The notes beneath the pieces are model-generated. The model was not told the DNA's origin and searched no databases. It saw only the letters and a program-made list of their open reading frames with translations. The position numbers and the translations under genes are program-made. Of a stretch of 35,481 bases of DNA, positions 1 through 35,481 are shown in pieces (positions within the stretch are counted from its first letter, which is position 1; each line of letters begins with the position of its first letter). Source of the stretch: a virus. Where the stretch lies: IMG/VR virus record IMGVR_UViG_3300005069_000003, positions 1 through 35,481 of that record, one strand, 5' to 3'.

Positions 1-53
1 CCTTAGTTTGTCTCATTTTAGAGACATTTTTGCTACAGATAAGCCCCTAAAAT
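1..53. repeat. Terminal overlap, identical to 35429-35481 (circular closure or terminal redundancy)
   Basis: Direct reading: ccttagtttgtctcattttagagacatttttgctacagataagcccctaaaat occurs at both window ends. Confidence 0.9.
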
Positions 54-160
54 GGGGGTAAAATGCAAGTGTAAATTAAATGGTGTAAATTTTATAATGG
101 CTCTAGGCTTAGGTTTGGAAGGGTTTATTACACTTGTACACTTCTTTTATACTTTTAACT

Positions 161-176
161 AGAGAGAGAGAGAGAG
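161..176. repeat. (AG)8 microsatellite
   Basis: agagagagagagagag read directly. Confidence 0.95.
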
Positions 177-208
177 TGTTATATATATAAGAAGGCTGGA
201 GAATAGAA

Positions 209-224
209 ACAGCTGTACAGCTGT
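209..224. repeat. 16-bp perfect palindrome ACAGCTGTACAGCTGT (two tandem PvuII-type palindromes)
   Basis: The sequence equals its own reverse complement. Confidence 0.9.
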
Positions 225-231
225 ATAAGTG

Positions 232-274
232 TAGCAAGTTATAACAAAGTACCTTTTTCATAACTTTTAGTTAT
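232..274 (+). repeat. Right arm of duplicated non-coding element, copy A; matches 11946-11988
   Basis: 43 nt with 1 mismatch (250/11964). Contains the GTTATAAC palindrome and the ATAACT-TTT-AGTTAT inverted repeat. In copy A it runs on into the 12-bp palindrome AGTTATATAACT (269-280). Confidence 0.85.
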
Positions 275-328
275 ATAACTTGAATGTGGATAATTCGCCC
301 ATTACGATAGAAAAAAGAGGGGAAACCC

Positions 329-357
329 TTGCATTAAGAACCAGAACGTGCTATAAT
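329..357 (+). promoter_or_regulatory. Sigma70-type promoter for late block 1: TTGCAT-N17-TGcTATAAT
   Basis: TTGCAT at 329-334, 17-bp spacer, TATAAT at 352-357 preceded by TGC (extended -10). It lies 34 bp upstream of the first plus-strand ORF. Confidence 0.6.
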
Positions 358-390
358 TTAAACTAATAAAAGTGTGTAAAAAAATGAAAC

Positions 391-771
391 GTGGGTAAAA
401 AGCTGAACGATGGTCGAAGTCCAGGCTCTGGGCGCACAGTTGGCTCCTTGAACAAGGTCACAAACGCAACACGCGAAGCTGCTATGGCTAGCGGCTTACT
501 CCCCCACGAATGGCTGCTCAAGGTAGCGCGCGGCGATGCGATAGAACATACCACGGTGGTCGATGTTTACGACGCACAAGGTAACGTTATTGATCGCCGC
601 AAAGTAACCATTGATCATTACGCTACTTTCTCCGAGCGAATCGATTGTGCCAAGGCTGCCGCGTCCTATTACGCACCCAAACTTGGCGCCCAAATGGTAG
701 CCGTCAATAATGACGGTGGATTCGACTTTGTCGGCATCTTAGACACTTTATCCAAAAAACTTCCGGGGTGA
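391..771 (+). CDS. terS: Terminase small subunit (putative)
   Basis: 126-aa ORF directly upstream of the large terminase. N-terminal GRSPGSGRTVGSLNK and C-terminal AKAAASYYAPKLGAQ resemble small-terminase family motifs. GTG start with no clear SD, so the start is uncertain (next in-frame ATG at 484). Confidence 0.55.
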   Translation: MGKKLNDGRSPGSGRTVGSLNKVTNATREAAMASGLLPHEWLLKVARGDAIEHTTVVDVYDAQGNVIDRRKVTIDHYATFSERIDCAKAAASYYAPKLGAQMVAVNNDGGFDFVGILDTLSKKLPG

Positions 772-778
772 TATAACT

Positions 779-2128
779 TTGAGTAATATAGACACGAACA
801 AAGCGCTAAGTCGCTGGTACCCCCTGATTGACCACCCAACACAGTTGGCTTTAATCAATGATAACGTGCGTTTCAAGGTCGTTGCTGCTGGGCGGCGGAG
901 TGGTAAGACAGAAAGGGCTAAGCGCTTTGTTGTAAAACAGGCATTCAGTGTACCCCACCATTACTTCATCGCCGCACCAACCCGTGATCAGGTTGAAAGA
1001 ATTTACTGGCAAGATTTAAAAGCGTTGTGTTTGTGCGACATATTCCCAAAAAACACAGTAAAAATATCAGAAAAACACCTTACACTCTTTTTGCCTAACG
1101 GCGCTGAAATAACTTTGATTGGGTTAGACCGCCCCCAACGGATGGAAGGTATTTTGTGGGGCGGTGGCGTCATCGATGAGATCGCCGACGTCAAGGCTGA
1201 AGCCTGGGATGCGAACATCAAGCCAGCGCTTGACACATTCAACCCACTTTACCCCCAACACCGCGCTTGGTGTTGGCTTATTGGTGTTCCGGATGGACTA
1301 AATCACTACTACGACAAAGCCCAACACGCGCAGCATTCTGGTGATCCTGATTGGAAGTTCTATACGTGGTTCAGCAGTGACATTCTACCTCCCGACGTCA
1401 TAGCTGCAGCCCGTCGTAGCATGCCCCCTAAACTCTTCAAGCAAGAGTATGAAGCCTCATTTGAGACTTCAAACGGTCGTATTTATGAAGACTATGGTAC
1501 ACAGAACTTAACAAATGAAACTATACAACCACACGAACAACTTATGTGGTTCCATGACTTCAACTTCACCCCATTAAGCAGTGGGATTGGTGTGCGCCGA
1601 GGTCAAAGCCTCTACTGTTTGGATGAGATCATACTCACTAGCGCCATTGCGCGCCAAAGCGCGGAAGAGTTCGTTAACAAGTTCAAAGATCATGAAAATA
1701 AAAACGTTATCATCTATGGCGACCCGGCAGGTCGCGCAGGTGAAAAGCACGGACACGCGTCCGACTATACAGAGATCGAAGCGGTATTGCGCCGTGCTGG
1801 TTGGAAGCTAGAACGTCGGGTCAAGAACGCAGCCCCAGCCATCCGTGATCGCCAGAACGCTGTGCGCACTAAGATACTAAACGCCGAGGGTTTAATTACT
1901 TTGTTTGTTAACCAGCACAAATGCCCTTACACCCACAAAGGGCTCAGCACTGTGAGCGTTAAGCAAGGGTCAACGTTCTTAGAGGTCGAAGATGACTATC
2001 AGCACATCACCACGGCGGTCGGTTATTGCATTGATTTTGAGTGGCAGGTACGCCGTGAAAACACCCCCACATTCATTCAACCATTACCTTCAGTCAACTA
2101 CTATAATAACGGAGGTCGGACTTTATGA
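779..2128 (+). CDS. terL: Terminase large subunit
   Basis: 449 aa. Walker A AAGRRSGKT and Walker B-like VIDEIAD. TTG at 779 is the only in-frame start upstream of the P-loop, because there is an in-frame stop at 770-772. Confidence 0.85.
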   Translation: MSNIDTNKALSRWYPLIDHPTQLALINDNVRFKVVAAGRRSGKTERAKRFVVKQAFSVPHHYFIAAPTRDQVERIYWQDLKALCLCDIFPKNTVKISEKHLTLFLPNGAEITLIGLDRPQRMEGILWGGGVIDEIADVKAEAWDANIKPALDTFNPLYPQHRAWCWLIGVPDGLNHYYDKAQHAQHSGDPDWKFYTWFSSDILPPDVIAAARRSMPPKLFKQEYEASFETSNGRIYEDYGTQNLTNETIQPHEQLMWFHDFNFTPLSSGIGVRRGQSLYCLDEIILTSAIARQSAEEFVNKFKDHENKNVIIYGDPAGRAGEKHGHASDYTEIEAVLRRAGWKLERRVKNAAPAIRDRQNAVRTKILNAEGLITLFVNQHKCPYTHKGLSTVSVKQGSTFLEVEDDYQHITTAVGYCIDFEWQVRRENTPTFIQPLPSVNYYNNGGRTL

Positions 2129-4227
2129 AAGGCAACGTAGACTTACACGCCGAGATCATAAAGCGTTTTGACGCTGCACAAACAGCTGTGCGCGATGAGC
2201 GTGAACAATGTATTGAAGACCGACGATTTTATTCAATTGCCGGCGCACAATGGGAAGGTTCATTATCCGATCAGTTCCAAAATAAGCCTAAATTTGAGGT
2301 GAATAAGATACATTTATCGGTGATTCGTATCTTCAATGAATATCGTAACAACCGCATCACGGTTAACTTCATCCCTAAGGATGGATCAGATAACGATAAG
2401 CTATCAGAAACGTGTGCAAGTCTATACCGGGCAGATGAGCAGGATTCGGTAGCCGAAGAAGCTTATGATAACGCCTTTGAGGAAGCTGTAGGTGGTGGTT
2501 TTGGTGCTTGGCGACTTCGTACTAAGTACGAAGACGATGAAGACGATGAAGATGATAGGCAACGTATATGCATTGAACCAATCTATGACGCGGATTCATC
2601 GGTGTTCTTTGATGCCAATTCTAAACGATATGATAAGTCCGACGCACAATACTGCTTTGTAGTAACCTCGTACACCGAGGATGCGTACATTGAAGAGTTT
2701 GGTGGTGAAGTACCATCATCACTCCCCCAATCAATCACAAGCACGACTTACGACTGGGTTGTGGATGATGTGATCCGTGTCGCCGAGTACTACGTGGTCG
2801 AAGAAACCAAAGAAAAAGTACTAATATTTGAGGGCGTTACAGGTGAAGAAGTAAGGCACACGGAATCAGAGCTTAAAGAAGATGAAAGCCTAGCCGATAT
2901 CCTACAAGCCACAGGGTACACTAAAGTAGGTCAAAAGAAAGTTAAACGCCGCCGCGTACGTAAGTACATTGTGGATGGTCAAAAGATCATCGAAGATTGT
3001 GGCTACCTAGTAGGTAAACATATTCCCATCGTCCCCATGTACGGTAAGCGCTGGGTGGTCGATGGTATCGAACGTTGCATGGGACATGTTCGCCTATCTA
3101 AAGATGCGCAACGTTTGAAGAACATGCAAATATCTAAGATTGGTGAGATCGCGGGGCTTAGTGCTACGAGTAAACCTGTTTTTGTTGCAGAGCAGATGGT
3201 GGGACGTGAGCAGATGTGGGCGGATGACAACGTAATGAACTTCCCATACCTATTAATCAATTCATTGAAGGATGGTGGTGGTAACCTAATGCCCGCACAA
3301 CCAGCAATGTATACTAAACCACCCGAGATTCCACCAGCTATGGCTGCATTAGTCCAGCTTACTGAAGCCGATATGCAAGATATGTTAGGTAACCAACAAG
3401 CTGGCGAGCAAATTCAACCAAATATAAGTGGTAAAGCAATTGAGTTAATCCAAAATAAATTGGATATGCAAAGTTTTATTTACATGGACAATATGTCTAA
3501 ATCTGTTAAGCGTTGTGGTGAAATTTGGCTGTCTATGGCTAAGGACGTATTCAAAGAGCACGGGCGCAAGGTCAAAGGTTTAGGTTCAAACGATGAACCA
3601 CAGTCTATAGAGCTTATGAAGCGCACAGTCTCCGAGGATGGTGAACTAACCATGGAGAATAACTTAAGTGATGGTGACTTTGATGTCTCTGTGGATGTTG
3701 GGGCTAGTTCTATGAGTAAGCGCCAGACAACAGTACGAAACCTTATGGGTATGCTCCAGATTACGCAAGACCCCGAGACCACTCAAGTGCTTGGCGCTAT
3801 GGCTATGATGAACATGGAAGGTGAGGGTATATCTGATGTCCGCGACTTCTTCCGCCAAAAATTAGTGCGCATGGGCGCTATTAAACCGACCGAGGAAGAA
3901 CTTAAAACAATTCAACAAGAACAACAGAACCAGGCCCCTGACCCGCAAGCACAGTTCCTACAGGCTTCAGCCCAACAGGCAGAGGCGCAGGCAGCTAAGG
4001 CAAGGGCAGATACTGTGCTAACTATGGCTAAGTCCGAAGAGACCAAAGCCAAGACAGCACAAACACTAAGTAACATGGATTTATCGCATCGAAAAAGCTT
4101 AATGGAAGCATTAAAGTTTGCTGATGAGGTAGCCACTAAAAATCAAACTATCAGTGGGGTTGGTGAGTCGCCAAGCGCTGATTATTTGACCGGTGCAGCC
4201 GTTGGGGCACCTGAAAACCGCCAATGA
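2125..4227 (+). CDS. Portal protein (P22-type size class)
   Basis: 700 aa. ATGA overlap with the terminase stop and a GGAGG SD. Position after TerL. Long helical Q/A-rich C-terminus as in P22-like portals. Confidence 0.8.
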   Translation: MKGNVDLHAEIIKRFDAAQTAVRDEREQCIEDRRFYSIAGAQWEGSLSDQFQNKPKFEVNKIHLSVIRIFNEYRNNRITVNFIPKDGSDNDKLSETCASLYRADEQDSVAEEAYDNAFEEAVGGGFGAWRLRTKYEDDEDDEDDRQRICIEPIYDADSSVFFDANSKRYDKSDAQYCFVVTSYTEDAYIEEFGGEVPSSLPQSITSTTYDWVVDDVIRVAEYYVVEETKEKVLIFEGVTGEEVRHTESELKEDESLADILQATGYTKVGQKKVKRRRVRKYIVDGQKIIEDCGYLVGKHIPIVPMYGKRWVVDGIERCMGHVRLSKDAQRLKNMQISKIGEIAGLSATSKPVFVAEQMVGREQMWADDNVMNFPYLLINSLKDGGGNLMPAQPAMYTKPPEIPPAMAALVQLTEADMQDMLGNQQAGEQIQPNISGKAIELIQNKLDMQSFIYMDNMSKSVKRCGEIWLSMAKDVFKEHGRKVKGLGSNDEPQSIELMKRTVSEDGELTMENNLSDGDFDVSVDVGASSMSKRQTTVRNLMGMLQITQDPETTQVLGAMAMMNMEGEGISDVRDFFRQKLVRMGAIKPTEEELKTIQQEQQNQAPDPQAQFLQASAQQAEAQAAKARADTVLTMAKSEETKAKTAQTLSNMDLSHRKSLMEALKFADEVATKNQTISGVGESPSADYLTGAAVGAPENRQ

Positions 4228-4243
4228 GTTAAGGAGTTACAAA

Positions 4244-4300
4244 ATGAAAAAATACTTTTACATTAATACAGACAAATCAACAGATATAAAAGATGCACAA
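4244..4300 (+). repeat. 57-nt segment identical to the reverse complement of 34930-34986 (first 19 codons)
   Basis: atgaaaaaatacttttacattaatacagacaaatcaacagatataaaagatgcacaa is present on both strands, 57/57. Confidence 0.95.
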
Positions 4301-5173
4301 GATGATGATTTTCAAGAGGTGGAACCTAGTGAAAAACTAGATGATACCCCCGCTGAAGCACAAGATGACGTGGATAGCCAAGATACTGAATCAGATACCG
4401 ATGGTACAGAAACAGAAGACTTGGTTAGTATCGGTGACGAAGTTGTCAATGCGGATGACGATGAAGACCATGAGCAGGGTACGAAAGCGCCGCCATGGGT
4501 AACAGAGTTACGCAAAGAGGTTAGAACTTTAAAACGCGAGAAGAAAGAGCGTGAGCGGTTAGACCGCGAGCGTCAGATACCGGCTACTCAACCCAAAGAG
4601 ACTTTAGCCTTAGGTAATAAACCTAAGATTGACGACTTTGATTATGATAGTGACGCCTATGAGGCTGCACTAGATGGTTGGTACACACGTAAACAAACTG
4701 TAGAAGCGCAAGCACGACAAATCGAAGCTGCTAGAGAAGCACAAACTAGAGAATGGCAACAAAAGCTATCTTCTTACGAAGATAAGAAAACCAAGCTTAA
4801 AGTACGAGACTTCGAAGATGCTGAAGCTGTTATCTTAGAAAATTTATCAGAAGCACAACAAGGAATCATACTCAATGGTGCGGATAACCCTGCATTATTA
4901 GTATATGCACTTGGTAAAAACGAAGCAAAAGCTAAAGAGTTGGCTAAAACCACAGATTTAGTGAAATTTGCATTCAACGTAGCGAAATTGGAGAGTCAAT
5001 TGAAGGTAACCCAAAAAAGGATTCCAGAGCCTGAAAAAGTAGTCGGTGGTAGCAGTGCTTCCCCAACGAAAAATCAGAACTCAACACTAGAAAAACTTGA
5101 AGCAGAGGCTTTACGTACAGGCGATCGAACAAAAGTGATTGCCTTTAAAAGGCAAATGTTCAAGAAAGAGTAA
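4244..5173 (+). CDS. Scaffolding-like protein (acidic N-terminal half, charged coiled-coil C-terminal half)
   Basis: Lies between portal and capsid genes. AAGGAG at 4232-4237 sits 6 nt before ATG 4244, so 4244 is preferred over the track start 4193, which lies inside the portal gene. D/E-rich low-complexity region followed by K/E/A/Q helices. Confidence 0.6.
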   Translation: MKKYFYINTDKSTDIKDAQDDDFQEVEPSEKLDDTPAEAQDDVDSQDTESDTDGTETEDLVSIGDEVVNADDDEDHEQGTKAPPWVTELRKEVRTLKREKKERERLDRERQIPATQPKETLALGNKPKIDDFDYDSDAYEAALDGWYTRKQTVEAQARQIEAAREAQTREWQQKLSSYEDKKTKLKVRDFEDAEAVILENLSEAQQGIILNGADNPALLVYALGKNEAKAKELAKTTDLVKFAFNVAKLESQLKVTQKRIPEPEKVVGGSSASPTKNQNSTLEKLEAEALRTGDRTKVIAFKRQMFKKE

Positions 5174-5201
5174 TTAATTTTTTATTATATAAGGAGGCTT
5201 T

Positions 5202-6467
5202 ATGCCTAATGCTTTTAATAAGCAAGACACAGTGTTTTTCGATGAAGTACTAATGGGGTTTGAAGATGCCTTGGTAGCTACGGAAATGTGCAAGGTGTAT
5301 AACACCAACCCACAGGTTATGGAACGCTCTGGTGACACATTTTGGAGACCGATGCCCTACATTGCGGAGTCTTTTAATGGTACCGACATGACCAGTAATT
5401 TCAGAGATTACACCCAGTTATCCGTACCAGCATCTTTAAACTTTGATAAAAGTGTGCCGTGGGTTCTAACTGAAAAAGAACTACGCGACGCTATGCAAGA
5501 GGGTGGTATCAAAGATGCTGCGGTGCAACGCCTTTCAAGCGACATTAACAAGGCTGTTTTGGATAACGTTTGCTCTCAAGGATCGTTAGTTGTAAAACGC
5601 ACTGTGGCGGCTACGGGTTATGATGATTTTGCTCCGGCTAGAGTTGCCCTTACAGAGAACGGGGTGGCTCAATCGGATCGTATAGCCGCAGTTACAGCCG
5701 ATGCGTACAGTACTATGGCGGGTAATTTAGGTGCTAGACAAACCGTGGCAGGTAAGGTTTTATCCGCGTACGAAGAATCAAAAATTGGTCGTGTAGCGGG
5801 GTTCGATGTATTTGAGCTTGATTATGGTTATAATTTATTAGCAGCCTCCGGTACTTCCGTAACAATAAATGGTGCTAACCAATACCACGTACCCAAAGCT
5901 ACTGTAACCACCTCAAACGGCACTAATAACGTTGATAACCGGTACCAGAATCTAACGGTTACTGTATCCTCTGGTACTATACGCGTAGGTGATGCGTTCA
6001 CCATCGCCGGCGTGAACAATGTACACCAAATTGCTAAAACTGATACTGGTAAACGTAAAACGTTCCGTGTTACCGCGATCATCAGTGGTGGCGGTGGTTC
6101 TGGGGTGATTCAAATTACACCACCCATTATCTCTAATGGTGGTAACACCGCAGCAGAAGCGCAGTATAAAAATGTATCCGTTACTCCAGCAAATGGCGCA
6201 GCAATTACATGGTTAAATACTGTTACAGCACAAGCTAACCCGTTTTGGCATAAAAGCTCCATTGAGTTGTTGCCTGGGGTAATGCCAAAAATGGATAATG
6301 CTGGGGTGGCTCGCATGGAAGCAAAAACCGAGCGAGGTTTTCAACTACGTATGACTAAGTTTTTTGACATTAACCTAAATGTTATGAAATATCGTTTGGA
6401 TGCGACATACGGGGTAACCAACCTTAACCCGCAAATGAATGGCATCATTTTATTTAACCAAACCTAA
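5202..6467 (+). CDS. Major capsid protein (P22 coat-like)
   Basis: 421 aa. AAGGAGG SD. N-terminus MPNAFNKQDTVFFDEV...FWRPMP resembles the P22 gp5 coat family. Position after the scaffold-like gene. Confidence 0.75.
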   Translation: MPNAFNKQDTVFFDEVLMGFEDALVATEMCKVYNTNPQVMERSGDTFWRPMPYIAESFNGTDMTSNFRDYTQLSVPASLNFDKSVPWVLTEKELRDAMQEGGIKDAAVQRLSSDINKAVLDNVCSQGSLVVKRTVAATGYDDFAPARVALTENGVAQSDRIAAVTADAYSTMAGNLGARQTVAGKVLSAYEESKIGRVAGFDVFELDYGYNLLAASGTSVTINGANQYHVPKATVTTSNGTNNVDNRYQNLTVTVSSGTIRVGDAFTIAGVNNVHQIAKTDTGKRKTFRVTAIISGGGGSGVIQITPPIISNGGNTAAEAQYKNVSVTPANGAAITWLNTVTAQANPFWHKSSIELLPGVMPKMDNAGVARMEAKTERGFQLRMTKFFDINLNVMKYRLDATYGVTNLNPQMNGIILFNQT

Positions 6468-6500
6468 TACCTTGGTATGGGCTTAACTGCCCATACTCCC

Positions 6501-6520
6501 ACAATACAATACAATACAAT
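6501..6520. repeat. (ACAAT)4 pentanucleotide repeat in the capsid-downstream spacer
   Basis: acaatacaatacaatacaat read directly. Confidence 0.9.
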
Positions 6521-6539
6521 AGAACTTGAAGGAGTTTTT

Positions 6540-6842
6540 ATGAGAGAAGATAGAATGTTATACAAGCACCCCGGCACTGAGCAGATGCATAATGGGTTTT
6601 TTGAAATATTAATCGTAGATGAAGCCGCACCCGGCGAATTACAAGCAGCCTTAAAAGATGGTTGGAGTTTAACTACCACAGAGGCGTTAGCACGCAGTGA
6701 GGCAGAGGTACAGGCAGCCATTGAGGCAGAGATACGTAAACCTAAGAAAGTTGTAAAAGTAGAGGGTACTGTTGCGGCTGGGTACACCGCCGCTTTAGGT
6801 TACGTTGCTGTAGGCTACGAATCCCCGATTGTAGGCACTTAA
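6540..6842 (+). CDS. Hypothetical head-module protein (100 aa)
   Basis: AAGGAG at 6529-6534 sits 5 nt before ATG 6540, so 6540 is preferred over the track start 6477. Confidence 0.6.
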   Translation: MREDRMLYKHPGTEQMHNGFFEILIVDEAAPGELQAALKDGWSLTTTEALARSEAEVQAAIEAEIRKPKKVVKVEGTVAAGYTAALGYVAVGYESPIVGT

Positions 6843-6843
6843 C

Positions 6844-7320
6844 ATGGGGTGGACTAAGAAACAACTAATCACGCAGGCATTCGAAGAGATAGGGCTATCT
6901 GCTAGCATTTATGATATTACACCAGCTCAATTAGAAACGGCGGCGAATAAACTCAATGCAATGATGGCTTCCTGGTCACTAAGCGGTGTGCGTGTCGGTT
7001 GGGCTAGTCCATCTAGTCAAGCGTTGAATGATATTAATCAAGATTCGCTGGCACCAGACTACGCCAATGAGGCGATATACACAAACCTAGCGGTTAGGTT
7101 GTCGTCTTCTTTCGGTAAAGTCGTGTCTCCAGAGCTTAGAGCATTGTCCATGGCTAGCTATAGTGACTTAGTCAATGCTTTAACTGGTGACCCTCCGGAA
7201 TCACAACTACCTAGCACGTTGCCTATAGGTGCCGGGTACAAGCGGCGGTACTATAAATACTTCCCACAACAACAGGCACCATTATTAGCAGATGATGGGC
7301 AAGAACTAACATTTGAATAA
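6844..7320 (+). CDS. Head-to-tail adaptor, P22 gp4-like
   Basis: 158 aa. QLITQAFEEIGLSA...LETAANKLNAMMASW, AIYTNLAVRL and YKYFPQQ follow the order of the P22 gp4 motifs (recalled from memory, not searched). Confidence 0.6.
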   Translation: MGWTKKQLITQAFEEIGLSASIYDITPAQLETAANKLNAMMASWSLSGVRVGWASPSSQALNDINQDSLAPDYANEAIYTNLAVRLSSSFGKVVSPELRALSMASYSDLVNALTGDPPESQLPSTLPIGAGYKRRYYKYFPQQQAPLLADDGQELTFE

Positions 7321-7328
7321 AGGTCATT

Positions 7329-7784
7329 ATGCCAACAATCAATCAATTATCTAGTGTCGATACTATATCGTCTACTGATCAGGTGCCTATTTACAGTGGT
7401 ACCAATGGGGACGCCCGCAAGGCATCTTTTAACACAGTTACCAGTTACTTATCTGGTAAAATAACATCTGTGGATCGTATGGTTACTCAATACTCCGCCC
7501 CCTCCGCAACGGGTTTTACGGCTAATGTGTATGATGGTGCTACAAGTATCTGGCTTATTTTAACGCCAACTGGTACAATGGCTACAGGCACAATTAAGTT
7601 GCCAACAAATACCAATTGTGTAGACCGCCAAGAGGTTTTAGTAAACTGCACCCAAATCGTGACAACTCTTACATTAAATGGTAACGGCGCTACGGTAACA
7701 GGTGCACCATCTACCTTAGCTGCAAATGGATTTTTTAGACTACGTTATGACGCAGTTACGTCTACATGGTATAGAATAGGTTAA
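7329..7784 (+). CDS. Hypothetical virion protein (151 aa)
   Basis: N-terminus MPTINQLSSVDTISSTDQVPIY..GDARKAS is of a type common at the N-termini of phage tail or fibre proteins. Lies in the structural operon. Confidence 0.5.
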   Translation: MPTINQLSSVDTISSTDQVPIYSGTNGDARKASFNTVTSYLSGKITSVDRMVTQYSAPSATGFTANVYDGATSIWLILTPTGTMATGTIKLPTNTNCVDRQEVLVNCTQIVTTLTLNGNGATVTGAPSTLAANGFFRLRYDAVTSTWYRIG

Positions 7785-7812
7785 TTGACCTACAACATAA
7801 AAGGATAAAAAT

Positions 7813-8112
7813 ATGGCTACACAACAGCCTTTCTGCCCTCACTACGGTAGTGGGATAACAGTATCCGTGGGGTCATCTACGGGGGCATCTACAATACCAA
7901 CTGGTACATCCACTGTTTGTATAACCTCTAAGAACTCGGTTCTATGTTACGTACGTATTGGTGCTCCAGGTGTGACAGCTACAACAGCAGACTACCCTGT
8001 ACCGCCGAACCAACAGGTCACAATTACACGTGATCCAGAACATAATACTATTGCTTACATCGCTCCTGCTACTGGCGGCGACCTTCAAATTATGGTTGGT
8101 AGTGGGTTTTAA
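7813..8112 (+). CDS. Hypothetical virion protein (99 aa)
   Basis: AAGGA SD. Beta-rich composition. Lies in the structural operon. Confidence 0.5.
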   Translation: MATQQPFCPHYGSGITVSVGSSTGASTIPTGTSTVCITSKNSVLCYVRIGAPGVTATTADYPVPPNQQVTITRDPEHNTIAYIAPATGGDLQIMVGSGF

Positions 8113-8116
8113 ATAG

Positions 8117-9610
8117 ATGTTGAGTAAAAGAACTAGACAGCGGTCGCGCCCTAAGACCTATACAAGTACACAGGCGGCACCTTCGCCACCATCACTATCA
8201 TTACCTATGGTAACCAACATCACAGATACAACAGCTACGGCTGGGGTAACTACTGATAGTTCAAGCGGAACCCTTTATATAGCTGTAACTACAAGCGCTA
8301 CAGCTCCAACAGCTTCAGCTATTAAAGCTGGAACTGGTTTTACTTTTGCAGCTAACCAATCTATAACTACAACTGGTGCCAAAACCTTTAGCGTTACAGG
8401 TTTAACTGCTAGTACAACCTATTATCACTACTACGTACACAACAACGTCGTAGGTGATAGCGCTGTGTTGTCTGGGGCGTCGTTCAATACTATATCGTTA
8501 GCGCCTCCAGTATTATCTTCAGCTACAACTACTTCAGTTACGACTACTACAGCTACAGCTGGGGTAACTACAGATAGCTCAAGTGGTACGCTTTACATAG
8601 CTGTAACTACAAGCGCTACAGCTCCAACAGCTTCAGCTATTAAAGCTGGAACCGGCTTTACTTTTGCAGCTAACCAGTCTATAACTACGACAGGAGCTAA
8701 AACCTTTAGTGTGACAGGCTTAACTGCTAGCACAACTTACTATCACCATACGATTCATAACAATACTAATGGTGACAGCAACATACTTACAAGCTCATCA
8801 TTTACAACATCCGCCGGCGCATCTTACATTTTGGATACGCTAGCCGTCGCACCTACAAATGTTTACTCAATGCGTAAACTTCTAAGCGCTTACAGTGGTA
8901 ATGCAATCCGCGTTCGTCGCAGCTCTGATAATACTGAACAAGATATTGGGTTTTCTTCGAATATATTAGACACAACAACATTATTATCTTTTGTTGGTGC
9001 TGGTACTGGGTATGTTGTAACTTGGTATGACCAATCAGGTAATAACAGAGATTTAACACAAACCACTCAATCACAACAAGCAATCATTGTTAGTTCAGGT
9101 ATTTTAGTAGTCAATAACGGTGTACCATACATGACCTATCCATCGGGTGGAATTATGTTTACATCTACTAACTTTAGTTGGGGTGGTACTGTATGTATGT
9201 CGGCAGTAGCTTGGACTAGTGCTTCTAGCTATCGTAGGTTGGTGAATGTGGGGACAGATAACCTATGCTTCTTTGGGTCAGTTAGTGGTAATGCTGCTGT
9301 ATTCGTTGGTACAGGTACAGGCTGGAATGATGTTAACGCCAATGTTACATCCGTTGCGGTCACAAGCCCTTCAGTAATGTCTTTTGTTAACAACGGTGCA
9401 ACATTAAGACCGTTCACAAATGGTACAACTCACACTACTAAAAATGGTGCAACCATTACAGTTGGCTCCCAAGTTCTTGGGCTGGGTACGTTCTCTACCC
9501 AAGATTGGTCGGGTAGGGTTGCTGAGTTAATAGCTTGGCAGGGGTTATCTACAACAGACCGCCGCACGCTTGAAGTTGACCAAGGTACATATTATGGGGT
9601 TACAGTTTAA
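8117..9610 (+). CDS. Fibre or receptor-binding-like protein with two tandem Ig/FN3-like repeats and a C-terminal lectin-like (LamG/ConA-like?) domain
   Basis: 497 aa. A 106-aa period repeat with a 67-aa identical core. The C-terminal part (SMRKLLSAYSGNAIRVRRSSDN..DIGF...WYDQSGNNRDL) resembles carbohydrate-binding jelly-roll modules seen in phage fibres. Confidence 0.45.
   Translation: MLSKRTRQRSRPKTYTSTQAAPSPPSLSLPMVTNITDTTATAGVTTDSSSGTLYIAVTTSATAPTASAIKAGTGFTFAANQSITTTGAKTFSVTGLTASTTYYHYYVHNNVVGDSAVLSGASFNTISLAPPVLSSATTTSVTTTTATAGVTTDSSSGTLYIAVTTSATAPTASAIKAGTGFTFAANQSITTTGAKTFSVTGLTASTTYYHHTIHNNTNGDSNILTSSSFTTSAGASYILDTLAVAPTNVYSMRKLLSAYSGNAIRVRRSSDNTEQDIGFSSNILDTTTLLSFVGAGTGYVVTWYDQSGNNRDLTQTTQSQQAIIVSSGILVVNNGVPYMTYPSGGIMFTSTNFSWGGTVCMSAVAWTSASSYRRLVNVGTDNLCFFGSVSGNAAVFVGTGTGWNDVNANVTSVAVTSPSVMSFVNNGATLRPFTNGTTHTTKNGATITVGSQVLGLGTFSTQDWSGRVAELIAWQGLSTTDRRTLEVDQGTYYGVTV
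8228..8428 (+). repeat. Repeat unit 1 (67 codons) of the intragenic tandem duplication
   Basis: Encodes TTATAGVTTDSSSG...LTASTTYYH, the same peptide as 8546-8746. Confidence 0.9.
8546..8746 (+). repeat. Repeat unit 2 (67 codons) of the intragenic tandem duplication
   Basis: Same 67 aa as unit 1. By my count 21 nucleotide differences, all at third codon positions and all synonymous. Confidence 0.9.
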
Positions 9611-11010
9611 TGCAAATCCCTATTATTAATGGTATATACACTAGTGCTACCAGCGACTTTAGAACGTCGTACCCACGTAACTTAATACCTGTTGCTAAGC
9701 AGACGGGTGCCACTACAGGATACCTACGCCCGGCGGATGGTATAGAGTTACTTGCGTCTGGAGTTGGGAGGGATCGAGGTGCGATTAATTGGGATGGTGT
9801 ATGTTACAGGGTTCAGGGTTCTAGTTTAATATCTGTAGACCTCCAAGGGGTGGTGACTACCTTAGGTGATGTTGGCGATGATGGTAACGATGTAAGTATA
9901 GACTACTCATTTGATCGTCTAGCTATAGTGTCAGCAGGACGTTTGTGGTACTACAAAGATGCCACCGTAACCCAAGTTATGGACAACGATTTAGGATTTG
10001 TTAGATCGGTTATATTCGTAGATGGTTATTTTATGTTAAGTGATAGCCAATCCCTACTTGTCACAGACTTAACTGATCCAACATCAATAAACCCATTAAA
10101 ATACGGTTCCGCAGAGGTAGACCCAGATATCATCCAGTCGGTTATCAAGATACGTAATGAACCAATCGCTATTGGACGTTATACGTGTGAATTTTATCAA
10201 AACATTGGCGGGACATTCTTCCCATTCCAAAGGGTTAATGGCGCTTCGATATCAAAGGGTGCAATAGGTCCACGCGCGTCTACTAAGTTTTTAGACATGA
10301 TCGCAATGGTTGGGAGTGGTAGAAACGAGCCACCTCAAGTGCTCACAGCTACGAATGGGCAGTATATTAAGATATCGACGCGCGAGATTGATCAAATTCT
10401 ACAGGGATACACACCTACAGAGCTATCAAATTGCGTGGTAGAGTCCAGAATTGATAATGATCACGCATTCTTACTTATTCATTTACCCGATCAAACTTTA
10501 GTATATGACGCAAGCAGCTCAACTGCTATGAAGGAGTATATATGGTTTACTTTAGACAGTGGCAAAACAAACCCGGCGCAATATAAAATGCGCAATTTAG
10601 TGTGGTTGGAATCTAAATGGGTGGGTGCAGCGCCTACTGGAGATATGGGTACGTATACCCTATCATCAGCCGACCATTACGGCGAGCTTGTCGGTTGGAA
10701 CTTCGCTACCCAATTTATGTATAATGAAGGGCGAGGAGCTGTGGTGCATGAGTTAGAGCTTATAACATTATCCGGTAGAGCTAAACCAAATACAAACCCA
10801 ACAATATGGACATCGTACTCTGTAGATGGTGTTACTTGGAGCCTAGAGCAGCCTAAATCGAACCTAGCGCAAGGGCAACGCTTAAGCAAGGTATCTTGGC
10901 TACAACAAGGCTTGATGCGCCAATGGCGCGTACAGAGGTTTAGAGGGTTTAGCGACTCTATGCTATCAGTCGCTAGGTTAGAAGCTAGATTGGAGCCTTT
11001 AAATGTCTAA
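9610..11010 (+). CDS. Tail accessory or hub protein, P22 gp10-like
   Basis: 466 aa. TAATG overlap with the upstream gene. HAFLLIHLPDQTLVYDASSS parallels the P22 gp10 segment HELLIIHLPRHVLVYDASSS (recalled from memory). Confidence 0.6.
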   Translation: MQIPIINGIYTSATSDFRTSYPRNLIPVAKQTGATTGYLRPADGIELLASGVGRDRGAINWDGVCYRVQGSSLISVDLQGVVTTLGDVGDDGNDVSIDYSFDRLAIVSAGRLWYYKDATVTQVMDNDLGFVRSVIFVDGYFMLSDSQSLLVTDLTDPTSINPLKYGSAEVDPDIIQSVIKIRNEPIAIGRYTCEFYQNIGGTFFPFQRVNGASISKGAIGPRASTKFLDMIAMVGSGRNEPPQVLTATNGQYIKISTREIDQILQGYTPTELSNCVVESRIDNDHAFLLIHLPDQTLVYDASSSTAMKEYIWFTLDSGKTNPAQYKMRNLVWLESKWVGAAPTGDMGTYTLSSADHYGELVGWNFATQFMYNEGRGAVVHELELITLSGRAKPNTNPTIWTSYSVDGVTWSLEQPKSNLAQGQRLSKVSWLQQGLMRQWRVQRFRGFSDSMLSVARLEARLEPLNV

Positions 11011-11476
11011 TGAATACAATTTAAACGTTACTCGTCAGCAGCTATCACAGATATTTAATGCAGACCCACGGATGATAAAGGCTTTTGAGGATCTTTTCAA
11101 AAAGACCTTTATTGAAACACCAGCACAAATAGATGCAAGTGATACATCACAAATACCATACAACAATAACATTGACGCAACGACATTAAACAGCATTATT
11201 TTAGCTGTTACGCCGGTCATTCTGGGTGTTGTCGCCGATGTTTTATCGCAGATAGATAATGTTGTGCAGGATCAATCATTACAGTACACACCACCCACAT
11301 CTACTGACAATGATTTAACAACTAGGCAACCGACTGCTTTTAGGTCGACAGTTAATTTATCAGACGCTTCCGGGGTTGGGTCCGCAACTTTAACAAATGC
11401 ACCAGTAAGTAGCAACCCTACTAAATGGATTAGTATAGACGACAACGGAACAATCCGACGCATCCCAACTTGGTAA
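11003..11476 (+). CDS. Hypothetical tail-module protein (157 aa)
   Basis: 8-nt ATGTCTAA overlap with the gp10-like gene. It occupies the position of the tail needle or plug in P22-like gene order, but I see no sequence resemblance. Confidence 0.5.
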   Translation: MSNEYNLNVTRQQLSQIFNADPRMIKAFEDLFKKTFIETPAQIDASDTSQIPYNNNIDATTLNSIILAVTPVILGVVADVLSQIDNVVQDQSLQYTPPTSTDNDLTTRQPTAFRSTVNLSDASGVGSATLTNAPVSSNPTKWISIDDNGTIRRIPTW

Positions 11477-11487
11477 AAAGGAAAATC

Positions 11488-11823
11488 ATGGCTATCGTAG
11501 TAAAAAACATCATTCCACGTAAATACGCAGAGAATGCTCAAACAACACAGTACACAGCAGTCAATTGTAAAACTGTGATTGATAAGTTCACTATAACTAA
11601 CATTAGTGGGGCTACTGTTACTATCAGTATCAATTTGGTTTTATCTGGTAATACACCTAGTAACCTAGATTTAGTTTTGAAGTTGAAAGCTATTCAGCCT
11701 AATGAGACGTACCAAGCATCCGAATTAGTGGGGCAATCACTAGAATCTGGTGGCTTTATCTCATTAGTTGCAAGTGTTGGATCAGCTTTGGTGGTGAGTG
11801 CTACTGGGCGTGAAATCACATAA
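11488..11823 (+). CDS. Hypothetical protein (111 aa), last gene of late block 1
   Basis: AAAGGA SD before ATG 11488, preferred over the TTG at 11470. Confidence 0.5.
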   Translation: MAIVVKNIIPRKYAENAQTTQYTAVNCKTVIDKFTITNISGATVTISINLVLSGNTPSNLDLVLKLKAIQPNETYQASELVGQSLESGGFISLVASVGSALVVSATGREIT

Positions 11824-11831
11824 GATTACCT

Positions 11832-11988
11832 AAAACCTAGTTTTGTAAATACGGAATTTGTAAAATCTATTTTCAAAAACATAGGGTTAACCCTTAGTTT
11901 GTCTCATTTTAGAGACATTTTTGCTACAGATAAGCCCCTAAAATGTAGCAAGTTATAACAAAGCACCTTTTTCATAACTTTTAGTTAT
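11832..11988 (+). repeat. Duplicated non-coding element, copy B (contiguous, 157 bp)
   Basis: Matches 35369-35481/54 and 232-274 with 3 mismatches in total. AGGGTTAACCCT lies at 11883-11894. Confidence 0.9.
11900..11922 (+). terminator. Weak intrinsic-terminator-like hairpin inside the duplicated element (also at 9-31 = 35437-35459)
   Basis: TGTCTC-ATTTTA-GAGACA followed by TTTTT. The stem is only 6 bp with 3 GC pairs. It lies 77 nt after the stop of the last gene of block 1. Confidence 0.35.
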
Positions 11989-12027
11989 GTTACGACTATT
12001 TAACCACCTATTATTTTTATAGAATTA

Positions 12028-12036
12028 TGTTATAAT
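12028..12036 (+). promoter_or_regulatory. Extended -10 promoter (TGtTATAAT) for late block 2 and the GNAT gene
   Basis: tgttataat read directly. No good -35 hexamer. It lies 40 bp downstream of element copy B. Confidence 0.4.
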
Positions 12037-12144
12037 ATAAAAGATTGTGGTGGTAAATGTATCATCCCTTTTATTACCACGATCATCATTGTCGAGTTAC
12101 CAAGCCGCCGACAGCTTAATCAGATATATACCTTATGGGCGTTT

Positions 12145-12597
12145 ATGGTAACTACCAATGTTCTTCGCGCAAAATCTAGCCACTTAGATTTTATCAACTA
12201 TATCTTAGAAGAAAGTAGTATATCCCGTCATATTAATGACGATATCAGTATAAAATCATTGGGCATCGTACGTGATCACACTCATTTTATCATTGTAGAA
12301 GAAGACAATACCCCCACTGGGTTATTCCTAGCTGTTCCTATTAACTCTGTGACAGTAGACATCCATACCTGCATCCGCGATTGTAAAGAGAAAATGACTG
12401 CTGGGGTATTAGGGATAGAACTACTACGTGGTGAAGGTATTATATGCGCCACATCCCATATCCCTGAATACAATACAGCAGCGCTTAAGTATTCTTTGCG
12501 TTGTGGGTTCCAAAAGTGCGGGTTTATCCCCAAATCGTACTTATTTAATGGTGTTGCCATCGGTCAGCACCTTGTCTATAAAAATTTAGGAGTTTAA
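12145..12597 (+). CDS. GNAT-family N-acetyltransferase (putative)
   Basis: 150 aa. C-terminal NTAALKYSLRCGFQKCGFIP matches the GNAT motif-B pattern N..A...Y.k.GF...G. Weak SD. Confidence 0.5.
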   Translation: MVTTNVLRAKSSHLDFINYILEESSISRHINDDISIKSLGIVRDHTHFIIVEEDNTPTGLFLAVPINSVTVDIHTCIRDCKEKMTAGVLGIELLRGEGIICATSHIPEYNTAALKYSLRCGFQKCGFIPKSYLFNGVAIGQHLVYKNLGV

Positions 12598-12599
12598 TT

Positions 12600-13250
12600 A
12601 TGCCAGTAGCAGCCGCATTGCCAGCATTAGCCGTAGGGGCTTCAGTCGTTGGTGGTATCACGTCCGCCAACTCTGCCCGAAAAGCAGGGAACAAAGCAGC
12701 AGATGCACAGATGGAATCTGCACAATTGGGTATTGAAGAGCAGCGCCGTCAGTTCGACGCTATCCAAGAGCTATTAAAACCATACAGTCAAGCTGGCACC
12801 CAATCTCTTGGTATGCAGCAAGGGCTGCTAGGGTTGAATGGTAATACTGCCCAAAACGATTTAATCACCCAAATAATGAATAGTGGGCAATTTAACCAAT
12901 TAGCGCAGCAGCAAGAAAATGCATTGCTACAAAATGCATCCGCTACTGGGGGCTTGCGTGGCGGGAATATCCAAGCGGCTCTAGCGCAATTTAGACCAAA
13001 CTTACTAAACCAAATGATCCAGCAACAGTACAGCAACCTTGGGGGCTTGACTTCCTTAGGGCAAAATGCCGCAGCAATGACTGGCAACGCCGGGCAGAAC
13101 ATGGCAAATAATGTAAGTAACTTGTTTAATCAACAAGGCGCAGCACAAGCAGGCGCGTATTTAAACGCAGCTAATCAGCAAGGTAATATGTTTAATTCTG
13201 TTGTTGGCGGCATCGGCGGGGCGGCTAGATTGTTCGGGGGTACGGTATGA
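12600..13250 (+). CDS. Putative internal or ejection protein (Q/N/G/A-rich, hydrophobic N-terminus)
   Basis: 216 aa. AGGAG SD. Low-complexity composition. Position before the large ejection proteins. Confidence 0.4.
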   Translation: MPVAAALPALAVGASVVGGITSANSARKAGNKAADAQMESAQLGIEEQRRQFDAIQELLKPYSQAGTQSLGMQQGLLGLNGNTAQNDLITQIMNSGQFNQLAQQQENALLQNASATGGLRGGNIQAALAQFRPNLLNQMIQQQYSNLGGLTSLGQNAAAMTGNAGQNMANNVSNLFNQQGAAQAGAYLNAANQQGNMFNSVVGGIGGAARLFGGTV

Positions 13251-14755
13251 ACCCAATAAATTATACGAGCATGTTGGCGGCAGAAAACCCATTTGATGCG
13301 TCCCTTCGTGGGTTTGCTGCCGCGGATACGATGCTTAATACACTATCTCAAAGACAAGAACAAGAGCGCGCTAATCAATTAAAGGCGCAGCTACAAGCTC
13401 AAGAACAAGCCCAAAAGCAGGCAATGGCTGCCGACTTACTGGCTTTATCACAAAACCCGAACCCTACAGGGCAGCAGTACCTTTCAGTGATGACTAAATA
13501 CCCATCACTATCGGCTGGGTTAAAACCAGCGTATGAAGCTCTAGATGCTCAAAATAAGCAAAACTTACTTAGCCAAGTATCTAAGATAAATACTGCCCTT
13601 ATTAAGGGTAGACCTGATATTGCTATGTCAGAGTTAAAGAATCAAGAGCAGGCTTACAGGAATGCGGGAGACACAAAGACAGCGGATACTCTTGCTAGTT
13701 TTTATGATCAGTTCAATGGTGCAGACCCTGCACAAGCAAAACTAATATCAGGTATGTTAACGGCATCAGTCATGGGCGCAGATAAATATGATCAGGCTTA
13801 CGCTAATATTGTCAAAGCCCAAACTGAACAAGACCTAGCCCCTGTAAAGATGCGTCAAGCAGAAGCAGAGGCAAAGAGCGCTGAATCAAAAGCTAAGGCG
13901 GATATATACGCCCCACAAGAAGCCAAAGCCAAAGCAACTAGTGCTGGGTATCAAGCTATGGCGGACGCTAATAAACCTGTAGTTTCTGCAGCAGAAGCTA
14001 AGATCAAGGGCTACGAAGCTATTAATACCCCCATCAAACAAAACCTTGAAAACGCACGAATAACCGCCCAAACCAATGATTACATTAGCAGAATAAAGGA
14101 TAGGGCAGATCGTTTTGGGTTAGATAGCGAAGAACTAAACATGAAGCTTGATGAGGCACTATATAAAAAAACAAACCCAACCCTAGACAAGGACGCACGA
14201 GAATTAATTAATAAAAATCGTATTGACGCGCAAGCGGCTAAATCTCAAGCAGACCAAATGAATACACTTGCTGATCAACTTGACGCGGCAGCGAAAGAAG
14301 CGGCGCGGGGGGGTGTAGTAGCGCGGGGGTGGGAGTCAGTGAAAAGGTTTGGTGGCGAACAAAATTCAGTAAGCGCCTTACGGGCTAGATCGATTTTCCT
14401 CAAAAACCAACAAGTTGTTAAGTCTTTACCATCAGGCAACACCTCGGATCGTGATATTGAGATTTTTAATAGAGGTGTGCCACCAGACGATGCGGATTTA
14501 GAGTATATGGCTTCATATCTACGTGGTGAGGCAAAACTAAGTGCGTTGGTGGCAAAAGACGCTGATTTGCGCGCTGACTGGGTTAATGAAGTTGGTTCGT
14601 TGGCTAACCCTCGAAGGGATATAGTGGTTAATGGTGTTACAGTTAGGGCGGGGATGTCTTTTTCTGATTTTTACAGAGAGAGTAGTAAAATTAAAGGGCA
14701 AGCAGCCCCACTCCCTTCTCAGGGCAGAAGGTATTTAGAGGGGTTGGGGGGATAG
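13247..14755 (+). CDS. Putative internal or ejection protein (A/Q/K-rich coiled coil)
   Basis: 502 aa. ATGA overlap with the upstream gene. Confidence 0.4.
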   Translation: MNPINYTSMLAAENPFDASLRGFAAADTMLNTLSQRQEQERANQLKAQLQAQEQAQKQAMAADLLALSQNPNPTGQQYLSVMTKYPSLSAGLKPAYEALDAQNKQNLLSQVSKINTALIKGRPDIAMSELKNQEQAYRNAGDTKTADTLASFYDQFNGADPAQAKLISGMLTASVMGADKYDQAYANIVKAQTEQDLAPVKMRQAEAEAKSAESKAKADIYAPQEAKAKATSAGYQAMADANKPVVSAAEAKIKGYEAINTPIKQNLENARITAQTNDYISRIKDRADRFGLDSEELNMKLDEALYKKTNPTLDKDARELINKNRIDAQAAKSQADQMNTLADQLDAAAKEAARGGVVARGWESVKRFGGEQNSVSALRARSIFLKNQQVVKSLPSGNTSDRDIEIFNRGVPPDDADLEYMASYLRGEAKLSALVAKDADLRADWVNEVGSLANPRRDIVVNGVTVRAGMSFSDFYRESSKIKGQAAPLPSQGRRYLEGLGG

Positions 14756-14758
14756 ATT

Positions 14759-17700
14759 ATGGCAAAAAAGGAAGATTTAGAGCTATACGCCCAATACCCT
14801 AGCGTCAGGAAACTTTTAGATACTATCGCCTTTGCAGAGGGTACGGATAAGCTGCACGGCTACAACACCCTCGTAGGTGGTAAAAAGATAGCGGATTTAT
14901 CAAACCACCCCAATATTGTTGGGCTGAAAACGAAGGACGGCGCTAGTACAGCGTTTGGTAGGTATCAAATAACCGGCAGCACGTGGAGGGGGTTACAAAA
15001 AAAGTACGGGTTTAGCGACTTTACGCCTGAAACACAGGATTTAGCCGCCGTAGCGCTATTAAAAGATGCAGGGGCTTTGCCTGCAGTGTTAGCTGGGGAT
15101 TTGAAGGGAGGTATAGATAAAGTTAAAAATATATGGGTTTCTTTACCTGGCTCAAATACTAAAAACCAGCCAGAGAAATCCTGGGGGGACATAGATAAAT
15201 TCTTGGGTACCACGAATCCTTTTAATCAGGGCACTGAGCATATGCGCCGTAAGATAGGTACGCCTGCCCAAAAAGACAATAGTATCTCGTTGGACAAAAT
15301 TTTCAACGACTATATAGCAGGTAAGATGTCCGAGGGCGCAAAACAAGATTTTGAGCAAGATGTTGCTGCAGGAGTACTTATGTATCCCGAGCATATGCGC
15401 CGTAAGATAGGTACGCCACAACCAGAGCCATCCTTATTAGACAAAGCGAAAGACTTATTCACTGGGGATTTAAGAAAAACTCAAGAATCCCAAGGGCTCC
15501 CTGATTGGGAATCTATGCCTGAAATGAACGACCTATCATGGGCTGGTGCAAAAACAGGGTTAGGTACTTTCATATCGCCCACAGCCGAGGGTGTCCAAAC
15601 CTTAAAAACAAACTTCCCCCAAGTGGAAGTCAAACAGGATACTAAGGGTAACTACTTAATAAAGTCAGCTATGGATGGTAAGTGGTACTCAAGTAAGCCA
15701 GGTTTAACAGCAGCAGATGTCATTAAAACAGGTGCAGTTGCGGCAGCCTCTTTAGCAGCTACTCCAGCAGCTTTATTAGCCCGGTCGGGGTCAGTTTTAG
15801 GTGCTGCCGGGCTAGGTGCAGGCACTCAAGCCGGCATTGAAGGTATCCAAGCAGCTACAGGTGGAGAGTTCAACCCGGCGGATATTGCTATAGCTGGTGC
15901 ATTAGGTGGCGCAATACCTGGTGTGGTTGGTGCGGTTAAAGCCGCAAAGACCCCTTTGAACAACATACTAGCGCGCGTTGAATCTCGTGGACTACAGCAA
16001 GAAGTTGCTGCTTTACCACATACCCCACCAATGGCGGCGCCTACTACGCGCCCTACTGTTGTGAGTATGCCGGACTCTTTATCTACACCACCTATTACGC
16101 AACCGCCTATAGATGCGGCTACCCCTATGGCTGCACCAGCTACTAGAGTGCGGGCAACTAATATAGTAGAGCCTATACAACCCACAACCATACCTGATGA
16201 AGTCCCTACAGTATCAACACCAGAGTTTTTGGCGGCAGAACAACTTACAGACACCGCAAAAAAAGCTGCTACTGGCACATTCCCTGGTAAAGCACAAGCT
16301 ACTTTAGCAGAGCAGGCAGCGCCTGATCCTGAAGTTCTTGCGGCTGCCCAACGTCTAGGTATCGAAGATTATCTACAACCTGATCATGTGACCACTAATC
16401 AAGTGTACCGCGAATTGGCACAAGCAGTTAAATCTGTACCTGGCTCAACAGCCAGAGCATCCGAGTTGGAAGGGCTAAAAGAAGTTGCTAAACGTGCCGA
16501 TGATATTATCACTAAAATTGGAACTTTGGATGCATCAGAGCTTGATTACACCGTAAAAGAAGCTATGTCAAGAACTCAAAGTGAGCTTGAGAGTAGGGCG
16601 AATGTTTTGTATAGTCAATTGAGGGGGAGCATACCCGCAAAAACAAGTGTTAACGTCGATAATATCGTTAATTATATACAATCACGTGCAGATGACTTAG
16701 GTGGTATAAAAAACTTATCCCCTGTAGAGAAAACAATATTAAGTAAACTTAACCCTAAAAATGGTACACAACCAACATACGCACTTCTAGATGATGTTAG
16801 GCGCGATTTAACAGCCGCGCGTGTGAAAAGAGAGGGTATTTTTAAAGATGCCGATTCCGGACAAATAAAAAAACTAGAGCGTGAGCTAACAAAAGACCAA
16901 GCTTTAATTGTTGACTCTTTTGGTGCAACCGATATTTTTAGACAGGCTAGGCAGGCAGTGGCTATCCGTAAATCTTTAGAAGATGATATGCAATCTTTGT
17001 TTGGCAAAGAGCTTAATAATTCTATGCTACCAGCCCTCAAAGGGTCAGTTGAGCAACTACCAGCGGGTAATTCCCAACGGTTTATTAAGCTCCTAAAGTT
17101 AGTGCCTGAAGCACAACGTCAGGAAGCCGTCGCGGCAGGGTTAAATACCGCGTTTGGAAAAAATGCCAGGAACGGGAATTTAAATTTTACTACTTACACG
17201 AACTGGTTTGAAGGCTTGCAACGCAACAAACAGTCATACGCGGCTATTATGTCAAATTTACCACCAGAGTCTGTGGTGCAACTAAAAGACTTGTACAAAG
17301 TATCAAAGGGTATTAGTTTAGCTTCTAAAGAACGCATAGTAACTGGGCGCATCATGGCGGTACAAGAACAATTCAAAAATTCGGATACTATAATGGGTAA
17401 CATCTACGACCTAGCTAAAAAATCATCTATAGGCGCGGTAGCTGGTGTTGTAACTGCACCCATAGGTGGTTCCGCTGGTGTTGGGTTAGCTTCAGGGTTG
17501 ACCGCTGCTCTATCAAGGAACAGGACTAAAGCTATCCAAGCAGCAGATAAATTAATCTCGTCACCTGAATTCTTGGGGTTAGTTCGAAAAATTAATTTAG
17601 GTATAGACCCTAAGAATATAGCAAAATCCCCAGAGATTAAACAAACAATACAAAAAATGGCGCGATCAGAAAAGTTCATAAACTTCATGAAGGCGGTCAA

Positions 17701-17803
17701 ACAAGAAGGGTACAAAGACCAGAGCGCGCGCGTTAGGTTTTTAACCACACTTTTAATCACATCTAACAACAGAAAAGGCTCAGATAATGGCAACAAGCGT
17801 TAA
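14759..17803 (+). CDS. Internal virion or ejection protein with an N-terminal lambda-R-like lytic transglycosylase domain
   Basis: 1014 aa. LLDTIAFAEGTD..GYNTLVGG...HP...STAFGRYQI...DFTPETQDLAAV..L....GAL......G.......NIWVSLPGS is colinear with phage lambda R. A/G/P-rich central region. Confidence 0.8.
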   Translation: MAKKEDLELYAQYPSVRKLLDTIAFAEGTDKLHGYNTLVGGKKIADLSNHPNIVGLKTKDGASTAFGRYQITGSTWRGLQKKYGFSDFTPETQDLAAVALLKDAGALPAVLAGDLKGGIDKVKNIWVSLPGSNTKNQPEKSWGDIDKFLGTTNPFNQGTEHMRRKIGTPAQKDNSISLDKIFNDYIAGKMSEGAKQDFEQDVAAGVLMYPEHMRRKIGTPQPEPSLLDKAKDLFTGDLRKTQESQGLPDWESMPEMNDLSWAGAKTGLGTFISPTAEGVQTLKTNFPQVEVKQDTKGNYLIKSAMDGKWYSSKPGLTAADVIKTGAVAAASLAATPAALLARSGSVLGAAGLGAGTQAGIEGIQAATGGEFNPADIAIAGALGGAIPGVVGAVKAAKTPLNNILARVESRGLQQEVAALPHTPPMAAPTTRPTVVSMPDSLSTPPITQPPIDAATPMAAPATRVRATNIVEPIQPTTIPDEVPTVSTPEFLAAEQLTDTAKKAATGTFPGKAQATLAEQAAPDPEVLAAAQRLGIEDYLQPDHVTTNQVYRELAQAVKSVPGSTARASELEGLKEVAKRADDIITKIGTLDASELDYTVKEAMSRTQSELESRANVLYSQLRGSIPAKTSVNVDNIVNYIQSRADDLGGIKNLSPVEKTILSKLNPKNGTQPTYALLDDVRRDLTAARVKREGIFKDADSGQIKKLERELTKDQALIVDSFGATDIFRQARQAVAIRKSLEDDMQSLFGKELNNSMLPALKGSVEQLPAGNSQRFIKLLKLVPEAQRQEAVAAGLNTAFGKNARNGNLNFTTYTNWFEGLQRNKQSYAAIMSNLPPESVVQLKDLYKVSKGISLASKERIVTGRIMAVQEQFKNSDTIMGNIYDLAKKSSIGAVAGVVTAPIGGSAGVGLASGLTAALSRNRTKAIQAADKLISSPEFLGLVRKINLGIDPKNIAKSPEIKQTIQKMARSEKFINFMKAVKQEGYKDQSARVRFLTTLLITSNNRKGSDNGNKR
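15236..15264 (+). repeat. 29-nt perfect in-frame direct repeat, copy 1 (encodes EHMRRKIGTP)
   Basis: gagcatatgcgccgtaagataggtacgcc. Confidence 0.9.
15389..15417 (+). repeat. 29-nt perfect in-frame direct repeat, copy 2
   Basis: Identical 29-mer 153 nt (51 codons) downstream of copy 1. Confidence 0.9.
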
Positions 17804-19451
17804 AGCTCCCTTACCTCTATTCTTTGACAACTTTGGTGCGCCACTGGAGAATGGACAATTATTCTTTGGTGTCGTAGGGCAAAACCCTGAAGTATCCCCG
17901 GTACCAGCTTATTGGGATCCAGCACTAACACAACCGGCGGCACAACCTATACGTACTACTTCAGGTGCTGCCACGAAGGTTGGTACACCAACTAATGTTT
18001 ACGTCGGTAGCGCCTACAGCTTAACGGTTAAGAACAACCGTGGTGAGTTAATGTATTATATCGCGGATTCAAGTGAATACGATGCTGATATAACACTAGA
18101 TACTAAGCTTACAGCTGTTAGTAGTACGCTCCAAGCTTTTACAACCAATCTAGCCAATACTTCAAATATTGCTTACGGCGACGCCTTAGTGGGGGTGAAG
18201 AAGTCATTTGCTACATCTGTAGGAAGAACACAACACTCTGTGAATGAAGAGACTGTAAGCGTCATTGATTTTTACAATCCTTTGAGTGAAAATATCTCTG
18301 TTGGGTTACAACGCGCCATCGACTACGTAAAAACCCTACCTTATGGCGGTGCTGTCTATGTGCCACCAGGCACTTACATCCCGACTACTCAGGTGGTCGT
18401 AGGTAACCCTGGGTATAATAAATATGTCACCTTATACTCTAATAACGACGCTAACTTCGATATCCAAAACTTTACATCTTCCCCATTCCTAGATATCGGC
18501 ACAGCCACAGCGCAAGGGAACTGTAACTTTATTTTACGTAACATCAATGCTTTTAGCAGTAATGGTGGTAATGGTAAATTTAGCCGCGCCCGCAATGCTA
18601 ATGGTACCCGCTTTATAGGTAACTTCATCCACGACGTTAGCCAAGTAATGGACTCTAGCGACTCATACCTTGTACGTTTTGAACACAACCATTTTAGAAG
18701 TGTGAAAGAGTACTGCTTTACAAGCTCCACCGCATGCCATGGGTTTAAGTCTATTACGAACTTTTATTATGATTGTTGCTACCAAGTCTCTTACGGGGCA
18801 CCTATTAATATAGCCGCCGCTAGCGATAATATCGTGATTGATAATAATACTTTTGAGGGATGTCGACGCGTTATGGCATTTGCTGGTGGTACATCAATCT
18901 CTTTTGAAAAAAACTACATGGAATATTTTGGTTCTAATACGCCCATTGATTCAGTTGCTGTTACCTATGGTTTTAATTTTTCAGAAAATTGGATTAACGG
19001 CGACAACGGCTCAGGGGGGAAGTATACTTGGATTATGCCCAACTTCCAAGGTGGTAAGATTGAACATAATAGGTTCGTGAACATAGATGTGACGTTTCAA
19101 GGTAACACCTACGATGGGTACCAAACAGGCAACAGTTCATACAACACAACCTTACCCGCAGTGCCGGCACGTACAGCTACTTTATTAAATGGCCACTCCG
19201 GCTCTGTTACATTTACAAAAATTAATGGTGTTGTGTATCTAGGCGGGTTTATCACTACCGCAACAAATGGTGCAGCTGTGATTAATTTACCAGTTGGTTA
19301 TAGACCCGGTGGTACAATCAATTTTACAGCTTATGGATCAACAACGCAGCAGGGTACCGTGACGGTTGACGCCGTTAATGGTAATGTCGTAGTTGTTAGT
19401 ATCCATACATCAATAACGTTTTCTAGCATCTCTTTTATTGCTACAACTTAA
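17787..19451 (+). CDS. Tailspike with pectate-lyase-like right-handed beta-helix (putative depolymerase)
   Basis: 554 aa. Tailspike-type N-terminus (PLPLFFDNFGAPLENGQLFFG). VSVIDFY...LQRAIDYV...GGAVYVPPGTY is typical of the pectate-lyase-3-type beta-helix entry. Confidence 0.65.
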   Translation: MATSVKAPLPLFFDNFGAPLENGQLFFGVVGQNPEVSPVPAYWDPALTQPAAQPIRTTSGAATKVGTPTNVYVGSAYSLTVKNNRGELMYYIADSSEYDADITLDTKLTAVSSTLQAFTTNLANTSNIAYGDALVGVKKSFATSVGRTQHSVNEETVSVIDFYNPLSENISVGLQRAIDYVKTLPYGGAVYVPPGTYIPTTQVVVGNPGYNKYVTLYSNNDANFDIQNFTSSPFLDIGTATAQGNCNFILRNINAFSSNGGNGKFSRARNANGTRFIGNFIHDVSQVMDSSDSYLVRFEHNHFRSVKEYCFTSSTACHGFKSITNFYYDCCYQVSYGAPINIAAASDNIVIDNNTFEGCRRVMAFAGGTSISFEKNYMEYFGSNTPIDSVAVTYGFNFSENWINGDNGSGGKYTWIMPNFQGGKIEHNRFVNIDVTFQGNTYDGYQTGNSSYNTTLPAVPARTATLLNGHSGSVTFTKINGVVYLGGFITTATNGAAVINLPVGYRPGGTINFTAYGSTTQQGTVTVDAVNGNVVVVSIHTSITFSSISFIATT

Positions 19452-19462
19452 GGGTATAAGCT

Positions 19463-19738
19463 ATGTCACCAATCTTAGACCAACAGATTTTTAACGTCTT
19501 ATTCGCTTTAGTAGGTGCATTGGGTGGGTGGTGTTTCAAAACGATTTGGGGCGCTATTAAAGATTTACAGCTTGAAAATAAACAGTTCACAGAAAAGGTG
19601 TCTAAGGTAGAGATATTGATTGCAGGCAACTATGCCAGTAAGGCAGATTTAACTAACGCAATGACCCAAATCACAACGCAATTGTATTCTATTGAGAATA
19701 AGATTGATAAAAAAGAAGATAGAAAGACCCCCCACTAG
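19463..19738 (+). CDS. Holin candidate (single TM plus coiled coil)
   Basis: 91 aa. TM segment FNVLFALVGALGGWCFKTIWGAI. Immediately upstream of the endolysin. Confidence 0.4.
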   Translation: MSPILDQQIFNVLFALVGALGGWCFKTIWGAIKDLQLENKQFTEKVSKVEILIAGNYASKADLTNAMTQITTQLYSIENKIDKKEDRKTPH

Positions 19739-19753
19739 TTATAAAGGAAGTAT

Positions 19754-20242
19754 ATGATTGCTATTTTGTCGCAACCGACTTGGTTGAAAGAAGCCTATAA
19801 GCACAAAGGGTTAAAAGAAGTGCCCGGGGTAGGTGATAACCCAATTATCCAAACGTGGCTAAAACGCTTAGGCGCATGGTGGGATAAAGACTCGGTAGCT
19901 TGGTGTGGTGTTTTCACCGGTTGGTGTTTAAAAGCTGCCGGATTCCCTATACCTAAAAACTACTTTCGCGCTAAGGAATGGCTCACTTATGGGGAAGCCT
20001 GTGGTGCAGAGTATGGTGCTATTGCGGTATTGGGTCGTGTAGGTGGTGGGCACGTTGGGTTTGTTACAGCCGTCGCCCCCAATGGGGACTTCCAACTACT
20101 TGGCGGTAACCAAGGTGATAAGGTTTGCGAGGTGTGGTTTAAGAAAGACAGGGCTCTAGGCTTCCGGAAGCCGACTGGTGCAATTTTAAGTAAGATCACT
20201 ACAGTAGTAAGTACTGGGGAATTATCAAAATCGGAGGCTTAA
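19754..20242 (+). CDS. Endolysin-type cell-wall hydrolase (TIGR02594 / NlpC-P60-CHAP-like)
   Basis: 162 aa. DSVAWCGVFTGWCLKAAG (candidate catalytic Cys) and GGHVGFV (candidate His). Confidence 0.6.
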   Translation: MIAILSQPTWLKEAYKHKGLKEVPGVGDNPIIQTWLKRLGAWWDKDSVAWCGVFTGWCLKAAGFPIPKNYFRAKEWLTYGEACGAEYGAIAVLGRVGGGHVGFVTAVAPNGDFQLLGGNQGDKVCEVWFKKDRALGFRKPTGAILSKITTVVSTGELSKSEA

Positions 20243-20243
20243 T

Positions 20244-20645
20244 ATGCTTGAGATTATTAAACTAGACGACGGGCGTTCAGTTATTGAGCGTGCTGTAACT
20301 TGGCAGAACCCGCTAACGCTTAAAGTATTTTACGTACCCGCTGGTTTCGTAACTGATTTTGTTAGCACGAAGTTTTTAAAAATGCCAGCTAAATGCGATA
20401 TTGCAGCTGTGTTTCATGATGTGGATTATTGGTTCCAAAATAAAACAAGGCGCGAATCGGACTACGATTACAAGATGAACTTACAGGCATTTGATGTAAG
20501 TTCATGGGTGTACAACAGTCATCTTATGGCCTTACGTGCCTTTGGTTGGGTTGCTTGGAATGCTAACCATGAACAACGTAAGGTAGAAGGTGACGCTAAT
20601 AAAATCCTTGACACGTCTTATCTAAGCGACGTAAAACCCGTTTAA
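20244..20645 (+). CDS. DUF1353-like protein
   Basis: 133 aa. FYVPAGFVTDFVS...AAVFHDVDYW fits the DUF1353 pattern. GGAGG SD. Confidence 0.5.
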   Translation: MLEIIKLDDGRSVIERAVTWQNPLTLKVFYVPAGFVTDFVSTKFLKMPAKCDIAAVFHDVDYWFQNKTRRESDYDYKMNLQAFDVSSWVYNSHLMALRAFGWVAWNANHEQRKVEGDANKILDTSYLSDVKPV

Positions 20646-20784
20646 ATCGCATGACACGTATTAATGTAGGGTTTGGATGTAAATAAATATAACATTTAAA
20701 TACAAAATAAATAATATATCTTGTTACCTTGGGGTACGCTACTAACCCTAAAAATATCAAGAATGTTAAACCGATAAAAAACAT
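20596..20784 (-). CDS. Small membrane protein (62 aa), last gene of the minus-strand arm
   Basis: AGGAG SD overlaps the SNF2 stop (TAGGAGTTATTATG). N-terminal TM FFIGLTFLIFLGLVAY. The 3' end overlaps the convergent DUF1353 gene by 50 nt. Confidence 0.5.
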   Translation of the reverse strand: MFFIGLTFLIFLGLVAYPKVTRYIIYFVFKCYIYLHPNPTLIRVMRFKRVLRRLDKTCQGFY

Positions 20785-20792
20785 AATAACTC

Positions 20793-22328
20793 CTATATAT
20801 ATAACCTATAAAACTTAACACGCAACCTAGAAACCTTCATTTTAAACTTCTGGACACGGGACAAAGGATTTTTTTCTGAGAGTGCAGACGATAGGTCGTT
20901 TTGCACTACCTCCTTGCTCTCTAGGCGATTTAACACGACTTCATCTATCGTACCACGCGCGATTATGTGGTGAACAAATACTTTTTTACTGGTATTACCT
21001 TTCCGCAATACCCGGCGGTTAAATTGATCATATAGCTCATAATCCCAATTCATGGAAAACCAACACACATGATGACCTGATTCCTGTAGGTTTAGACCGT
21101 GCCCCATTGATTTTGGGTGACCGAAAAGTACCGGTAAATCACCTCTGTTCCATGCTTTGACAATCTCCGACACCTTCGAAGGGGTTACATCCCTCCCAAT
21201 GTACGGCACATCCTTACCAAATTCAAGTTTAATACGTTCTATATCATGGATAAAATCATAAGCAACAAGTAAAGGACTCCCCTGAAGCTCATCTATTAAG
21301 TCACGCAATGCTTCTATTTTTACATTATGCACTTCTTGCCACTTCCTATCATTCGAAGGTAGCCCTAAAGTACCAGGTTTAGCGTCGAGGTATATTGCCC
21401 CACTTGCCAATTGCCTGCACTTAGTACCCACAACAGCCTCACTAGAAGCTGTGATAATACCTCCAGGGCTTACCGCTATCAATTCCTTTTCTAGCTCATC
21501 ATAAATTTTCTGTGCTTCTGGGGGTAACGTCACATAAATATTATTCATTTTTAACTCTGGTAGAGTGAGATAATCCTCTGCACGCATTCTTAACATCAAA
21601 GGTTTGATCCGTTCGTATATCTCTTTTTCTGCACCAGGTCGCACAGACCATTTAAACTTATTCCACCCTTGTGTAAAATATTTTGATTTGTATTGGGTAA
21701 TGTATTTACCTAGTGCAATACCGCCATCAAGTATCAAACACTGCCCGAATAAGTCTAGTAGCCCATTAGGTGCGGGGGTGCCAGTTAAGCCCCACCTACG
21801 CTCAAAGGTATCCGCAACTTGCTTAACTAGGTTAAACCTCGATTTACCGGCGTGTTTAAACTTTGTTAGCTCATCAATAACTAGGGTATCAAACCTTAAA
21901 GACTTCCATCGCTCCATGTCTATTAGTAATTTACTACCAACTTTTTTAGGTTTACCAAATAACCAAGGCAGCCCTTCGTTATTAATAGCATAAATATCCG
22001 CTTCCTCCTCTAAAATCTTAGCTTTATCTTTGCCATGTAATACAACTATCTTAAGGCCATTAAATTCTAACCATTTACGCACTTCAGCTGGCCATACCTC
22101 ATAACAAACCCTAAGGGGGGCTATAAGTAGCACTTTTTTAATAACACCCAAGTCTTTTAAATACTTAATACTCGATAGTGTAGTAGATGTTTTACCGAGA
22201 CCCGGGTCAAGTAAAAGACCATTAACTGCTTTGTCTAGTTGCCATTGCCTAGCTACTAGTTGGTATGGTTCCGGAACCCAATGGATGGGCGGCTTTGATT
22301 GCCTCGATTGCTGATTGCTCATTGTCAT
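20793..22328 (-). CDS. SNF2-family (SF2) helicase
   Basis: 511 aa. Motif I LLDPGLGKTS and motif II VIDELTKFKH. C-terminal helicase lobe with GHGLNLQ. Confidence 0.85.
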   Translation of the reverse strand: MTMSNQQSRQSKPPIHWVPEPYQLVARQWQLDKAVNGLLLDPGLGKTSTTLSSIKYLKDLGVIKKVLLIAPLRVCYEVWPAEVRKWLEFNGLKIVVLHGKDKAKILEEEADIYAINNEGLPWLFGKPKKVGSKLLIDMERWKSLRFDTLVIDELTKFKHAGKSRFNLVKQVADTFERRWGLTGTPAPNGLLDLFGQCLILDGGIALGKYITQYKSKYFTQGWNKFKWSVRPGAEKEIYERIKPLMLRMRAEDYLTLPELKMNNIYVTLPPEAQKIYDELEKELIAVSPGGIITASSEAVVGTKCRQLASGAIYLDAKPGTLGLPSNDRKWQEVHNVKIEALRDLIDELQGSPLLVAYDFIHDIERIKLEFGKDVPYIGRDVTPSKVSEIVKAWNRGDLPVLFGHPKSMGHGLNLQESGHHVCWFSMNWDYELYDQFNRRVLRKGNTSKKVFVHHIIARGTIDEVVLNRLESKEVVQNDLSSALSEKNPLSRVQKFKMKVSRLRVKFYRLYI

Positions 22329-22554
22329 GTACCTGTACGTTATACCCTAGGCTTCTTATTAAGGTATGTATGTGTTTTTGTAATTTTCTAGGCGCCTCAC
22401 CGGGCGCTTTGAACTCAATAAAAAGTGGGGCACCATGGGGGATTAAGAATAATCTATCAGGGTACCCCGCCACATGGAGTTTGATATTCACAACGCCAAA
22501 GTGCTTAAATACATAAGCACATACGTTGCGCTCAATTGTGGATTCTACACCCAT
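22249..22554 (-). CDS. VRR-NUC domain nuclease
   Basis: 101 aa. GYPDRLFLIPHGAPLFIEFKAPGEAPRKLQ matches the VRR-NUC PD-(D/E)xK core. 80-nt out-of-frame overlap with the SNF2 start. Confidence 0.75.
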   Translation of the reverse strand: MGVESTIERNVCAYVFKHFGVVNIKLHVAGYPDRLFLIPHGAPLFIEFKAPGEAPRKLQKHIHTLIRSLGYNVQVHDNEQSAIEAIKAAHPLGSGTIPTSS

Positions 22555-22817
22555 TATTTACTTTCAAAAGTGGCTTTAAAAAACTTACTATCAATCTGTA
22601 TTAAGTTCGCATCAATAATCTTAACCCGAACAAAATCTTTACCATCCAAGAATTCTTTATTGACCCTAAAAACGCTTTTAGTGCTTGCAAACTGTGGTGT
22701 ATGGCTTAGGCTTGCTAGATCAGACATAGTAAGCGCGTACTGGTCGTGTTCAAAACTAGTATAACCAACTCTTTTGAGTTCATTAGCTAGTATATTGCTC
22801 ATTTTTTGTGTTTTCAT
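22554..22817 (-). CDS. Hypothetical protein (87 aa)
   Basis: AACGAGGAG sits 7 nt before ATG 22817. TAATG overlap with VRR-NUC. Confidence 0.55.
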   Translation of the reverse strand: MKTQKMSNILANELKRVGYTSFEHDQYALTMSDLASLSHTPQFASTKSVFRVNKEFLDGKDFVRVKIIDANLIQIDSKFFKATFESK

Positions 22818-22855
22818 CTTCGTTCTCCTCGTTAAACACATTTATAGTATACAAA

Positions 22856-22883
22856 TTTTATAGCATTTGTAAAGGGGCAGTTT
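22856..22883 (-). promoter_or_regulatory. Candidate sigma70 promoter TTTACA-N16-TATACT
   Basis: Reverse complement of tgtaaa (22878-22883) and agtata (22856-22861). Overlaps the polA stop and precedes the 87-aa gene. Confidence 0.35.
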
Positions 22884-24777
22884 CATTATTTAAAATAACA
22901 CCCTTCTTATCATAGTCCATAAGTTCAGCCCAATTGGTATAAGACACTGAACCTTCGCTTAATATAGGCACATCAAACTCTACAGACTCCATAGCTTTGC
23001 GGAGTACCTCCATTTCACTAACCATTAAGTGGGTAGGTACGGATACCGTTATTTGATCGTGCACATTAAGCACGATCCTAGCATCCTTGTGCTTGACAAC
23101 GTGATAGCGTATGATCGCCTCCTTGGTACAATCGGCCGCGCTGCCTTGAATTAGGACATTAACCATTTTGTAGTCTTTTTCCCACACTCTACCATCTTCC
23201 ATGACCTCTGCCGGCTCACAATAATACATACGACCACCCCATGTTCGTAAATGCTGGTTTGCTTTCGCCCTAGACTTCATAATACTGTATAATTCTTTAA
23301 GACCAGGATATAAAGCTAACACACTATTTTTTAGCATTTTCGCCTCATCTTGGCTCATATCGTTTTTTTCGGCAAGTTTGGTAACCCCCATACCATAAAT
23401 TAAACCTAGATTGGTATTTTTAACGGCTTTGCGGTTGTAATGTAACCCCATTTTCTCTAACTCGGCTTTGGCATGATCATGTAAGTCGATCCATGGGTTT
23501 TTATTGTAGGTAGCTTGCAAAGCCCCATCCTCAAAGTGAGCTAAAATCCTTGGTTCTTGTTGTGAATAATCCCGGTCGATAAAGCAGTGCCCTTTAAATG
23601 GGGTTAGGTACTCGCGCACATTAGGTAGACCAAACTGCTGTATAAACAAAGACTTACCATTATCATCAAACTTTTTAGGGATGTTTTGAAAGTTTGGTGT
23701 CGATGACAACCGCCCCGTTCGTGTACCGATAGACCCATTACCTTTAGTAACTTTGGTTTGATTCCAAGTGGTGTAAATAACACCACCAGAAGTCTTTGCT
23801 GTAAGCTGCCAAGGCCTCATAAAGGTATTAAGGCAAGTGTTTAATTGAGCCCTATAGGTGATACCATCAAGTAGATATTTATCGCTAACACCTAATAATA
23901 AAGCATCTTTATTAGTTTGAAGTTTGCCTGTAGCTGTTTTTGGTAGCTTGCTGGTATCTACTTTACCAGCTGTAACCATAGCATGCACAAGCTCATCGGC
24001 TGAATCTAAATTAAAACCACCAAAATCACTACCTAAATAATTGAATAACCAAGTTTCAACCTCAAGCAAAACAGATACATACTTATCTATGTCCTTATTT
24101 AACGCCTCTACATCCACAGGTATACCTTGCCGATCCATCTCTAAGATAATAGGCATTAATCCTTGTTCCCGTTGGTATGCGTATAACATACCATTGCTAA
24201 CAATTCGTGAGTATAGTAAGTTAAATAACCCTTCTGTGCGCTCTACGTCACCATTGGCATACTCACCGACTAAACTACCAGGCGCATAGCTTAGGTAAGC
24301 ACCAAAATAGTTTGATGAATTCTTAGAATCACTAATTTTAATACCAGTAACCGGTTGCTCATTAATAAGCCACTCCCCCACAGCGTCGCGCTCCTCGGGC
24401 TTTAAACCAAGTAAACGCTCACTAGCTGGCTTTAACCCTAGTTGTGATTGGTGCGGGTCATCTAAGAATAGTAGAATCATAGTATCATGGACTTTGTGGG
24501 GGTGTAATGGGGTTGCCCCCATATGAACCTCCGCAACGTCCATATCAAACTTAGCATTGTGGCAAACAACACCATCTTCATGCTCAAAAGCTAAGCTCAA
24601 AGCCTCTTGCGCCTCCTCCTTTGTGCAATTGTTATCGCTAGCATGCCCCCATGCGTAGTACTTAGCCTCTACACCAGGGTACTTAATCGCCACCCCCACG
24701 GGTTTTGGTGGGTAATGGGGTCGTGACTGGATTTTCTCCGTCTCGAAGTCAATCGCTACTGGTTTTATTTTTTGCAT
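22858..24777 (-). CDS. Family A DNA polymerase with 3'-5' exonuclease domain
   Basis: 639 aa. Exo I AIDFETE and Exo II HNAKFDMDV. Pol motif A DYSQQEPRILAH, motif B RKAVKNTNLGLIYGMG, motif C NVHDQITV. Confidence 0.9.
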   Translation of the reverse strand: MQKIKPVAIDFETEKIQSRPHYPPKPVGVAIKYPGVEAKYYAWGHASDNNCTKEEAQEALSLAFEHEDGVVCHNAKFDMDVAEVHMGATPLHPHKVHDTMILLFLDDPHQSQLGLKPASERLLGLKPEERDAVGEWLINEQPVTGIKISDSKNSSNYFGAYLSYAPGSLVGEYANGDVERTEGLFNLLYSRIVSNGMLYAYQREQGLMPIILEMDRQGIPVDVEALNKDIDKYVSVLLEVETWLFNYLGSDFGGFNLDSADELVHAMVTAGKVDTSKLPKTATGKLQTNKDALLLGVSDKYLLDGITYRAQLNTCLNTFMRPWQLTAKTSGGVIYTTWNQTKVTKGNGSIGTRTGRLSSTPNFQNIPKKFDDNGKSLFIQQFGLPNVREYLTPFKGHCFIDRDYSQQEPRILAHFEDGALQATYNKNPWIDLHDHAKAELEKMGLHYNRKAVKNTNLGLIYGMGVTKLAEKNDMSQDEAKMLKNSVLALYPGLKELYSIMKSRAKANQHLRTWGGRMYYCEPAEVMEDGRVWEKDYKMVNVLIQGSAADCTKEAIIRYHVVKHKDARIVLNVHDQITVSVPTHLMVSEMEVLRKAMESVEFDVPILSEGSVSYTNWAELMDYDKKGVILNNETAPLQML

Positions 24778-25003
24778 TTATCACCTCGTCTATTTTAGTT
24801 TTAGCTTCTAATCGTTTTAATCGTGAGATTCTAGCGTCTATCCGACGAATAAACACACGACGGGAACGCCCGTTAAGCTCTTGCTCTAGTAGTGCCTCAC
24901 ACGTAGCGATATCTTTTACAGCCATTAGGTACTCATTTAATATTGGCCATGTCTGTAGGTATGCATTGCCCGGTGGCACCAATTTATATTTTTTTACTTT
25001 CAT
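24749..25003 (-). CDS. Hypothetical protein (84 aa)
   Basis: GAGGA SD before ATG 25003, preferred over the TTG at 25018. 29-nt overlap with the polA start. Confidence 0.5.
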   Translation of the reverse strand: MKVKKYKLVPPGNAYLQTWPILNEYLMAVKDIATCEALLEQELNGRSRRVFIRRIDARISRLKRLEAKTKIDEVINAKNKTSSD

Positions 25004-25014
25004 AAAAATGATCC

Positions 25015-25740
25015 TCAATATTTACGTTTTTTTGTGTCTTCTTGTGCGGCTTGTACAGGTGCCGTTAAAGCTATAGCCTCTACCGCCTTAACTAAACCCC
25101 ATAAGTCATCACGACCTTCAGTAATCTGATTGATCATAGTGAAGTCTAAAGACGTCTCTTTCACAGGGTTAACCCTAATACGGGTAATAAAATCACCAAT
25201 GTAACTAGTCTTAGGTAAAGATTTTAAGTACTTTGCATAAGCTGTTAAAGTAGCTGGAGGAATTAAAATAGAGAATACATCCCCTTCTGTTAGTGAATCG
25301 GTACCAGCCTTTAGGCGGTCGGCAGTAATGAAGAATAGGCGTCTTTTTTCACGCGCCATTTTACCATTGCCGCTACCGGATTGGCTAGAACCAAATTGGC
25401 ATGATGGGTGTGTAGCACACTTAACCCCGGCGTAACCTTCTTCTGAATCGCTAGTAAATACTAGGTCGCTATAACGCAACCCGAAAGCTTTAGCAATGGG
25501 TGGCGCTGTACTGGATGGGTTATAAGCCTCACCAAAAACTGCTATATCCCACGGATCAGTCAAGATAACGACATCAATAGACTTATTGATAACTGGCGCA
25601 CCAGATGGGGTAAATATAGATTTGTCCTTGAATGAGTAGCTAGGTATACCCATACCCGAGAGCTCCTCTGCAACCTCATTGATCCTAGCGTTGCGCTCAT
25701 CTTCGATGGACATTAATTGCGTATTGTTTTCTGTAGTCAT
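25015..25740 (-). CDS. Hypothetical replication-module protein (241 aa); sits where an SSB or annealing protein usually lies, but no motif was recognised
   Basis: AAGGAG SD. Position between polA and the early genes. Confidence 0.5.
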   Translation of the reverse strand: MTTENNTQLMSIEDERNARINEVAEELSGMGIPSYSFKDKSIFTPSGAPVINKSIDVVILTDPWDIAVFGEAYNPSSTAPPIAKAFGLRYSDLVFTSDSEEGYAGVKCATHPSCQFGSSQSGSGNGKMAREKRRLFFITADRLKAGTDSLTEGDVFSILIPPATLTAYAKYLKSLPKTSYIGDFITRIRVNPVKETSLDFTMINQITEGRDDLWGLVKAVEAIALTAPVQAAQEDTKKRKY

Positions 25741-25810
25741 TGTAAAAACTCCTTTTTGTGACTTTGAACTTTGGTTGACGCTGTTTTAAACCTTGCGACC
25801 CGGTTATTCT

Positions 25811-26197
25811 TTAGACTTTGGTTACTGATAAGTTCACGACTGTGAACTCGCCGATACCATCTATCTTCTCGCCAGCTTGCCAACGTTCTTTAACAGCGGC
25901 ATCTGATACTCTACGTTGTAATAGGTCAAACTGCCCAGTGCTTAGGATGTGGGAGTAAACCTTATCCCAATCTTGCACCGATGGTACAACCTTCTCTACC
26001 ATAGCAACTTTAGCGTAAAGACCTGATATACCTGTGGCACCTTGCGCAACTAAAGCATCTTTGATGTGTTGTGCAAGGTAAGACTCCTCACGTACCATAG
26101 CGTCAATGATTTTTTGTTGCGCTAGTCGTTGCTTTTTTAAGTCTTGCAACTTATCTACACAAGCGGCTAAGGTTTCTGGTATATTATATTCATCCAT
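25811..26197 (-). CDS. Hypothetical protein (128 aa)
   Basis: GAGGAG SD. 8-nt ATGGATGA overlap with the upstream gene. Confidence 0.55.
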   Translation of the reverse strand: MDEYNIPETLAACVDKLQDLKKQRLAQQKIIDAMVREESYLAQHIKDALVAQGATGISGLYAKVAMVEKVVPSVQDWDKVYSHILSTGQFDLLQRRVSDAAVKERWQAGEKIDGIGEFTVVNLSVTKV

Positions 26198-26390
26198 TTT
26201 TATTCTCCTCTTTTAGTTTAATTAGTTCATCCTTGACCGTATGAAGGTACCTGATAAAATCTTCGTCTTTTTTCTGTAAATCTTCTAGTATCTTTATCTG
26301 CTCACGTACCCTTAACAAGAGACTTGTGCATAAGAAGGCAAGGATACCTAGAACGATGTTTAATATAATTAAAAATGTATCTTCGCTCAT
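26190..26390 (-). CDS. Small membrane protein (66 aa; one TM plus charged helix)
   Basis: TM segment FLIILNIVLGILAFLCTSLLL. ACGAGG SD. Confidence 0.55.
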   Translation of the reverse strand: MSEDTFLIILNIVLGILAFLCTSLLLRVREQIKILEDLQKKDEDFIRYLHTVKDELIKLKEENKNG

Positions 26391-26554
26391 TTCTTACCTC
26401 GTATAACATCAAATACACAAAGAACACCATACCACAGACACTTTACAAAGAGAATAACACCATACCATAGACACATTACAAAGAACATAAAACCTATAGC
26501 ACTAAATAACGCAAATATTATACCTAGCGTTGCACTATAAAAAGCATTAAACAT
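26387..26554 (-). CDS. Small hydrophobic protein (55 aa), missing from the ORF track because it is under 60 aa
   Basis: My translation is MFNAFYSATLGIIFALFSAIGFMFFVMCLWYGVILFVKCLWYGVLCVFDVIRGKK. GGGGA SD 6 nt upstream. Its TGA overlaps the next ATG (ATGA). It fills an otherwise empty 167-bp gap. Confidence 0.55.
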   Translation of the reverse strand: MFNAFYSATLGIIFALFSAIGFMFFVMCLWYGVILFVKCLWYGVLCVFDVIRGKK

Positions 26555-26557
26555 ATT

Positions 26558-26884
26558 TCATCCCCGCCCTTGTAAACATTCCGGTATTTCTGGGCGCATG
26601 TGGTAGCGCCAAAAACTATGACCGTCCTCGCCATCGTCCTCATCGGTATCGCGTTCACTCCAAGACCCATCAGTGTACCAAATCAACCCATTTACAGGGT
26701 TATCATCAAAGTGGTTGTAATATAAATCAATAGCACACATGAAAAGGTTATACTTTTCTACACTACAAATAAGAGGTAAATAAGCGTGTATGATTTTATT
26801 TGATTGTTTCACAGATACCTTTGCACAAAGTATAGACCTATCGCCTACGTGACTTATGAATTCATTTTTAGCGTTTATTAACAT
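26558..26884 (-). CDS. Hypothetical protein (108 aa), acidic, W-rich C-terminus
   Basis: AAGGGG SD. The C-terminal FWRYHMRPEIPE faintly recalls DUF551-type ends (low confidence). Confidence 0.5.
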   Translation of the reverse strand: MLINAKNEFISHVGDRSILCAKVSVKQSNKIIHAYLPLICSVEKYNLFMCAIDLYYNHFDDNPVNGLIWYTDGSWSERDTDEDDGEDGHSFWRYHMRPEIPECLQGRG

Positions 26885-26893
26885 ATTGCCCCT

Positions 26894-27103
26894 TTAATAA
26901 TTATTAGAAAGCTTTAACACACGATCAGGTACAAGATCAAGCTCACCATTGTCTTTAATGAAAGCAATTGAGTAAGTGCCATCACCATACGGCTCTAAAG
27001 TCAAACTAGATATTGACACAGGCCATCCTGTTTTACACAAATAGTAGTCAACTTTGTTCATTGCGGCGTAAGCGCTGTCTTCATCTATAAAATAATTACG
27101 CAT
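26894..27103 (-). CDS. Small early protein, paralog family member 4 (69 aa)
   Basis: AACGAGGAG SD. Shares M.N(F/Y)...D(A/S).(Y/V)(A)... and a C-terminal (V/L)PD(S/R)(L/V)(I/L) with 30919-31517. Confidence 0.5.
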   Translation of the reverse strand: MRNYFIDEDSAYAAMNKVDYYLCKTGWPVSISSLTLEPYGDGTYSIAFIKDNGELDLVPDRVLKLSNNY

Positions 27104-27275
27104 CTTTGTTCTCCTCGTTAGCGTTAATTAATTGGGTTGGTTGTGTAATTTCCCACTTTAAAGGTGTAGGAACCTTTGCGTAACCATTTACACCACGACA
27201 TATTATCATTGCGGTTGCATAATCGAACGCCTGCTTTTCTGTTAGTGGCTCTAAAGTATTATTATCATTAGACAT
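27096..27275 (-). CDS. Hypothetical small protein (59 aa)
   Basis: Start moved to ATG 27275, which gives the recurrent 8-nt ATGTCTAA overlap with the upstream stop. Confidence 0.45.
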   Translation of the reverse strand: MSNDNNTLEPLTEKQAFDYATAMIICRGVNGYAKVPTPLKWEITQPTQLINANEENKDA

Positions 27276-27528
27276 TTTCCACACCTGCAATAATATTTGT
27301 TCTAAGTTCGACTAAAACATCTTTTAAATTGTCGAGTTCTTTTTGTCGCATCACAATCTCGTCCGCTAAAGTAGCATACTCAACCATATCTTGAATATGT
27401 TTAGATGCGTATTCTAGAACGTCTTGTAGCTCTGTAACTTCTGTGAAGCTTACACCCGTGGTGTAGGCTGTGATTAGGTAGACTTGACGTTTGATTGAAT
27501 CAATCGCAGTCTCTAGTTTTTCATTCAT
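27268..27528 (-). CDS. Hypothetical small protein (86 aa, helical)
   Basis: AACGAGGA SD. First gene after the promoter at 27574-27601. Confidence 0.55.
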   Translation of the reverse strand: MNEKLETAIDSIKRQVYLITAYTTGVSFTEVTELQDVLEYASKHIQDMVEYATLADEIVMRQKELDNLKDVLVELRTNIIAGVENV

Positions 27529-27573
27529 TTTATTTTCCTCGTTCAGATAAACTTAATTGCTTATCTTGTTTAT

Positions 27574-27601
27574 ATTATAACTACTTATTTTCATTTGTCA
27601 A
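27574..27601 (-). promoter_or_regulatory. Consensus sigma70 promoter TTGACA-N16-TATAAT
   Basis: Plus strand reads attata(27574-27579)-N16-tgtcaa(27596-27601). Confidence 0.65.
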
Positions 27602-28048
27602 GCGCCTATCGATAATATGATACAACCGCCGCCTTTGTTTTTTTAACAAAGACATTTCTTGTTCTGCAGCTATCAATTTCAACACTATACCATCTACATC
27701 TACCATGTTATTTTTGTTTAAAATAGCCCGTAGGTTGGTTATAAATGCACGTAACGAGGTAATTTTTACATTTATCTCATCTTTTTCCTTGATATAATCA
27801 CTTTTTGTACCAACTAATATTATTTTAGGCGTCATCCCTTTGTAATTGCTTTTTTTACCAATTTGTGTTTGCTTTGGTGGTTTCTCCTTTGACTTCTTTG
27901 GTATGTTTTCTTTGGTTATTGATTTGTCACTCCTAGAGACACAACCATCAAACCACCTAATATTTTTATGATGCGGAGGCTCCTCATAAATGGGGTGAAT
28001 ACCTACGCCATTAAGCTCAAGTAGTTGTTCATAAAGATTTTTACACAT
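27581..28048 (-). CDS. Hypothetical basic protein (155 aa)
   Basis: ATG 28048 lies directly after the ThyX stop (TAGTATG). K-rich centre KKSKEKPPKQTQIGKK. Confidence 0.5.
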   Translation of the reverse strand: MCKNLYEQLLELNGVGIHPIYEEPPHHKNIRWFDGCVSRSDKSITKENIPKKSKEKPPKQTQIGKKSNYKGMTPKIILVGTKSDYIKEKDEINVKITSLRAFITNLRAILNKNNMVDVDGIVLKLIAAEQEMSLLKKQRRRLYHIIDRRLTNENK

Positions 28049-28049
28049 A

Positions 28050-28697
28050 CTATTCACCTTGAAAACATGGGTGCACACCCACCAGTATATTAAAACATTG
28101 TTTAGCTATGTCCATGTGCTCTATTTGAGTACCATGTCCCATACGCAATTGGGTGTAGTGGTACCAAGACCGCGTGGAACCAGACATATACAACCTTGAT
28201 GGGGTCAACCCTTCAGGTAGCACGGCGCGCGCAACTTCTTTAGCAATACCCATAGCAAGCGCGTCCCTGTACGCATCTAGCGCGGCAGCTGCAACATCCT
28301 CTTGCGCATATCGCCAAAAATCGTGTATGTCCGAACTTGCATCAAGCTCTAAAGAGTTTTGCCTGTTCTTGAAGTCTTGCAACCTAGCCGGGCGAGTGAT
28401 GAACTCATCACCTACATCCGCGTATCTTTGGCTAAACTCTTGGAACGTAAAGCTACGATGGCGCAGTATCTGACGTGCAATGTCGCGCGTTGTATTGATC
28501 TCCATAGTGATGTGCGACATCTCAAACGGTGACCAATGCTGGTTTGCTATTAAGTATTTAAGCAGCTTTGGGGCTGTCTCATTACTCATTTGGTTACCGG
28601 GGTTTGATACACGTGCACAATAGGCTATGTACTCATCACCCGTTAGCTGTATATCGTCGATGATAGCTACAGTTTTTGATATTAATTTAACGTTCAT
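28050..28697 (-). CDS. thyX: FAD-dependent thymidylate synthase ThyX
   Basis: 215 aa. ThyX signature RHR-X7-S present as RHRSFTFQEFSQRY. GAGGAA SD before ATG 28697. Confidence 0.8.
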   Translation of the reverse strand: MNVKLISKTVAIIDDIQLTGDEYIAYCARVSNPGNQMSNETAPKLLKYLIANQHWSPFEMSHITMEINTTRDIARQILRHRSFTFQEFSQRYADVGDEFITRPARLQDFKNRQNSLELDASSDIHDFWRYAQEDVAAAALDAYRDALAMGIAKEVARAVLPEGLTPSRLYMSGSTRSWYHYTQLRMGHGTQIEHMDIAKQCFNILVGVHPCFQGE

Positions 28698-28735
28698 TTT
28701 ATTTTTCCTCATTTTTTTCGTGTTAAATAATTAAA

Positions 28736-29533
28736 TCAATCATAAGTCACAGAGTCTATATAAAACCCGGCATAATTGATAATATCCAGCGCAGTATCGC
28801 GTAACCCCTCAAAGTTTACAGTTTCTCCAGCCAGTTCTTTACGAACAAGTGCGTTGAACCGTGTGGCTTTGACATGCAGCATTTGCGCGTAGCTGATCGC
28901 CCCAAATGGGAAGTATTCGCTATTATCAATGCCGCCGCCGTTATAGTCTTCACTCTTACGCATACACAGCAGCGCAGCTTCAGCCAATGCCGCCGGGTGT
29001 CCACCACGTGATTTTAGTTCGTTTAGTAAGTCTTCTGTTGTGAGTTCGCTTAATGGTGGTTGTATATCTGAACTCCGCCCCATAGCTTCGTGTAGGTCGT
29101 GAGTAGCTTGCTCATGTTCTTCATCTGTGATAGCTGTGTTAGACCGTATTTGAGTATCACCGCATAAAAGACAACCACCTGATACTTTCGCATTACCATA
29201 TACAAAAGCGGCATCAAAAACCCTAACATCATCAAAAACTTCCGCGTGACCAAAAACTTGAGCTTCACCACCCACACGTGCTTTATCATAGACCTTGGCA
29301 AAATCTTCAACTATAGCGTTCTTGAAAACTAGTGCACCATCAAAAACTTGGGCTTCATCACCCACCCAGCAGTTATCAAAATGAGATAAATTATCCTCAT
29401 CCTCAATATAACCCCCTTTATCACCAGCTTTGACTGTATCACCTATATCGCGCAACGCTATAATCCGATATAGTTTGTGACCTTGGACGACTATTGTGTC
29501 TTCAGTATCCAATTTGTATTTTGTGTTTTCCAT
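28736..29533 (-). CDS. Two-domain protein: N-terminal beta-helix-type repeats plus C-terminal DUF1599/MazG-like all-alpha domain
   Basis: 265 aa. Repeats GDEAQVFDGALVF / GGEAQVFGHAEVFDDVRVFDAAFVYGNAKV. C-terminus KSEDYNGG...HVKATRFNALV...LRDTALDIINYAGFYI fits the K..DYG / K..R / D..NYa pattern. Confidence 0.5.
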   Translation of the reverse strand: MENTKYKLDTEDTIVVQGHKLYRIIALRDIGDTVKAGDKGGYIEDEDNLSHFDNCWVGDEAQVFDGALVFKNAIVEDFAKVYDKARVGGEAQVFGHAEVFDDVRVFDAAFVYGNAKVSGGCLLCGDTQIRSNTAITDEEHEQATHDLHEAMGRSSDIQPPLSELTTEDLLNELKSRGGHPAALAEAALLCMRKSEDYNGGGIDNSEYFPFGAISYAQMLHVKATRFNALVRKELAGETVNFEGLRDTALDIINYAGFYIDSVTYD

Positions 29534-29578
29534 TTTTCTTTCTCCTTTAAATGGTGTTACTCTTGTAATTCGTTATAC

Positions 29579-30103
29579 TCAAAGCACCCAATAATTGTCG
29601 TCATTTATCATACCGAACTTTATAGCATCTTGCACATTTTGCATGTCGAGGATAGTTTTATCAAAAAGTAAAGCTTCCACACCATATTTTGGGTACGATA
29701 CCATTTTATCAAATAAAACGACATCCTTATTTTTGTCAAGTTTAGCCTCATATAAAACAACTTCTTTGCTTTTAAGGTACTCATCGCTACCATATCCATG
29801 CTCATCACGCACTTTATCAAGGTGGCTTAAATCTGAACGTCCAAACATGATTAAAGTATTGAATTCTTTAATCATCGTATCACTATTGGTCATTAAGATA
29901 AATCTTATACCTTTGCGGACACTTCCACATATGGCGCGGGCAATATCTCTTTGTTGTGCTTGAGTTCTGTGCGTCTCAGGTGCATGGACAACTACGTAAC
30001 CTTTATTATAAAATTGAAGGTCACTAGCTAAATTAAAACCATAAATATCACCAATAATAATATTTAGTTTTTTTGTGGCACTAAGCATTTTATCTTTAAA
30101 CAT
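29579..30103 (-). CDS. Degenerate C-terminal half of an AAA_15/AAA_21-type ABC ATPase (no P-loop)
   Basis: 174 aa. LSATKK (signature-like), VVVHAPETHRTQAQQRDIARAI (compare hhhhDEPE..LH...Q) and ILMTNSDTMIKE (compare TTHSP). Walker B acidic pair replaced by H-A, and H-loop His replaced by Asn. Confidence 0.4.
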   Translation of the reverse strand: MFKDKMLSATKKLNIIIGDIYGFNLASDLQFYNKGYVVVHAPETHRTQAQQRDIARAICGSVRKGIRFILMTNSDTMIKEFNTLIMFGRSDLSHLDKVRDEHGYGSDEYLKSKEVVLYEAKLDKNKDVVLFDKMVSYPKYGVEALLFDKTILDMQNVQDAIKFGMINDDNYWVL

Positions 30104-30141
30104 TTTTTTCTCCTTGTTTTTTTGATTGTTTTTAATTTGTT

Positions 30142-30169
30142 ATTACAACATCATGCGCCTCATTTTCAA
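30142..30169 (-). promoter_or_regulatory. Candidate promoter TTGAAA-N16-TGTAAT
   Basis: Plus strand reads attaca(30142-30147)-N16-tttcaa(30164-30169). Precedes the gene starting at 30103. Confidence 0.3.
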
Positions 30170-30177
30170 AATAAAAT

Positions 30178-30612
30178 CTATTCATTTGCAAACCCGATCG
30201 TGCGAAAAATTGTTCTGTAGGTTTCTTTCCTCAAGTCAGCTAAGGCGCCTGCCGGGAAGTGCGAATTTAAAACATCATTAAACTCATCTTGAGTAATGTG
30301 ATAATCATTTGGCGCATCCACTTCAGTTAAAATACTATTCACCTCCGCGATAATTCTATCTATATCAGCCGTTGAAAGATTCTCAAGGTTGTGATCGGGT
30401 AAATTGCAAAACTCTGATTCGTGATATAAAAACCAAAGCCTATGCTTGTTAAGAGCCTTTTTAATGTTCTTTAAAATAATATTTCGTGTGTATTCAAAAT
30501 CCTCAAAAGCTGTTGTTTTAGCGCAAGCCGAATGATTAAAAGTTGTTTCATTTAGCGTAAAAAATTGAATATTGCTTATTTCTTCAAATAAGACTTTTAA
30601 TGTTTCATTCAT
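30178..30612 (-). CDS. Hypothetical protein (144 aa)
   Basis: GGAG SD 8 nt before ATG 30612. The track start at 30678 would overlap the J-domain gene. Confidence 0.5.
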   Translation of the reverse strand: MNETLKVLFEEISNIQFFTLNETTFNHSACAKTTAFEDFEYTRNIILKNIKKALNKHRLWFLYHESEFCNLPDHNLENLSTADIDRIIAEVNSILTEVDAPNDYHITQDEFNDVLNSHFPAGALADLRKETYRTIFRTIGFANE

Positions 30613-30653
30613 TTTTAGTTCTCCAATACTTCTGTTCAACCAACCAACCTTAA

Positions 30654-30914
30654 TCACCGACCAGAACACGCGGGGCATGTTACATAGGTAAATGTGAAAC
30701 CCTCCGCCGGCACTTGTTTAGTACCTAGGCAAGCAGTGCAGTCTTGCTTACCTAACACAGCGAGTGCTGTGCGGTAAGCGCGGCTGTAATTTGCGAACTC
30801 AATAGCGTCACCACCTTTGTCGGGGTGGTGCTCAGCTGCTAATCTGTGCCATTGTGCCTTAACATCTTCTAACGTCGCGGATTCTGGTAAATGTAGTTTT
30901 CTAAAACAACTCAT
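30654..30914 (-). CDS. J-domain protein with C-terminal CxxC...CxxC zinc-finger-like motif
   Basis: 86 aa. HHPDKGGD (HPD motif) flanked by helices. CTACLGTKQ...CPACSG. GAGGAG SD 7 nt before ATG 30914. Confidence 0.7.
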   Translation of the reverse strand: MSCFRKLHLPESATLEDVKAQWHRLAAEHHPDKGGDAIEFANYSRAYRTALAVLGKQDCTACLGTKQVPAEGFTFTYVTCPACSGR

Positions 30915-30918
30915 GGGT

Positions 30919-31104
30919 TTACTCCTCAATGATTTCCGCAACAAAGCGGCTTGGTAAAGGTTTGTAGGTGCCGTCAATATATTGACCTATAAAATAATAT
31001 TTATCTTCAAACTGGCGTAAAACTGCTAATTCTTTACCATGTACGAAGGGCTTAAGCTTTTCTAACGCTACATAAGCGTCGGACTGTGTGTAGAATCTAT
31101 TCAT
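30919..31104 (-). CDS. Small early protein, paralog family member 3 (61 aa)
   Basis: 8-nt ATGAATAG overlap. Family pattern MNRFYTQSDAYVALEKL...YYFI...LPSRFV. Confidence 0.5.
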   Translation of the reverse strand: MNRFYTQSDAYVALEKLKPFVHGKELAVLRQFEDKYYFIGQYIDGTYKPLPSRFVAEIIEE

Positions 31105-31312
31105 TAGGTACCTCTCTTATTTTTCTGTAAGCCCGGTATATTAAACTGTCGGGAACATGAACAATGTCATTATTTTTATGCTCAAAAATAATATGCGTTG
31201 TCTCATCTTTAAAGTTACTAGTTGTGAATATTGAAAACTCTCTATCATCATAAACTTCTATAAGTTTTAAAAGTGCACTAACAGCGTCACACATCGATGT
31301 AAAATTATGCAT
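31097..31312 (-). CDS. Small early protein, paralog family member 2 (71 aa)
   Basis: 8-nt ATGCATAA overlap. MHNFTSMCDAVSALLKL...VHVPDSLIYRAY. Confidence 0.55.
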   Translation of the reverse strand: MHNFTSMCDAVSALLKLIEVYDDREFSIFTTSNFKDETTHIIFEHKNNDIVHVPDSLIYRAYRKIREVPNE

Positions 31313-31517
31313 TAGATACTCCTACGTATTCATTTATTAAACTATCAGGAACTTTAATGAAACGACTACCTAAACCGTTACGGATATCTGCAACAACAAT
31401 ATAGTAATGATCATCTTGATATGATTGGCGTACTACAAATTTACGATCTTTGAAGGTTTTGGTTAATTTACAATAAGCTTCAAATACATCCTGTATTGTG
31501 TTAAATTTGTTACTCAT
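31305..31517 (-). CDS. Small early protein, paralog family member 1 (70 aa)
   Basis: Start at ATG 31517 (MSNKFNTIQDVFEAYCKL...IKVPDSLINEY). The track start at 31586 would overlap the upstream gene. Confidence 0.55.
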   Translation of the reverse strand: MSNKFNTIQDVFEAYCKLTKTFKDRKFVVRQSYQDDHYYIVVADIRNGLGSRFIKVPDSLINEYVGVSNA

Positions 31518-31518
31518 A

Positions 31519-31692
31519 TCAATACCCCGCAGCGCTAAATGGCGCGTGTTCGAATGTGATATCATTTGAACCAAGACCGTATTCACGTATAAGCCACTCT
31601 ACCTTGAACTCTGCTTCATGATAACTAGTGTAATACCACACATGTGGCTCATCATTAATAGTGGCTGTCACTCTAAATTTACTATTTTCCAT
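31519..31692 (-). CDS. Hypothetical small protein (57 aa)
   Basis: AAACGAGGAG sits 6 nt before ATG 31692. The track start at 31755 lies inside the promoter. Confidence 0.5.
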   Translation of the reverse strand: MENSKFRVTATINDEPHVWYYTSYHEAEFKVEWLIREYGLGSNDITFEHAPFSAAGY

Positions 31693-31743
31693 ATTTTTCT
31701 CCTCGTTTATGGAACCTGTCGGGATTACCGACAGGTTAGGTAT

Positions 31744-31772
31744 ATTGTAAATCATTAATTTCTATTTGTCAA
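31744..31772 (-). promoter_or_regulatory. Sigma70 promoter TTGACA-N17-TACAAT
   Basis: Plus strand reads attgta(31744-31749)-N17-tgtcaa(31767-31772). Lies just downstream of the primase-helicase stop. Confidence 0.55.
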
Positions 31773-31799
31773 TAGCCCAATCATAAATTTACCGTTTTT

Positions 31800-33866
31800 T
31801 TAAAACTTTGACTTTTTTGGTTGATTTTGATCCGCCCAACCATCCAAATGCTCACCGACTTCCTTTACGTCAGCATCCGCCCAACGCTCACGATTGCGCA
31901 CCGCAAAAAATCGACCATATAAGCTACCATTTTTTAAGCGATACGGGCGCCCATTAAGCACTTGTTGAACACCAGCGCGACTTAATTCACGGCCTAAGCC
32001 TTGAGGGGTAGTGCCAGTCTTGCCTGTGGGGTCGTAAATCGTTATCAGTTCCTTTGCGCAAAACAAATCTTTTGTTATCTTCTTGTCACCCAAATACAAC
32101 ACATCATCAGGGCATGCTAACAAACTACGAACCCACGAAGCAAGTTCACTTCTGACGGTGTCAATCATGCGCTCTTTTGCTGCTGTCTTGAACGCGGGGG
32201 CGGATGGGTTAAAGTCGCGTAAATCAAGGTTCAAAAGATAGTGGAATATGGCTGCCGCACCATTTTCGTTGTGTATCCAATTATCATAAATTTTATAAAA
32301 TTCCTCGGGCAAAGGGTTTACGATAATTTCATGGATGAAAAATCGGCGGTCGTCGTCTTCTAGAAAGAATGAATCAGGGTGGTTTGCCGTAAAAAAATAG
32401 TTTATACAGTCAGGAACAACGTACGTCGGTACATATTTACCGTTGACGCGCAATTCTTTTTGTGTAATCAATTTTTTCAAAAAATCGGCGTCGGCGCGCT
32501 TGTTTGAGCCTGTGACATCATCCCCTAGCACAAACTGCTTACCTTCTGCCCACTCATTAAATGAACTATGTAAGTCCATTTGACTGATTTCAGTGAAGTT
32601 CTTACCATAGATTTTACCTAGTGTATACCCTATAAGCGACTTACCTGTCCCATGTTTGACGCCATGCAAAACGGCGCTGCTAAACATCTTAGCGCCAGGG
32701 TTCTGAAGTGGGTAAGCACACCAGCGTAAAAACCATAGTCGAGCTTCAGGCTCCGCACCAGAAAAAAGGTGGTCCACCAACTTAAGGAAAAGACCAACGT
32801 CGCCATCACGGGGTGATACCCCCCAACCAGGCCAAATATTAAAGTGTGGTAAATCATCCACAGTCGTGAAGTGATCAAGCCCTGGGCGGTAAGTTATTTT
32901 AGTAACTTCAGATCGCAAAGGCCATTTAAGCCATTCAGCGGCAGCTGATACTGTTTTATAGCTTACGGTACCGTCTTGCTTTAATTGCCGGGAACTGTAG
33001 TTGGTTGTACTTTGTAGGTGTTCCTTAAATGCCCCTGGGCTTGTTTTGAATTTACTTAATTGATCCACAATTAAACCAGGATTTTGTACATAAACATACT
33101 TCTTATTAAGTTCGAACAAAGGGGCAGTTATCCCCAAAGGCTCTGCCTCTACGAGCAATTGACGAAACTGCTCTGCGGCGTTGGCGCCAGCGTGCACAAG
33201 AAAGTCATCTAGGCCTACTTTCTCAAGACCTGGGAGCTGTGGCAATGATACAACATGGCAGAATGCGCCACGGCGGTGCAACTCTTCAGCCAAAGCGATG
33301 AGCGCCAAACATACCTGTTGGTTGGTTCTGTAGTCGCTGTCAAAACAGATATACACGTTGCGCCTTTGCCACACTACCAACTCTAAACTTGGTAAAAACG
33401 GAACTCCGAGCTTTTGAGCGCGCCAGTTGTGCACTCCACCAAGCCCGATTGTTGGAAACCCCTCTTTACAAGCTTTAGCAGCCTTGAGCTCACCCTCTGT
33501 AATTATCAAAGGGGCGTCGACGTCATCAATGAGCGCCTTCCATTTAAAATTCTGTGGGTAATACGCCACAGGTGCTGTGTTGGGGGGTTGTGTGTATCTT
33601 TGTTGTTTTTTAGCACTTCCATCGTTTTCAAGATAGCGTAACCTAAAAAATGGGGGAGAGTTTGCCCAATCACCTAGTGGCTTACCCGTTTTAGGTGAAT
33701 AATAATTGATTTTTAACGATGAAAGACGCTTAAAAGCGTGGTGTTGTGCTCGTGTAGCTGCGCCGTCCAAAAAATCTATATACAGAAGTTGCGCGTCGCT
33801 CACATCTAAGCCACTTGATGTAAGTTTATCCCTACATAAAATTAATGTTTTTTCACTTGTAGTCAT
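31800..33866 (-). CDS. Bifunctional DNA primase (TOPRIM) / SF3-type helicase
   Basis: 688 aa. TOPRIM LIITEGELKAAKA...GLGGVHNW...VYICFDSDY. P-loop HGVKHGTGKSLIG and Walker B FVLGDDV. Confidence 0.8.
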   Translation of the reverse strand: MTTSEKTLILCRDKLTSSGLDVSDAQLLYIDFLDGAATRAQHHAFKRLSSLKINYYSPKTGKPLGDWANSPPFFRLRYLENDGSAKKQQRYTQPPNTAPVAYYPQNFKWKALIDDVDAPLIITEGELKAAKACKEGFPTIGLGGVHNWRAQKLGVPFLPSLELVVWQRRNVYICFDSDYRTNQQVCLALIALAEELHRRGAFCHVVSLPQLPGLEKVGLDDFLVHAGANAAEQFRQLLVEAEPLGITAPLFELNKKYVYVQNPGLIVDQLSKFKTSPGAFKEHLQSTTNYSSRQLKQDGTVSYKTVSAAAEWLKWPLRSEVTKITYRPGLDHFTTVDDLPHFNIWPGWGVSPRDGDVGLFLKLVDHLFSGAEPEARLWFLRWCAYPLQNPGAKMFSSAVLHGVKHGTGKSLIGYTLGKIYGKNFTEISQMDLHSSFNEWAEGKQFVLGDDVTGSNKRADADFLKKLITQKELRVNGKYVPTYVVPDCINYFFTANHPDSFFLEDDDRRFFIHEIIVNPLPEEFYKIYDNWIHNENGAAAIFHYLLNLDLRDFNPSAPAFKTAAKERMIDTVRSELASWVRSLLACPDDVLYLGDKKITKDLFCAKELITIYDPTGKTGTTPQGLGRELSRAGVQQVLNGRPYRLKNGSLYGRFFAVRNRERWADADVKEVGEHLDGWADQNQPKKSKF

Positions 33867-33910
33867 TTTTTACCTCGTTTTTTCTCGTTATTCTATACGA
33901 ATTTAACAGC

Positions 33911-33939
33911 TTGCGCTTATGTTGCGTTTGTGCTATAAT
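33911..33939 (+). promoter_or_regulatory. Plus-strand promoter inside the early arm: TTGCGC-N17-TGcTATAAT
   Basis: TTGCGC at 33911-33916, 17-bp spacer, TATAAT at 33934-33939 preceded by TGC. Its 11-mer GTGCTATAATT (33930-33940) is identical to that of the late promoter (348-358). Confidence 0.5.
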
Positions 33940-33942
33940 TAA

Positions 33943-34014
33943 GTGTTGGGTGTGCTAAGGCACTGCTCACCAAGTCGGTTTGTCCTCGTTTAAGAGACTG
34001 GCGAGCCCCAACAC
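33943..34014 (+). ncRNA. Candidate structured RNA (72-nt three-way junction); expressed strand uncertain
   Basis: Closing stem GTGTTGGG(33943-50)/CCCAACAC(34007-14). Hairpin GTGC-TAAG-GCAC (33952-63). An 11-bp hairpin 33965-76/33996-34006 with a 19-nt loop. Single-nt linkers. The predicted TSS of the 33911-33939 promoter falls at the first stem base. Confidence 0.35.
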
Positions 34015-34016
34015 CT

Positions 34017-34265
34017 CTAACGTTCGCACGAACAATTATTATATTCACAGCATCCATACCAATTTAGTTCTTGTTGCTCAAAAGCCACAATGTTCCTAAA
34101 ACGAGCAATCCGCCAACAAGAGTGCCTAATTCTAAAAGGGATCGGTGTTGCGACAACGCAACAATCACAAACGCCACTAAAGTTATAACTAGGGTTTTTC
34201 CTAGTAAGGATGGCTTTTTTGCCTGGCGCTTTTGCGACTTTGTATTTTTCATTTTTTGATTCCAT
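34017..34265 (-). CDS. Alternative overlapping ORF (82 aa, Cys-rich) in a different frame from the 62-aa membrane ORF
   Basis: ACGAGGT SD lies 8 nt before ATG 34265, but the composition looks like an off-frame read of a TM-coding region. Confidence 0.3.
   Translation of the reverse strand: MESKNEKYKVAKAPGKKAILTRKNPSYNFSGVCDCCVVATPIPFRIRHSCWRIARFRNIVAFEQQELNWYGCCEYNNCSCER
34064..34252 (-). CDS. Small two-TM membrane protein (62 aa)
   Basis: Basic N-terminus KSQKRQAKK, then two hydrophobic helices (LVITLVAFVIVAL, LVGGLLVLGTLWLL). No SD at normal spacing. Confidence 0.45.
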   Translation of the reverse strand: MKNTKSQKRQAKKPSLLGKTLVITLVAFVIVALSQHRSLLELGTLVGGLLVLGTLWLLSNKN

Positions 34266-34296
34266 TTTATGTTACCTCGTGTATAATATTATGTGT

Positions 34297-34340
34297 GCTG
34301 GGGGATCCCGGTGCTTAGCGGCTGGGGATCCTGGCTGCGC
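34297..34340. repeat. GC-rich island with two GCTGGGG(G)ATCC(C/T)GG units, each centred on a BamHI palindrome
   Basis: gctgggggatcccgg (34297-34311) and gctggggatcctggc (34321-34335), 24-nt period, in an otherwise AT-rich spacer. Confidence 0.7.
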
Positions 34341-34344
34341 CTTA

Positions 34345-34635
34345 TCATTTGCTATGGTAGTAATCTGAATTTATATAATGCATATCAAACACAGCTTTGT
34401 TCTTTTTTGTCAAATCTTCTTTTGCCCATTTACTTAATGTATTAAGTAAATCTTCAGCAAGTTCCAACTTTCGTGCTAAATCATACGTTTGTTCTTCGTA
34501 TAATTCAATTTCACGGGCTTGAGTACTGTTTATAGCTTCTAATTCCTCTATTTTGTCTACTAACGTAGCGGCGTCGTTGGCAGGAATAACATCGATTATA
34601 TTAATGTTGCGGATGATGTCTTTGTAATAATTCAT
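34345..34635 (-). CDS. Hypothetical early protein (96 aa, coiled coil)
   Basis: AAACGAGGA SD. Own consensus promoter. Confidence 0.6.
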   Translation of the reverse strand: MNYYKDIIRNINIIDVIPANDAATLVDKIEELEAINSTQAREIELYEEQTYDLARKLELAEDLLNTLSKWAKEDLTKKNKAVFDMHYINSDYYHSK

Positions 34636-34670
34636 TTTTGATTCCTCGTTTTCGGTTATGTTGTATGTAT

Positions 34671-34698
34671 ATTATAACTGGTTATTTTCAATTGTCAA
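34671..34698 (-). promoter_or_regulatory. Consensus sigma70 promoter TTGACA-N16-TATAAT
   Basis: Plus strand reads attata(34671-76)-N16-tgtcaa(34693-98). Confidence 0.7.
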
Positions 34699-34986
34699 GT
34701 TGTCTTTGTGGTAATCTAACCAATCTTGCAGACCACCTAAAGATTCGGATACGTAATATGGTGAATATATATCACGTTGATCTAGGTAATTAAAACATTG
34801 AATTATGGGGTAATCCCAATCTAAACCAACTATATCGAATTCTATAACATCAGCGCCATTGTTATATTTTGGCATATCCTCTTGGGGCACACCTAAAATC
34901 TTTGCCGCTATTGTTTTCAAATCATCAAGTTGTGCATCTTTTATATCTGTTGATTTGTCTGTATTAATGTAAAAGTATTTTTTCAT
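34672..34986 (-). CDS. Hypothetical early protein (104 aa) whose first 19 residues are identical to the scaffold-like protein
   Basis: AAACGAGGA SD. N-terminus MKKYFYINTDKSTDIKDAQ encoded by the 57-nt repeat. Confidence 0.6.
   Translation of the reverse strand: MKKYFYINTDKSTDIKDAQLDDLKTIAAKILGVPQEDMPKYNNGADVIEFDIVGLDWDYPIIQCFNYLDQRDIYSPYYVSESLGGLQDWLDYHKDNLTIENNQL
34930..34986 (-). repeat. 57-nt segment identical to 4244-4300 (inverted orientation)
   Basis: Reverse complement read directly, 57/57. Confidence 0.95.
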
Positions 34987-35018
34987 TTTAATCCTCGTTT
35001 TGGTTATGTCTTGTGTAT

Positions 35019-35046
35019 ATTATAACTGTTTATTTTCAATTGTCAA
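35019..35046 (-). promoter_or_regulatory. Consensus sigma70 promoter TTGACA-N16-TATAAT
   Basis: Plus strand reads attata(35019-24)-N16-tgtcaa(35041-46). The leader is about 85% identical to the 34645-34698 cassette. Confidence 0.7.
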
Positions 35047-35260
35047 TGGTTGCGTGGTAAATATTGTAATTTATGTTGCCTGTGAACAGATTAAACTGGT
35101 CATCTGTTGCAAATAAATCAAATTCTTTTAAAGTGACACGACCTCTTTCAGTTATATTTTTATCTCCAACTTTTTGTGAAGCTATAAAAAAATAACCATT
35201 TTTATTATTATGCAATTGCATTAATTGTTTAATTGTTGTGACTTTTACAGTTGTTTTCAT
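35036..35260 (-). CDS. Hypothetical early protein (74 aa), first gene of the early arm
   Basis: CGAGGA abuts the first ATG (35269), so the second ATG (35260) has normal spacing. Confidence 0.55.
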   Translation of the reverse strand: MKTTVKVTTIKQLMQLHNNKNGYFFIASQKVGDKNITERGRVTLKEFDLFATDDQFNLFTGNINYNIYHATIDN

Positions 35261-35296
35261 TTTTTTCATCCTCGAAAATGATTGATTGATGCCTAT

Positions 35297-35324
35297 ATTA
35301 TAACTGCTTAATTTTAAATGTCAA
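35297..35324 (-). promoter_or_regulatory. Consensus sigma70 promoter TTGACA-N16-TATAAT (leftmost early promoter)
   Basis: Plus strand reads attata(35297-302)-N16-tgtcaa(35319-24). Confidence 0.7.
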
Positions 35325-35368
35325 GAGTATTTTTAGCTTTTTTCGTGTTTTAAGTGTAAAAAGTGCCA

Positions 35369-35481
35369 AAAACCAAGTTTTGTAAATACCGAATTTGTAA
35401 AATCTATTTTCAAAAACATAGGGTTAACCCTTAGTTTGTCTCATTTTAGAGACATTTTTGCTACAGATAAGCCCCTAAAAT
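35369..35481 (+). repeat. Left arm of duplicated non-coding element, copy A (continues to base 54 across the junction); matches 11832-11945
   Basis: 114 nt with 2 mismatches (35375/11838 and 35390/11853). Contains TTTGTAAA x2, the 12-bp palindrome AGGGTTAACCCT (35420-35431) and the hairpin TGTCTC-ATTTTA-GAGACA followed by T5. Confidence 0.85.
35429..35481. repeat. Terminal overlap, identical to 1-53
   Basis: Direct reading, 53/53 identical. Confidence 0.9.

Follow-up and report, generated by a model that had tools for sequence, protein, structure and literature searches.

Two unrelated genes of one phage genome begin with the same 19 codons. Within the window, by which we mean the whole 35,481-nucleotide stretch of viral DNA analysed here, a head scaffolding protein gene on the plus strand and an orphan immediate-early gene, g104, on the minus strand share an identical patch of 60 nucleotides at their translation starts, the two copies forming an inverted repeat. 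The duplication is real and statistically striking. It is probably a young, lineage-specific scar that arose when a short patch was copied between unrelated genes of a single phage, and the copying probably ran from g104, or a gene like it, to the scaffolding gene.

The reverse complement of positions 34930–34989 equals positions 4241–4300 of the plus strand in a single exact run (60/60). The coding core of this run is 57 nt long (4244–4300 on the plus strand versus 34930–34986) and consists of the ATG and 18 further codons, which together encode the peptide MKKYFYINTDKSTDIKDAQ; the AAA 5′ of each ATG is also common to both arms and extends the exact run to 60 nt. Directly 3′ of the exact core the arms differ by two nucleotides (GA versus CT, at 4301–4302 in arm A), and beyond this mismatch they share a 9-nt identity, TGATGATTT (4303–4311 in arm A). 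A repeat search accordingly delimits extended arms of 71 nt that are 97% identical (69/71): arm A, at the start of the scaffolding gene (4241–4311, plus strand, with its exact core at 4241–4300), and arm B, at the start of g104 (34919–34989, minus strand, with its exact core at 34930–34989). The short identities AAAATGA and TGATGATTT border the segment. The near-identical patch otherwise sits in unrelated flanks, both in the upstream regions and in the remainders of the two proteins, between which BLASTP detects no similarity past residue ~23. An exact comparison thus bears out what a preliminary description of this DNA had reported, namely a 57/57 inverted repeat, three matching A's before each ATG, a match at 7 of the next 9 nt and no relationship between the rest of the two proteins. 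In 20 mononucleotide shuffles, the longest exact inverted repeat measured 14–20 nt. Sub-blocks of the segment occur in the window only at the two arms (chance expectation 0.00–0.01), and there are exactly two copies of the segment, with no third.

The contig, of about 35.4 kb, is that of a lytic podovirus with a P22-like head. Its ends overlap by 53 nt, and the genome is therefore probably circular or circularly permuted, and complete at ~35,428 bp. Since the contig looks circular, the two arms lie only ~4.7 kb apart on the short arc across the contig ends; the long arc separates them by 30.6 kb. The short arc holds early promoters, the early gene g77, and the genes for TerS, TerL and portal. 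PHROG and Pfam matches identify the plus strand as a P22-type head and ejection module, comprising a TerS-like gene, TerL, portal (PF16510), coat (PF11651), and adaptor, head-closure and ejection proteins. The minus strand encodes the replication genes, including a primase (DUF5906), DNA polymerase A, a helicase and a thymidylate synthase. A megablast search of the whole region against cultured phages gave zero matches; at the protein level, similarity among cultured phages is highest, at ~46%, to RSK1 and Firinga of Ralstonia and to Pseudomonas phage PfAn1.

Other repeats are present in the genome. An element of ~125 nt, here called the R element, occurs twice at 95–100% identity (35368–35481/1–54 and 11830–11945), upstream of both late operons, that is, the operon from TerS onwards and the ejection-protein operon from 12145; the contig ends fall inside it. 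Within it lie a palindrome, AGGGTTAACCCT, and a hairpin resembling a terminator, TGTCTCATTTTAGAGACA, with a T-run after it; the element is a candidate terminator combined with a late-promoter or regulator site. A second shared block follows it (227–279 and 11941–11993); in the junction copy, 172 nt of inserted sequence separate the two blocks. The gene for a 497-aa virion structural protein contains a 219-nt tandem duplication (8227–8445/8545–8763, 87% identical, at a spacing of 318 nt), which is probably a duplicated domain, and the gene for a 1014-aa ejection protein with a lysozyme domain contains an exact 29-nt direct repeat (15236–15264/15389–15417, 153 nt apart).

The gene at arm A (4244–5173, plus strand, 309 aa) lies between the P22-type portal and coat genes, and its first 19 codons are the shared segment. 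Its product matches phrog_648 (9.5e-53) over residues 22–305. The earlier suggestion that this gene is scaffold-like has thus held up, with PHROG, Pfam and AlphaFold2 (AF2) all pointing to a P22-type scaffolding protein. The ribosome-binding site AAGGAG (4231–4236, plus strand) stands 7 nt 5′ of the ATG, and both it and the position of the start match those of two relatives, L015 and L089. At the DNA level, the end of the portal gene, AAGGAG and the spacer all align with these two relatives, and the homology continues up to A(A/T)AATGA. By this alignment, the ribosome-binding site is native to the scaffolding gene. The ATGs at both arms are credible starts. An AF2 model built on the family alignment gives residues 1–79 a pLDDT below 50 and no secondary structure, followed after residue 79 by confident helices that end in a C-terminal helix-turn-helix. 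This model agrees with P22 gp8, in which the N-terminus is disordered and coat is bound by a helix-turn-helix at the C-terminus. The family alignment contains zero invariant positions between M1 and E58. The shared segment caps an acidic, disordered and unconserved N-terminal tail of ~80 residues.

The gene at arm B, g104 (34672–34986, minus strand, 104 aa), belongs to an early leader of ~1.5 kb (33867–35428, minus strand), which is built of three tandem cassettes with the orphan open reading frames g77, g104 and g96. Every cassette carries one small orphan open reading frame, together with its perfect TTGACA-16-TATAAT promoter and ACGAGGA leader. The promoters P1 (35297–35324), P2 (35019–35046) and P3 (34671–34698), all on the minus strand and all matching the sigma-70 consensus at 12/12 positions, drive g77, g104 and g96, respectively, P1 belonging to the first cassette. 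The reading frames of g77 and g104 each run into the following promoter copy and stop there; for g104 this copy is P3, which covers the 3′ end of the gene and supplies its final 9 codons. The ribosome-binding site of g104, GAGGA (34992–34996, minus strand), is placed 5 nt 5′ of the ATG and forms part of the ACGAGGA leader, which is common to g104, the P3/g96 cassette and the primase gene. The leader of g104 is a paralogue of those of the neighbouring P3 cassette and of the primase gene, the similarity extending to AAAATGA. P2 is a member of a family of 49-nt repeats, whose copies are found at 34650, 34998, 35276 and 27553. The fourth copy (27553–27601) is more diverged (69%) and lies within the replication module, which suggests an internal early or middle promoter there. 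A small open reading frame with a hydrophobic stretch (34064–34252) is found 3′ of the three cassettes.

Searches for homologues of g104 found no credible match in 5.8 billion protein clusters, in a complete HMMER search of 1.84 billion representatives, or in viral, metagenome or genome contigs. When the clusters were queried with g104 including its 19-residue start, three candidates shared words with it and zero matched. Two individual hits were set aside: P0122, a repetitive, eukaryote-like protein with nine repeat units that inflate its E-value, and a match in L169 (Christensenella) that was judged spurious, being short and 37% identical, with an E-value that is relative to candidate stretches only. 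An AF2 model of g104 alone reached a pLDDT of 43 and was unusable. No counterparts of the four leader open reading frames g77, g104, g96 and g82 were found in related loci (88 loci for g77, g96 and g82), and the DNA of the early leader shows no similarity to that of relatives. Relatives that span the divergent junction have the same divergent architecture as the window, and in the one inspected in detail, L038, the primase gene follows the junction almost directly. Because the leader open reading frames are without counterparts and the primase of L038 lies near the junction, the early leader is a lineage-specific insertion of orphan cassettes.

The scaffolding gene belongs to a large family, which comprises 4068 matches. 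The related loci considered include 72 viral loci, with primase identities of 43–70% (mostly 56–70%), and 80 metagenome loci, with portal identities of 57–74%. The nearest scaffolds, P0003 (82%), P0004/L015 (72%) and P0005/L089 (56%), all lack the 19 residues. The starts of P0003, P0004/L015 and the P0005-like L089 read MTNEYNEDDNFQEV, MTNEYNEDEDFQ and MNNDFQ, respectively; they are of the type M(TNEYNEDD)NFQ or MNNDFQ and have the same ribosome-binding site upstream. The scaffold of the window starts MKKYFYINTDKSTDIKDAQ-DDDFQEV, with the segment just 5′ of the conserved DDxFQ. About seven native codons (MTNEYNE-like) would thus have been replaced by 19, which amounts to 12 additional codons with the frame kept. 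A MAFFT alignment (60%) that carried the 5′ coding end of L015 to the middle of the 57 nt was rejected as being out of frame with the protein alignment. In L015, the closest relative with DNA, a 124-aa open reading frame (199–573) directly precedes portal; the window has TerL adjoining portal there.

Nor does the segment, or any comparable duplication, recur elsewhere. The exact 57-mer had zero matches in viral contigs. None of the 48 relatives with a locatable scaffold start carries a substantial duplicate of that start, and only two of them contain repeated 15-mers from it (one to three). Among 116 related loci of at least 8 kb, no exact inverted repeat of at least 20 nt was found except for a cluster in L070, where many inverted repeats of 18–28 nt link two regions (6800–8800 and 12300–13100); these look like a short dispersed repeat family unrelated to the segment of the scaffold and g104. 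The comparison of related genomes for co-conservation that the preliminary description had proposed therefore came out negative, the segment being missing from the nearest scaffolds and from every related locus. As the segment is confined to a single genome, neither conservation nor covariation speaks for a function.

Three lines of evidence favour g104 as the source: the relatives of the scaffold lack the segment, its composition is that of an early gene, and the leader of g104 is paralogous to its neighbours. The GC content of the segment is 22.8%, a value as low as which is found in 0% of 57-nt stretches of late genes and is reached by 1.4% of those of early genes, among which gene starts of 0.23–0.26 exist. 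Its codon and amino-acid log-odds amount to +1.65 bits, compared with means of +1.35 for early and −1.38 for late genes. We infer this direction rather than observe it, because g104 is an orphan whose native N-terminus has no independent check. The same event could in principle have run in reverse, from scaffold to g104, or both copies could have come from a third source such as a co-infecting phage. Consistent with a reversal, g104 is an orphan amid shuffled promoter cassettes, its open reading frame ends in the next promoter and it may itself be a recent chimaera; moreover, some distant scaffolds have N-terminal extensions of ~20 aa (MPxEIEVTQPDGSSETPALDEL), similar in length to the segment. 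However, a reversal requires loss of the segment in the lineages of P0003, P0004 and P0005, or else an earlier unexplained gain, and a GC content of 23% fits early gene starts and not late genes. Descent from the distant-scaffold N-terminus, EIEVTQPDGSSETPALDEL, was rejected as well: in a profile test of EIEVTQPDG, 28% of shuffles equalled the HMM score of the scaffold N-terminus, which is not significant, and the 1.5% obtained for the g104 version is not significant after two tests. For a third source, nothing was found in 5.8 billion protein clusters. We regard a reversed or third-source event as unlikely, while giving it some weight.

How might a transfer from g104 have come about? The preliminary description had listed a recent recombination joint among its readings, and this is the reading that finds support here: the copies are identical, the segment is absent from relatives, short identities border them, and the recipient tail is disordered and unconserved. 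In the mechanism that we favour, a patch of ~50–60 nt with the translation start and 19 codons would have been copied from g104 onto the scaffolding gene, by microhomology-guided template switching or by short-patch ectopic repair (similar to synthesis-dependent strand annealing, SDSA) among replicating phage genomes. The left anchor would have been the translation-initiation sequence AAAATGA, already common to both genes; since the homology with L015 and L089 runs up to A(A/T)AATGA, the left border falls in a pre-existing microhomology native to both contexts. The right anchor would have been at or beside the GAT-rich identity TGATGATTT. The product may have survived because it was in frame and kept the ribosome-binding site of the scaffold, and because only the very end of the N-terminal tail was changed, a long acidic and disordered region under no evolutionary constraint, where the change could have been neutral. 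The boundary at the start codon is, as had been pointed out, hard to put down to random repeats. It does not follow that it has a function: microhomology and in-frame survival may explain it, as a consequence of where the microhomology lies and of which products are viable, with no dedicated signal.

Some features fit this scheme less neatly. The right-hand identity is offset from the patch by the 2-nt GA/CT mismatch, and a simple crossover inside the right microhomology would not reproduce this junction. The lack of any difference over 60 nt could reflect selection or ongoing conversion instead of youth. No single-strand-annealing recombinase of the Red-beta, RecT or Erf type was found among the open reading frames scanned with PHROG and Pfam, so that host functions or template switching would need to be invoked. 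The genome nevertheless contains other near-identical short regulatory duplicates, namely the four promoter copies and the two R elements, and ectopic exchange of short sequences therefore does occur in it. Recombination of phages at short conserved flanking sequences, and across 5–13 bp, has been documented (PMC2327257).

Several known processes resemble the proposed event in part. Mosaic joints of phages arise at gene boundaries, through recombination that is illegitimate or homeologous or that relies on short homology (Martinsohn, Radman & Petit 2008, PMC2327257). The scar shares with them a patch of 100% identity in unrelated sequence, a border at a gene start with a short conserved sequence, restriction to one lineage, and survival of only a viable in-frame product. 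It differs in that the exchange is intragenomic, its parties being an early and a late gene of a single phage instead of two phages, and in that the patch is only ~60 nt long, is inverted and creates a shared N-terminus with no swap of whole genes. The modular-mosaic model of phage genomes itself is reportedly that of Hendrix and Juhala. Templated short insertions also arise by template switching or microhomology-mediated repair, in events of the MMBIR/FoSTeS type. Like these, the scar involves a short ectopic copy, microhomologies of a few bases at the flanks and the replacement of a shorter native stretch; unlike them, its donor is ~4.7 kb away or on another genome copy, and its right junction is 2 nt off.

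A quite improbable alternative to a scar of this kind is that the 57 nt serve as a shared translation-initiation region or 5′ mRNA element, whose A/U-rich, unstructured sequence gives both genes the same translational behaviour, either through efficient initiation or through repression by free scaffolding protein, as in the autoregulation of P22 gp8. Pointing this way, a 75-nt stretch at the scaffold start has a minimum free energy of −1.1 kcal/mol, compared with −5.1 in L015 and −6.7 in L089, and g77 also has an ATG-AAA-AAA start. The present gene does encode a P22-type scaffolding protein, and the N-terminal part of the P22 protein has been implicated in translational autoregulation. Unlike the P22 system, however, the segment appears to be a recent acquisition; the nearest relatives have the same ribosome-binding site and no segment, which means that a family-wide operator is not located in it. 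Folding of the shared segment with both leaders yielded no structure beyond that of shuffles (z = −0.30 for the shared RNA), and the accessibility of the start site shows no clear advantage over L015 and L089, the unpaired probability near the start being no better than in L015 (0.59 versus 0.66). With an unstructured RNA, absence from the nearest relatives and no conservation or covariation to analyse, no conserved cis element was found in the 5′ scaffold mRNA, and the shared mRNA operator once suggested for the two genes is left unsupported.

We attach similarly little credence to a broader version of this idea, in which the 19-codon module would be a functional, portable tag newly gained by the scaffold that couples g104 to it. 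Such coupling could take the form of free scaffold repressing both mRNAs, or of a shared tip that binds the same partner, with g104 co-packaged or acting as a decoy.

The version that rests on the peptide is more doubtful still. Here, the shared N-terminus would be a tag that brings g104 to a partner of the scaffold tail (the procapsid interior, the portal or the ejection proteins), or g104 would be a decoy or regulator of the scaffold. The two reading frames are kept exactly, the P22 scaffold N-terminus has been implicated in procapsid exit and in the incorporation of ejection proteins, and T4 internal proteins have only a short N-terminal capsid-targeting sequence (CTS) in common (PMC3012670). 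The likeness to the CTS lies in a short N-terminal peptide common to unrelated proteins of one phage, one of them related to the scaffold or core. The CTS, however, shows conservation throughout the T-even phages and in a number of internal proteins, and it works together with a prohead protease, whereas the peptide described here is present in two genes of a single genome and absent from every other phage or protein searched, the nearest scaffolds included. No prohead protease was found among the scanned open reading frames, nor any protease family among those of the head module. The head is of the P22 type, in which the known targeting determinant is the scaffold C-terminus that binds coat, and the tag would sit on a disordered, unconserved tail. 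In addition, g104 is under a consensus host-type early promoter and is thus presumably made at a different time than procapsids. The T4-like targeting peptide put forward in the preliminary description accordingly finds no backing here.

It is very improbable that the two copies are not on one molecule and reflect an assembly artefact or a chimaera of the population. The sequence is a JGI metagenome contig, and it ends in another repeat. Against this, a de Bruijn assembler cannot make a 60-nt duplication from microhomologies of 7–9 nt, and all four junctions need read support. These microhomologies are too short, and both arms are in coherent native contexts: arm A is in perfect synteny with relatives on both sides, and the leader at arm B is paralogous to its neighbours.

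Programmed or frequent inversion, by which the 60-bp repeat would flip the 4.7-kb arc with early promoters, TerS, TerL and portal and so bring scaffold and coat under the control of P1 and P2, is extremely unlikely, and the earlier inversion reading is left unsupported: the identical in-frame 5′ ends would leave intact open reading frames and co-directional transcription in both isomers, and 60 bp is long enough for homologous recombination, but scans of the open reading frames turned up no site-specific recombinase, be it an invertase, an integrase or another kind, the order portal-scaffold-coat is canonical in every relative with listed tblastn coordinates, and relatives lack the repeat. The invertible segments of Mu (G, with Gin) and P1 (C, with Cin) have coding inverted repeats. 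The arrangement seen here resembles these and the Hin segment in having inverted repeats within coding sequence, inversion of which would join gene parts in frame. It differs from Mu G and P1 C in that the scans revealed no invertase, that the two genes do not provide alternative versions of a single function, and that the repeat is at the 5′ start, so that inversion swaps promoters and not C-terminal specificity domains.

Taken as a young scar between g104 and the scaffolding gene, the repeat is best explained as a further example of the known mosaicism of phages, one that stands out because it is intragenomic and gives two genes a common N-terminus. It is a single, unconserved case, and it opens no long-standing question. 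Should the portable-tag reading be true after all, it would offer a snapshot of a capsid-targeting or co-regulation signal being born. For the phage itself, the repeat is a possible substrate for occasional homologous inversion, and its 60 bp could now and then invert the 4.7-kb packaging module. If the scar is what we believe it to be, it provides a clean and very young case of phage genes gaining new N-termini; it would help to explain why mosaic borders coincide with start codons, and would suggest how leader peptides common to several proteins, like the capsid-targeting sequence of T4, might come about.

Follow-up and report, generated by a model that had tools for sequence, protein, structure and literature searches.

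A stable Y-shaped fold and an antisense promoter-like site ahead of the primase-helicase gene of a singleton phage: a possible cis-antisense module

Ahead of the primase-helicase gene of the phage studied here, a compact three-way-junction fold adjoins a promoter-like site that points against the early operon. This locus raises the question of whether the two elements form one regulatory unit and, if so, on which strand and on which targets it would act. The phage genome is complete (approximately 35.4 kb, with bases 1-53 repeated at 35429-35481), and "the window" below denotes the whole stretch of DNA that was analyzed, 35,481 nucleotides. Packaging and structural genes occupy a plus-strand arm from 391 to 20645, and early and replication genes occupy a minus-strand arm running from about 35300 down to 20793. 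Both the Y-element and the promoter site lie inside a 197-nt gap in the early arm that separates the primase-helicase gene from the last of four small orphan early genes. The features of the locus, in order of position, are the following:

31800-33866, minus strand: primase-helicase gene (DUF3854 and DUF5906), 688 aa.
33867-33942, minus strand: rest of the primase 5' leader, which holds the reverse complement of the candidate antisense promoter and the primase RBS AACGAGAAAAAACGAGGU (ACGAGG at 33878-33873).
33911-33916, plus strand: -35-like hexamer TTGCGC, a 3/6 match to TTGACA, with a 17-nt spacer to the -10 element.
33931-33939, plus strand: extended -10 element TGcTATAAT; GTGCTATAATT recurs unchanged as the core of the late-operon promoter (348-358).
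33943-34014, both strands: Y-shaped (three-way junction) element of 72 nt, predicted by RNA folding.
33983-33991, minus strand: hairpin-loop copy of AAACGAGGA, the RBS motif of the early arm, which reads UCCUCGUUU on the plus strand.
34017-34265, minus strand: last orphan early gene upstream of the Y-element, reading frame uncertain.
34671-35324, minus strand: three tandem consensus early promoters, TTGACA-16-TATAAT (35324-35297, 35046-35019 and 34698-34671), firing towards the Y-element.
35437-35464, plus strand: first terminator-like site downstream of the antisense promoter, a 6-bp hairpin with UUUUU, from a terminator scan.

On the basis of these consensus promoter matches, minus-strand transcription from the three tandem early promoters crosses the 197-nt gap. 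Three of the orphan early genes are under the control of these promoters; the remaining one (34017-34265) is located immediately past the downstream end of the promoter range. An additional intercistronic hairpin was detected at 34290-34335. Downstream of the Y-element, the primase has no promoter of its own. Gene callers disagreed on the frame of the fourth orphan gene: an 82-aa ORF (34017-34265) carries a canonical ACGAGGT RBS, and a 62-aa ORF (34064-34252) resembles a two-helix (two-TM) membrane protein and lacks an RBS. Codon usage was uninformative for choosing between them, and neither the 62-aa two-TM ORF nor the 82-aa alternative had a Pfam or PHROG match or any homolog. The suggestion of a type-I toxin-antitoxin arrangement, raised in the preliminary description of the locus, is not supported, because the small ORF lacks a family match and its frame is ambiguous.

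RNA folding reproduced the 72-nt three-way junction in all the parts previously described, including its stems, loop, and single-nucleotide linkers. An 8-bp closing stem (33943-50/34007-14) encloses a 4-bp hairpin with a UAAG tetraloop (33952-63) and a long hairpin (33965-34006), with single nucleotides linking the arms of the junction; the 19-nt loop of the long hairpin, GGUUUGUCCUCGUUUAAGA, spans 33977-33995. This hairpin stands, and its reported length of 11 bp needs correction for the plus strand, where it consists of 10 pairs plus an A-C mismatch and a bulge. The predicted free energy was -29.3 kcal/mol (z -3.2) for plus-strand RNA and -32.2 kcal/mol (z -4.5) for minus-strand RNA, for which 0/200 shuffles folded equally well. 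Ranked among all 72-nt windows genome-wide, with GC correction, the Y-element came 4th on the minus strand and 11th on the plus strand, and the fold persisted in 181-nt and 501-nt contexts. About ten other genome loci fold comparably well, several of them within genes. Just one pair is informative regarding strand: the minus strand has G-U where the plus strand has A-C. The greater minus-strand stability and this pair were both counted against a cis-antisense module.

Several familiar identities were considered for the element and rejected. A hammerhead-type three-way junction does not fit the single-nucleotide linkers, and the conserved core is absent. Rfam covariance models gave no match at the gathering threshold in the whole window, a relaxed-threshold search of 33700-34450 returned noise only (E > 4), and neither a tRNA nor a tmRNA was found in the window; on these searches, a tRNA-like element, an attP site, and a known RNA family (ribozymes, phage RNAs such as C4) were rejected. 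A protein-coding reading found no support either. It would rely on a 46-aa ORF (33917-34057), called by one gene caller, and a TTG/GTG mini-ORF, which have either no RBS or an atypical one, an intermediate codon score, and no family match. The mini-ORF follows the loop RBS at an atypical 9-nt, non-A-rich spacer and begins with TTG, whereas real early genes have A-rich spacers of 5-8 nt and an ATG start.

The plus-strand site TTGCGC-N17-TGcTATAAT (33911-33939), previously noted for an 11-mer in common with the late-operon promoter, proved to be real and rare. Throughout the genome, GTGCTATAATT was found at 348 and 33930 only, and the pattern TTG-N17-TGNTATAAT was found at two sites, 329 and 33911 (0.06 expected; two or more in 0/100 shuffles). 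The copy at 329 is the promoter of the late operon, which lies 34 nt ahead of the first late gene, and a TTGC -35 is common to both. Taken alone, TGNTATAAT is not above chance (4 found versus 2.9 expected, all four on the plus strand), and TATAAT likewise occurs at chance frequency genome-wide. The early minus-strand promoters belong to a different class, TTGACA-16-TATAAT without the TG. The designation "late-type" is apt for the core of the antisense site, which is like that of the late-operon promoter P348, and fails for the region upstream, where the 53-nt repeat common to two late-arm promoters is absent. The chance-level count of TGNTATAAT and the missing upstream repeat were counted against a cis-antisense module; the rarity of the full pattern and its late-promoter twin were counted for it.

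The site sits where the minus-strand early operon encodes the primase leader, past the three consensus early promoters, and the end of its -10 element (33939) lies 4 nt ahead of the fold, which is among the most structured loci of the genome. The start had been placed on the first base of the closing stem; the canonical start would instead fall at 33945-33947, 2-4 nt within the stem, and the Y-fold survives this shift (-26.7 or -22.8 kcal/mol for RNA starting at 33945 or 33946). Two other promoters are also followed directly by structure: P12028, a plus-strand extended -10 promoter, has a very stable hairpin at +1 (-18.2 kcal/mol, z -5.5), as does P31772 (-16.2 kcal/mol, z -5.7). Because of these two cases, a promoter followed by a 5' structure is a house style of this phage, and the +1 hairpin layout was also counted for the module. 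A candidate sense promoter upstream of the Y-element (TTGGTA-16-AATAAT, 34062-34035, 9/12 consensus matches) would start 10-20 nt ahead of the fold and suits this style less well. Plus-strand ORFs downstream of the antisense promoter had no plausible start in any case. By our estimate, a full promoter match beside one of the ten best structures would arise by chance about once per thousand genomes. We further estimate that this coincidence outweighs the single G-U pair on the question of strand, and a functional sense structure may coexist. A plus-strand start beside the structure, as originally proposed, is backed by the rarity of the promoter pattern in the genome, a statistical argument in favor of a putative antisense transcript.

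How far such a transcript would extend depends on termination. On the plus strand, no terminator follows the Y-element; the only candidate is a 4-bp hairpin of -2.9 kcal/mol. Within the scanned region (31000-35481), the next plus-strand terminator-like site is the hairpin at 35437, at the end of the early arm and approximately 1.5 kb past the antisense promoter. This hairpin is weak (about -8.1 kcal/mol) and is part of a 123-nt module duplicated at 11822-11944, between late genes and ahead of P12028, with the second hairpin copy at 11900-11925 in the late arm. Lying within a duplicated module, it may exist for other reasons; its weakness and duplication were counted against a cis-antisense module, and its position at the end of the early arm, together with the lack of a terminator next to the Y-element, for one. 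Since no plus-strand terminator follows the Y-element, a discrete 72-nt sRNA is unlikely, and because no terminator-like site occurs before 35437-35464, the transcript would most simply be a long cis-antisense RNA, at most about 1.5 kb in length and less if Rho acts. Overlap with the mRNA of the small membrane ORF, which the preliminary description envisaged, is likely in that no terminator intervenes; the plus-strand RNA would need to reach at least 50 nt past the Y-element, or 3 nt for the 82-aa ORF.

To determine whether the locus is found elsewhere, we searched for relatives of the region, of the element, and of its neighboring genes. Neither blastn nor megablast of the region against INPHARED returned a match, and when the 197-nt spacer was compared by blastn with 72 related IMG/VR loci, only chance 14-16-mers emerged. 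An exact 18-mer scan of IMG/VR yielded one chance match, inside a gene (L073), and the early-promoter cassette pattern had 0 matches in IMG/VR. A second assembly (L078) holds the only other copy of the Y-element and is 100% identical, hence uninformative. The 62-aa ORF had no relatives in IMG/VR, and among 5.8 billion proteins the 62-aa and 96-aa proteins, encoded by the two genes upstream of the Y-element, were recovered from their own contig only. In the same protein set, the next-best primase was 69% identical; the closest characterized primases, of Stenotrophomonas phage AXL3 and Pseudoxanthomonas phage PW916, were 55-56% identical. The phage is a singleton, and the failure of these searches to turn up a homolog of the Y-element was counted against a cis-antisense module.

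A singleton locus would be compatible with an element that has no function, a chance stable fold lying beside a chance promoter-like sequence in a rapidly evolving, orphan-rich spacer. The ten or so other loci that fold comparably well, several inside genes, and the chance frequencies of TATAAT and TGNTATAAT point the same way. We consider this explanation improbable: it would require a promoter pattern expected 0.06 times per genome to adjoin a top-ranked structure in one of the few noncoding gaps, and the fold itself (z -4.5, unequaled in the 200 shuffles) argues against chance. Judged by these statistics, the locus is a real and unusual pairing of structure with an antisense promoter-like site in a singleton phage.

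The hairpin loop offers a further clue in its copy of the early RBS motif. Exact AAACGAGGA has four minus-strand occurrences, ahead of the genes starting at 34986, 34635, and 31692 and in the Y-element itself. The shorter AACGAGGA precedes 6 genes, ACGAGG precedes 10, and the CGAGG core precedes 11, including the gene at 35260. The previous statement that the motif lies upstream of at least 11 genes therefore applies to the CGAGG core and not to exact AAACGAGGA, which accounts for 3. On the minus strand ACGAGG is found 13 times, on the plus strand once, and in no case does it serve a late gene; the dichotomy between early and late RBSs is genuine. A literature search for ACGAGG as a described RBS variant found nothing relevant. 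The early motif appears to exceed what 16S pairing explains, since ACGAGG contains a C that would lie opposite a C of the anti-SD. According to the folding predictions, the 9-mer is accessible in plus-strand RNA (mean unpaired probability, 0.85), and in minus-strand RNA the GAGG of the loop copy is mostly paired (unpaired probability, 0.15 to 0.25). Predicted duplexes between the loop and translation initiation regions (TIRs) range from -12 to -17.7 kcal/mol for motif-bearing early genes and are mostly -5 to -11 kcal/mol for late genes, some of which reach -13 to -14 kcal/mol; the modeled energies thus favor motif-bearing early leaders only modestly.

These observations bear on the central proposal of the preliminary description, namely, that a compact 72-nt sRNA made from the plus strand would act in trans, its loop UCCUCGUUU pairing with the AAACGAGGA-type RBSs of many early mRNAs and blocking the 30S subunit, so that early translation would be shut off. 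Such an RNA would draw on the same promoter evidence as a cis-acting transcript, and the exposed 9-mer, the stronger duplexes with motif-bearing early genes than with most late genes, and an early motif apparently longer than 16S pairing explains are each consistent with it. However, the complementarity between loop and RBS is automatic because a twelfth copy of the early RBS motif lies on the sense strand. All 9 nucleotides are matched by 3 genes only and 8 by 6, some late TIRs come close to the early ones in duplex energy, no terminator would yield a discrete sRNA, and an RNA perfectly complementary in cis to the early mRNA would find its trans pairing in competition with the cis duplex. Comparative support is also lacking, as no homologs were found. 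The proposal thus found no independent support, and we regard trans pairing with early RBSs as quite improbable. In its strongest form, in which a lytic phage encodes a host-polymerase antisense RNA whose exposed anti-RBS loop, directed at the extended, phage-specific early motif aACGAGGa of the early arm, shuts down in trans the translation of a whole temporal gene class, it is very doubtful. If true, it would represent a new regulatory logic, a riboregulatory counterpart of T4 RegA/RegB, and would explain why the early RBS motif is longer than 16S pairing needs.

We also examined the region upstream of the primase in related phages. Among the 72 IMG/VR relatives and three Logan contigs, the primase is mostly the first early gene, and ahead of it lie a TTTACA-N17-TAnAAT promoter and then a conserved leader about 140-190 nt long. 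A covariance model of this leader (R2) matched upstream of the primase in approximately 44/56 of the relatives' loci (E of about 1e-7 to 1e-32), always on the primase strand. In a hand-drawn structure of the leader, 87.8% of cells were paired, versus 68.8% in shuffles and 34-41% in slid controls, with compensatory changes in 27/35 pairs and an 11-bp P1 stem that was 98.9% paired. The leader has invariant CCUCAGCAAG and ACACCUUU, includes G-U pairs, and displays SD-like GCUGAG(G) in hairpin loops; it is absent from Rfam, even at E <= 1. Like the Y-element, it lies directly upstream of the DUF3854/DUF5906 primase gene and forms a stable multihelix fold with SD-like loop sequences; unlike the Y-element, it is about 140-190 nt long, has a promoter of its own, and carries the two invariant motifs. 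The Y-element was rejected as a homolog of this leader. Model R2, run with filters off against 33867-34345, gave no match; nhmmer with the leader model found nothing in the window, and the CYCAGCAA motif was absent near 33867-34345. Conversely, a single-sequence covariance model of the Y-element (R1) matched none of the 56 related loci. The covarying leader RNA, found in 44/56 loci and representing several dozen environmental phages, is a by-product of this analysis that may prove more useful than the locus itself.

The Y-element nonetheless occupies a position at which this phage family keeps a sense-strand regulatory RNA, and a caution voiced at the outset, that the minus strand might carry the relevant form, was borne out: the minus strand folds better, with G-U in place of A-C, and relatives carry a structured sense-strand leader at this position. 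That relatives would regulate the primase through a sense-strand leader was counted against a cis-antisense module. On a purely sense-strand reading, the Y-structure would be an intercistronic or leader element ahead of the primase in the polycistronic early mRNA, serving as a partial attenuator, a processing site, or a stabilizing hairpin; the plus-strand promoter match would be fortuitous or irrelevant, and the sequestered extra copy of the early RBS would be a vestige of a lost gene start or a decoy or standby site. Much of the evidence above agrees with this reading: the minus strand, downstream of three consensus promoters, is certainly transcribed; the fold is at its best there (z -4.5, 4th genome-wide, G-U versus A-C); the RBS motif is a same-strand feature (ACGAGG, 13 minus versus 1 plus) whose GAGG is mostly paired in the loop copy; a further intercistronic hairpin lies at 34290-34335; and the leader of 44/56 relatives, at the same position, covaries on the sense strand with SD-like GCUGAGG in its loops. 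In addition, the closing stem on the minus strand is followed by the tail UUAAUUAU, with 5 U in 8. Yet this tail is a poor U tract after a branched structure, which the consensus terminator scan did not call, and the element is probably not a canonical terminator. It is also not homologous to the family leader, its mini-ORF departs from real early genes in spacer and start codon, and a promoter pattern expected 0.06 times per genome would have to adjoin the structure by chance. We regard an exclusively sense-strand role as the main rival of a cis-antisense module, and as somewhat unlikely.

The location immediately upstream of the primase-helicase gene would also suit a signal at the DNA level, either a single-strand hairpin serving as a priming or origin signal, like plasmid ssi sites, or a promoter-activated origin. 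The fold is indeed predicted with DNA parameters as well (-17.7 kcal/mol, z -4.2, minus strand). However, there are no iterons or direct repeats around the Y-element, the repeat-rich region conserved with relatives lies elsewhere (150-280), and what the relatives have at the equivalent position bears the marks of an RNA, namely, G-U pairs and a promoter immediately ahead of it. We rate a DNA-level signal as very unlikely.

The best-supported reading, to which we give a rough probability of 0.4, is that the Y-element and the plus-strand extended -10 promoter constitute one cis-antisense, convergent-transcription module. What the analysis shows is the fold, the rare promoter-like site, the lack of any terminator close by, and a layout of promoter plus hairpin that recurs in this phage. 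Lambda OOP, plasmid countertranscripts, and the antisense promoters mapped in lytic Pseudomonas phages serve as the models from which we infer that the promoter fires in vivo, how far the RNA reaches, and what it does. In such a module, host sigma-70 RNA polymerase would start at about 33945-33947 and transcribe against the early operon. The first 70 nt or so of the antisense RNA would fold into the Y-structure as a 5'-terminal stabilizer, a role that the +1 hairpins at P12028 and P31772 probably play likewise. The RNA would probably continue through all four orphan early genes, with their three strong promoters, and end at the plus-strand hairpin-U5 (35437-35464), or earlier by Rho. Its action in cis could take two forms: (i) convergent transcription would interfere with the early promoters, and (ii) the RNA, being perfectly complementary, would form a duplex with the early mRNA, also where this mRNA carries the sense Y-element ahead of the primase, and expose it to double-strand-specific cleavage. 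The predicted outcome is a sharper immediate-early shut-off, an uncoupling of primase mRNA from the immediate-early genes, or both.

If the promoter fires, a lytic phage would here have a compact antisense switch driven by the host polymerase, by which immediate-early (probably host-takeover) genes would be silenced and set apart from the replication genes. Antisense switches are known in outline, and the locus would be a further example of them that introduces no new principle.

Two known systems correspond to the alternative readings. T7 RNase III sites, an example of the processing and stabilizer hairpins found between cistrons in polycistronic early phage mRNAs, each consist of one irregular hairpin, some 20 bp or longer; as in those sites, a stable irregular fold lies here between two early cistrons on the transcribed strand, whereas the Y-element is a predicted three-way junction of 8, 4, and 11 bp. 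RsaE/RoxS of Firmicutes are multitarget anti-SD sRNAs that present exposed C-rich loops to the SD regions of several mRNAs, and an exposed loop complementary to an SD region is what trans pairing would involve here. They are, however, conserved, terminator-ended host sRNAs with repeated C-rich motifs, whereas the Y-element has a single loop, neither terminator nor conservation, and a motif explained by the sense-strand RBS copy.

For the cis-antisense module, the comparison is with three groups of systems. In lytic Pseudomonas phages, antisense starts have been mapped experimentally for the early-region antisense promoter of LUZ19/Phikmvvirus and the asRNAs of PAK_P3, and they have been suggested to restrain genes of the opposite temporal class at the level of transcription or expression (PMC10914365); this precedent was counted for the module. 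The LUZ19 promoter is recognized by the phage's own RNA polymerase and is conserved across a genus. Here, in contrast, the site resembles a host sigma-70 extended -10 promoter and has no known relatives.

For the plasmid countertranscripts (R1 CopA/CopT, ColE1 RNA I, and IncB RNAI), a replication-gene leader contains a constitutive antisense promoter, which yields a highly folded RNA that ends at a terminator. The loops of this RNA are complementary to those of the sense leader, and the RNA overlaps the element under its control, be it a leader peptide, an RBS, or a primer. The Y-element locus is similar in its candidate antisense promoter within a replication-gene leader, its predicted RNA fold, and its loop-loop complementarity; it differs in that the antisense RNA would start 65-80 nt upstream of the primase RBS and head away from it, leaving the RBS uncovered.

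The OOP RNA of phage lambda is a short structured antisense RNA (77 nt) with its own intrinsic terminator. Its promoter lies just upstream of a replication gene and points back into the preceding early gene, and it acts in cis by pairing, followed by double-strand-specific cleavage. OOP is discrete and terminated, whereas no terminator follows the Y-element; the two are unrelated in sequence, and no integrase or repressor was present among the genes scanned in this phage. The correspondence lies in the arrangement: a structured, here putative, antisense RNA from a promoter upstream of a replication gene, pointing back into an early gene. By such analogies, the locus most resembles known cis-antisense control modules.

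Promoters predicted in the window fell into two classes by strand, and two of them were associated with very stable hairpins that begin at the predicted +1.

Predicted promoters and +1 hairpins
35324, 35046, 34698, 27601 and 31772, minus strand: early-type promoters, near-identical TTGACA-16-TATAAT cassettes without TG
349, 12028, 27790 and 33931, plus strand (4/4): extended -10 sites, TGnTATAAT
31711-31737, minus strand: hairpin from the predicted +1 of the promoter at 31772, -16.2 kcal/mol, z -5.7
12043-12084, plus strand: hairpin from the predicted +1 of the promoter at 12028, -18.2 kcal/mol, z -5.5

We speculate that the strand split would be consistent with an early-to-late switch in which -35-dependent promoters are disabled; no anti-sigma candidate for such a switch was identified. 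The two +1 hairpins are probably 5' stabilisers. The genome's stablest 72-nt folds were located within early coding regions or at their borders, at 24475-24550 and 30703-30805 (z -5.3 and -4.95 on the plus strand; z -3.8 at 30703 on the minus strand).

The early/late control region is partly duplicated within the late arm, with 11822-11993 matching 35359-35481 and 227-279 in two repeats, one of 123 nt (95% identical) and one of 53 nt (92%). In both copies a plus-strand hairpin-U5 is followed downstream by an extended -10 promoter (P12028 and the late-operon promoter P348), and the arrangement has the appearance of a terminator-promoter module dividing the late operon. Repeats were also detected within two late genes: a 219-nt direct repeat in the 497-aa gene (8227-8445 and 8545-8763, 87% identical) and an exact 29-nt repeat in the 1014-aa gene (15236-15264 and 15389-15417). 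The divergent control region is represented by 150-230 in the window and by L074:2540-2640 and L077:1610-1720 in two related phage loci. Simple repeats in this region are (GA)n and (TA)n in the window and (GAA)n in the relatives. The region also holds conserved GAGAATAGAAAC and short repeats of the TGTAGC(G) type, and is possibly a conserved origin or packaging region throughout the phage family.

Early genes share an extended RBS motif, aACGAGG(a/t), which was found at 10 to 11 early genes and 0 late genes.

Extended RBS motif
upstream of gene starts at 34986, 34635, 34265, 33866, 31692, 27528, 27103, 26390, 24777 and 22817 (and 35260), minus strand: aACGAGG(a/t)

Pairing with 16S does not account for the C of this motif, and a search of the literature turned up no earlier account of the motif. 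The primase leader of the window contains tandem AACGAGAAAAAACGAGG.

Just upstream of the Y-shaped 72-nt element in this leader, two overlapping ORFs compete for the same stretch, and the choice between them differs between gene-calling pipelines.

Features upstream of the Y-shaped element
within 34017-34265, minus strand: 82-aa ORF, Cys-rich, with a canonical ACGAGGT RBS
within 34017-34265, minus strand: 62-aa ORF, two predicted TM helices, without an RBS
34290-34335, after the 96-aa gene and before the next RBS: GC-rich intercistronic hairpin formed by two GGGGATCC(C/T)GG repeats

No homologs were found for either ORF, and no U tract follows the hairpin.

Among related phages, a structured leader of ~140 to 190 nt upstream of the DUF3854/DUF5906 primase was conserved in 44 of 56 loci, preceded by a TTTACA-N17-TAnAAT promoter.

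Examples of the relatives' leader
L004:2805-2945, L030:2792-2932, L036:2772-2909 and L066:2804-2953, plus strand: upstream of primase

Compensatory changes were detected in 27 of the leader's 35 pairs, and its P1 stem (11 to 12 bp) covaries. CCUCAGCAAG and ACACCUUU are invariant, and the loops of two hairpins present GCUGAG and GCUGAGG, complementary to the invariant CCUCAGC. Outer pairing of the leader appears to cover the primase RBS. An Rfam search returned no match to this leader, even at E <= 1. We regard it as a candidate new cis-regulatory RNA family.
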